Shown here piece after piece: positions 1 through 38,251 of a stretch of DNA of 38,251 nt. The number at the start of each line of letters is the position of its first letter. Positions within the stretch are counted from its first letter, which is position 1. The translations under genes and the position numbers were made by a program. This DNA comes from a virus. Its lineage: Duplodnaviria > Caudoviricetes. The stretch covers positions 1-38,251 of IMG/VR virus record IMGVR_UViG_3300032305_000289, one strand, 5' to 3'. The notes under the pieces are model-generated. The model was not told where the DNA came from. It searched no databases and saw only the letters and a list, made by a program, of their open reading frames with translations.

Positions 1-123
1 ACTCAATGATTGAACGCTCACTTGCTTTTCATGGGGATGTTGCTAATAGATTAGGTGCGCTTGAGACCTTAAAGACGAAGGTTTTGGCTGTAGCTGGAGT
101 CGTTGGGCTGGCCTGCTCAATGG
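1..123. repeat. Terminal direct repeat, left copy (circular assembly overlap)
   Basis: 1-123 is identical to 38129-38251; an ORF reads through the junction. Unit genome length 38128 bp. Confidence 0.95.
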
Positions 124-155
124 GCTGGGATATACTTAAAAACCGCTTTAATTGA
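1..155 (+). CDS. 3' part of junction-spanning small membrane protein (starts GTG 38038)
   Basis: Hand translation: ...SMIERSLAFHGDVANRLGALETLKTKVLAVAGVVGLACSMGWDILKNRFN*, TGA at 153-155. Confidence 0.75.
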   Translation, partial: SMIERSLAFHGDVANRLGALETLKTKVLAVAGVVGLACSMGWDILKNRFN

Positions 156-167
156 TAGGGAGATAAA

Positions 168-713
168 ATGGCAACATTAGGAACGCAGAACATTTCAACC
201 AGTTACGTCCAGCTAATGAAGACTAGCGGTCTTACTGGCATTGACGGCACGATCCAGACCATTACAGATGGCAATAATGTATCCTCTGCCCTTCAGCTAT
301 CCACAGGTGGCGTTAGCAGCACAGGCTCTCTTTCGGTTATTGGTGTGGCTACAGTTGGCAGTCTTGAGATTGGCGGTTCGGCAGGACCCACGATTACAAA
401 GGTGTCCTATGGAACCGCAGCGTTTACTGGCTCTACATTCCAAGACCTAGACTCGGCTACAGCGGGATCAAATGTTACAACAGGAACATTTGCGGTAACA
501 GGCGCAGCCTTGGGAGACATCGTCTTTGGTGGGCTTACATCAATTGGCTCAAGCACAGGAACAAACGCTACCTTGGCTCAAAGGCTCATTCCTTCGTTTA
601 GGGTTGAATCGGCAGATACGATTCGATATGTAATACTTAATACAGATATAGTTTCCCACGGCACAACTCCCGCAGGAACGCTATACGCAACCGCAATGAG
701 GTTTACAGCATGA
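168..713 (+). CDS. Virion structural protein (Thr/Gly/Ser-rich, fibre/decoration-like)
   Basis: GGGAG RBS; 181 aa small-residue-rich; ATGA-coupled to the tail fibre gene. Confidence 0.65.
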   Translation: MATLGTQNISTSYVQLMKTSGLTGIDGTIQTITDGNNVSSALQLSTGGVSSTGSLSVIGVATVGSLEIGGSAGPTITKVSYGTAAFTGSTFQDLDSATAGSNVTTGTFAVTGAALGDIVFGGLTSIGSSTGTNATLAQRLIPSFRVESADTIRYVILNTDIVSHGTTPAGTLYATAMRFTA

Positions 714-2389
714 GTAAATTTAACGCAGGTCAATCTTTCGCTGATGGCGATACAGTAACAGGTGCAAAGCTAAACAACATTGCTGGCCTACTGGACATTT
801 ATACTGGCCTAATCTCCGAACAAACAGCAATGGTTGCAACTGTCAGTACGGCAGATCAGCTTCTTATTGCAGATGTAGATAACGGAGATAGTGGCGCGGC
901 CAATCGGGTGACAGTTCAGAAGCTCTTAAACGATGGCTTGACCAATGGAACTTTTTCAAATTTAAGCTTAACTGGCAATTTAAATGTCACACAACTTTCT
1001 ACCCTTGGAACGATAAACAATACCAGGGGTACAGTTGGCATTCTAAATAGCACTACTGGAACAATTCAGTCTCTTAACAGTACGACTGGAACGATTGGAA
1101 CGCTTAATAATACTACTGGAACGATTGGTACGCTTGTTGCGACTGGAACAATTACTGGATCTACAAATATAGTCAACATTGGCAGTGGGCAGATTTACAA
1201 GGATGCGATTGGAAATGTTGGGATTGGGGTTGCTTCTCCAGAAGCTAAATTAGATGTTAATGGAACCCTTCAACTTCGTGGTTCTGGATCAGAAGGAGGG
1301 GAAATTAATTTCTTAAATACAGGCAATGCGTCAGTTGGAATGACCATTGATGTTTCTTCAGGATCAAACGTAGGACGAATCCTTACCGCAGCCACAAATT
1401 CTGAATTAAAACTCGGTCAGCTTGTTGGTACAGGTGGAATTATTACGGCTCACACCGCAGCAGCAGAACGAATGCGGATTGACGCTAGTGGCAATGTTGG
1501 GATTGGGACTACGAGTCCTGCGTATCAATTAAATGTCCAAAGCGCAGGATCTGCGGCAACTGTTAATAGGGGTATTGTTTTAAGAACTGGAGATCAAACA
1601 AACTTTTTCAGATTGTCCTCAGTATATAATACAACTACTACAAGTGGAGCGTTCCCAATACAATCAGGTGGATTATATTGGGAGCATGGCGGAGGTTTTG
1701 GCGCATCAGGTGGTTTAGTAATAGCTACAAATAGCGCAAATGCTGGTCCTGTAATACTTGCAACAGCAGACACCGAACGCCTCCGAATTGATTCAAGTGG
1801 TAATGTTGGGATTGGGACTACGAGTCCTGCTTCCCCACTCCATGTAAGGGGAACCTCTATTTTTGGAACAGTTAATGTTCAATCATTATCTACAAACGCA
1901 GAAGCCTCTATCAGTTTCTATGACTCAGCAGATACAAATGCTGATAAATGGGTAATTGGTAAAAATATAACTGTTTCATCGGATCAATTTTGTTTTTACA
2001 AGAATGGGATTCAAGCCGTTTTTGATACAAACGGAAATTTTGGTATTGGAGTGGCCGCACCAGTAAACAAACTAGAAGTAGTTGGCTCCTTCGGTCGCGG
2101 TGCGCCAGTTACAAAGACTACTGATTTTACTTTGGCCGCAACCGAGAATTGGATTATTGTAAATAAAGCCACGACTTGCATTGCAACTCTTCCAGCCGCC
2201 TCCTCATGGACAGGAAGAGAGTTTACGATAAAGACACTTCAAGCTGTTACTGTTGTATCTCCAACATCAAATATTTCCCCCCTAAACAGCGCAACCCCTG
2301 GAACCGCAATCCTTCCAGCAACAGCGGGAGCGTGGGCCACTCTTGTTTCCAATGGAACAAATTGGGTAACAATGGCAGCGTCAGCGTAA
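710..2389 (+). CDS. Tail fibre protein
   Basis: 559 aa; recurring R.RID.SGNVGIG...P modules and NSTTGTIGTL-type 10-aa repeats; upstream of chaperone and tail tube genes. Confidence 0.85.
   Translation: MSKFNAGQSFADGDTVTGAKLNNIAGLLDIYTGLISEQTAMVATVSTADQLLIADVDNGDSGAANRVTVQKLLNDGLTNGTFSNLSLTGNLNVTQLSTLGTINNTRGTVGILNSTTGTIQSLNSTTGTIGTLNNTTGTIGTLVATGTITGSTNIVNIGSGQIYKDAIGNVGIGVASPEAKLDVNGTLQLRGSGSEGGEINFLNTGNASVGMTIDVSSGSNVGRILTAATNSELKLGQLVGTGGIITAHTAAAERMRIDASGNVGIGTTSPAYQLNVQSAGSAATVNRGIVLRTGDQTNFFRLSSVYNTTTTSGAFPIQSGGLYWEHGGGFGASGGLVIATNSANAGPVILATADTERLRIDSSGNVGIGTTSPASPLHVRGTSIFGTVNVQSLSTNAEASISFYDSADTNADKWVIGKNITVSSDQFCFYKNGIQAVFDTNGNFGIGVAAPVNKLEVVGSFGRGAPVTKTTDFTLAATENWIIVNKATTCIATLPAASSWTGREFTIKTLQAVTVVSPTSNISPLNSATPGTAILPATAGAWATLVSNGTNWVTMAASA
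1487..1830 (+). repeat. 35-nt near-identical direct repeat (1487-1521 and 1796-1830) in tail fibre
   Basis: AGTGG(C/T)AATGTTGGGATTGGGACTACGAGTCCTGC, one mismatch; encodes SGNVGIGTTSPA. Confidence 0.9.
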
Positions 2390-2406
2390 AGTATTTGGAA
2401 CATAAT

Positions 2407-2718
2407 ATGGAATACAATTTAAACATAAAACAACTGCGAGCGGCAAAGGAACTTGACAACAAGCAAGACTTTGTTGTTGAGGTTGATTGGGAATATACCG
2501 CAACCGAAGGTAGCGCAACGTGCGCTCGATATGGAACGTCCTCATTCTACCAGCCAAGTAGTTCATTCATTCCGTTTGATGAACTTACCCAAGATATTGT
2601 GAAATCTTGGGTTACTTCCTCAGTTGACATTGCTGGACTTGAGGCAAGCCTTTCCGAGCAAATCAACGATATTCTAAATCCCCAAGTTTCAGTTGTTCCT
2701 TTCCCTTGGAATAACTAA
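2407..2718 (+). CDS. Putative tail fibre assembly/accessory protein
   Basis: Start reassigned to ATG 2407 (MEYNLNIK...); FIPFDELTQDIVKSWV and C-terminal PFPW resemble small genes that follow fibres. Confidence 0.65.
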   Translation: MEYNLNIKQLRAAKELDNKQDFVVEVDWEYTATEGSATCARYGTSSFYQPSSSFIPFDELTQDIVKSWVTSSVDIAGLEASLSEQINDILNPQVSVVPFPWNN

Positions 2719-3414
2719 ATGACCCTAACCGAAATCGCCCAGTATGCGGGTGAGAAGATCGGCAAGACCGATGCCGATACGCTTACCTTCTTGCAGAAGT
2801 CAGCTAGCCTAAACTACAGGCGGGTTTGGAACTTCGCCCCTTGGCGCGAGACTGTCACCACATCTACCTACGCTGTTACCGCTGGTAGCAGGACAGTCAC
2901 CCTTGGTTCAAATGTAGAGAACCCGCTTTCGGTTGCCTACAGCAATTCAGAGTTGCAGGCGATGGATCTTGCAACCATTGTCAGCCAAAACTCTGCTTTA
3001 CTTGATGACTCTAGCACTGGCACGCCTGTATTCTTTTACTTCAAGGGTCGCAACACTAGCGGGACAGCGGAACTTGATCTCTACCCAATCCTAGAAACTA
3101 CCAGCACCAACACGCTCTTAGTTGTGGAAAAGCTTCAGTGCCTAACCAGAACCAACTATGTCGTGGACTTTCCACCCTCTGCCAGCGCAATCAACGATGA
3201 GCTTCGCTTGCCCCATGTCAGCCACGTTGTCCTTGCCTTAACCCACGCTGATGCCCTAGAGCGTGAGCGTCAGTATGGTAAGTCGCAGATCGTTACGCAG
3301 GCTGCTAACGCCGATCTCGCTGCGATGGCGAACTACGAACTCTCCCAGGTAGGCGGGATGAAGCAGATCACACCAATCAGTTTAGGCGATCTATCAATCG
3401 AAGAGATTATCTAG
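2719..3414 (+). CDS. Podovirus tail adaptor (tail tubular protein A-like)
   Basis: 231 aa; N-terminal MTLTEIA...W.FAPW pattern; directly before nozzle-sized gene. Confidence 0.65.
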   Translation: MTLTEIAQYAGEKIGKTDADTLTFLQKSASLNYRRVWNFAPWRETVTTSTYAVTAGSRTVTLGSNVENPLSVAYSNSELQAMDLATIVSQNSALLDDSSTGTPVFFYFKGRNTSGTAELDLYPILETTSTNTLLVVEKLQCLTRTNYVVDFPPSASAINDELRLPHVSHVVLALTHADALERERQYGKSQIVTQAANADLAAMANYELSQVGGMKQITPISLGDLSIEEII

Positions 3415-3427
3415 GAGGCTAGAAGCA

Positions 3428-5284
3428 ATGCCTTATTTTACGGACGCAACCGATGACGTGCTGGCGTTTGACGGAATCCGTCAATTCAACGGCGGTCAGG
3501 CCAGCGGTGTTCAATCGGATAACTTGGCTGAGAACCAAGTACAAGAGTTAAAGAACATGACCCTGTCTCCGCAGGGCAGAGTGGAGACTAGGTACGGATT
3601 TGCAAGCTTCTCCACAGGAGCCACCACAACTGGCTCAAACTCAGTTGGCGGGATTGGCTACTACGATACCTTCAGCAACGAGCAGTTGCTTACAGTTTCC
3701 AGCGGAAGATTGTTTTCTATAAACAACGCAGGCGTTGCGACAAGGCAACCAGCCCTTGCCACTTGGTCGGCCACAACCTCGACTTGGGCTACAACGAATC
3801 AAGTATGGGAGAATGGCTACTTAGTTGCAGCTACAGCAAGAGTCAATATGACTCAGTTCAATGACTTGGAATACCTAGTTGATGGTGCTGGATCGCTAAT
3901 GGTTTGGGATGGTACAAGCGTCAAACAACAGGGTGGCAAGCTAAGAGCGATTACAGTAGATACCGCTGGAACTGGCTATACATCTGCAACAGCAATTATT
4001 ACTAGCCCCAATCTTGGTGGCGTACCTCCAACCCTAATTACAACAGTAGCTGGTGGAGCCGTTACTGAGGTTCTTGTATCGGATAATTCTGGTGGTGGTT
4101 ATTCAATCACGCCTACTGTAACAATTGTTGGCAATGGTTCTGGAGCTACCGCAACCCCTTCTATGGGCATACCTCCTACTGCACTGCGTATCATTGTTTC
4201 CAGCGGGAACAGGTTGTTTGGAGTTGGTAGCGATGTATCGCGTAACACAATTTATTGTTCTGATCTTCTTGATGCTGGCCTATGGGCAGCGACCAACAGC
4301 ATTGTTGTTGGCAGTGGTGACGGAGAAGAGATAACCGCAGTTGTTCCGTACTACGCCAATCGCTTAGTTGTATTCAAAGCATCCAAGATTTACCAAGTAA
4401 CTATCCCAGCCGACATGACTTCTGCTGCTGATTGGGTAGTTGAACAGGTTAGTTCCACAGTTGGATGTGCGGCTGAAAAGTCGGCGGTGCAGGTCAATTC
4501 CGATATATTCTTCTTGTCATCAGATGGGATACGCTCGCTTAGTAGGTCAACCTCCGATGACTTTACTTCAGTTGGATTGCCACTTAGCGAGATTATTAAA
4601 GACGTTATCCTTACCATCAATCCAGTTGAAATTGGTAAGTCATACGCAATCTTCAATGACAATCGGTATATACTTTCTGTACCTACAAACTCCAGCGACA
4701 CTTGTAATGCGATGATAGTTTACAATACAATCCTGCAATCCTTTGAGGGAACCTGGAGCTTTGGAGCTATCCAGTTTACCCAAACAAACTTTAGTGCTCT
4801 AGGACGCAGGCTTGCCGCCAAGACTTCCAATGGTTTGATTACAAACTATAATGGGTACAAGACGCTAGATTCAACCATTGAGAGCGACTACAAGGATGCT
4901 GGGTCGTATTATGAGTCTTATGTCTCTACCAGAGCGTTCATCTTTGGCGATCCTTTTGCAGACAAACATGGAAGTCATTTTGAGATAAGCTTTGACAAGA
5001 CGTTTAGCGAGGATGTTGACGTATTCATCCAGCGTGATACAGACTCATCGTTTATATCCGTATTGGCTAATATAGACGCATCCAGTATTGAGCTAACCTT
5101 GCCATTCGTTCTGCCAGCCGTTCTTACCGCTTCAGCAAGGAACAGGGTTGCCAACGATTTACGCACCTACGAGAAGTGGCGTAATTTGGCTGTCAAGGTT
5201 GCAAGCTCAACAGGCCAGTTTTCTATCCGTCAAATCATTGCGGCAGCCAACCCAGACACAATCCAGATACAGAAGGTTATATGA
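3428..5284 (+). CDS. Tail nozzle / head stabilisation protein (T7 gp12 / P22 gp10-like)
   Basis: 618 aa; AGGAGG RBS; beta-propeller-like motifs (NRLFGVG, RLVVFK, VGCAA, IFFLSSDGIRSL); position in tail module. Confidence 0.75.
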   Translation: MPYFTDATDDVLAFDGIRQFNGGQASGVQSDNLAENQVQELKNMTLSPQGRVETRYGFASFSTGATTTGSNSVGGIGYYDTFSNEQLLTVSSGRLFSINNAGVATRQPALATWSATTSTWATTNQVWENGYLVAATARVNMTQFNDLEYLVDGAGSLMVWDGTSVKQQGGKLRAITVDTAGTGYTSATAIITSPNLGGVPPTLITTVAGGAVTEVLVSDNSGGGYSITPTVTIVGNGSGATATPSMGIPPTALRIIVSSGNRLFGVGSDVSRNTIYCSDLLDAGLWAATNSIVVGSGDGEEITAVVPYYANRLVVFKASKIYQVTIPADMTSAADWVVEQVSSTVGCAAEKSAVQVNSDIFFLSSDGIRSLSRSTSDDFTSVGLPLSEIIKDVILTINPVEIGKSYAIFNDNRYILSVPTNSSDTCNAMIVYNTILQSFEGTWSFGAIQFTQTNFSALGRRLAAKTSNGLITNYNGYKTLDSTIESDYKDAGSYYESYVSTRAFIFGDPFADKHGSHFEISFDKTFSEDVDVFIQRDTDSSFISVLANIDASSIELTLPFVLPAVLTASARNRVANDLRTYEKWRNLAVKVASSTGQFSIRQIIAAANPDTIQIQKVI

Positions 5285-5670
5285 CGGCTATGGAATACAT
5301 TGAACTCTCTGGCGTGCCAGAGTCTCGCTGGCCTACCTTCAAGGATTGGTTTGGTTGGTACAAGCGTAATAACCTAGTTGGGGTGGTCAAGGATGGGGGT
5401 GAGATTGCTGGAGTTGCTCTAGTTAGGATGATTAACGAGTCAGAAGAACCTGTCCATTACCTACATCGACCTAATGGAGATACTGCCTTTGTTGACTTGA
5501 CTGTTACCTCAGTTGATGGTAGAAGTACTGCTCGTAGTCGCTTGGCTATGAAATACCTGCTGTCGATACTTTGGGATGAATTTGGCCCCCGCAGGAGCCT
5601 TATCTTTAACCGCAACGGAGTTAAGAAGAAGTACAATTATATGAAATTTATGCAAAAGGCTATGGCTTAA
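5281..5670 (+). CDS. Hypothetical protein (position of T7 gp13-like assembly protein)
   Basis: 129 aa; ATGA-coupled to nozzle gene; function inferred from position only. Confidence 0.5.
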   Translation: MTAMEYIELSGVPESRWPTFKDWFGWYKRNNLVGVVKDGGEIAGVALVRMINESEEPVHYLHRPNGDTAFVDLTVTSVDGRSTARSRLAMKYLLSILWDEFGPRRSLIFNRNGVKKKYNYMKFMQKAMA

Positions 5671-5671
5671 T

Positions 5672-6133
5672 ATGGGTGGATCACCCTCAATTCCAGCACC
5701 TCCTCCGCCTCCTAATCCTATGGATGCGGCCAGGGCTAATGATCTTTTCTATAGGTCTTCCCTTAATACCTATATTGAGAAACAACCTGAAATAGCGGAA
5801 CTAGAGCAAAACTTGCGTGAAAAATATGCACCCCGCCAGCGTGATTTGGAACGCCAGATGTCGGCTTTGGATTTGCAAAGGTCAGCCCAGGCAGGATTAC
5901 AGGTTGAGCGTGAACTTGGACCGCAACGCTCGCTTGAGGCTATGCGCCGTCAGTTTGAGATGTCTCCTAATGCCTTTGCCACACAGCAGGGATTAGGTCA
6001 GCAAGCGGCAGTTCAGTTTGCTAGATTATACGGCCAATCTCCAATGAATTTTGTTCCTCAACAAGTACAGCAATCGCAAGGCGCGGGACAGGTAGATTAC
6101 CTTTCTGGATTGCCAAGGACTGGAATAGTTTAA
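5672..6133 (+). CDS. Internal virion (ejection) protein
   Basis: MGGSP..PPPP N-terminus and Gln-rich helical composition typical of the first podovirus ejection gene. Confidence 0.6.
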   Translation: MGGSPSIPAPPPPPNPMDAARANDLFYRSSLNTYIEKQPEIAELEQNLREKYAPRQRDLERQMSALDLQRSAQAGLQVERELGPQRSLEAMRRQFEMSPNAFATQQGLGQQAAVQFARLYGQSPMNFVPQQVQQSQGAGQVDYLSGLPRTGIV

Positions 6134-6134
6134 T

Positions 6135-8096
6135 ATGGCAAAAGCAGCTAAAGCACCAAAAGTTGATCCAAACATAGCCACGATAGAAAAGTATAAAGCA
6201 CTCGGTCTTACCGATGCTGCAAGCTATGTTACAAAAGGAAACTTTGACGAGAAAAAGGCCCAAACAGATATAATTAAAAATGTATATAAACTTGATCCAA
6301 AAGTATATACAAGCAAAAATTTTGATGAAGCCACAACAAAATATCAATACGAACAACCCAAGATTACTGCACCAGCAAAAAAGGCAACAAATTTTCAAAC
6401 TGCTGTAAATAATTATTCTGGTGTCTTGTCAAAAGCACAGGAAATTGGAATAGCAAATTTAAATGCAGTAGATCAAAAGGCCATCAAGGCTGCCGCAGAA
6501 AGAATTAGATTTTTTGCCCCAGATAATCCAACAGATAATGTAAAAACACTTCTTGCAAATGTAATGGCTGCGTCAGATCAGCTTGATAGCATTAATGCAA
6601 AAAGGGAAGATGTTGCGACTTATCAGGCAAAAGTTAATTCAAAATTACGCGGTAAGGCCAAGGGAGATGCACTAACTAAGCTTGAAACGGCGCAAGGCGA
6701 ACTCGCAAATTTACAAAGAAATACAACAAATAAATCCCCTTATCTTATAGAATCCTTATCAAAACTTAGGCTTTCTGATTATGGCATAAGTGGATATGGT
6801 GCTGGCGGGGCTACAACTGGTGGAGGGACTACAATAGGAGGCGGAGTTACAACTGGCGGAGGAACTACAACTGGCGGGGGAACTACAACTGGCGGAGGAA
6901 CATCCGTTTCTACTATTGGCAGTGCCGTTAATGCTCTTGGGTCTGGATCGCTTGTTCTTGGCAATAGTTTTGTTGGTAAGCTAAATCCAGAAGTAACAGA
7001 CGTTGAAGCCTTGGGAAGCATCAATGATGCAACAACGGCAGCGTACACGGATTACTTTAATTTGGCAACAGCAGCAGCAACCGACATAACAAGTAAAATT
7101 GCTTCTGCTACAGATATTTTAAATAATATCCCAGAAGAGAATACTGTTGAAAGAGCAAGAGTAACGGCAGCTATTGACGGATACAACACTGAACTTACAA
7201 ATGTTAAAGCATATGCTGTTAAAGCAAAGGGTCTTCTTGATAATTACAAGCCACTTGCTGGCGATGCAGCAGCAACCGCTGTATCTAAATTTAGAGAAAC
7301 ACTTCGCCTTCCAGAAGAACGCACAATAAAGCAAATTGAGCAAATAGATCCCACTGTTGCTGCAACTGCTCGCGCCCTTTCCAAGCAGTATCAAACTATG
7401 GCCGAGACACCTCTGGGTCCAACCACAACCAAGCAGACTGAAGACCTTCGCAATACCATCGAGCAAGAGGCGATTAACCAACTTCGCTTGGGATCAACTA
7501 TTGGTGCGGAAGAACGGCGTGGATACGAACAATCCATCCGTGGAGCGCAGACTGCTAGGGGCAATATCTTTGGTATTGGACCAGCGGTGCAGGAAGCAGC
7601 CAACATTGGTATGGCTGGCGAGCAACGCAAGCTGGCACGCTATGGTGCAGCCACAGCGTTCCTTGGTTCTGGCGAGACAACAGGCGCGGCTACAGCGCGG
7701 GATCTTGGTCTTCGCAATGCCCTTGAACAATCACGCCTTGGCGCGGCTCAAGGCTTTATTGCAGGTGGCCCAACCCTTTACAACTTAGGCTCACAGCGTC
7801 TTGGAGAGCAACAAGCTATGCTTAATAACTACCTTGCAGCATCGCAACCACAGGGAACTGGTGGGTTCCAATCCACGCCTTCAGCCTCTAATCCTTATGG
7901 ATATGTTAATCCTAATGCTGGATTTGCTGGCGCACAGAATGCGGCTGGTATTTACAATACGTTGGCGGATTATCAAAAAGGCGTGTATGGATCGCAAGTT
8001 GGCGCAATTGCTAGTCAGCCAAGTGGAGCGCAACAGTTTGGGGCAATTGCTTCTGGTATTAGCGGATTTATACCTAGTTTTTCATTCAGCAAATAG
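6135..8096 (+). CDS. Internal virion (ejection/DNA transfer) protein
   Basis: 653 aa Ala/Gly/Gln-rich; Gly-rich hydrophobic C-terminus; internal GGGTTT linker. Confidence 0.65.
   Translation: MAKAAKAPKVDPNIATIEKYKALGLTDAASYVTKGNFDEKKAQTDIIKNVYKLDPKVYTSKNFDEATTKYQYEQPKITAPAKKATNFQTAVNNYSGVLSKAQEIGIANLNAVDQKAIKAAAERIRFFAPDNPTDNVKTLLANVMAASDQLDSINAKREDVATYQAKVNSKLRGKAKGDALTKLETAQGELANLQRNTTNKSPYLIESLSKLRLSDYGISGYGAGGATTGGGTTIGGGVTTGGGTTTGGGTTTGGGTSVSTIGSAVNALGSGSLVLGNSFVGKLNPEVTDVEALGSINDATTAAYTDYFNLATAAATDITSKIASATDILNNIPEENTVERARVTAAIDGYNTELTNVKAYAVKAKGLLDNYKPLAGDAAATAVSKFRETLRLPEERTIKQIEQIDPTVAATARALSKQYQTMAETPLGPTTTKQTEDLRNTIEQEAINQLRLGSTIGAEERRGYEQSIRGAQTARGNIFGIGPAVQEAANIGMAGEQRKLARYGAATAFLGSGETTGAATARDLGLRNALEQSRLGAAQGFIAGGPTLYNLGSQRLGEQQAMLNNYLAASQPQGTGGFQSTPSASNPYGYVNPNAGFAGAQNAAGIYNTLADYQKGVYGSQVGAIASQPSGAQQFGAIASGISGFIPSFSFSK
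6804..6902 (+). repeat. 18-nt tandem repeat encoding (GGGTTT)n linker
   Basis: About 5 degenerate copies of GGCGGAGGAACTACAACT. Confidence 0.85.
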
Positions 8097-8105
8097 GAGA
8101 TAAAT

Positions 8106-9062
8106 ATGGGACTAAGTTTTAACATTGAAGGACCAGAAACAAAGAAGCTTCGCGAAGCTGATATGCAGGAGCGCGAATTGCGAACAAGGATGTTGCGAAT
8201 GGCTGTTGAAAAAGAAGACCCAGCTACGCGAGGTGCTGCAATAGATGCATCATTGCAAGTCTTGCAAGATCCAAATGCAACAACTGGTCAGAGAGCCGCT
8301 GCCTATGCCAGAACAGGCGAGCTTGGTGGCACTAGACAAGTCGAAGGAATTGGTGCGGTTCCAACAGTAGTTCCAGAAGATCAAGTAAATGACTTGATGA
8401 CACGCAGGACACAAATGGGCGCACAAAGATTGGCATCAATAAACCAGCAAATAGATCAATACGAACAAGCTGGTGACAAGTACAATGCTGATGCGTATAG
8501 AACAATGCGTGATCTTCAATTTAAGAATGCTAAAGATAATTTTAAGAAGCTACCAATCAAGCAAGCCGAAGACCTTGTTGAGTTCAAGAATCTTGTTGAG
8601 CTTGGATCAAAAGCATTTAGCACAACGAGCGAAAATCTTTATGGCCCAGTCTTTGGACGCATTGAGGCTGGAAAATCCTATCTTGGGATGAGTCCAGATT
8701 TTACCACAATGAATCAAGCATACGCTGGCGTAAGGAATCAGATTCTAAAGGCTCGCGCTGGTGCTGCCGTAACTCCATCTGAGGCGGTTAGATTCTTGGA
8801 AGAAATTGGCGATCCCTACACTGGTGACTATCCCCAGAGGCTTGAGTCATTCACAGCCCAAAGGCGCAAGGAATATCTGGATAAACTACAAACGTATCAA
8901 GAGGCTGGCTTTGATATTCCTCCATCACTTCAATTTGGCAAAGAATCTGATACTGGAACTACTCAGCAACCCCAGCAAGGCCAAAAAGCTCAAGGAGCAA
9001 CAGGCGTAGTCGGCAAGTACATGACTGACCCAGCAACTGGAAAAGTAATGCGAGTTAAGTAA
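8106..9062 (+). CDS. Internal virion protein
   Basis: 318 aa; AGGAG RBS; RAGAAVTPSEA motif (SGAAV..SE-like pattern of ejection proteins); module position. Confidence 0.6.
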   Translation: MGLSFNIEGPETKKLREADMQERELRTRMLRMAVEKEDPATRGAAIDASLQVLQDPNATTGQRAAAYARTGELGGTRQVEGIGAVPTVVPEDQVNDLMTRRTQMGAQRLASINQQIDQYEQAGDKYNADAYRTMRDLQFKNAKDNFKKLPIKQAEDLVEFKNLVELGSKAFSTTSENLYGPVFGRIEAGKSYLGMSPDFTTMNQAYAGVRNQILKARAGAAVTPSEAVRFLEEIGDPYTGDYPQRLESFTAQRRKEYLDKLQTYQEAGFDIPPSLQFGKESDTGTTQQPQQGQKAQGATGVVGKYMTDPATGKVMRVK

Positions 9063-11140
9063 TGGCCTTTATTGAGATTGATAATATAGGGAAGATTGAG
9101 GTCCCAGACAATCTCTCCGAGGCAGAACAAGACAGAATAGCTGAACAAGTAGTCAGCGATTATTCGCAAGCAAGATCCGCTGTTCAGCCAGAAGGAACTG
9201 GCGAGGCTTTAGCTAGAGAAGCTGGCCTTACTGCCAGAGCAGCAATCAACCCAATTACGGCTGGTGCTGGTATTGGTGCTGGTCTTGGCTTATTAGTTGG
9301 CGGGGTTGGTGCGCTACCAGGCGCGGCTGCTGGAGCCACAGCGGGGCTTCTTACCGATATTGGATCTAGGGTTTACTCTTCATTAACTGGCAAGGGCAGG
9401 CCACTAAGCGAGATTTTAGATGAAATAAAGACTGATATTGGTCTTCCAAAACCAGCAACTCCTGGCGAAAGGATGCGGTCAAATATCATAGAAGCTACTA
9501 CTGGAATGGCTGGTGGAATGGGTGCTGGTAAAATAGCATCACAAGCAGTTTCTCCAGTAATACGCGGAGTGGGGCAAGTTCTCACAGAACGTCCAGCTAT
9601 GCAGACAGCATCTGGAATTACTAGTGCAATAGGATCTAGTCTTGCAGAACAATCTGGGGCAGGTCCAGTTGGTCAAGCTGCTGCTGGACTAGCTGGCGCA
9701 ATCATCCCATCAGCAGGACCCTTAGGCCAAGCATCGTTGCAACAACTAGGACGAGCAAAAGCAACTCAAGATGAAATCCGAAGGAATATAGAGTCCTTTG
9801 CTTTGGCTGGGACTACTCCATCTGCTGGGCAAGCTACTGGAAGCGGAATGATACAAGGTCTTGAAACAACAATAGGAAGACTTCCTGGTTCTGTTGGGAT
9901 GATGAGAGAAAAGGCTATAAGCCAACAGGCTGAAATAGGCTCTAAGGTAAAGCAAATTGCAGAGGAACTATCAAGAGTAAAAGAACCTACAATAGCTGGT
10001 GCTGGAATTCAAAGAGGGGTTGAGGATGTATTCTTGCCAAGGGCAAGGGCGGTTGAGGGGGGATTGTATAATAATTTAGATACTGTAATACCCAAGGTTA
10101 AGCCAGTTAAGGCAAGCAATACATACACAGCGTTGGAGCAACTTTCTAGGCCGATTGAAGGCGCACCCGCCCTATCAAGAAATCAACTCATAATGAGCCA
10201 AGAAATAGGTGCGCTTAAAAATGACCTAGAATCTGACCTATTGAATGCCGAGGGCGATATACCATTTTCTGCCCTTAAAGGACTACGATCTAAAATTGGG
10301 GAAAAACTTAGCTCCGTGCAGTTGATGTCCAATGTTTCGCAGGGGCAATATAAGAAGATTTATGGTGCGCTTACTGAAGATTTGAGAACGGCAGCAGAAG
10401 AAGCTGGCCCCAAAGCTGTAACTGCATTCAATAGGGCTAACAAATACACTCGTTCCCTTCACGGAAGAATGGAAAAGCTTCAAAGCTTTATAGATAAAAG
10501 CGAGCCAGAGAAAATTTTCAAGGCAGCGTTTGAGGGGTCAGATATAGGGGCAACAAGATTGCGCGCTGTTATGCAGAGCATACCCGAGCCAGAGCAAAAA
10601 GCAGTAGCTGCTTCGTTTATCTCGAGAATGGGCAAGGCTCTCCCAGGGCAACAAGATCAAGCTGGTGATATTTTTAGTACGGAAAGATTTCTTACCAATT
10701 GGAACAGATTAAGCCCAGAGGCAAGAACTACTCTGTTTGGAAGATTTGGAGACAAGTACCAGCGCAATATGCAGAAGATTGCTGAAACTGCATCTAGGAT
10801 TAGAGAGGGATCAAAAGTGCTTGCCAATCCCGCTGGAACTGCTGTTGGTGGCACGCAGACAATGACATATCTTGCTACCGCTGGTTCGCTTGGTGCTGGT
10901 AAGTATGGAATTGTTACTGGAATCGCAGCAGTTGGAATTGCTGGGAATGTTTTAGGTCGCGCATTTATCAACCCCAAGTTTGTCAATTGGTTGGCCAAAA
11001 ACTCTGAAATACCTTCCTATGCCATACCTGCTGCTATTTCAAACTTGAACGCAATAGCAGTAGATGAAAAAGATCCAGACCTTGCAGAGATTGCAACTCA
11101 ACTAAGAAAACAAGAGGTGGCTAAAAGGGCTGCCAAGTAA
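9062..11140 (+). CDS. Large internal virion / DNA transfer protein
   Basis: 692 aa; Gly/Ala-rich hydrophobic segments near both ends; helical core; TAATG coupling at both ends. Confidence 0.65.
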   Translation: MAFIEIDNIGKIEVPDNLSEAEQDRIAEQVVSDYSQARSAVQPEGTGEALAREAGLTARAAINPITAGAGIGAGLGLLVGGVGALPGAAAGATAGLLTDIGSRVYSSLTGKGRPLSEILDEIKTDIGLPKPATPGERMRSNIIEATTGMAGGMGAGKIASQAVSPVIRGVGQVLTERPAMQTASGITSAIGSSLAEQSGAGPVGQAAAGLAGAIIPSAGPLGQASLQQLGRAKATQDEIRRNIESFALAGTTPSAGQATGSGMIQGLETTIGRLPGSVGMMREKAISQQAEIGSKVKQIAEELSRVKEPTIAGAGIQRGVEDVFLPRARAVEGGLYNNLDTVIPKVKPVKASNTYTALEQLSRPIEGAPALSRNQLIMSQEIGALKNDLESDLLNAEGDIPFSALKGLRSKIGEKLSSVQLMSNVSQGQYKKIYGALTEDLRTAAEEAGPKAVTAFNRANKYTRSLHGRMEKLQSFIDKSEPEKIFKAAFEGSDIGATRLRAVMQSIPEPEQKAVAASFISRMGKALPGQQDQAGDIFSTERFLTNWNRLSPEARTTLFGRFGDKYQRNMQKIAETASRIREGSKVLANPAGTAVGGTQTMTYLATAGSLGAGKYGIVTGIAAVGIAGNVLGRAFINPKFVNWLAKNSEIPSYAIPAAISNLNAIAVDEKDPDLAEIATQLRKQEVAKRAAK

Positions 11141-11865
11141 TGGCTAAGTTTGATATATCTGGATCTGTTGGAAGGGGATTAAATACTGTAGATAATAGGG
11201 CTAGGGATGTTGCCATACGCCAAGAAATTGAACCACCAGAGGTACAGAAGCAGATGAAAATAGAAGAGGTGAGGAACACGCTTGAGCCAATGCAAGTAGA
11301 TGAATATATGACCGAACAAAACCCACTCCTAACAGCAGCCATGAAGACAGTAGAGTGGGAAGGCCGCAAGGATAAGCAAGGTAATCTTGCCGTCTATAAA
11401 CTCCCCTCTGGTGATATGGGCGGGAACTACGAGGTAGCTGGTATTAACGATAAGTACCATCCAGAGGCGTTTAAGGCCATCTCCTCGCTTCCTCCGCAAG
11501 AAAGAGCAAAAGCTACAGCAGAGTATATACAAGGCTATACCGCACCGCTTGTTGATAAATTACCTCCAACATTACAGGGGTTCACGCAAGACATGGCGTT
11601 TAACAGAGGAATGGGCGGGGCAACCAAATACCTACAGCAAGGATTGAACACGCTTGGGCTGAATGTAAGGGTTGATGGCGCAATAGGTCCCAAGACATTG
11701 GATGCAATCAACCAGGCAAATCCTATGGCCTTGATGCAGGCTGCTAGCAAGGCACAGTTAGATGACGAATATCGAATGGCTCAAAAGAACCCAGATAGAA
11801 AGAAGTTTCTAAATGGGCTGGAGAGCAGGATTAACAATAGATTGTCAACCTTTGGGCAGGGTTAA
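11140..11865 (+). CDS. Peptidoglycan hydrolase, GH108-like lysozyme with PG-binding domain
   Basis: EWEG...D.GG....GI...HP, FTQDMAFNRG, LQQGLN...VDGAIGPKTL, KFLNGL..R motifs. Confidence 0.8.
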   Translation: MAKFDISGSVGRGLNTVDNRARDVAIRQEIEPPEVQKQMKIEEVRNTLEPMQVDEYMTEQNPLLTAAMKTVEWEGRKDKQGNLAVYKLPSGDMGGNYEVAGINDKYHPEAFKAISSLPPQERAKATAEYIQGYTAPLVDKLPPTLQGFTQDMAFNRGMGGATKYLQQGLNTLGLNVRVDGAIGPKTLDAINQANPMALMQAASKAQLDDEYRMAQKNPDRKKFLNGLESRINNRLSTFGQG

Positions 11866-12219
11866 TTATTTCGACTTATTATTTGAGAAAATATATGTCG
11901 AACCAGATTTCCCAGAATAATAGTTTCCGTCTTGTACCTTCATTCCTTGCGAACCATAAAACAAGAAATTGCTTTTGGTCATAATTTGACCATTGCCATA
12001 ATAAACATCACCACAACGAGCTATGATGCCTTTTGGAGTTAGGGTAAGAATCCCATCCTCAACCAACAGGCCGTGTTGTGTAATTGCTAATCCTTTTCCA
12101 CCGCTAAACACAGCAGAACCAGAGTCATAAACTCCACCAGATACATCATCCAACTCATCTTCCCCCATCACCGATGCCATCAGCATCGCCGTTACTGCAA
12201 TCATTGTTATCGCTTTCAT
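11866..12219 (-). CDS. Secreted/periplasmic protein, opposite orientation (moron-like)
   Basis: Start reassigned to ATG 12219: MKAITMIAVTAMLMASVMG resembles a signal peptide; Gly/Tyr-rich mature part; own promoter. Confidence 0.6.
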   Translation of the reverse strand: MKAITMIAVTAMLMASVMGEDELDDVSGGVYDSGSAVFSGGKGLAITQHGLLVEDGILTLTPKGIIARCGDVYYGNGQIMTKSNFLFYGSQGMKVQDGNYYSGKSGSTYIFSNNKSK

Positions 12220-12225
12220 GTAAAA

Positions 12226-12254
12226 ACTCTGTACCTTAAATAAAGCCATGTCAA
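12226..12254 (-). promoter_or_regulatory. Sigma70-type promoter, probably leaderless
   Basis: TTGACA-17 nt-CAGAGT-6 nt-ATG(12219). Confidence 0.55.
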
Positions 12255-12628
12255 ACAAATTATCTTCGCGCCAAGTGGGTGCGGTAGGCGTGGCTAGGGT
12301 AACTGGTGCGTTACTGCGGTGCGGTTACAACGTGCTTACGCCTTACGAAGACTTTGCGGGCTACGATGTGGTGGCTGAGAGGCATGGCAAGTTCTTCCGA
12401 ATCCAAGTTAAGACCGCACAAGTGCTGGAACCAAACAGGAATAGGTATCGGTTTACTACTTCGAGCGGGAGCCAAGTCAAAAGGCTGATTACTGGAGTGG
12501 ATTATGTGGCTTGCTGGGCGATGGGTGACGATCTGTTCTGGCTAATCCCCATTGCTAAATGCAAAACAATCACTACTAAATTTTGTCCCTCGACAGGTCA
12601 AAGCTGGCGTGTATTTTCAAACCTATGA
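12248..12628 (+). CDS. PD-(D/E)XK endonuclease (PDDEXK_5-like)
   Basis: GY.V..P...YDVV...RIQVKT...VDYVA motif. Confidence 0.75.
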   Translation: MSNKLSSRQVGAVGVARVTGALLRCGYNVLTPYEDFAGYDVVAERHGKFFRIQVKTAQVLEPNRNRYRFTTSSGSQVKRLITGVDYVACWAMGDDLFWLIPIAKCKTITTKFCPSTGQSWRVFSNL

Positions 12629-12804
12629 CTGACCTAGAGGCGTGGAATAAATTTGAGGATGGGTTGAAAGATGTTACTTCGATGGAGGAAGCGATGGCCT
12701 GGGTGAAGAAGAATCAAAAGATTGTGGAGAAGCTGACCATCAGAGCGATGATTCGCAAGTTTAATGATGACATCAGCAAATCGAACAAAGCTTGGCGTAA
12801 TTAA
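12625..12804 (+). CDS. Hypothetical protein
   Basis: ATGA overlap with upstream stop; 59 aa MTDLEAWNKF... Confidence 0.6.
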   Translation: MTDLEAWNKFEDGLKDVTSMEEAMAWVKKNQKIVEKLTIRAMIRKFNDDISKSNKAWRN

Positions 12805-12811
12805 ATTTTAG

Positions 12812-12840
12812 TTGACACGCATTGGCTAAATCTCTAGCCA
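12812..12840 (+). promoter_or_regulatory. Possible promoter with overlapping palindrome
   Basis: TTGACA-17-TAGCCA (weak -10); TGGCTA-N6-TAGCCA inverted repeat; ATG at 12848. Confidence 0.4.
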
Positions 12841-12847
12841 TAACTGG

Positions 12848-13084
12848 ATGCAGAAAAATCCAGACTCAACTGTTTTTGGCGAACTTAGTCCGAAAATTCC
12901 AAAGCCGTTTTATACCATTATTCTTGGCTCATTATGCATGGAGTCGAAGAGTAGGTCTTTTACTATTTCTGAGAAGGCGGTGCATGATTTTATAGAGGAA
13001 TGCATCCAAAATGGACCAGCTAATTTTATGCTTGACGGAAGCGCGACAACTGACCTAACAATGAGTGTCACATGGGAAAAATAA
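12848..13084 (+). CDS. Hypothetical protein
   Basis: 78-aa ORF filling the gap after the candidate promoter. Confidence 0.45.
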   Translation: MQKNPDSTVFGELSPKIPKPFYTIILGSLCMESKSRSFTISEKAVHDFIEECIQNGPANFMLDGSATTDLTMSVTWEK

Positions 13085-13515
13085 ACAGCAGGGCGAAGGG
13101 TGCAGCAGGGGAGAGAGAGTTAGCCAGTTACTTGCGCGAACAGGGTTGGCAGAAGGCTAGGCGCACTGTCCAGTACGCAGGCAATCCAGAGGGTGGTAGC
13201 GGGGATGTGGTTTGTGCAAATTTTCCATTTCATATCGAAGGCAAGCGTTGCCAAGCATTGAAGCCCGAGGATTGGATGGCGCAGGCCAAGCGTGACTGCC
13301 CAGAGGGAAAGATCCCAGCGGTATTCTTCCGCAGGAATGGTCGCAAAGAATGGCTTGTTATCCTAACCGCCGACAGCGTGTGCGAATTAGCTCGACAGAT
13401 CGCGCCGTCTGATGTCAAAGTCGAATATATGCCAACGATTGCAAAAGGATTTTACGTCAACACGCCAGAAGATTTAGAACGACTTCAACCCACAACAATA
13501 AACCCAAATAAATAA
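13072..13515 (+). CDS. Holliday junction resolvase (Hjc-like PD-(D/E)XK)
   Basis: SRAKGAAGERELA..L...G...ARR..Q...GDV...HIEGKR...W..QA...PAVFFRRN. Confidence 0.85.
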   Translation: MGKINSRAKGAAGERELASYLREQGWQKARRTVQYAGNPEGGSGDVVCANFPFHIEGKRCQALKPEDWMAQAKRDCPEGKIPAVFFRRNGRKEWLVILTADSVCELARQIAPSDVKVEYMPTIAKGFYVNTPEDLERLQPTTINPNK

Positions 13516-13528
13516 AGGAGATACTACA

Positions 13529-14164
13529 ATGGCACTAACCATAAGTGAATCAGCAAAGATGGAGCGCAAGCTACCAGAGGCAGGAGCAACAGTTGGAATG
13601 TTGTTTAGCCTAGTTGACCTAGGAACGCAGAAGCAAACCTGGGATGGCGAAGAGAAATGGATGCCCAAGGTCCGATTGACCTTCGAGCTTCCAGACCAGT
13701 TAGACGAGTTCGAGGTAGAGGAGAATGGCAAACGTACCAAGGTGTCAAAGCCTATGATCGTTTCCATTGAGCAAACTCGTAGCTTGGGCGAGAAGGCCAG
13801 CTTACGGAAGCTGTTAGAACAATGGCGCGGTCAGACGTTCACAGGTGCAGAGCTAAAGGCGTTTAGCCTAAAGAATCTGTTGGGCAAGCCAGCCATGCTT
13901 ACCCTAATCCACAAGACATCCCAAGCTGGTCGTGCTTACTGCGCGATTGCTGGTGCGTCTAAACTGCCCAAGAGCATGACTGCTCCAGCCAAACCTTCTA
14001 ACGATCTTGTTTACTACGAGATCGAGCAGAAGGATGGCGGTCAGTTTGCAGATATGCCCGAATGGTTGCAGGACAAGATCCGCGCAAGCAAGGAGTTTGC
14101 TGGTGCAGCGGTCACAACCAAAGTTGGCGGTGAAGACGGAGACGGCAACCAGGTTCCGTTCTAA
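13529..14164 (+). CDS. Single-stranded DNA-binding protein (phage type)
   Basis: AAGGAG RBS; VDLGTQ...FEL...SLGEKASLRK; acidic tail ending VPF. Confidence 0.7.
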   Translation: MALTISESAKMERKLPEAGATVGMLFSLVDLGTQKQTWDGEEKWMPKVRLTFELPDQLDEFEVEENGKRTKVSKPMIVSIEQTRSLGEKASLRKLLEQWRGQTFTGAELKAFSLKNLLGKPAMLTLIHKTSQAGRAYCAIAGASKLPKSMTAPAKPSNDLVYYEIEQKDGGQFADMPEWLQDKIRASKEFAGAAVTTKVGGEDGDGNQVPF

Positions 14165-14169
14165 GTTGT

Positions 14170-14991
14170 ATGGCTCTTACCATATCAGCCAAAGAGCCTT
14201 CCAATTCCCGCTTGGTCGCAACTGACCAGGCGGGACATTGGTACACCCAAGATGGTGATTCGGCTCATGTAATTATCGGAGCAAGCGGTAAGGAACGTAA
14301 CACCACTGTTACCGATGCTCGCAAGCTTGGGTTACTGCCAAGCGTTACATCTATTATCGGAATCTTAGACAAGCCACAATTAACAAGCTGGAAAATAGAG
14401 CAGGGCATTATGTCCTCGCTTACTCTACCAAAGGAGGAGAATGAAACGCTCGAAGATTACGCTCGAAGGGTGGTTAAAGACTCTAAAGAGTCAACAAGCA
14501 AAGCAGCTTTGCACGGCACGGCAATGCACACCGAAATGGAGAACATCCTTTTGGGACGTGCTTGCTCCACAGATGAAGTCCTTAAACCTTACATCGAAAC
14601 CTTTAGAAGCTGGGCAAGTGAAAATGTCGAGAAAACCTACTGGTGTGAAAAAGCAATGGTCGGTGCTGGTTACGCTGGAAGGTGTGATGCCTACGTCCGA
14701 TTGAAGGGTATTGGCGATGCGATCATAGACTTGAAGAATCGGAAGGTGAATCCAAAGTACTCACCTTTCTACGAAACTTCTGACTGCCCCCAGCTTTGGG
14801 CATACAGGATTGCCAGTGAGAACCCCAAGGCAGCCTGCGTGTCAATCGTGCTCGCATCCAACGATGCAAACAAGATCACCACTAGGACTTGGGAGGACGA
14901 TGAGCTTTACCAATCTGGTATTGCCTTCCAAGCCATGTTGAAAATCTGGTGCTGGGTTAAGGGCTATACGCCCCCAGGTTGTAAGCTGTAA
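14170..14991 (+). CDS. PD-(D/E)XK exonuclease (Cas4-like fold, phage recombination type)
   Basis: LPSVTSIIG..DKP.L..W, GTAMH, YAGRCD, IIDLK, QLWAY. Confidence 0.85.
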   Translation: MALTISAKEPSNSRLVATDQAGHWYTQDGDSAHVIIGASGKERNTTVTDARKLGLLPSVTSIIGILDKPQLTSWKIEQGIMSSLTLPKEENETLEDYARRVVKDSKESTSKAALHGTAMHTEMENILLGRACSTDEVLKPYIETFRSWASENVEKTYWCEKAMVGAGYAGRCDAYVRLKGIGDAIIDLKNRKVNPKYSPFYETSDCPQLWAYRIASENPKAACVSIVLASNDANKITTRTWEDDELYQSGIAFQAMLKIWCWVKGYTPPGCKL

Positions 14992-15287
14992 TGACTGCTC
15001 CCACCATAGCCGAGATGGGTGACGAAGCGGCAGCTATAACGTGGCGTGTCATGGGTAAGGGGTCAGACAAGTCAGCCTACGGAGACTGGCTGGAGAAGGA
15101 TAGGCCAACACATGACTACCATATTGCTAGGGCTATGCGTCACCTTGCCACAGCCCAGATGCAACTCCACAAGTCAACGCCTTGCCCAGACAACAACGGA
15201 GAAACTGCCAGCGATCATTTAGAGCGTGCATTGGTTAGGTGTTTGTTTGCGCTCGCACAAATAAAGAAAGAGGTGACAAGGTTATGA
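14991..15287 (+). CDS. Putative dATP/dGTP diphosphohydrolase-like (DUF5664-like) protein
   Basis: VM.KG..K...DW....HIARAMRHL....E...DHL..A..R.LF pattern; divergent. Confidence 0.55.
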   Translation: MTAPTIAEMGDEAAAITWRVMGKGSDKSAYGDWLEKDRPTHDYHIARAMRHLATAQMQLHKSTPCPDNNGETASDHLERALVRCLFALAQIKKEVTRL

Positions 15288-15547
15288 AGACTGAGGTGGA
15301 TTTTAGCTGGAATGGCGAAGAGTATTCTGCATATGGAACGCCAGAGATTGAGACCATTGAAGAGGACATTGGACCTTGTAGGTGGGGCGAGCACTTTATG
15401 TCAGAGTCTGTGGATTCAGTAGAAATGTCTGACATTGAAATCTTAAAAGACGGACAACTTGTAGTTGATCCTTCTAAGGATCTGCTTGATAAAGCAGATG
15501 CTCTTCTCTGCTTGCAGGCAGGAGATGATTGGGAGCGTTCTAATTGA
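15284..15547 (+). CDS. Acidic hypothetical protein
   Basis: ATGA coupling at 15284; GAGGTG RBS; 87 aa D/E-rich. Confidence 0.6.
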   Translation: MKTEVDFSWNGEEYSAYGTPEIETIEEDIGPCRWGEHFMSESVDSVEMSDIEILKDGQLVVDPSKDLLDKADALLCLQAGDDWERSN

Positions 15548-15699
15548 AACTTGCGCTCTCATGGATCTGCTACCACATAGGAAACATAATCAGCCTAACC
15601 CTAATGCGGTGGGGGTTGGGTTATCCAGCCTACAATCGCCTTATGATCTGGTCTTCAGACCTAGATGAAAACGGAGTCTTATGGAAGGACGTAAAATGA
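15544..15699 (+). CDS. Small hypothetical protein (not in ORF track)
   Basis: TTG start overlaps previous TGA; MKLALSWICYHIGNIISLTLMRWG...KDVK*; stop overlaps the next ATG. Confidence 0.55.
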   Translation: MKLALSWICYHIGNIISLTLMRWGLGYPAYNRLMIWSSDLDENGVLWKDVK

Positions 15700-16361
15700 A
15701 AAAAGCATTAGTCACGCAAGCATTCGGAGATGAGTGGAAGAAGATACTGGAACTAACCAAGCCGCGCATGGAGGCTTACTGCCAGCGTCACCAGATAGAT
15801 TTCATCGCACTGGAGAAGCCACTCACCGAGCCTGTCCAATACAGCAAGTCAGCCATAGGAAACATCATGGCCACTAAGGGCTACGACCAAGTAACCTTTG
15901 TGGACTCAGACATTCTTATTACTAAAGATTGCCCAGACATAGGCGAAGACGCTGGCGTGTTCTGTGCCTTTGATGAGGGAGCGTTCTTAGACCGCAAGCT
16001 GGCGATGGGTAAGCTTGCTGGAACTTTCGGCGCAATCATTGACCCCCGATTCTATGTCAACACTGGCGTGTTTGTGATCTCCTCCAAGGCGGTAGGCGCA
16101 CTGTCTATGCCGCCACTAGGATTACTGCCTAACCACTTCGCGGAACAAACCTGGATGAACATCATGGTGCATATCTGGAACATCCCGCTGACCGAGCTTG
16201 ACCCTGTTTACAACTGCATGACTAGCGTGGAGGAACACTTTGGCCTAGACCGCTACAAGGATGCGATGTGCATTCATTACGCTGGGCAGTCAAACGATCT
16301 AACTAGATTATCAAACCAGATTAAAGCTGATGACGCGAAGCTGGTGGAGCTAGGCCGATGA
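15696..16361 (+). CDS. Glycosyltransferase, GT-A fold (GT8/GT34-like)
   Basis: YC.RH..DF, FVDSD (DxD), YVNTGVFV, EQTWMN, YN, IHYAG. Confidence 0.8.
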   Translation: MKKALVTQAFGDEWKKILELTKPRMEAYCQRHQIDFIALEKPLTEPVQYSKSAIGNIMATKGYDQVTFVDSDILITKDCPDIGEDAGVFCAFDEGAFLDRKLAMGKLAGTFGAIIDPRFYVNTGVFVISSKAVGALSMPPLGLLPNHFAEQTWMNIMVHIWNIPLTELDPVYNCMTSVEEHFGLDRYKDAMCIHYAGQSNDLTRLSNQIKADDAKLVELGR

Positions 16362-16567
16362 ACTTTGTGCGAGTAGTGCCAGAGTGCGGCAAGTGGCGGT
16401 TGCACACCATGAACGGCGAGGCTTTGGGACCGCGCTTAATCGGAGCGCACATAGAAGGCGTGGCTCCTTTCATGGACATCTTCGATACCAAGGATGAAGC
16501 CCAAGACGCGGCGCAATGCTGGAACATTCTTGCCACCACTTGCAAGCCTAAGAAAAGCTATAAGTGA
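16358..16567 (+). CDS. Hypothetical protein
   Basis: Translationally coupled 69-aa ORF. Confidence 0.6.
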   Translation: MNFVRVVPECGKWRLHTMNGEALGPRLIGAHIEGVAPFMDIFDTKDEAQDAAQCWNILATTCKPKKSYK

Positions 16568-16881
16568 TCAAAGGCTCCCTAGTCAAAGGTGGATATGACG
16601 AAAAGCTACAGCAGTTGGCAGGCGAGGTTGCCTTGCGTGCGATCATGGATCTTCGCACGCTTCGTAGGCGCGGGGTGGTTAAGTGTATGAAGATTATCTC
16701 TAGGCCAGAGCTTGCCAACCTTCGTGATATGCCCGAATACAAAAACTCGCACAATGTCCAGAAGCTACTAGAAGATTTCCGCAATGGCACAGTTGGCTGG
16801 TGGTGCAGGGCGGCTGGCATTCGGATCTGCAACCGCACGCTCCTTCGCCGAATGAGGGAGGATGATTATGTTCTTTGCTGA
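16564..16881 (+). CDS. Hypothetical basic protein
   Basis: GTGA coupling; 105 aa. Confidence 0.6.
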   Translation: MIKGSLVKGGYDEKLQQLAGEVALRAIMDLRTLRRRGVVKCMKIISRPELANLRDMPEYKNSHNVQKLLEDFRNGTVGWWCRAAGIRICNRTLLRRMREDDYVLC

Positions 16882-17008
16882 AGCGTGGGGAATAGCTTGG
16901 GTGATTAGTTGGTTTGTGCTTTACAGCGTAGCCATCCTATCGGCAGTATTAACCGCAATCTACATCATATGCAAAATCATAGAGTTTATAAGAAAGGAAC
17001 TAGAATGA
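16868..17008 (+). CDS. Small membrane protein (not in ORF track)
   Basis: MFFAEAWGIAWVISWFVLYSVAILSAVLTAIYIICKIIEFIRKELE*; GGGAGG RBS; ATGA-coupled to next gene. Confidence 0.6.
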   Translation: MFFAEAWGIAWVISWFVLYSVAILSAVLTAIYIICKIIEFIRKELE

Positions 17009-17199
17009 GAAGAAAGAAACAAATCGAAGTAATAGACATTCGGGAAGTAAAGTCGGCGGTGATCGACATTAAGGTGGATGACAAGACGTTCAACGCTCTG
17101 GCCGAGGCTGGTAGGATTCATCTTCAGAAGGATAAGAAGGCGTGCTTCGAGTACGCACTGAACAAGGCTTTGCTGGAACTAGCCGAGATGACTAAGTGA
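17005..17199 (+). CDS. Hypothetical protein
   Basis: Start reassigned to ATG 17005 (AAGGA RBS, ATGA overlap). Confidence 0.6.
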   Translation: MRRKKQIEVIDIREVKSAVIDIKVDDKTFNALAEAGRIHLQKDKKACFEYALNKALLELAEMTK

Positions 17200-17768
17200 G
17201 TGAAGCCTTCAAGCAGAAGGTTCTAACCGCCAGCGTGGATCGCTACGTCCTCACGCCTACGCAATGTGTCATGCTGCGCCAGGATGCCGAGGTCATGGGT
17301 ATGAAGCGTGCAACTGTGATGAACAAAGACGGCACAACACGCAAGTCATTTGCAAGAAGCTACTCATCGTGCTGGGTTCCTTTCGCTACACAGTACGAGT
17401 GGATATACAAGGTGATGCGAGAGTTAACAGACAGCATCAATGCCGATGTATGGCGTTTCGACATCCAAGGCATCCAACAGTTGCAGATCCTGCGATACCG
17501 CCCACTACAGAAGTTTAGTTGGCACTATGACGCATTTACTTCCGAGGCTCCAGTGCGGAAGCTGACAGCGGTGGTCAACCTATCTGATCCTAGCGAGTAC
17601 CTGGGCGGTGGGTTGCAAGTTAAGGCTGACTTGATCAACGGAAGGTTTATCCAAGAGCAGGGTGCGGGTACTTGGTTCCCCTCCTACATCGAGCATCGCG
17701 CTCGCGCTCCTATCTTTGGTACACGCTGGGTGTTGGTGGCTTGGTTTACTGGACCAGCTTGGAAGTAA
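17196..17768 (+). CDS. 2OG-Fe(II) oxygenase (prolyl-hydroxylase/PKHD-like)
   Basis: WHYD (HxD), RKLTAVVNLSDPSEY.GG.L, FPSY.EH (distal H), TRWVLVAW. Confidence 0.88.
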   Translation: MSEAFKQKVLTASVDRYVLTPTQCVMLRQDAEVMGMKRATVMNKDGTTRKSFARSYSSCWVPFATQYEWIYKVMRELTDSINADVWRFDIQGIQQLQILRYRPLQKFSWHYDAFTSEAPVRKLTAVVNLSDPSEYLGGGLQVKADLINGRFIQEQGAGTWFPSYIEHRARAPIFGTRWVLVAWFTGPAWK

Positions 17769-18394
17769 TGGCAACGCTCAACGAAAACATTCCAAGCTTC
17801 AAGGCGCTGGTGAAGAAATCATTCTTTACTAAGAACGAAGCAGACAAAGAGTTTTATGGGGTCTATGTGTTTGGCTTGCAGTCTAGCGCTGGAACTATCC
17901 TAACCTTCCACGTTATGACTGACTCTGGGATGCTACGCAGTCGCGTACCTTTGTCGGAGATATACACGCACGAACCAGAAGCCGACATCCCATTCAATTA
18001 CAAGCAGCTTTGGGATTGTTTTAGCGAGAACGTGGCAGTCACAGAGTACAGCTTCTTGGCCTATCATCGCGCACAGATCCTGCTTAGGGATGCGACCAAG
18101 GTGTGGGGTACATACTTGTTTACAGTGGATTGGTTTAACAATCCCTACAGCGATGAGCCATCCGACTACAAGTGCGGTCATGTCTTTGCCGCAGACGAGG
18201 GCTACTTACTCTGTATGCCCAACAACCGCATCTTCTGGCGTGATTCTAATTGGGTGACGAAGAAGCTACCAGACAACCTAAAGCAGTTCCGAGTGGATAC
18301 AGACCTACCCAGCGTAGAGAATCAGAGCGACAAGTGGGTGACGGAGGATACCGATTCCTTTTATTACGACATCCTTAAGAAGGATTCAGAGTGA
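17768..18394 (+). CDS. Phage hypothetical protein
   Basis: Start ATG 17768 (TAATG coupling); 208 aa with QLWDCFS, YLFTVDW, KCGH, PNNRI.W motifs. Confidence 0.7.
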   Translation: MATLNENIPSFKALVKKSFFTKNEADKEFYGVYVFGLQSSAGTILTFHVMTDSGMLRSRVPLSEIYTHEPEADIPFNYKQLWDCFSENVAVTEYSFLAYHRAQILLRDATKVWGTYLFTVDWFNNPYSDEPSDYKCGHVFAADEGYLLCMPNNRIFWRDSNWVTKKLPDNLKQFRVDTDLPSVENQSDKWVTEDTDSFYYDILKKDSE

Positions 18395-18570
18395 ATGTAG
18401 ATACAAAGGCTAGACTTAAATGGTCACGCGATATACTTATCACTGCCAGAGAGAAGCTGGTGCTAGAAAAGAACCGCGCTGATCGTGGAAGATCGGTTGA
18501 CATTATTCAGATAATCACGATGGTGGATGCGGCGGCGTTAATAGCAAAGGAAATACTTGAAAGTGAATGA
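18391..18570 (+). CDS. Small hypothetical protein (not in ORF track)
   Basis: GTG start; MNVDTKARLKWSRDILITAREKL...KEILESE*; its TGA overlaps ATG 18567. Confidence 0.6.
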   Translation: MNVDTKARLKWSRDILITAREKLVLEKNRADRGRSVDIIQIITMVDAAALIAKEILESE

Positions 18571-19468
18571 AAAGACACACCTCGACTTATTCAGTGGGAT
18601 CGGTGGATTTGCCTTGGCAGCAAGGTGGAATGGATATAGAACCCTTGGCTTCTGTGACAACGAACCCTACGCCCAAGCAGTCCTTAAAAAGCACTGGCCA
18701 GACGTGCCGTGCCACAAAGACATCCGCGAAGTACGAGGCGAGCTATACGCAGGAGTCACTCTTCTCACAGGAGGATTCCCTTGCCAGCCATTCAGTGTCG
18801 CTGGGAAGCAAGGAGGCAAGGACGATGACCGCTATCTCTGGCCAGAAATGCTTAGGGTTATACGCGAAGCAAGGCCAACTTGGATCATTGGTGAGAATGT
18901 TGCTGGCATCGTCAACATGGCACTCGACCAAGTGCATACTGACTTGGAAGCAGAAGGCTACGAAGTCGAGTCGATTATTATTCCAGCTTGCGGTGTCGAT
19001 GCGCCGCACAGGAGGAACAGAGTCTGGATTATCGGACGTAACAAAAACAACAATGTGGCCAACGCCGAGAGCTTGCGACCTAGAGGGTGGCGTGAGCAAG
19101 GCAACCAATATGGGGGGGGGATGGTACAGGGAGAATCAAAAGGGAGAAAGGTGGGGAGTCAAGTTGAAGGATGCTGTACATTCTGCGGAGAGGTTATGGC
19201 CAACGCCGAGCAGTCGGGACGGCAAGGGTGGGTACAGGGGGGGGCGAATGAGGAACGGAAAGATCCCCAGGGACACTCTAGATGTTGCTGTACAGCACGA
19301 AGAGAATCAGGGGAAGCAGTCTGGCCAATTGAACCCAGAGTGGGTCGCTTGGCTCATGGGATACCCAACCGAGTGGCTAAATTGCGTGGACTCGGAAATG
19401 CCATCGTCCCGCAAGTCGCGTCAGAAATTATTAGATGCATCAACCAAGTAATGGAGGATAACAAATGA
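18557..19468 (+). CDS. DNA (cytosine-5)-methyltransferase, alpha chain (motifs I-VIII and X)
   Basis: DLFSGIGG (I), GGFPCQPFS (IV), GENV (VI), HRRNRVWII (VIII), LRGLGNAIVPQV (X); no motif IX in this frame. Start TTG 18557 or GTG 18563. Confidence 0.92.
   Translation: MKVNEKTHLDLFSGIGGFALAARWNGYRTLGFCDNEPYAQAVLKKHWPDVPCHKDIREVRGELYAGVTLLTGGFPCQPFSVAGKQGGKDDDRYLWPEMLRVIREARPTWIIGENVAGIVNMALDQVHTDLEAEGYEVESIIIPACGVDAPHRRNRVWIIGRNKNNNVANAESLRPRGWREQGNQYGGGMVQGESKGRKVGSQVEGCCTFCGEVMANAEQSGRQGWVQGGANEERKDPQGHSRCCCTARRESGEAVWPIEPRVGRLAHGIPNRVAKLRGLGNAIVPQVASEIIRCINQVMEDNK
18567..19451 (+). CDS. Overlapping +1-frame C5-MTase beta chain (TRD modules and motif IX)
   Basis: 294-codon open frame nested in alpha; two WPTP...L..AV modules and GQLNPEWVAWLMGYPTEW (motif IX-like); ATGA coupling to the upstream gene. 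Confidence 0.75.
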   Translation: MKRHTSTYSVGSVDLPWQQGGMDIEPLASVTTNPTPKQSLKSTGQTCRATKTSAKYEASYTQESLFSQEDSLASHSVSLGSKEARTMTAISGQKCLGLYAKQGQLGSLVRMLLASSTWHSTKCILTWKQKATKSSRLLFQLAVSMRRTGGTESGLSDVTKTTMWPTPRACDLEGGVSKATNMGGGWYRENQKGERWGVKLKDAVHSAERLWPTPSSRDGKGGYRGGRMRNGKIPRDTLDVAVQHEENQGKQSGQLNPEWVAWLMGYPTEWLNCVDSEMPSSRKSRQKLLDASTK

Positions 19469-19659
19469 ATGTAATTAAAGAATGGATTCTTGTAGGCGCA
19501 GGGCTGGCAATAGGGAGATTATTGGTTGCAGGAGCAGCTTGTATTCTGACTGTGCTAGTTCTGGTTATTTTATACTGGACTTTTTATTGGGTAATGGGGT
19601 TTATAATATGGATGAAAGACAGAAAAAGGAGAAAACAAAATGAAACTATGGATCAATAA
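19465..19659 (+). CDS. Small membrane protein
   Basis: GGAGG RBS; long hydrophobic stretch followed by a basic tail. Confidence 0.65.
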   Translation: MNVIKEWILVGAGLAIGRLLVAGAACILTVLVLVILYWTFYWVMGFIIWMKDRKRRKQNETMDQ

Positions 19660-20746
19660 CACCAACTCAATCCACAAGGTGGATGACAACCTACTTCACA
19701 CTCGCAACACCTACGTAATCCCAGACGAGCTAACTGGTGCGCTCTGGGATGATGCTGTGCCCTGTCCTCATAAGATTAAACCATACGCCAAGGGCAGGGC
19801 AGCAGGCGGAGCTACCGCAGTGTACCGCGCTGGGGCAATCGGGGATGCTGTCATCGCTACCGCATTCGTTAACTACTTGGTGCAGGAGTCGGGAGGAGTG
19901 GTGGATGTTTACGCCCCTGCTCGCAACTTACCGCTGTACGCTGGCATAGGTGCAAAGCTGTTCCCATTACCTTGCACGCTGGAGGCGTGGGATTCGTATG
20001 ATTGTCACTTACCCACCGATGACCTGTTCAGTGGTCAGGTAGGTAATACCAAGCTGGGTACTGGCGGTGGCAACTGCTACCAGCGTATCTACGAGTGGAT
20101 GGGTGTGTGGGATGAGAAGACGATGGCGAAGTATTGCAGGCCGAATCTGTACCTAATTGAACCAGATCACGAAGAGTTAAAGGCGATGGGTAAGTGGCCA
20201 CTGCCAGACCCATACTTCGCTTATCATGTATCTTCGAGTGGACCAACCCGCACCTACCCGCCAGCTATGGGGCAACAGGCAGTGCTGGCATTGCTGGAAG
20301 CTTACCCCAAGCATCACGCCGTTATCATCGGCCTAGACAACGCAAACAATTTTAAGGTGGATCACCCTCGTGTGATTGACTTGTTCAATACGACCAAAGC
20401 TATCCGTTCCTTGTTCCCTGTGGTAGCTAACGCTGACTTTGTGGTGGCTCCAGATAGCTCAGTCAACCATATCGCAGCGGGGTTAGATACGCCGTGCGTG
20501 TCGCTGTGGGGTTCCTACGATCCAGCGGATCGCATGACTTACTATCCCAAGAACGTGTCGATATTCAAACCCGATACTTGCCCACACTCACCTTGCCGTC
20601 CTCATGCTGGCTTGCCACAAGCGAAGTGTAAGGATGCGAGTAATAAAACCCCTCGAACACAATACTGGTGCAATGCTCTACGAAACATTACGGCGGAAGA
20701 TATTGTTGTTGCATCGCGCAAGGCGATGGAGCTAGAACCGAAGTAA
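19640..20746 (+). CDS. Glycosyltransferase, GT-B fold (GT9 heptosyltransferase-like)
   Basis: R.GAIGDAVI, ADFVVAPDSSVNHIAAGLDTPCVSLWG, C..SPC near C-terminus. Confidence 0.85.
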   Translation: MKLWINNTNSIHKVDDNLLHTRNTYVIPDELTGALWDDAVPCPHKIKPYAKGRAAGGATAVYRAGAIGDAVIATAFVNYLVQESGGVVDVYAPARNLPLYAGIGAKLFPLPCTLEAWDSYDCHLPTDDLFSGQVGNTKLGTGGGNCYQRIYEWMGVWDEKTMAKYCRPNLYLIEPDHEELKAMGKWPLPDPYFAYHVSSSGPTRTYPPAMGQQAVLALLEAYPKHHAVIIGLDNANNFKVDHPRVIDLFNTTKAIRSLFPVVANADFVVAPDSSVNHIAAGLDTPCVSLWGSYDPADRMTYYPKNVSIFKPDTCPHSPCRPHAGLPQAKCKDASNKTPRTQYWCNALRNITAEDIVVASRKAMELEPK

Positions 20747-20764
20747 GAAAGAATCGGAAACCGC

Positions 20765-20792
20765 TTGCGGTTGGTTTTGTTTTTGTTACTTT
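20765..20792 (+). promoter_or_regulatory. Possible extended -10 leaderless promoter
   Basis: TTGCGG-16-TACTTT (preceded by TGt)-6 nt-ATG 20799. Confidence 0.45.
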
Positions 20793-20798
20793 TGCTAA

Positions 20799-21386
20799 AT
20801 GAAAACATGCTGTGATTGTAAGATAAGTAAGAATAATTCTGAGTTTTGGTTGCAGAAAACAACCAAGGACGGGATGCAGTCAGACTGCAAAAAATGCTCG
20901 TCAAAGAAAGTTATGCTCTGGAAATCTCTCAATCCAGAAGCCAGAAAAAGATACCATAACAATTGGAGATTTAGAAATTTAAATCAATCTAGGGCGGGTA
21001 CTATATTCCGCGACATAAGAAGAAGGTCCAACAAGCTTTTAATACCAACAGATATAGATAGAGATTTTATATTGCAAAAACTTACAAATGGTAAGTGCGA
21101 GATAACTGGCATTAAATTTGATATAATAAGTAAAGGAAGACCAAGCTCAAGAAGTCCATCATTGGACAGAATAGTACCCAAGCTTGGCTATATTAAATCG
21201 AATGTAAGAATGATTTTGTTTGCTATGAATACATTCAAGAATGAATGGATGGATAAAGATATTTACCCAATAGCAAAAGAATTTTGTCGCTATTATGAGG
21301 ATGTTAGTGGTAGAAATAAATTAAGTTCGGGGAATGGTACGCAGGGAGATCCTGCGGCGGGATATTCCTCAGTGTGTTCCTCTTGA
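20799..21386 (+). CDS. Free-standing HNH-like (homing) endonuclease
   Basis: N-terminal C..C...C..C finger; C..TG...SLDRI.P..GY...NV......N..K; visibly AT-richer than neighbours. Confidence 0.7.
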   Translation: MKTCCDCKISKNNSEFWLQKTTKDGMQSDCKKCSSKKVMLWKSLNPEARKRYHNNWRFRNLNQSRAGTIFRDIRRRSNKLLIPTDIDRDFILQKLTNGKCEITGIKFDIISKGRPSSRSPSLDRIVPKLGYIKSNVRMILFAMNTFKNEWMDKDIYPIAKEFCRYYEDVSGRNKLSSGNGTQGDPAAGYSSVCSS

Positions 21387-21405
21387 AACAAACTCGAACT
21401 TAATT
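21319..21405 (+). ncRNA. Putative structured RNA (multi-branch) upstream of primase
   Basis: 13-bp closing stem AATTAAGTTCGGG/CTCGAACTTAATT; inner hairpin CGCAGG-GAGAT-CCTGCG; weaker inner stems. No known family recognised. Confidence 0.5.
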
Positions 21406-21409
21406 ATTT

Positions 21410-22342
21410 ATGATGACACCACAACGCATCGCTGAATCAATAGTCGGGGAAGTAGATTGGCAGTCCGAGAATCACGGGCTGTGCAAGTGTCCAGGTGAAG
21501 CTGCACATACCAGCCACACCAGAGTCAGGGATACCACAGTCTTTATTGACGGCGCACCTACGATATTCTGCTGGCACTCCTCATGCACGCCATACCGAGA
21601 TGAGGCCAACCGCAAGCTTAGGCGTGCTATATCCAGCGACCCGCTATACAAACCCACCAACATCATGTCGGGTGGTACTTCGATACCAAGGCCCTTGGTA
21701 ATACAGAAAGATCCAGAGTCAGAAGTACTCGACCGCATTAAGACTATCGCAGAGTCAAACAAGCAACGCTATCTCACGCACTACAATTGGGACCCTGCGG
21801 ATATGTTCGAGGAATCGCCTAACCCCATACCAGACGAGCCACAAGCGCAGTACGAGGCAATGTTGTCGCTGTTCCGACCAGATGACATAGTGTGGATAGG
21901 TGGAGTCAAGGATAGTGGGAATCACCCACTTCACTTCAAGACCGCAAGCGAGTGGATGCAGACACCGCCCATCGGTCAGTTTACGACCGCTGGGGTGTTT
22001 GCGGCTGGTACTATCAGCCGAGCCAATGAGAATGTTATTACACGCCGTTACCTAGTCATTGAATCAGACACGCTGACTAAGCCAGAGATGGGCGCGGTGT
22101 TCCAACTGATGCGCGATCTATTTAAGATGAAGTTGTACGCCGTTGTAGATACTGCTGGGAAGAGTTTGCATGGTTGGCTGGAGATGCCCAAGCAAGAATG
22201 GTTTGATCAACTTAAAGCTTTCCTTATCCCGCTAGGGTGCGACCCTGCTACCTTCAAACCAAGTCAGCCAGTACGGATGCCAGGTGTAAAAAGAAACGAC
22301 AAAACGCAGAGTCTTTTATGGTTCTGCCAAGGAGGAAAGTAA
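21410..22342 (+). CDS. AEP-superfamily primase with N-terminal Zn-binding domain
   Basis: C.CP....H...CWHSSC; YLVIESD (motif I), DTAGKSLHGW (II), SQPVRMPG. Confidence 0.8.
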   Translation: MMTPQRIAESIVGEVDWQSENHGLCKCPGEAAHTSHTRVRDTTVFIDGAPTIFCWHSSCTPYRDEANRKLRRAISSDPLYKPTNIMSGGTSIPRPLVIQKDPESEVLDRIKTIAESNKQRYLTHYNWDPADMFEESPNPIPDEPQAQYEAMLSLFRPDDIVWIGGVKDSGNHPLHFKTASEWMQTPPIGQFTTAGVFAAGTISRANENVITRRYLVIESDTLTKPEMGAVFQLMRDLFKMKLYAVVDTAGKSLHGWLEMPKQEWFDQLKAFLIPLGCDPATFKPSQPVRMPGVKRNDKTQSLLWFCQGGK

Positions 22343-22343
22343 G

Positions 22344-23360
22344 ATGATTGAACCAGCAGTAGCACTAGGAATTAAACCCAAGACGGACGAGTGGCCGCCG
22401 ATTAAACGCTATGATGAACTAATGGTGGAGAAGCTACCAGAGCCAGAGATTCTAATCGCTGGCATCTTGCATCAAGGGGGCAAGTTGTTGCTAGGTGGAG
22501 GCAGTAAGTCTTTCAAGTCTTGGGCACTCATTGATCTCGCCTTGTCGATACAGGTGGGTGGGTTGTGGTGGGGGCAGCAGTGCAAGCGTGCGAAGGTGCT
22601 GTTCATTAACTTTGAGATTCAAGAGTGGAGTTTCCGTAATCGTCTAGCTGATGTAGTGAAGGCAAAGAACCTAACCCAAGATCAAGTGGCTGACTTCGAT
22701 GTGTGGACGTTGCGGGGTTACGCCGCCGACTTGACAACTATCAGACCTATCATCGAGAAGCAGATTGAGGGTAAGGGATACCAGGCGATCATTCTTGACC
22801 CTAATTATATGCTTATGGGTGATCGCGATGAGAATAACGCTGGTGACATGGCAAATTTGATGAATGAGTTTGAGGTTCTGGCAGTTAGACACAATCTTTC
22901 TGTCATATTGTCACATCATTTTGGCAAAGGAAACAAGAGTAATTCGGAATCTATTGACAGATTCAGCGGGTCAGGTGTCTTTGCACGCAATCCAGACTCG
23001 CTCGTAGTCCTTACGGCACATGAGGAGGATGAGAGGAGCTTTACTTGTGAGGTCACGCTGAGGAACTTCCCACCTTTAGACAGCTTTGTGGTGCAATGGC
23101 ACTACCCACTATTCTTGACCAACTATTGCCTAAACCCAGACAATTTAAAGAAGGCTGGAGCGCACAAAGCGATCAACGATTCGGACCTACTAAAAGCAAT
23201 GGGTAGCAAAGCTTGGGTAGCAAATGACTTGGTTAAAACGATGGCAGAAAAGATGGAAGTTTCGGACAGGACTGTTTATAGGTACATTAAGAGGCTGACA
23301 AACGCTGGCAAGATCGTGATAGACAACGGCTTCTATTCTGCCAACCAAGCTACTTTCTAG
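22344..23360 (+). CDS. RepA-like (AAA_25, RecA-fold) replicative helicase with C-terminal HTH
   Basis: GGSKSFKS Walker A; FINFE; IILDP Walker B; SHHFGKG; SGSG; VSDRTVYRYI HTH. Confidence 0.88.
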   Translation: MIEPAVALGIKPKTDEWPPIKRYDELMVEKLPEPEILIAGILHQGGKLLLGGGSKSFKSWALIDLALSIQVGGLWWGQQCKRAKVLFINFEIQEWSFRNRLADVVKAKNLTQDQVADFDVWTLRGYAADLTTIRPIIEKQIEGKGYQAIILDPNYMLMGDRDENNAGDMANLMNEFEVLAVRHNLSVILSHHFGKGNKSNSESIDRFSGSGVFARNPDSLVVLTAHEEDERSFTCEVTLRNFPPLDSFVVQWHYPLFLTNYCLNPDNLKKAGAHKAINDSDLLKAMGSKAWVANDLVKTMAEKMEVSDRTVYRYIKRLTNAGKIVIDNGFYSANQATF

Positions 23361-23363
23361 TCG

Positions 23364-23480
23364 CTGACAAAGGTACTGCCAAAGGCACTGACATCTAAGG
23401 TATGACAGACCCCTATAGTACATATAGAAATACAATCTGCAAAGGAGAGGGGGAAAGGCTCCCTGAATCCGCCTTCCCCC
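23364..23480. repeat. Iteron-like repeats, AT-rich patch and GC hairpin (candidate origin)
   Basis: CTGACAAAGG/CTGCCAAAGG/CTGACATCTAAGG/ATGACAG at 23364, 23376, 23388, 23402; hairpin 23449-23480. Confidence 0.45.
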
Positions 23481-23543
23481 CAGCCGATCCGAAGCAGCCT
23501 TGAGCGTGTATTTAAAAAAACAAATGGCATCGCGGTCGGCGTG

Positions 23544-23552
23544 TGATAAAGT
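23544..23552 (+). promoter_or_regulatory. Extended -10 leaderless promoter candidate
   Basis: TG-A-TAAAGT then 6 nt to ATG 23559. Confidence 0.45.
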
Positions 23553-23558
23553 GTGCAA

Positions 23559-23693
23559 ATGAATAAATCAAAACCTGGTCTGTATGCAAATATCAACGCC
23601 CGCCGTAAGGCAGGCACTAGCCGTCCTAAATCCGAAAGCACAATCAAACCGAAGGTGTGGCGTATGATGAAGGCAAAGAAGGGTACGTTCTGA
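23559..23693 (+). CDS. Small basic protein (GLYANI motif; not in ORF track)
   Basis: MNKSKPGLYANINARRKAGTSRPKSESTIKPKVWRMMKAKKGTF*. Confidence 0.7.
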   Translation: MNKSKPGLYANINARRKAGTSRPKSESTIKPKVWRMMKAKKGTF

Positions 23694-23968
23694 GCCAAGA
23701 TAGGGATGAGTTGAAGCTGGCTCACAAGTTTATCAGTCTGCTGCAACTGGAGAACGCCAAGTTACATGGCGTGGTTAGGTTGCTAGGTGGCCTAGTGGAC
23801 GACATGGAGGCCAACTGCTCCTATGAGGTCTTCGAGGCTCAGTGGGAGGGGTTGACTACGCATATTAAGGGCTTGTCGGAATTCTTTTGCACACACCAGA
23901 AGGCACTACAATCGTTGCAGGAGGCTTGCCCTGCGGTTTGGGATCAAGATGAAGTGGACGAAACGTGA
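23657..23968 (+). CDS. Hypothetical protein
   Basis: 103-aa ORF; start uncertain; GTGA-coupled to next gene. Confidence 0.55.
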   Translation: MAYDEGKEGYVLSQDRDELKLAHKFISLLQLENAKLHGVVRLLGGLVDDMEANCSYEVFEAQWEGLTTHIKGLSEFFCTHQKALQSLQEACPAVWDQDEVDET

Positions 23969-24201
23969 ATACCCAAGATTTACCCTGTAACAGCCCAAGG
24001 CGTACCCCTGGGGGACCTAAAAAATTTGTAGTCCGTGCTTGTAAGGATGGTGAGAGCAAGACAATCCGCTACGGAGACCCCAAGATGACCATCAAGAAGG
24101 GCAATCCAGCTAGGCGCAAGAGTTTCAGAGCTAGGCACAAGTGTGACAGCAATCCACCGAGCAAGCTGACTGCTAGGCACTGGTCTTGTAAGAACTGGTG
24201 A
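23965..24201 (+). CDS. Small basic Cys/His phage protein
   Basis: KKFVV...IRYGDP.M.IK...RRKSFRARHKC....ARHWSC..W pattern, which I recall from environmental phages. Confidence 0.7.
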   Translation: MNTQDLPCNSPRRTPGGPKKFVVRACKDGESKTIRYGDPKMTIKKGNPARRKSFRARHKCDSNPPSKLTARHWSCKNW

Positions 24202-24347
24202 TGACTGCGACCAAAAAAACACGCCACAATGCCCCTAGAGCGTCCAAGGATGCCACTAGAAATCGTTTTAAAGGCAAATCTTGTGCTACGTACGTTCCAA
24301 ACAGACCTCTAGGCAACCGAGCGTGTTGTTGCCGTATCGGTCGCTAG
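24201..24347 (+). CDS. Possible small basic protein
   Basis: TGATG coupling; 48 aa; no recognisable motif. Confidence 0.3.
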   Translation: MTATKKTRHNAPRASKDATRNRFKGKSCATYVPNRPLGNRACCCRIGR

Positions 24348-24366
24348 GCTTCCGTTTATATAGCCC

Positions 24367-24543
24367 TTATACACCCCTTATAGCCTGCGCTTCCGTTTTC
24401 TTGCGCTCCCGATAGTTAGCCCACCGAACGGACACCATCTTCTGATAGTGTTGCCTGGTCTTGACCTTTGTGGGACCCTTTACGCTCCCGCCTTTACGTC
24501 CGATGGTTGCGAAGTACTCCCGAATGATCTGTTCCTTGTCCAT
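24367..24543 (-). CDS. Small basic putative DNA-binding protein with IGRKGG motif (not in ORF track)
   Basis: GGGAGG RBS; MDKEQIIREYFATIGRKGGSVKGPTKVKTRQHYQKMVSVRWANYRERKKTEAQAIRGV*. Confidence 0.7.
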   Translation of the reverse strand: MDKEQIIREYFATIGRKGGSVKGPTKVKTRQHYQKMVSVRWANYRERKKTEAQAIRGV

Positions 24544-24685
24544 AAAGTTATTCCTCCCGCGAGAATATCTGTGCTTCCGTTTTTACATACCCCTTATGCA
24601 TCTCGCCCGCATAAAGGCTACGCTGCCGTTTGAATAGCTCACTTGGGCGAGCCATTGCAAGACATTCCCGCGCCAAGGGTAGAAC

Positions 24686-24829
24686 TTAGTTGCCGTTAGC
24701 CAGATCATCCAAGTACTGCTCTTCAAGCTCTTTACTGCTTGGCATTGAGCGTAACCGATTCTCTTCTAATTCGACTAGCTCCTCGTTAGTTCTCTCGGGT
24801 CTTGCCATATATTTATTCTTCTTTTTCAT
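24686..24829 (-). CDS. Small early protein (not in ORF track)
   Basis: AAAGGA RBS; MKKKNKYMARPERTNEELVELEENRLRSMPSSKELEEQYLDDLANGN*. Confidence 0.6.
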   Translation of the reverse strand: MKKKNKYMARPERTNEELVELEENRLRSMPSSKELEEQYLDDLANGN

Positions 24830-24912
24830 ATGTCATTTTCCTTTATAGTTCCACGCTCCCGCTTAGGGCTGCGCTTCCGTTTGTAGGATGCCTGGACTAT
24901 CGTCCAAGATCA

Positions 24913-24950
24913 TTCCTCCGCTTCCCTCCGTGACGAGGGAAGACGAGGAA
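24913..24950 (-). other. Intergenic bulged hairpin after stop codon
   Basis: UUCCUCGUCUUCCCUC-GUCACG-GAGGGAAGCGGAGGAA on - strand. Confidence 0.6.
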
Positions 24951-24956
24951 GGACGT

Positions 24957-25181
24957 TTACTCACAATGCCGATATTTGTCCCAAGGATAATTTGACCAAG
25001 TACTTTCGGCGTGCTTTATTGCGTCATCTTTTTGGTCGAAAAACCTTTTCTCCATTGGATCTATTGCCAAACAATTTTTGTAAGTTGCCGAAATCCATCC
25101 ACCATTTTCACCTCCGTAGGTGCTGGATGGGTAAGCGTAAAACACGCATCTTGTTTGTGTTGCCATTTTCTGTTCTGTCAT
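24957..25181 (-). CDS. Early hypothetical protein
   Basis: GAAAGGA RBS; leader identical over 19 nt to that of the 24829 gene. Confidence 0.7.
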   Translation of the reverse strand: MTEQKMATQTRCVFYAYPSSTYGGENGGWISATYKNCLAIDPMEKRFFDQKDDAIKHAESTWSNYPWDKYRHCE

Positions 25182-25233
25182 ATGTCATTTTCCTTTCATT
25201 CTGTTTCTTTAGGTTTCGTTCTATCGAACTTGA

Positions 25234-25267
25234 CCTCTCCCGCCCTCATTGACGAGGACGGACGAGG
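25234..25267 (-). other. Intergenic bulged hairpin after stop codon (homolog of 24913-24950)
   Basis: CCUCGUCCGUCCUC-GUCAAU-GAGGGCGGGAGAGG on - strand. Confidence 0.6.
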
Positions 25268-25273
25268 GAAAGC

Positions 25274-25369
25274 TTATTCCATTACCGCATGAACAACGGC
25301 CAACACTAAGCCAGCGCCAACAAGCAATCCGACAACATAGGCGCCGAGGATTTTATTGAGTGTGCTCAT
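25274..25369 (-). CDS. 31-aa membrane peptide (not in ORF track)
   Basis: GGAGGAG RBS; ATGA coupling; MSTLNKILGAYVVGLLVGAGLVLAVVHAVME*. Confidence 0.65.
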   Translation of the reverse strand: MSTLNKILGAYVVGLLVGAGLVLAVVHAVME

Positions 25370-25539
25370 TTTTGATTCTCCTCCTTTCTCATTGGGTTCA
25401 TTATCCATTCACCTCTAAGTGTTCTGATCTCGCAACCGCTCCACTCCATATCGTTTCGCAGTAGCCAGCGATGAGCAGAGGCACAAGAGGAGAACTTCTT
25501 CAGCATTTTTCCGTTGGTGTTGTAGATGCCCCAAGTCAT
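25366..25539 (-). CDS. Early hypothetical protein
   Basis: Start reassigned to ATG 25539 (ATGA overlap with Ocr-like stop; AAGGAG RBS). Confidence 0.65.
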   Translation of the reverse strand: MTWGIYNTNGKMLKKFSSCASAHRWLLRNDMEWSGCEIRTLRGEWIMNPMRKEENQK

Positions 25540-25922
25540 TTCTGGGACTCCTTCCATTCCTCAAATACTTCCTCCGCGTTCTCGTTATACCATTCTTGGA
25601 CTTTTTCCATTATGAAAAAGTAAATGGCAGACATCCCATCGTTCTCCATAGGGTTGTCACCCACTCCAGCATTCTCGTAAGCTTCTTCCAACTCTGAGCC
25701 GTGGAGATACCAAGCCGTCTTGATTTCGTGCGTATATACTGGAACGGATGAATCCACGATGGAGTGAATCGCCCCGCTGTAATCCAAGTCGTTGTTAAGG
25801 CAGGGCAAGGAATCCGTTTCTGGATTCTCTTTCAAGTGGTTTTGCAGTTCTGACTTTACATCTTCAATGGCAGACTCCACCCGATTGTCTAGTGTGTCAT
25901 CAATTTCTATCGTTCTTTTCAT
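25536..25922 (-). CDS. ocr: Ocr-like DNA-mimic anti-restriction protein (T7 gp0.3-like)
   Basis: 128 aa, highly acidic; LKEN...AIHSIVDSSVPVY..EI...YENAG...AIY...ENAEEVFEEW aligns by eye with T7 Ocr LKEN...AIHMAADNAVPHY..DI...FEDSG...RIY...EDAEDLLNEY. Confidence 0.75.
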   Translation of the reverse strand: MKRTIEIDDTLDNRVESAIEDVKSELQNHLKENPETDSLPCLNNDLDYSGAIHSIVDSSVPVYTHEIKTAWYLHGSELEEAYENAGVGDNPMENDGMSAIYFFIMEKVQEWYNENAEEVFEEWKESQK

Positions 25923-25968
25923 AGTGTGTTGCTTCCTTTCGTCTTGGTTTCTTTTGTTCCCAGCCTAT

Positions 25969-26015
25969 CGGCCAGACCGAAACGCACCTTGTGGGATGCG
26001 TTCGGGGTCTGCTCG
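25969..26015 (-). other. Long intergenic hairpin upstream of Ocr-like gene
   Basis: CAGACC/GGTCTG and AACGCA/TGCGTT stems with internal loop, immediately after TAA at 26017. Confidence 0.6.
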
Positions 26016-26016
26016 C

Positions 26017-26421
26017 TTAGGGTTTTAACGCTTTGTAATTATCTCCGAATATATTGACCAACTCTTGGTGCGTTAGGTTGTAATGCTCTAAGGGGTCAAC
26101 CTCAAACCTTCCGCAATCGGTTTGAAAGGGATTGGTGACAAAGATTCCCCTATGTTCAAACCCGCAAACTTGCGAGCAATGTCCGTCTAAAGAATACAAG
26201 CCGAACTCGTCTGGCTCTGTATCGGCTGAATCCTCCAAGAGGTCATCTCCGAACTCTATTGCCATAGCCCGAACCTTTTTAAAGTTCTCCTCGTCAACTC
26301 GAACGCAATCCCAGCCGTTCCAAGTTTCACAAGCAGAATATCCAATAAAGAACCTCGGCTCATCATATCGGAATATAACTTTATTATCTCCACAATCGTC
26401 TGGTGTTTTGATTTTGTTCAT
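26017..26421 (-). CDS. Early acidic hypothetical protein
   Basis: 134 aa; conserved CCAAAGAAAG...ACACA leader. Confidence 0.7.
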   Translation of the reverse strand: MNKIKTPDDCGDNKVIFRYDEPRFFIGYSACETWNGWDCVRVDEENFKKVRAMAIEFGDDLLEDSADTEPDEFGLYSLDGHCSQVCGFEHRGIFVTNPFQTDCGRFEVDPLEHYNLTHQELVNIFGDNYKALKP

Positions 26422-26442
26422 TTGTGTTTTTCTTTCTTTGGT

Positions 26443-26652
26443 TTATTTCGCAACGCTTGAGATAAACTCGCCAGCTTCTTCCTTCGTCTCAAACTGATGG
26501 AGTTCGGAGTTCCAAGGATCAACCTTTAGTAAAACAATGTAAGGCTTTTCAACTTTCATCAGCTTCCCAACAACTCCATCTGGCTTCAGCGTGAAGTCAA
26601 TTAAGTCTCTGGTTTTGATTGTCGAGTCGTATCCATAGATATCTAGTTTCAT
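26443..26652 (-). CDS. Early hypothetical protein
   Basis: 69 aa; CCAAAGAAAGGAAACACA leader. Confidence 0.7.
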   Translation of the reverse strand: MKLDIYGYDSTIKTRDLIDFTLKPDGVVGKLMKVEKPYIVLLKVDPWNSELHQFETKEEAGEFISSVAK

Positions 26653-26679
26653 ATTTGTGTTTCCTTTCTTTGGTTTGGG

Positions 26680-26997
26680 TTAGATTGCACCGATTGACTT
26701 GTAATACTTTGCCGAAAGGTTTTGAGAAACCATCTCGCAAAGTGCCTCGCAAGTCTCTGCCTCGTGATCGTCCGAATCAATGCGATTCGCAGTCGAGGCA
26801 ATCTCGTGAAGAAGATCTCCGAGATTGGAGAGCGTTTCAATCGTAACGATTCCTTCCCGCAACTTTTCAAGAATGCTTGCGGTTGTGTCTAGATCGTCAC
26901 GCTCGCAACGAGTGGCAAAACCTTCAGAGATTTCGAGGGAATCAAATCGCAGAGCTTTAGCCGTCTGCTTTTCGGCTGTTGGTTGTGTGTTTTTCAT
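26680..26997 (-). CDS. Early acidic hypothetical protein
   Basis: 105 aa; CCAAAGAAAGAAAATACACACT leader. Confidence 0.7.
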   Translation of the reverse strand: MKNTQPTAEKQTAKALRFDSLEISEGFATRCERDDLDTTASILEKLREGIVTIETLSNLGDLLHEIASTANRIDSDDHEAETCEALCEMVSQNLSAKYYKSIGAI

Positions 26998-27026
26998 AGT
27001 GTGTATTTTCTTTCTTTGGTTGGTGG

Positions 27027-27329
27027 TTATTTTCTGGAGTTTCTTTTCGCTACATAGAAAAGATATCTTTGTGCGTGCTCATTCATATACTCAACCAGAT
27101 CCTCAATCTCTCTTCCTCCGCCAGTAAGATATGTTCCCTTATACCACGCTGACCAAGCAAGCTTAGGTTGGCCTTGAGAGCCAATTTTACCATCTAAACT
27201 AAAACCAATAAACTCTGATTTTCTAAATTTAACTCCAAGATTTTCCCAAGCTTTTGCATTGCGTTGAATTTTGCGAGTGGCTTTAACCGCACTCACCTCG
27301 GTGTTTTCTGCTGTGTGTTTTGTTTTCAT
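27027..27329 (-). CDS. First early-operon hypothetical protein
   Basis: 100 aa; starts 6 nt after the -10 of a near-consensus promoter. Confidence 0.7.
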   Translation of the reverse strand: MKTKHTAENTEVSAVKATRKIQRNAKAWENLGVKFRKSEFIGFSLDGKIGSQGQPKLAWSAWYKGTYLTGGGREIEDLVEYMNEHAQRYLFYVAKRNSRK

Positions 27330-27335
27330 AAACTC

Positions 27336-27364
27336 AATCTACTTAACCCGCCTAAGTATGTCAA
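27336..27364 (-). promoter_or_regulatory. Sigma70-type early promoter (leaderless)
   Basis: TTGACA-17-TAGATT-6 nt-ATG; A/T-rich upstream; ACTTA-N7-TAAGT palindrome over the spacer. Confidence 0.75.
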
Positions 27365-27401
27365 CACTTTATTTTGATTTATTTTCGGGTATAGTGAATG
27401 A

Positions 27402-28046
27402 GTGGAGCAAATAGAAGAAAGCAAAGTTGGCCGCAAAACTTCACTAACCCCAGAGATTCAAGAAAAACTCTTAGGATATATCCGCAAGGGTTTGACCTAT
27501 GAACGAGCAGGAGAAGCCTTGGGAATATCACCAGCCACCATCCAGAACTGGCAAGCAAGAAACAAGCAATTCGACAATGCTTTAAAAAAAGCAAGGCGTG
27601 ACCTAGAGGTATCCTTGCTCGATTCCATCAACCTTGCGGGGGAGAAGAGTTGGCAAGCCAAGGCGTGGATGGCTGAGCGAATCTTTCAATATGCTCAACC
27701 CAGTGCCCGTCTGGCAGTTACGCAAGAACACACGCATGGAATATCCTCGAACTTGGCATCGCTGTTGGCGGGGATTGCGGTGAAGAAGAAGGAGAAGAAA
27801 GCGGAAGTCATTGATCTGCCCATACTTACAAAACCCCAAACGCAACTCCATTCAACACCAACGACTTCCACTCATAAGTCGCCAATTGAATATTGTATTA
27901 ATAAACTGCCCTTGATAAACAACGACTTACAGAAAACATCTATTAATATTCCTAGGGTCAAACACAAGCGAATGAGACTAAGGAAGCCAAGGCAATCCAG
28001 CCAAGCCACCACCACACCACCCGCCACGCCCCCAGCCCCCGTCTGA
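27402..28046 (+). CDS. terS: Terminase small subunit
   Basis: GRKTSLTPE...G..YERA....GISPATIQNW HTH; SWQAKAWMAER; directly upstream of terL; TATAGT-6 nt-GTG start. Confidence 0.8.
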   Translation: MEQIEESKVGRKTSLTPEIQEKLLGYIRKGLTYERAGEALGISPATIQNWQARNKQFDNALKKARRDLEVSLLDSINLAGEKSWQAKAWMAERIFQYAQPSARLAVTQEHTHGISSNLASLLAGIAVKKKEKKAEVIDLPILTKPQTQLHSTPTTSTHKSPIEYCINKLPLINNDLQKTSINIPRVKHKRMRLRKPRQSSQATTTPPATPPAPV

Positions 28047-28107
28047 TACACATAACCCCCCCTAAATTATTGTGGCTCAAAACAAAAAGAGGTTCTAGCA
28101 CACCACT

Positions 28108-29532
28108 ATGCCAAAACCCCCCAAGCGTAGCCAAGAAGAGGCGTTAGAAGACCTTGGTAAACCAGCCAATTTCGCATCTAACGCATTGGGCATCAATCTC
28201 TATGACTGGCAACGGAAGGTACTGCGCGATTTAGAGCCAAGAGACTGTCGCGTAGCTCTGCGTGCAGCTAACGGCTCGGGCAAGACCAGTACAGTTATTT
28301 CGTCTATTTTGATATGGCACGCCCTCGTTTACCCCCGCTCAATTGCTGTCACAACCGCTGGCGTGTACCGACAAGTTGAAAGTCAGTTGTGGCCTAGCCT
28401 ACGCCATCACATTTCTAAACTCGGTGGGGCATGGGAAGTGACATCTGGCGAGATCCGCTACCTCCACCCCAACGGCAATACGAGTCGCATTATCGGCTAT
28501 TCAGCGACTGATGCGGGTCGCGCAGAAGGCTGGCACGCCGAGGATCACGACAACCATCCTCTGCTCATGGTAGTGGACGAAGCCAAGACTGTAGCCGACC
28601 CTCTATTCGAGGCTATCAGCCGTTGCCAACCAACCAGACTGTTGATCGCATCCAGCCCAGGCGGGTCTAGCGGCGCGTTTTACCGCGCCTTCACCAAGGA
28701 GGCTGATATGTGGAAGAAGCACGCTGTCACAGCGTTTGACTGCCCCCACATCACACAGGTACAGATTGATGAGGTTATCCAACGTTACGGCGAGAAGCAC
28801 CCGCTAACCCGCTCTATGATCTACGGCGAGTTCGTTGACATAGGTTCCGAGAGCCTTGTCATTAGCCTAAACCAACTTCAGCATTGCTTAACCACTCCAC
28901 CTAGATTCAAACCTGGCACTAGGGTAGCAGGCGTGGACTTTGCAGCAGGCGGGGATTGCAACGTGCTGGCAATAAGAGATGGCAATAAGGTTCTGCCATT
29001 CCTAGCTTGGCGTGATCGTGACACGATGGCAGCGGTTGGTAGATTCATCGTAGAGTTTAAGAAGGCTGGGCTAGAGGCTAACAACATATTTGCCGATGCG
29101 AGTGGGTTGGGTATGCCTATGTGCGATGCGCTGGCTGAGGCAGGCTGGGAGGTTAACCGAGTCAACTTTGGTTCTACTGCCTACGATGCGGATGCCTATA
29201 CCAATCGGTCTGCTGAGATGTGGTACGGCATGGCAAAGAAGATTGATGGGGCTGAGATCATCTTGCCAGAAGACGATGACCTAACTGCACAGCTAACTTG
29301 CAGGAAAAGCTTGGTTAACTCTAAAGGCAAGCTAGGCGTGGAATCTAAAGATTCGATGCGTGCCAGAGGTCTTGCCTCGCCCGACAAGGCTGATGCACTT
29401 GCTTTATGCTTGGATGGTGGCAACATGAGGTTCGACTTGACCTTTCAGATCGAAAGGCCAACTTGGAAATCACTTCAAGCTATGATGGCGTTTCACGACC
29501 CTGTCATGGCTGGGTTTGAAGCAGGAGGATAA
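28108..29532 (+). CDS. terL: Terminase large subunit
   Basis: LYDWQ, AANGSGKT (Walker A), MVVDEA (Walker B), YGEF, GVDFAAGGD, SPDKADAL nuclease motifs. Confidence 0.95.
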   Translation: MPKPPKRSQEEALEDLGKPANFASNALGINLYDWQRKVLRDLEPRDCRVALRAANGSGKTSTVISSILIWHALVYPRSIAVTTAGVYRQVESQLWPSLRHHISKLGGAWEVTSGEIRYLHPNGNTSRIIGYSATDAGRAEGWHAEDHDNHPLLMVVDEAKTVADPLFEAISRCQPTRLLIASSPGGSSGAFYRAFTKEADMWKKHAVTAFDCPHITQVQIDEVIQRYGEKHPLTRSMIYGEFVDIGSESLVISLNQLQHCLTTPPRFKPGTRVAGVDFAAGGDCNVLAIRDGNKVLPFLAWRDRDTMAAVGRFIVEFKKAGLEANNIFADASGLGMPMCDALAEAGWEVNRVNFGSTAYDADAYTNRSAEMWYGMAKKIDGAEIILPEDDDLTAQLTCRKSLVNSKGKLGVESKDSMRARGLASPDKADALALCLDGGNMRFDLTFQIERPTWKSLQAMMAFHDPVMAGFEAGG

Positions 29533-29537
29533 AACTA

Positions 29538-29708
29538 ATGAATATATGGAACTGGATCACATCGAATTGGACAGAAGTGGTTGCCGCCGCTGGTGGCATT
29601 GTGCTCGTTGCGCGAATCATTGTTAAGCTCACTCCCACTCCAGCGGATGACTCGATCTTGGAAAAGGTCGTTGCATTCCTGAAGACTGTCGGGTTAAACA
29701 TCAAATAA
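29538..29708 (+). CDS. Putative holin (not in ORF track)
   Basis: AGGAGG RBS; MNIWNWITSNWTEVVAAAGGIVLVARIIVKLTPTPADDSILEKVVAFLKTVGLNIK*; one TM segment. Confidence 0.65.
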   Translation: MNIWNWITSNWTEVVAAAGGIVLVARIIVKLTPTPADDSILEKVVAFLKTVGLNIK

Positions 29709-29714
29709 ATTTAA

Positions 29715-29903
29715 GTGATCGGTGCGATACTACAAATCATCGCATCAGTCCTTCGCCTCATACCAGGTTGGTATGAGAAGCGTGTTGACAAGAACGCTAC
29801 CGAGTGGAAGAACAATCGCGAAGCTATTGATCGTGAACTTGGCTCTGTTGCTTGGTGGGTGCGCGACAACAAGTCCGATAACGAACACGACAGGGGCAGT
29901 TGA
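29715..29903 (+). CDS. Putative i-spanin-like membrane protein
   Basis: N-terminal hydrophobic segment; overlapped by lipoprotein gene. Confidence 0.5.
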   Translation: MIGAILQIIASVLRLIPGWYEKRVDKNATEWKNNREAIDRELGSVAWWVRDNKSDNEHDRGS

Positions 29904-30033
29904 GTCGTTAATGAAAGACGATAACTACCCTGCGGTTCGCAGTGCCTCTCCAGCCATTCGAGCTTGGTCAAAGAAGGCACTTGACTATGTTAACGATCTT
30001 TCTTATGAACTTCAAAGGGAGCGCAACAAATGA
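29773..30033 (+). CDS. Putative o-spanin-like lipoprotein
   Basis: LLIVNLALLLGG-C lipobox; +1 overlap with previous gene (Rz/Rz1-like); start uncertain. Confidence 0.6.
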   Translation: MRSVLTRTLPSGRTIAKLLIVNLALLLGGCATTSPITNTTGAVESLMKDDNYPAVRSASPAIRAWSKKALDYVNDLSYELQRERNK

Positions 30034-31910
30034 ACGCTAAAGATACACGCAGGAATGATTATTACACACGGATTATTGACTCGCTCAACCAGCGTGAGAC
30101 TTGGGAGAATCGCCAACGGCTGTTCTACCAAGCTCGCTATTTTGGTGTTAGGCGCAAGATTAAGCCTTGGCCGACAGCAGCAGACCTACACGTTCAGTTA
30201 ATTGACTCTGCTATCGAGAGGTTAAAACCTTCCTTCGTCAATAGCGCAATTGGTAACGACATCCTTTCCAGCTTCGTTCCTATGCGCCAGCAGTTGGCTC
30301 CGCTGACAGTATCAGCCGAGCGTTGGTTTGATTACCAGATGCGTGAGCGTACCAACTTCCAGAAGGAGATTGTTTCCGTCATCGACAACATCCTGCTCTA
30401 CGGGCGTGGAGTAGCTAAAGTTATCTGGAACGAGGACAAGAAGCGTATTGACTTCGAGGCAATTGACCCCTTCCACATCATCGTTCCTTCCTACACAAAG
30501 GAGTTTAAAGATGCTGATTTCATTGTTCACATCATCTCAACAAGTGTCGATTCCTATAAGGCGAATCCCTTGTACAAGCAGGGAGACGAGTTCGTTAAAA
30601 TCATTTCGGGTAAACCCTCGAAATCAGTGGGCTTACGAAGTGAGATTCAGGACGAGATTTACAGGCGCGAAGGAATTACTCAAGAAGCTGATAACGATCG
30701 TATTGTCCTTTGGGAAATGTACACGCCCTCAGAAGATGGATGGAAGGTCGAAACCTTCAGTCCTTTGGTTATAGAAGATGACATTCGCAAACCCTTTACG
30801 CTACCTTACCGACATGGTGAACCACCTTTCGTAGATTTCCCCTATGAGGTCACAGGGGGCGGTTGGTATAGCCCTCGCGGAGTTGCAGAGATCCTCCTCC
30901 CTAGCGAGAATCTGTTATGTAAGCTGAAGAATTCGCTCTCAGATTACGTTGAGCTTGCCAACCGACCCGTCTTTGAAGCACAGAATCCTATCTCGCTCAA
31001 TACAGCGAATCTAAAAATGCAGCCTGGCCAGATCCTGCCACAAGGATTAAAGCCAGTTCAATTTAGCCAACCTCCATTTGACTTCCAGAAGTTGATGCTT
31101 GATGAGCGTCAACTTGCTGAACAGCGTATGGGCAACCCAGACTTTGGCGCAGGCTCGCAGTATAACGCTGGTGACAGGAAGACTGCTACCGAGATTCAGG
31201 CGTTGCAGTCGCAGTCAGCCGCCTCTGGCGATCTTCGCAATCGTATGTTTAGGATGGGTCTATCCCACCTATTTAAACAATCTTGGTCACTCTACACGCA
31301 GTACAACAAGAAAGACTTGATGTATCGGTATGCGGAAGAGACAGGTTCAATGCCACCAGACGGCATCCATGATGAGTATTCGATTGAACCAAAGGGCGGA
31401 TTAGACTTTATTAACCGCCAGTTTGCCTTGCAGAAGTCAGTATCGCGGATGCAGATGTTCCAAAACAATCCTTTCATCAACCAGGGAGAACTGGTTAAAT
31501 CAGTCCTTGAACAAGACGATCCATCGCTGGTCCGTAGGCTCTACCAAGATCCTAACGCTGCCTCTGGGGATCAAGCTGAAGATCAAGCGACTGAAATTGC
31601 GACCATGCTCACCACAGGCTTCCCTGTCGCTATCAAGCCTAGCGATGATCACAAGGCGCATATATCCGTTCTCTTTGCGTTTAACCAAGCTGCTCAACAG
31701 CGGCAACAGCAGGTCGATCAGAGCGCAATGCAAGTTCTGATGGCACACTTACAACAGCATTTAGCAGCGTTGGAGAAGATTGATCCCAACACATCCCGCG
31801 CAATTCAAAAACAGCTTCGAGATGCAGGACAAGGCCAGATGCAACAACAGGGGCAACAATTGCCACCTGAAGCGATGCAAGGCCAAGCACCAGCACCGAT
31901 GCCTGCTTGA
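30030..31910 (+). CDS. Portal protein
   Basis: 626 aa after terL; YGRGVAKV, IDPF, YSPRGVAE, KTATEI; Gln-rich barrel-like tail (P22-type). Confidence 0.9.
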   Translation: MNAKDTRRNDYYTRIIDSLNQRETWENRQRLFYQARYFGVRRKIKPWPTAADLHVQLIDSAIERLKPSFVNSAIGNDILSSFVPMRQQLAPLTVSAERWFDYQMRERTNFQKEIVSVIDNILLYGRGVAKVIWNEDKKRIDFEAIDPFHIIVPSYTKEFKDADFIVHIISTSVDSYKANPLYKQGDEFVKIISGKPSKSVGLRSEIQDEIYRREGITQEADNDRIVLWEMYTPSEDGWKVETFSPLVIEDDIRKPFTLPYRHGEPPFVDFPYEVTGGGWYSPRGVAEILLPSENLLCKLKNSLSDYVELANRPVFEAQNPISLNTANLKMQPGQILPQGLKPVQFSQPPFDFQKLMLDERQLAEQRMGNPDFGAGSQYNAGDRKTATEIQALQSQSAASGDLRNRMFRMGLSHLFKQSWSLYTQYNKKDLMYRYAEETGSMPPDGIHDEYSIEPKGGLDFINRQFALQKSVSRMQMFQNNPFINQGELVKSVLEQDDPSLVRRLYQDPNAASGDQAEDQATEIATMLTTGFPVAIKPSDDHKAHISVLFAFNQAAQQRQQQVDQSAMQVLMAHLQQHLAALEKIDPNTSRAIQKQLRDAGQGQMQQQGQQLPPEAMQGQAPAPMPA

Positions 31911-32437
31911 GAGTACCAGTAATGCGAGATGCCTTCCAAGCGGAAGGTTTAACAAAACTGTGTGAGTGGGCGAATGAGGCGGGTGCTAATAATAAGGCGG
32001 TTGAGATTGGGTCTTACAGCGGGGAAGGTACAGTGGTTATTGCTAAACATTTCAAGGAGGTTATGGCGGTTGATCCTTGGATGAATGGGTATGACATTAA
32101 CGATGTGGCAAGCCAGCAATGCCCGATGAAGTTTGTCTTTGAGGCTTTTAAAGAACGCACCGCTCCGCTTGGAAATGTTTTACACAGCAGAAGTAAAAGC
32201 CTAGATGCTTTGCAGTTCTTTAGAGATGACGAGCTAGACTTTATTTACATAGACGGAGATCATCGCTACGAAGGCGTGCTTGCAGACTTGAATGGATGGA
32301 AGCCCAAGCTTAGGGCTGGCGGGATAATGGCTGGGCATGATTGGAGCCTTAAGACTGTCCAAAAGGCTTTGGTTGAGGTATTTAAGGATAAGGAAGCAGT
32401 TATATTTCAAGGGGATTCATGGGGTATAAAGCTATGA
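31907..32437 (+). CDS. Class I SAM-dependent methyltransferase (Methyltransf_24-like)
   Basis: VEIGSYSGEGT, VDPW, DFIYIDGDHRYEGV, GGIMAGHD. Confidence 0.88.
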   Translation: MRVPVMRDAFQAEGLTKLCEWANEAGANNKAVEIGSYSGEGTVVIAKHFKEVMAVDPWMNGYDINDVASQQCPMKFVFEAFKERTAPLGNVLHSRSKSLDALQFFRDDELDFIYIDGDHRYEGVLADLNGWKPKLRAGGIMAGHDWSLKTVQKALVEVFKDKEAVIFQGDSWGIKL

Positions 32438-32751
32438 GAAAACTAAAAGCAGCACTGGCGTTCATGCGCGACCAAGAATGGATCAATGAACCTAAGTGGG
32501 AAGATGAGGATGAGAAGGCGTGGACAGGCTTTCTATCCACACTTACAGGCAAGAAGCTTAGTCTTATACTTTTGAACCTAACCCTACGCCAGAACGCATC
32601 AGCAGTAATGAAAAAGCATGATGTACTTGCAGATGCTTGTGGTTATGCTAAAGGATTTAGAGGGTGTGTTGCGACCTTAGAATCGCTCGCATCCCAAAAA
32701 CTTAACTCCGCCGTCCCAGGCTATGGGGATGGAGATTGGATGAGCCAGTAG
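32434..32751 (+). CDS. Hypothetical head-module protein
   Basis: ATGA coupling at 32434; lies between portal and scaffold. Confidence 0.65.
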   Translation: MRKLKAALAFMRDQEWINEPKWEDEDEKAWTGFLSTLTGKKLSLILLNLTLRQNASAVMKKHDVLADACGYAKGFRGCVATLESLASQKLNSAVPGYGDGDWMSQ

Positions 32752-32808
32752 CCAATTAACCTTTAGGTAGAATGACTCCCTACCGACAAGTGTAAAGAAA
32801 GGGTCAAA

Positions 32809-33774
32809 ATGGCCGATTCACCAGAAGTTACTGAACTGGATATGCTGAAACTAGCGGCGGCAGCCGATGCAGGATTGGAAACAATTCCGCAGGATGAGCC
32901 GATAGTAGAAGTAGAAACAGAGGTTGCTTCAAGCGGAGATACCGAGCAGGAACCCGCGCCTGCTGAAAGAGCCGAAACAAACAAACGTGGAGCCTCGGAT
33001 GAGGTTCCAGCCTCTAAGGAGAAATCCGAAGAAGCAAGTTCTTTAACAGATCAACCTTCAAAAATCAACTCGGAATCGGATTCCGAACAGAAAAAGCCTA
33101 GCCGATATGAGAAGGCAAAGAGCAGACTCGAAAAAGAGTGGGAAGATGTTAGAGAGGAAAAAGCAAGACTCAAGGCAGAGCGTGAATCAATCGAACAGGC
33201 GAAAGCCCAACGAGAGACTTCGCAATCTAGTTCTGAGGCGCAGAAAACTGGAAACCGCCGCTTTAGTGCGGAGGATTACAGGGAAGCGGCAAAAAGCTAT
33301 CGTGACGAAGGCCGTGATGATCTTGCAAAACTCGCAGAACAAAAGTCCACTGAAATCGAAGTCGAGGACAAGAAGGCGTTTGAGCAAAAGGTACATACTC
33401 AGTTAAAATCTGAGTGGGACAAAAACCTCATGGAAGAGGTTGATGCAAACCCAGACCTTAAAGACTCAAACACTCCATTGTACAAAGCCGTATCGGAAAT
33501 GTTGCAAAACCACGCCATCCTGCGTAATTACCCCGCTGGTATTAAGGATGCTGTTGGAATTGCAAGGGTTAAAATCAAAGCGGACTCCGCTTCCGAGTTG
33601 TCAAAGAAGGTTGCAGAGTATGAGTCAGAATTGGCTCAACTCAGAAAAGCGACTACACCTGGTTCTGGTCAACCCAAAGGTCCAGCCAAGACTAAAGCTT
33701 TTCACGAACTCTCGCTCGATGAGCAAGAACGTGAATTGATGAGAATGGCTGGCGAGGCTGACAGAAACGGATAG
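32809..33774 (+). CDS. Capsid scaffolding protein
   Basis: Acidic disordered N-terminus, coiled coil, directly upstream of MCP. Confidence 0.8.
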   Translation: MADSPEVTELDMLKLAAAADAGLETIPQDEPIVEVETEVASSGDTEQEPAPAERAETNKRGASDEVPASKEKSEEASSLTDQPSKINSESDSEQKKPSRYEKAKSRLEKEWEDVREEKARLKAERESIEQAKAQRETSQSSSEAQKTGNRRFSAEDYREAAKSYRDEGRDDLAKLAEQKSTEIEVEDKKAFEQKVHTQLKSEWDKNLMEEVDANPDLKDSNTPLYKAVSEMLQNHAILRNYPAGIKDAVGIARVKIKADSASELSKKVAEYESELAQLRKATTPGSGQPKGPAKTKAFHELSLDEQERELMRMAGEADRNG

Positions 33775-33802
33775 TCACAACCCAAAAAGGTAATTAAATT
33801 AT

Positions 33803-34831
33803 ATGGTAACTACAGGCTCAGTCAGCGCGCAATTCCAAACATACTTTTCAAAAGCATTGTTAGAACGCGCAATCCCACTGCTCCAGATGGAGCAGTTCGC
33901 AATGAAATCCCCCTACCCGACCAAAACGGGTGGCAACAAAACGATTCGGTTCTTCCGCTTCGGCGATCCCAGCATCACTGCGATCTCCAATCTGTCGGAA
34001 GGAACGACTCCTGCCTCTGGTGACGAGCGTGATCTCACGTTGTCCTCGGTGGAAGCCACGCTTGTTCAGTACGGCAGCAAGATCATCCTCACGGATATTT
34101 TGCTCGCAACCGAACTGTTCTCGCACTTGGCACAAGCCACGAAACAATTGGGCGAAGATGCCGCACTCCACGCTGACACACTCTGTCATCGTGCGTTGGT
34201 GCAGGATTCCTCGACCAGCACTGGTACTGGTGTAGCAGTCAAATCGTACAATCGTTATGCTCAGAACAGCACTAACGGCACGACTTGGGCTACTGGTTCA
34301 GTTGCTAACAGCGCAATGACCGCCACCGACTTGCTCGATGGTGCGACTTCGTTGTTCATCGCTCGCGCACCTAAGATCAAAGACGGCTACGCTCTTGTAG
34401 CGCATCCCGCCGTTCTTCGTGATTTGATGCAGGACGATGATTGGTTGAAGGTGTCCAGCTATCAGAATGCCGATGCCATCTACAAAGGTGAAATCGGAAA
34501 ACTGTTTGGTGTGGCCTGCGTTTCGTCAACAAACGTGCAGACCTTTAATACCTCTGCCTCTGGTATCGCTGAATCCAGCGTGGGAACAACTGGTGTCAAC
34601 ACTGGTTATGCCAACGTCCTCCTCGGTGGTGGTGCGTTTGGTGTTCCTAATATGTCTGCCCTTGCAGCTTCTGGCTCGCCCTTCTCCCCGAAGGTGTCGA
34701 TCCTTGATGCGGCTGACAAAAGCGATCCCTATAACCAAAAAATTATTGCGTCCTTTAAGACGTTCTATGCGGCCAAGCAACTCGATCCTCGGTTCTTCCG
34801 AGTCATCGTTGCGAAGTCGAACTATAGCTGA
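33803..34831 (+). CDS. Major capsid protein (N4-gp56-like, HK97 fold)
   Basis: GNKTIRFFRF, LSEGTTP, QYG, VAHP...DL..D..W, GEIG...GV, SDPYNQ. Confidence 0.92.
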   Translation: MVTTGSVSAQFQTYFSKALLERAIPLLQMEQFAMKSPYPTKTGGNKTIRFFRFGDPSITAISNLSEGTTPASGDERDLTLSSVEATLVQYGSKIILTDILLATELFSHLAQATKQLGEDAALHADTLCHRALVQDSSTSTGTGVAVKSYNRYAQNSTNGTTWATGSVANSAMTATDLLDGATSLFIARAPKIKDGYALVAHPAVLRDLMQDDDWLKVSSYQNADAIYKGEIGKLFGVACVSSTNVQTFNTSASGIAESSVGTTGVNTGYANVLLGGGAFGVPNMSALAASGSPFSPKVSILDAADKSDPYNQKIIASFKTFYAAKQLDPRFFRVIVAKSNYS

Positions 34832-34838
34832 TAATTAA

Positions 34839-35204
34839 ATGGGAACCCTAGTAATTGCTATGGGTCCTCGGAAAGCTGGGGAGGGTAAAACCTCCCCAGC
34901 CTCTTCCTCACTTGAGAAACCAATGAATAAAATGACAAAATCTGGAGTGGTAATGCTTCCTATCTCTAAGTTTGAGATGAACGAAGGTGATGAGAACGTA
35001 TCCCCCGAGGTTGGCGATTCTGTTGAGCTTACTGGAATTGTTAGCATGATTAAGAATGGTGTTGCCCACATTGAAGTGGAGAACGCTGTTACTGATGGTG
35101 CGCCTGAAGATATGTCGCAAGACATGGCTGAAGGTGAAGACAGCTCCGAGGAAGACAAGATGATGAAGATGGCCGAGGAATCTGATAAGGAAAACTATAG
35201 CTAA
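34839..35204 (+). CDS. Acidic hypothetical protein
   Basis: 121 aa after MCP. Confidence 0.6.
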   Translation: MGTLVIAMGPRKAGEGKTSPASSSLEKPMNKMTKSGVVMLPISKFEMNEGDENVSPEVGDSVELTGIVSMIKNGVAHIEVENAVTDGAPEDMSQDMAEGEDSSEEDKMMKMAEESDKENYS

Positions 35205-35488
35205 TGCCTGTTTACGAGTACGAGGACACCAGAAATGGAAAAGTTGTCGAACTCGAAAAGACAGTAGCCGAAAGGGATAAAGTCCCTCGTTACCTTAAAA
35301 GATTCACAGTCCCTCGAAAATTAACCCTAGTGGGTGTTGGCGAACCCCTCGACAACCCGCTGGGAGTTAATGAAACAAATTTGATGAAGGGGTACTACCG
35401 CCAGGAACAAAAGCTTGGTAGTAGGTTCAAAAGTAAGTACACGCCAGATAGTATCAAACGTGCAACTTTAAGGAGAAAAAAAATATGA
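35204..35488 (+). CDS. FmdB-like protein lacking Zn-binding cysteines
   Basis: MPVYEYE N-terminus typical of FmdB zinc ribbons, but no CxxC. Confidence 0.55.
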   Translation: MPVYEYEDTRNGKVVELEKTVAERDKVPRYLKRFTVPRKLTLVGVGEPLDNPLGVNETNLMKGYYRQEQKLGSRFKSKYTPDSIKRATLRRKKI

Positions 35489-35679
35489 GTAATGAGTTTA
35501 TTCGCAGTCCATTAAAGGCGAAGAATAGGGCAGTTCGCATTGACGCTCAAAACTTCACAAACGTCATTGAGTTTACGGCAAGTTCCAGCGGTGGCACAGT
35601 TAACACTGTTGCTACTTCCCCTGCGTCCTTGAATGTAACTCTTAACGGCACGTCCTATCGGATTGCCCTTCACACCTAA
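35485..35679 (+). CDS. Small virion protein
   Basis: AGGAG RBS; C-terminal LNVTLNGTSYRIAL beta-hairpin motif. Confidence 0.6.
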   Translation: MSNEFIRSPLKAKNRAVRIDAQNFTNVIEFTASSSGGTVNTVATSPASLNVTLNGTSYRIALHT

Positions 35680-35918
35680 TGTCTCGCGCATTAGATAAGT
35701 TCCAAGGTCAGTACGGATTTTCCGTAGGAAGCACTGGAACGGCAACTCCTGGCTATTGGGCGATCCAAATGCTTTCAGATACCACATTCAGCGCAATCGC
35801 TGGTAAATATGATGGCACTCTGACAGGCGTGACGATTGGCTCAGGCAACATCATCTATGGCGAGTTCGACAGCTACACGGCTGGAACTGGCAAGGTGATC
35901 GGCTACATAGCTGGTTAA
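35679..35918 (+). CDS. Small virion protein
   Basis: TAATG coupling; beta-rich, G..IYGEF.....G.VIGY. Confidence 0.6.
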   Translation: MSRALDKFQGQYGFSVGSTGTATPGYWAIQMLSDTTFSAIAGKYDGTLTGVTIGSGNIIYGEFDSYTAGTGKVIGYIAG

Positions 35919-35980
35919 TTGTGTTCGCAGTCATTCAGCCCAAGGTTCAATCCCCTGGCGGATGATTGCATTTTAATTAT

Positions 35981-36385
35981 ATGCCAAGACTATCCTTAGG
36001 ATTAGGAGTACAGACAATCCGCAAGGTTGGTGGTGGCGGAGCCGCACCTCTTGGCCTTCCAGCATCATTCACAATGACATTGACTCCAAGCAATACTGAA
36101 GATCTTGCTGGAGGATGGATTAAAGAAACTGGAAATTATGCTTACGCTTGGCCTTTTAATTTTTATTACAAAACAAATGATTCAAGACTTTCTGAGGGGG
36201 GCTCAGCCTATGGAATGTATGGGTATATAAATAATAATTGGGAATTTAGAGGGTGGGATGATGAAAATCAAGAATTAGCCAGTAATACATACCCATTATC
36301 TCAAGCCCCAACAAATCAAACATCTGTTCCAAGAACACAAACTCTTTTTCATGGAGCTGGCGACAGTACGATGACAAACTCGTAA
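35981..36385 (+). CDS. Virion accessory protein with variable C-terminal domain
   Basis: Start ATG 35981, MPRLSLGLGVQTIRKVGGGGAAP followed by an AT-rich aromatic domain. Confidence 0.65.
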   Translation: MPRLSLGLGVQTIRKVGGGGAAPLGLPASFTMTLTPSNTEDLAGGWIKETGNYAYAWPFNFYYKTNDSRLSEGGSAYGMYGYINNNWEFRGWDDENQELASNTYPLSQAPTNQTSVPRTQTLFHGAGDSTMTNS

Positions 36386-36408
36386 TGCATTTTCACCATC
36401 ACCGCCGC

Positions 36409-36437
36409 TTGATGAACACCCCCTAGCGTGATAAACT
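36409..36437 (+). promoter_or_regulatory. Sigma70-type promoter
   Basis: TTGATG-17-TAAACT with TG extension; AAGGA RBS before ATG 36453. Confidence 0.55.
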
Positions 36438-36452
36438 AAAAAGGACAAATAT

Positions 36453-36866
36453 ATGGGCAGGCAATTAAATCAAATCCTCTCCGACTTGAGTAACATCACA
36501 AGTGGTACTTCGGTCATCAATGTTAATTTAACTGACATCGAAGCGTTACTAACCACGCTCCAGGCGGATGTTGCGGATGGCATTCGATTGCCCAACGCGA
36601 CAACTGGTGGAACAGGTCCGACTACATTTACCAGCACTAGCTACGGCACGATTGCTACAGCAAGTACAGGCAGGCTGGGATGCCAGATATTTTCAGAAGG
36701 CCCAGGTACGCTCCATGTAACTTTGGGCACATCCACCACATCTACCAGCCTGTACACAGCTCGCCTTTCTAGTGGTGACTACTTTGAAGCACCATCCAAC
36801 TACACTGGCCTAATAGGTGGCATCTTCGCCACCGCTGGCACGGCTAGGGTGACGGAAGTTAGCTAG
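36453..36866 (+). CDS. Virion structural protein
   Basis: N-terminal coiled segment plus Thr/Gly-rich beta domain. Confidence 0.65.
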   Translation: MGRQLNQILSDLSNITSGTSVINVNLTDIEALLTTLQADVADGIRLPNATTGGTGPTTFTSTSYGTIATASTGRLGCQIFSEGPGTLHVTLGTSTTSTSLYTARLSSGDYFEAPSNYTGLIGGIFATAGTARVTEVS

Positions 36867-36875
36867 GAGTAGGCG

Positions 36876-37616
36876 ATGGCTTTATTTAGACCGCAACAAA
36901 ATCCAGTCTCGTTTTTAAGGAATATCAGAAGATTTAGTATTGCCAACAATGCTAATTCTTCTGGTGGGGCAGGCTCATCAGGGATTGGAGGTTGTGCGGT
37001 TAATTGCGGTACTACTGCTATTGCTTATGGTAAAACTGCATTTAGTTCAGCATTTAGCGCACTCACTCAAAGAAGCGGATCTGGCGTTGATTTAGTTTCT
37101 GGCGTTGGAGTTTGTGCCGTTGGATTGATTTCAATAGGCGTATCGGTAAGTGGCCAAGCCTTTCGAGTTATTGTGGGAGATGACAGCGCATCTGTTGTTC
37201 CAGCGGTTTCAACAAGCAACGCAATCTCAACAAGAGGATTTGGCTTTGAGGTTTTCAACAATGCGGGAACTAGAACAGTTCGCCTATTTGCACACGATGG
37301 CACAACCTACTCTACTTCATCTGGATTAACTTCATTTAATTTTAGCTCGTTAAATAGATTCTATGGATTCTGGGTAAAGAATGATTCGCTCGGGAATGTT
37401 TACCTCTACATGTCACAAACAACCGCAGATGATACAGGCCCCTTGCCAGTATTTACAGACTCTCCAGTTTTAACAATGACTGGCGGGCCAACTGCCAACA
37501 CAAGTGCAAAAAGGTATGTCACCTTTCAGGCCATAACTGATGGAGTTAATAATCCAGCAAGCGCAAATGCAGTATTATGCCAATTTGAAGAAGTTCAATT
37601 TACGCAAGGCATCTAA
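36876..37616 (+). CDS. Putative fibre/spike or lectin-like virion protein
   Basis: AGGAG RBS; 246 aa Ser/Gly/Thr-rich, beta-sandwich-like composition. Confidence 0.55.
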   Translation: MALFRPQQNPVSFLRNIRRFSIANNANSSGGAGSSGIGGCAVNCGTTAIAYGKTAFSSAFSALTQRSGSGVDLVSGVGVCAVGLISIGVSVSGQAFRVIVGDDSASVVPAVSTSNAISTRGFGFEVFNNAGTRTVRLFAHDGTTYSTSSGLTSFNFSSLNRFYGFWVKNDSLGNVYLYMSQTTADDTGPLPVFTDSPVLTMTGGPTANTSAKRYVTFQAITDGVNNPASANAVLCQFEEVQFTQGI

Positions 37617-37617
37617 A

Positions 37618-37767
37618 ATGCCCCTCCTCCTCCTCGCCCTCTGCTTGTGCTCCTGCTCGCCTAAGAACACACCTAGCTCTGGCCTGCCAGACTACAGCGA
37701 CATGGGTGCAGCCTCCGATGCAGGCAAGACCCCCAGCCCAACCTTGAATAAGAAAACCTCTTATTAA
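37618..37767 (+). CDS. Small lipoprotein
   Basis: Start ATG 37618: MPLLLLALCLCS-C lipobox-like; 49 aa. Confidence 0.6.
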   Translation: MPLLLLALCLCSCSPKNTPSSGLPDYSDMGAASDAGKTPSPTLNKKTSY

Positions 37768-37769
37768 AC

Positions 37770-38048
37770 ATGAAAACCATAGGCATCTGGCTGATCAATT
37801 TGAGTTTGCGTTTAGTGATGACGCGATCCGAGTACACTTGCTTCCAGGAGGCGTTAAAGTTTGCGGTAGAGAACAACAACATGGTCAAGGAGACAAAGTA
37901 TGTAGGCAAGGTGAAGCACCTCCTATCGGTCAACCGCTCAATCAAACGGATTGTGGACGATGGCAGGGATCGGGACGAGGTGACGGATGCGGTTGTCCAT
38001 CTTGCAGTTGCACTAAGATACTTGGAGGGTAGGGGTCGTGAGTCTTGA
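37770..38048 (+). CDS. Hypothetical protein
   Basis: 92-aa ORF in operon orientation. Confidence 0.6.
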   Translation: MKTIGIWLINLSLRLVMTRSEYTCFQEALKFAVENNNMVKETKYVGKVKHLLSVNRSIKRIVDDGRDRDEVTDAVVHLAVALRYLEGRGRES

Positions 38049-38251
38049 CGAGGTTGCCGACCTGCGGGAGAAGGTGCAGAGCGTAGCAATTGCGCTAGTC
38101 CGAATGGAAGAACGCCAGATGACCTTGTACTCAATGATTGAACGCTCACTTGCTTTTCATGGGGATGTTGCTAATAGATTAGGTGCGCTTGAGACCTTAA
38201 AGACGAAGGTTTTGGCTGTAGCTGGAGTCGTTGGGCTGGCCTGCTCAATGG
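38038..38251 (+). CDS. Junction-spanning coiled-coil + C-terminal TM protein (XhlA/holin-like architecture), continues to 155
   Basis: GTG 38038; MSLDEVADLREKVQSVAIALVRMEERQ...VLAVAGVVGLACSMGWDILKNRFN, 81 aa in the circular genome. Confidence 0.7.
   Translation, partial: MSLDEVADLREKVQSVAIALVRMEERQMTLYSMIERSLAFHGDVANRLGALETLKTKVLAVAGVVGLACSM
38129..38251. repeat. Terminal direct repeat, right copy
   Basis: Identical to 1-123. Confidence 0.95.

Follow-up and report, generated by a model that had tools for sequence, protein, structure and literature searches.

Here, we report a C5 DNA methyltransferase gene that is laid out in two almost completely overlapping reading frames of a stretch of phage DNA of 38,251 nt (the window). 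Both frames are open and conserved, the motifs of the enzyme are split between them, residues of the second chain (beta) are under selection, and the modules carried by this chain are shuffled among relatives. Sequence comparison and structure prediction indicate that the product is very probably a two-chain orphan C5 methyltransferase, and probably one that holds its specificity modules on the hidden beta chain. Long overlaps on the same strand in which both frames are essential are thought to be rare in prokaryotes and phages; the one described here spans hundreds of codons and has been preserved in phages and prophages from many phyla. The features of the locus are as follows.

18391-18570, + strand: upstream gene, 59 aa; its TGA stop overlaps the beta ATG
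18563-18570, + strand: dual-start cassette (consensus RTGAATGA) with the GTG of alpha at 18563 and the ATG of beta at 18567
18563 (GTG)-19468, or from TTG 18557, + strand: alpha chain, 301 aa (303 from the TTG); catalytic part of the C5 DNA methyltransferase
18567 (ATG)-19451, + strand: beta chain, 294 aa in the +1 frame, overlapping 885 of alpha's 906 nt; phrog_1008, E 1.4e-33
18567-18760, + strand: N-terminal extension of beta, overlapping alpha motifs I-III; confined to the clade and predicted to lack structure
18578-18610, + strand: alpha motif I (SAM binding), alignment columns 5-15
18770-18796, + strand: alpha motif IV with the catalytic Cys at 18782-18784, columns 69-77; invariant
18884-18901, + strand: alpha motif VI, columns 107-112
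18918-18989, + strand: beta core, residues 118-141, between alpha motifs VI and VIII; own selection, predicted hairpin with alpha 134-152
19007-19027, + strand: alpha motif VIII, placed by alignment
19055-19321, + strand: alpha linker, residues 165-252 (about 88-92); open, drifting, predicted disordered, no target-recognition domain
19056-19196, + strand: beta module 1, 47 aa, type 6, putative target-recognition domain, docked on alpha in the predicted complex
19112-19120, + strand: G9 run in module 1; no G run in the genome is longer, and relatives differ in its length
19197-19328, + strand: beta module 2, 44 aa, type 2, putative target-recognition domain, like a module in coliphage N15
19237-19244, + strand: G8 run in module 2, one G longer in contigs of runs X4 and X8
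19322-19468, + strand: alpha C-terminal part, a conserved segment over beta motif IX followed by motif X from 19391; predicted contacts with beta 251-274
19329-19367, + strand: beta motif IX, by profile against a single-chain C5 enzyme; predicted packing on alpha motif X

An earlier sequence-only reading had described two fully overlapping frames with starts clustered at the stop of the upstream gene, an alpha chain with motifs I, IV, VI, VIII and X but neither motif IX nor a target-recognition domain, and the missing parts, two modules and a motif IX-like segment, in the +1 frame. This description is borne out in every part. The +1 frame runs through 294 codons (18567-19451) with zero stops. 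The alpha GTG and the beta ATG stand 4 nt apart within the 8-nt cassette, and the beta ATG is ATGA-coupled, since the last TGA of the cassette is the stop of the 59-aa gene, for which a PHROG search yielded no match. The RTGAATG cassette with both starts is common to 33 loci regardless of the upstream gene. C5 motifs I, IV, VI, VIII and X are all located in alpha and are invariant or nearly so among 20 relatives; motif IX is absent from alpha and present in beta. A Pfam search of both frames, proposed in the same reading, places PF00145 on alpha residues 9-168 only (E 1.6e-41). Furthermore, alpha matches phrog_363 and aligns with M.HhaI (E 4e-17, alpha residues 8-174). Its linker is predicted to be disordered (AlphaFold pLDDT 23-29) and drifts: at the last module the amino acid difference is 0.66 for alpha versus 0.42 for beta.

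The beta chain has no Pfam, NCBIfam or ESM Atlas name but does have a PHROG model (phrog_1008). Searches of PDB sequences with beta and with two beta profiles gave no match. Modelled alone, beta reaches a pLDDT of 55.6 and the predicted fold is informative only for a hairpin at residues 124-144; a Foldseek search with this model had no match at E 0.001. When the last module and motif IX are combined in one profile, there is a modest match (E 3.9e-4, probability 35%) to a single-chain C5 enzyme, at its motif IX.

The openness of both frames is beyond chance. When alpha codons 1-160 were shuffled synonymously by uniform resampling, none of 5000 shuffles left the +1 frame open, about 9.3 stops being expected. 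In the reverse direction, beta was shuffled 2000 times, and an open alpha frame across the linker was preserved in 0.25% of the cases, with about 6 stops expected. Compensating assembly frameshifts, which had been named beforehand as a finding that would speak against a second chain, do not occur in contigs from two runs. The X1 contig, from a run that is possibly the source sample, is identical to the window across 18877-19379, and the X2 contig, from an independent study, covers 18973-19417 with 12 substitutions and no gap. An assembly artefact is ruled out by this gap-free coverage of the variable region. Sequencing runs with at least half of the words of the region are labelled freshwater, lake, sediment or plain metagenome, and RNA runs contain 5-12% of these words.

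To assess conservation, loci were gathered with alpha alone (33), by beta alignment (80) and by alpha alignment (80 viral and 80 from GTDB). For each survey set, the 80 loci most similar to the window protein were taken, and they share ancestry; the counts therefore describe conservation, not prevalence, and are no census of phage C5 enzymes. Among the 160 alpha-selected loci, 23 are duplicates and 5 lack motif X in the stretch, which leaves 132 scorable ones (58 viral, 74 GTDB). Both frames are open from motif IV to motif IX in 125 of them (3 with a variant motif IX); 5 others are frameshifted between motifs VIII and X, 1 has a stop in alpha and 1 a stop in beta. Stops in the +1 frame, which by the sequence-only reading would speak against it if common in homologs, are thus confined to one locus in 132. 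The +2 frame has a mean of 13.4 stops and is open in none of 221 clean loci. In 126 of these 221, a distance of 38 nt separates motif IX from the motif X that follows it. Selection by the last module and motif IX alone gave 79 new loci, 70 of them with the full layout; no single-chain form was found among the 79. The reading as a single ORF was rejected, as motif IX is out of frame with motif X in all 78 loci that hold the latter.

Several loci depart from the standard arrangement. One stop in the alpha linker, with beta intact, was observed in L058, L062, L136 and L283; these stops (three survey loci and L283) may reflect decay, readthrough or a three-piece enzyme, motif X perhaps being supplied otherwise. 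In L042, L291, L295 and L287 the beta ATG is kept and no alpha ATG or GTG is present within about 15 codons upstream of motif I. An HNH-like nuclease gene is located in the +1 frame between motifs IX and X in L157 (2332-2889), L161 (2443-2886) and L064 (1892-2377), while alpha reads through stop-free; the HNH frame of L064 has one stop. These genes are of the same kind as the out-of-frame HNH in the accessible text of PMC11855218.

Judged from sequence matches, the two-frame layout is not a rarity; the window is a member of a very large and mostly half-annotated phage family. A beta profile matches 23,716 clusters at 50% identity (E up to 1e-10), about 7800 IMG/VR stretches are estimated to hold the beta patterns, and 202 of 50,697 GenBank phage records match beta, including N15, K1H, Lc-Nu and Paenibacillus phages. 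GTDB matches fall in Bacteroidota, Bacillota, Verrucomicrobiota, Acidobacteriota and others. The same layout with the same beta core is found in the PHROG 363/1008 pairs, in K1H (ORF29/ORF28), in Paenibacillus phage Tadhana (gp54/gp55) and at N15 gp58, where beta starts after motif III, in contrast to the start at the gene head in the window. The earlier expectation that one-frame gene callers would miss beta was overstated, as some callers and annotators list it (K1H, Paenibacillus phages; 830 called homologs in a protein search), but one of the two frames is usually lost. In N15, alpha is the annotated frame, and in Lacticaseibacillus phage R9.1 a long ORF in the beta frame is listed as hypothetical; the K1H and Tadhana pairs are annotated as two unrelated "methyltransferases". 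Each enzyme is thus annotated by half, and for much of the phage orphan C5 methyltransferases the frame consulted to predict specificity is the wrong one. The accessible text of PMC6070908 and PMC5056774 contains no remark on the overlap.

Selection on beta was analyzed in 134 dereplicated loci in which beta starts after motif III, 85 of them alpha-selected. Over motifs I-III the +1 frame is often interrupted by stops, at one Leu in 67 of 134 loci, but from just before motif IV onward there are none; their absence downstream of motif IV in this set is due to the choice of clean loci, the unbiased figure being the 1 in 132 given above. Between the last +1 stop and motif IV, a beta start is present as ATG in 122 of the 134 loci and as GTG or TTG in 11 more. 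In the 85 alpha-selected loci, beta residues 118-141 vary less than the alpha residues encoded by the same DNA: a beta Trp is kept in 82 of 85 where alpha has Met, Leu or Val, and a beta Ser in 83 of 85 where alpha has Phe or Leu. An invariant alpha Ala uses a single codon in 83 of 84 loci, while four-fold sites over the non-overlapped motifs I-III use all four bases; the third-base entropy at four-fold sites is 1.90 bits over motifs I-III versus 1.57 over motifs IV-VIII (p 0.003). Within the clade of the window, alpha third positions differ by 0.17 in the core versus 0.56 in the neighbouring glycosyltransferase gene, and over motif IX and the last module the pattern of differences fits beta as the coding frame. 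By these substitution patterns, beta is a selected protein with amino acid selection of its own over alpha motifs VI-VIII, and not a shadow of alpha.

The full-length overlap is a clade trait. In the full-overlap clade about 3 stops would be expected over motifs I-III and none is found in 16 dereplicated members, only 2 of which have an internal ATG; translation of beta in this clade thus seems to begin at the head of the gene, which obliges the frame to remain open throughout. The N-terminal extension of beta is less conserved than alpha (0.34 versus 0.15). A quick tree places the window in a 16-row group (support 98), with other fully open frames scattered elsewhere.

Modelling of the alpha-beta complex, also suggested beforehand, predicts that the chains bind. 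Alpha together with beta residues 60-280 gives a score of 0.89, the best of three controls 0.04. Of 157 solved pairs, 116 attain the mark used, as do 2 of 215 mismatched ones; these counts are rough here because our own alignments lie outside the calibration. At least 70% of contacts agree between runs, and the partner pLDDT is at least 61. In the predicted complex, beta residues 138-141 pair with alpha residues 138-141, which are encoded by the same bases; a structural element was apparently born by overprinting and is predicted to pair with the very strand whose codons it shares. Beta motif IX packs on alpha 273-297, and module 1 (residues 161-172 and 200-208) docks on alpha, with module 2 not docked. 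The high score may owe something to the resemblance of the pair to single-chain C5 enzymes of solved structure. The model speaks for, but does not establish, a need for both chains in activity.

The part of beta that lies between motifs VIII and IX is composed of modules. We counted 532 of them in 214 loci, falling into 201 clusters with a median length of 41 aa and 0-7 per locus; the boundaries are pattern-based and imperfect. Type 6, that of module 1 in the window, occurs as 13 modules in 10 arrangements, and type 2, that of module 2, as 25 modules in 17 arrangements. In the closest relative (L036), module 1 is kept and module 2 swapped, and the N15 module that resembles module 2 lies in an unannotated beta. 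Single-module loci exist for the type of module 1, so this type suffices alone. No module was found in the alpha linker of any of the 221 survey loci. From position, size, shuffling and predicted docking, and by analogy with known enzymes, the modules are likely target-recognition domains. They have no sequence or fold match to known domains of this class in PDB and profile comparisons, and a profile of module and motif IX does not match alpha chains of the EcoHK31I type. If the assignment holds, module type could be mapped to methylated motif at scale (201 types, 214 loci), phage escape from restriction would become predictable, and the family would offer a naturally split, programmable methyltransferase scaffold.

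The closest described precedent, already named in the sequence-only reading, is M.EcoHK31I (E. coli HK31, YGGCCR), an alpha/beta C5 methyltransferase with motifs I-VIII, motif X and the target-recognition domain in alpha and motif IX in beta; both chains are required, and the N-terminal part of beta is reported to drive association (accessible text of PMC2836561 and PMC3404938). We compared it via a near-identical E. coli locus, L280 (309 + 176 aa; found in 81 of 5426 E. coli genomes), whose alpha is 35% identical to that of the window over the N-terminal 157 residues. The precedent stands insofar as beta is wholly nested in the +1 frame of alpha and carries motif IX, with motifs I-VIII and X in alpha. 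It does not extend to target recognition: M.EcoHK31I has its domain in alpha and none of the modules in beta, whereas the window has its modules in beta. Beta begins at alpha codon 104 in L280, covering 57% of the alpha length, versus codon 2 and 98% in the window. L280 also adjoins a cognate nuclease gene, unlike the window, where no restriction nuclease was found beside the gene or among 45 scanned proteins (ORFs up to 35488). As it differs in both the place of the domain and the cognate nuclease, the window enzyme is a variant of the M.EcoHK31I type and not a member of it. The proposal of a heterodimeric orphan methyltransferase with a nearly full-length nested beta is nevertheless supported by conserved frames, motif split and predicted binding. 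On the beta-core profile of the family, the L280 beta scores only 14.4 bits, a shadow-frame control 7.2. Both L280 and the locus of Mycobacterium phage Spikelee gene 77 (L278) have a motif IX overlap in +1 with a beta core unlike that of the window family, and by sequence the two-frame layout is common to at least two beta types. A 318-aa plasmid match first taken as M.EcoHK31I turned out to be a single-chain NgoI-type enzyme and was used as a negative control; it has many +1 stops.

The modules recall the multispecific C5 enzymes of Bacillus phages in their tandem, exchangeable arrangement of about 41 aa each between motifs VIII and IX (two in the window), a likeness of layout, as those enzymes are single chains whereas the window has its module array on a second chain in the other frame. 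Phages phi3T and rho11 also encode such enzymes, the domains of which measure about 40 aa. Those of SPR, H2 and their kin are orphan methyltransferases with tandem target-recognition domains, each responsible for one specificity (accessible text of PMC8936443). A split into two chains with motif IX in the smaller one is likewise seen in M.AquI (CYCGRG), the small chain of which comprises part of the variable region, motif IX and motif X (accessible text of PMC3404938); in the window, by contrast, motif X resides in alpha. Literature searches, mainly of open-access papers, returned no paper on the layout, scale, modules or repeats of the family. The small chain of M.AquI is not known to be nested in the gene of the large one.

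Taken together, the following mechanism is proposed. A single cassette, coupled to the stop of the upstream gene, would provide the starts of both chains at a distance of 4 nt. The overprinted beta core would add a hairpin to the alpha sheet, and beta motif IX would pack on alpha motif X. The target-recognition site may be filled by one module at a time, such that two sequences would be methylated, as in the multispecific enzymes of Bacillus phages. The alpha linker would act as a passive tether that need only stay open to deliver motif X. The enzyme presumably serves to protect the DNA of the phage against restriction by the host. More speculatively, slippage in the two G runs might turn the enzyme off and on.

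Other explanations have to be weighed against a two-chain enzyme with modules in beta. One polypeptide could be made by two programmed frameshifts, from alpha motifs I-VIII by +1 into the modules and motif IX and by -1 into motif X, which would restore the canonical motif order and could use the G runs or AG repeats that some loci hold in the right interval. However, the beta core over motifs VI-VIII is selected as a protein although it would never be translated in such a scheme, beta has a start of its own in 133 of 134 partial-overlap loci, and the alpha linker is open where about 6 stops are expected; moreover, there is no common shift site, as a repeat lies in the interval in only 22 of 221 in-frame loci. 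We consider such frameshifting very improbable. Less probable than any other reading is that beta is a separate regulator or inhibitor, or a mere shadow of alpha conservation. Alpha does indeed impose part of the N-terminal likeness of beta, as an unrelated single-chain enzyme gains 7 bits on the beta profile with its +1 frame, and beta alone folds poorly. Against this speak the lack of motif IX in alpha and its presence in beta at a fixed distance from motif X, the stronger conservation of beta residues over those they overlap, the many +1 stops of the single-chain control and the predicted alpha-beta complex.

A heterodimer might also be monospecific, if the modules are not target-recognition domains or only one of them is functional. 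The missing match to known domains, the docking of module 1 only and the assignment of the M.EcoHK31I domain to alpha would be in line with this. Yet alpha in the window has no ordered or conserved element between motifs VIII and X that could take this role, modules of the 201 types are exchanged as whole units in the interval from motif VIII to motif IX, and the type of module 1 is found in single-module loci. We regard a monospecific heterodimer as unlikely, and the two-chain enzyme with its specificity modules on beta remains the preferred reading.

No other G run in the genome is as long as the G9 and G8 of the two modules. Module 1 is present in 9 distinct contigs, and the first run is in frame in 7, one base short in 1 and one base long in 1; three records of equal length were counted once, and some contigs may stem from the phage of the window itself. 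In the X8 contig, which has low depth, the longer second run is accompanied by a nearby compensating loss. When the best 120 homologs of beta were inspected, 33 proved to be frame-switched, and in 32 of these the switch coincides with a Gly or Arg-Glu run or closely follows one; they belong mostly to one lineage, and gene callers favour such fusions. In 242 loci, 15 long runs fall in 80.5 kb of linker versus 4 in 754 kb of flank. Against slippage it counts that only 4 of 9 frameshifted survey loci have such a run (22 of 221 in-frame loci; p 0.011), that these runs are tolerated since the residues they encode do no harm in any frame, and that assemblies often contain homopolymer errors. Either slip cuts motif IX or motif X off from its start, so the predicted state is off. 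From these patterns we give somewhat less than even chances to a methyltransferase switched by repeat slippage, that is, phase variation, with assembly error as an alternative. Methyltransferases that vary in phase through simple repeats are known from bacteria and belong mostly to types III and I (accessible text of PMC12707154 and PMC13076061). As in those systems, the runs lie inside the coding region, vary in length among close relatives and break the frame; unlike them, the window encodes a phage C5 enzyme, both frames of which move together with a single slip.

A sister lineage of 21 loci, with L286-L298, has a G10-G12 run directly behind motif VIII. Here the same module belongs to beta in L287 and L297 and to alpha in L293, L296 and L298; neither chain is interrupted in these five, whereas broken states are seen in L286 and L289/L290. 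A module in alpha is rare, being absent from all 221 survey loci. The variation in G-run length and the occurrence of a module in either frame are new here. A bolder and more doubtful idea, on which we would not bet, is a two-frame combinatorial contingency locus, in which a de novo overprinted subunit carries shuffled recognition modules, G-run slippage toggles the whole phage methylome and paired indels pass modules from beta to alpha. If true, M.EcoHK31I with its domain in alpha and the window family with its modules in beta would be one design, and tens of thousands of "hypothetical" proteins would form a natural library of methyltransferase specificity modules.

The window represents the whole circular genome of a tailed phage, the first 100 bases recurring at offset 38128. 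PHROG assigns genes for terminase, portal, major head, primase/helicase, RusA and exonuclease. Site counts in this genome reveal strong avoidance, with CCGG at 0 versus 122 expected, ACCGT/ACGGT at 0 versus 37 and CGACG/CGTCG at 0 versus 25, and at least ten 6-bp palindromes are absent. This avoidance points to a host rich in restriction systems and fits the restriction pressure that the proposed protective role presupposes; of the many avoided sites, none is assignable to a module. A second, small methyltransferase-like gene (31907-32437, + strand; phrog_2675, E 5e-17) is located between the portal and head genes. Here and in many loci of the clade, the methyltransferase is followed by a glycosyltransferase of 368 aa resembling GT9/heptosyltransferases (19640-20746, + strand), and a 2OG-Fe(II) oxygenase is encoded at 17196-17768; the two could belong to a DNA- or surface-modification block. 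The upstream genes at 17196-17768 and 17672-18394 overlap by up to 97 nt if a TTG start is used; the true start of the second is probably later, since its PHROG match begins at residue 33.

Follow-up and report, generated by a model that had tools for sequence, protein, structure and literature searches.

The window, that is, the whole 38,251-base stretch analysed here, is a complete virus record with direct terminal repeats and carries upstream of its primase gene a real and apparently undescribed structured phage RNA. Comparison with relatives makes it virtually certain that this 87-nt element folds as a three-stem structure of the RNA type with strong covariation, and from the same sequences we infer a compact scaffold with a free, exchangeable loop on its third stem, the ‘cargo’. 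An antisense function for the scaffold is highly probable. In a tandem second copy found in some relatives the loop changes in step with the start of the next gene, so the scaffold is likely to be a re-targetable antisense brake on translation. The copy of the type present in the window bears a GU-rich seed, and the leaders of the early genes are, on balance, its probable targets.

Genome setting

The gene layout and the parts of the element are given in Table 1. The closest capsid in the cultured collection has 32% identity to that of the window, and relatives of the phage are present in lake-water runs. Among 50 window proteins scanned, some small ORFs lying outside the scan, no match was found to an integrase or to any phage family annotated as a repressor.

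The original prediction placed the element upstream of the primase. It is upstream in 79 of 80 primase-anchored related loci, the single miss having no upstream DNA, and it abuts the primase in only 36 of the 79 copies, with other sequence between them in 43. In the window it is not intergenic, as its first 68 nt lie inside the 3′ end of the endonuclease VII/HNH-type ORF; this ORF is not the gene upstream of the element in most relatives. An ATG follows within 40 nt of the element in 79/79 copies. The replication module behind the RNA is interchangeable, being a split primase-helicase, a fused primase-helicase or a different primase family (L115:1792-3777, L299:10899-12854 and L329:7470-9395 compared with window 21410-23360), and endonuclease genes are often inserted beside the RNA in the modules compared.

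The early genes form a cluster on the opposite strand. The first of them (27329) is predicted to be leaderless because the promoter ends 6 nt before its ATG. In 15 of 50 early regions (L014, L042, L072, L115 and others) the early promoter is followed instead by a conserved stem-loop of 35 nt, which has covarying pairs and two internal loops (folded in 16 distinct variants; L063 and L091 are similar). This stem-loop, which is absent from the window, lies at +1 of the promoter and could be a put-like antiterminator or stabiliser. The last early gene of the window (24367-24543, minus strand) encodes a 58-aa KGG-motif protein conserved family-wide; over 8 nt the SD region of this gene matches the 5′ half of the element loop. 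Strong hairpins of -26 to -28 kcal/mol lie between early genes on the minus strand at 24905-24965, 25222-25282 and 25950-26015; two of the three are alike, and they are candidate processing sites or terminators. Between the distal early genes there are three occurrences of a 12-nt repeat (24387, 24571 and 24871, minus strand), which recurs in relatives and may be a protein site or a recombination repeat.

The early operon had been called anti-defence in the original prediction. What remains of that label is one weak match: the product of gene 25922 is acidic and weakly Ocr-like (phrog_2568, E 1.1e-4), with no PADLOC match and no meaningful PDB match for it.

Table 1. Gene layout of the window, parts of the structured element and candidate targets of its loop (window positions)
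Feature	Position	Strand	Remarks
Capsid, terminase and portal genes	window		present in the window
Middle operon	window		ends in glycosyltransferase, endonuclease and split primase-helicase
Endonuclease VII/HNH-type ORF	20799..21386	+	phrog_3322, E 3e-24; reads into the element
Whole structured element	21319..21405	+	three-way junction; single copy in the window genome
P1, outer stem	21319-21331/21393-21405	+	13 bp; sequence free, pairing kept in relatives
J1/2	21334..21338	+	R-UGGU; R covaries with W at 21388
P2 hairpin	21340..21356	+	6 covarying pairs; near-invariant GAGAU loop 21346-21350
P3 stem and cargo loop	21359..21381	+	stem 21359-21362/21378-21381; variable loop 21363-21377
GU-rich seed in P3 loop	21371..21378	+
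J3/1	21382..21390	+	conserved CUUGAA-W-CA strand; would zip against J1/2
Split primase-helicase	21410..23360	+	primase 21410-22342, helicase 22344-23360; downstream of the element
Cluster of small genes	24.3-27.3 kb	-	behind a sigma-70-like promoter
Best candidate target	25923..25930	-	8 nt; abuts AUG of gene 25922; first of 53 starts
Candidate target	26423..26428	-	6 nt; spacer of gene 26421
Candidate target	26656..26665	-	spans SD and spacer of gene 26652; 6 nt if only the loop is counted
Two candidate targets	26985..27004	-	7 nt each (26998-27004, 26985-26991); flank AUG of gene 26997
Candidate target	27313..27319	-	7 nt; inside the first early gene, at codons 4-6
Predicted early promoter	27336..27364	-	TTGACA-17-TAGATT; ends 6 nt before ATG 27329

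The fold and its conservation

The extent of the element and its 13-bp closing stem, both proposed from the window alone, check against the sequence: the folding z is -3.45 and none of 200 shuffles is equally stable. In relatives the best uninterrupted run of P1 is 2-8 bp, mostly 5-8 (53 distinct flank pairs, 10 nt examined). The proposed inner hairpins and the seed at 21371-21384 also stand, but the register of the second inner stem differs. Comparison pairs GGG(A) at 21359-21362 with (U)CCU at 21378-21381, so that the UUCCUC inside the claimed seed is mostly stem, and its suggested reading as an anti-Shine-Dalgarno sequence conflicts with this pairing in P3. A second UUCCUC lies in the P3 loop at 21365-21370.

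Across 52 hand-picked variants, P2 and P3 are paired in 97.7% of 516 cells, whereas controls with a slid register are only 42-61% paired. Compensatory cells number 103 against 22.9 in shuffles, a test inflated by kinship among the variants, and G-U wobbles favour the plus strand. About 20 junction and loop bases of the core are near-invariant. The search patterns imposed the invariant bases and the P2 length on distant members; in the primase-anchored copies, where the length was not imposed, the P2 arms are 7/7 in all 79. The covariation between J1/2 and position 21388 is non-canonical: of 66 distinct cores, 34 have A/A and 32 have G/U. A joint swap of UGGU/UUGAA to UAGA/UUUUA or UAGC/UUUCA is seen in four of 137 distinct variants, and other variants differ in P3 and J3/1.

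No Rfam match to the element was obtained in the window scan or in a scan of 21200-21500 against all of Rfam (4227 families). The element was likewise unmatched in 11 distant loci, and five two-copy loci gave nothing but PrrF at E 3.5, far below threshold. A tRNA or tmRNA identity was rejected, as neither ARAGORN nor Rfam finds a cloverleaf; hammerhead, HDV-like and hairpin ribozyme cores, a CRISPR repeat handle, tRNA D/T loops and the TPP junction were rejected by inspection only. No promoter or terminator flanks the element. Metatranscriptome contigs from four lake RNA runs are patchy on relatives; two low-depth contigs overlap a relative's element, their strand, ends and level not readable and a DNA origin possible. 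These contigs, in which no discrete RNA was seen, weigh neither for nor against expression.

Spread of the scaffold

A pattern scan gives an estimate of about 300 IMG/VR stretches with the element. In a terminase-anchored set of 80 loci (model run on 42, pattern on all 80) it is present in 32/32 loci that reach the upstream glycosyltransferase gene. The scaffold is found also in unrelated phages and prophages, the more distant carriers having it beside capsid, RecT, integrase, DnaB and sliding-clamp genes. The fold is kept in five of nine GTDB pattern matches, in assemblies titled Nitrospira, Myxococcales, Planctomycetota, Chthoniobacteraceae and one gammaproteobacterial bin. The remaining matches (L194, L196, L201 and L202) were dropped for want of P2 pairing; further pattern matches with fewer than five P2 pairs, and L492, were left out.

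Several carriers show features of their own. L198, from GTDB, is a contig of the window's phage family in a gammaproteobacterial assembly, by host link or contamination. A different phage family that carries the scaffold also has a type II hammerhead ribozyme (L106:1805-1863), the scaffold there being placed after a lysin-like gene and before a predicted promoter. In a GC-rich phage a tRNA-like sequence, below the Rfam gathering score, directly precedes the scaffold (L082, about 8890-8980). Two loci (L067 and L069) have a 50-nt P3 loop with an inserted hairpin that still keeps GUGU, and the 3′ part of this loop together with P3 has a 9-10 nt complement to a same-strand SD-and-spacer about 3 kb upstream.

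The tandem second copy

Among the 33 terminase-anchored loci that bear the element, seven have a second copy, or paralog, just behind the first; the window carries a single copy. The paralog precedes the primase, an HNH/endonuclease-like gene before the primase, or a short leader ORF (9 or 13 codons) with a stop codon overlapping the ATG that follows. In L084, L133, L140 and L326 the leader ORF is conserved and is followed by an unknown 211-aa gene and the primase.

The paralog loop has a 7-11 nt complement either in the SD-AUG spacer or at the AUG of the next ORF, in duplexes that include G-U pairs and single compensatory changes. Of the 19 distinct pairs of loop and start, 18 do better than shuffled loops (p<0.05). 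Over six loop classes the cognate assignment ranks 1 of 720, the classes having been defined after the data were seen, with B-D related, E-F related and the start rule for E/F adjusted after the first rule picked a coupled downstream ATG. A later scan gave 68 stretches (one false) with four new paralog loops. Three of these match 7 nt across the next AUG, one with a further compensatory change, and the fourth (L524) has no match to its start. Of 23 distant loci, two show a match downstream (p<0.05), in neither case at a start. Exact-match and duplex searches for targets in the distant lineages gave nothing convincing; gene calls are poor there, and any trans targets may be situated beyond the loci.

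The window-type loop and the early genes

All the complements named in the original prediction, four in early leaders and two just inside genes 26997 and 27329, are found where it had put them (Table 1), and there are two more on the minus strand at 25891-25898 and 25156-25161. The matches are short, 6-8 nt. The early region of the window contains ACACAC five times, where shuffles average 0.69 (1 of 300 had as many), and AACACA six times, where they average 1.35 (0 of 300 had as many). When the 53 window starts are ranked by a 9-nt seed, early genes are three of the top four.

Conservation of the structure and the seed in relatives, and enrichment of the complement in early leaders, had been put forward as checks, and both turned out as expected. 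The fold is kept and GUGU is present in 79/79 primase-anchored loops (GUGUG in 75/79), across 21 distinct loop sequences and also in junction variants. In early regions delimited in 68 loci, 50 of them distinct, ACACA occurs in 52 of 229 distinct early spacers and in only 1 of 335 starts of other genes; dinucleotide shuffles give a mean of 24.7 and a maximum of 34. These counts overstate the number of independent events, because early leaders are homologous repeat modules of shared descent. ACACAC is found in 20 early spacers, the shifted CACACA in 12 and other A3C3 hexamers in at most two. Among 32 distinct leaderless first genes, ACACA is present in 28, and the first AC(A/G)CA word falls in the three frames 12, 11 and 9 times; since all three frames occur, the word is a nucleotide signal. 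The motif declines along the operon, from 74/128 in the promoter-proximal third to 35/114 and 11/99.

Pairing energies agree for the seed half of the loop, which gives -6.92 on early starts against -5.02 (sd 0.09) when shuffled, and -5.57 against -5.53 on other starts. The whole loop does not separate the two sets (-10.17 on early and -10.08 on other starts). A specific anti-SD role of the 5′ half found no support, though this half pairs slightly above shuffles with early and other starts alike; its UCCUC shows no cognate preference (p 0.40). A cis target at the primase start was rejected: window-type loops match their own next start at the null rate (8/159), and the start of the window primase is without a match to the element loop.

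Covariation of seed and leader between phages, a further check proposed at the outset, is borne out by the tandem paralog (18/19 pairs) but not by the window-type copy, whose cognate loops are not preferred over all early leaders (49 phages, p 0.42-0.68). In 14 of 32 cases the loop has a match within the opening 31 nt of the first early gene, and for first genes the cognate preference reaches p 0.02-0.05, in a test with non-independent genomes and four mis-set starts that were later corrected. A constant seed leaves little to covary with the leaders. Folding prediction for the window buries five of the eight seed bases (unpaired 0.02-0.20) and places the comparative register 4.7 kcal/mol above the minimum, with a model that ignores the non-canonical core; GUGUG is predicted to be more than half unpaired in only 19 of 92 variants. 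Taken together with the scaffold's behaviour in the paralog, the enrichment argues, with reasonable though far from complete assurance, that the early leaders are the targets of the window-type copy.

Alternative explanations

In the paralog the loop of the same scaffold follows the start sites; GUGU stays in place when P1, the remainder of the loop and even the junction vary; and the gene downstream differs in 43/79 copies. All three observations make it unlikely that the CA motifs are only enhancers and their complementarity coincidental, with the window-type copy having a cis role in processing, stability or antitermination of the replication operon or binding a protein via GUGUG. What speaks for such a reading is the ATG within 40 nt of the element in 79/79 copies, the predicted partial burial of the seed, the absence of cognate covariation over all early leaders, and the enhancer activity of ACA, established also downstream of the start (PMC3879156).

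With about 20 near-invariant bases, a P2 of fixed length, varied gene contexts and a hammerhead in one carrier contig, the core resembles in some respects a self-cleaving ribozyme or a ligand-binding aptamer that carries the loop as a passenger. We regard this as quite improbable: the joint junction swaps in 4/137 variants fit a scaffold better than an active site, P3 and J3/1 vary as well, the loop covaries with targets and there is no Rfam ribozyme or riboswitch match. There is also little likelihood that host mRNAs with CA-rich enhancers are the main seed targets (host shut-off or GcvB-like mimicry) and the early phage leaders secondary. The seed does stay constant family-wide while early genes turn over, and GU-rich seeds pair with many CA-rich bacterial leaders (PMC3879156); the complement, however, is concentrated at phage early starts. 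Finally, it is most improbable that a DNA-binding protein recognises the loop words and their complements as inverted operator sites in DNA. In favour of this reading are a nearly palindromic class A loop and, by eye, a similar word in a predicted promoter between RNA and gene in paralog classes A-D. Against it, the loop/start mismatches are G-U compatible, the word is part of an RNA fold that covaries and occupies its loop, the class E/F matches fall on the AUG itself and the 50 window proteins scanned include no repressor-annotated phage family.

Comparison with known antisense RNAs

The analogy with C4 and CI drawn in the original prediction is sound as to logic and fails as to family membership, there being no covariance-model match (for C4, RF01695, 0 matches at E<=10 in the window genome). 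The c4-2 motif is presumably included in Rfam 15. The Rfam scan (4227 families) gave no match to that motif (Weinberg 2017). C4 of phages P1/P7 (PMC5320573) has three stems in about 77 nt, against 87 nt here, a variable specificity loop and RNase P processing, and like the element it is embedded in a phage operon and joins a conserved scaffold to short-seed pairing at translation starts. The specificity loop is variable here too, by covariation in the tandem paralog, the window-type copy giving p 0.42-0.68 over all leaders and 0.02-0.05 for first genes. Unlike C4, the element has a different conserved core, one seed loop found as against the a′ plus b′ of C4, and a window-type copy that points at the opposite-strand early operon. 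In C4, b′ is a second single strand that pairs at the ribosome-binding site; no conserved complement of J3/1 was noticed by eye at the paralog targets. C4 maintains lysogeny and immunity. No integrase was found in the 50 proteins scanned from the window, a complete genome with direct terminal repeats; integrases neighbour the scaffold in some of the distant carriers.

P4 CI pairs with flanking upstream and downstream sites, causes termination and limits replication genes (PMC4825925). It resembles the present RNA as an antisense RNA inside the transcript that it controls, with replication genes involved, in that the paralog precedes the primase module and matches a downstream site; it differs in that only start-site matches are found here and the window-type copy is without a match to the next gene. 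When judged by sites on its own transcript, the window-type loop is at the null rate (8/159) and the paralog has the downstream half.

The seed of GcvB is GU-rich. GcvB pairs with and silences ACA-type enhancers of several mRNAs near ribosome-binding sites, and ACA motifs enhance translation on their own (PMC3879156). At the sequence level the element has the same pairing potential with CA-rich enhancer sites of several mRNAs; unlike GcvB, a chromosomal multi-target sRNA of the Hfq-acting class, it lies within a phage operon and displays its seed in a loop of a compact three-way junction, and no Rfam match indicates homology to GcvB in sequence or structure.

There is also a likeness of arrangement to plasmids. 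CopA/tap and Inc/repY are replication-control systems of plasmids in which antisense RNAs are combined with leader peptides, and CopA and Inc are full complements from the opposite strand. Class E of the paralog similarly matches the start of the 9- or 13-codon leader ORF ahead of the primase module, but the RNA here is on the same strand and has a seed of 7-11 nt. The element apparently works like C4 and CI with a GcvB-like seed, and belongs to neither family. No description of it was found in the literature searched, which took in parts of Fremin et al. 2023 (PMC10690425), Weinberg 2017 (PMC5737381) and Weinberg 2010 (PMC2864571); its motif may have been catalogued unnamed in earlier motif surveys.

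Proposed mechanism and significance

The fold, the cargo loop, the covariation of loop and start in the paralog and the early-specific enrichment come from comparison; for expression, release, binding and repression we infer the following. Most likely the transcript of the replication operon carries or releases the RNA. As no promoter or terminator flanks it, it would be excised by a host nuclease or act inside the operon transcript. The loop would then pair with the first genes of the early operon on the opposite strand, at their CA-rich starts, and block ribosome loading there. The early CA motifs are probably translation enhancers, which the RNA would silence as GcvB does. We favour, without holding it as settled, this reading in which the GU-rich loop pairs in trans with CA-rich early starts and blocks their translation once the replication operon is transcribed. 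The likely purpose would be early-gene shut-off and possibly the exclusion of superinfecting kin.

A wider scheme is put forward only tentatively. The scaffold might be an undescribed cross-phylum antisense chassis, duplicated and re-programmed by a one-loop swap, in which one copy shuts the early operon in trans and a second, tandem copy, orthogonal in its seed, meters the primase module. Jointly they would form a protein-free developmental switch, and the seed classes would be immunity or incompatibility groups among co-occurring lake phages.

To our knowledge, few families of trans-acting antisense RNA are known in phages. C4 and CI come from Proteobacteria. The element is a separate scaffold with the logic of C4 and CI, carried by an uncultured and abundant family of lake phages and by contigs that are assigned to several phyla. 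Because natural compensatory seed/target pairs exist, the mechanism is directly testable with short RNAs and reporters, and a scaffold tolerating many loops of 9-50 nt could serve as a programmable translational repressor. If the mechanism is true, it would provide an RNA answer to the question of how small phages with no evident repressor turn off their early genes.
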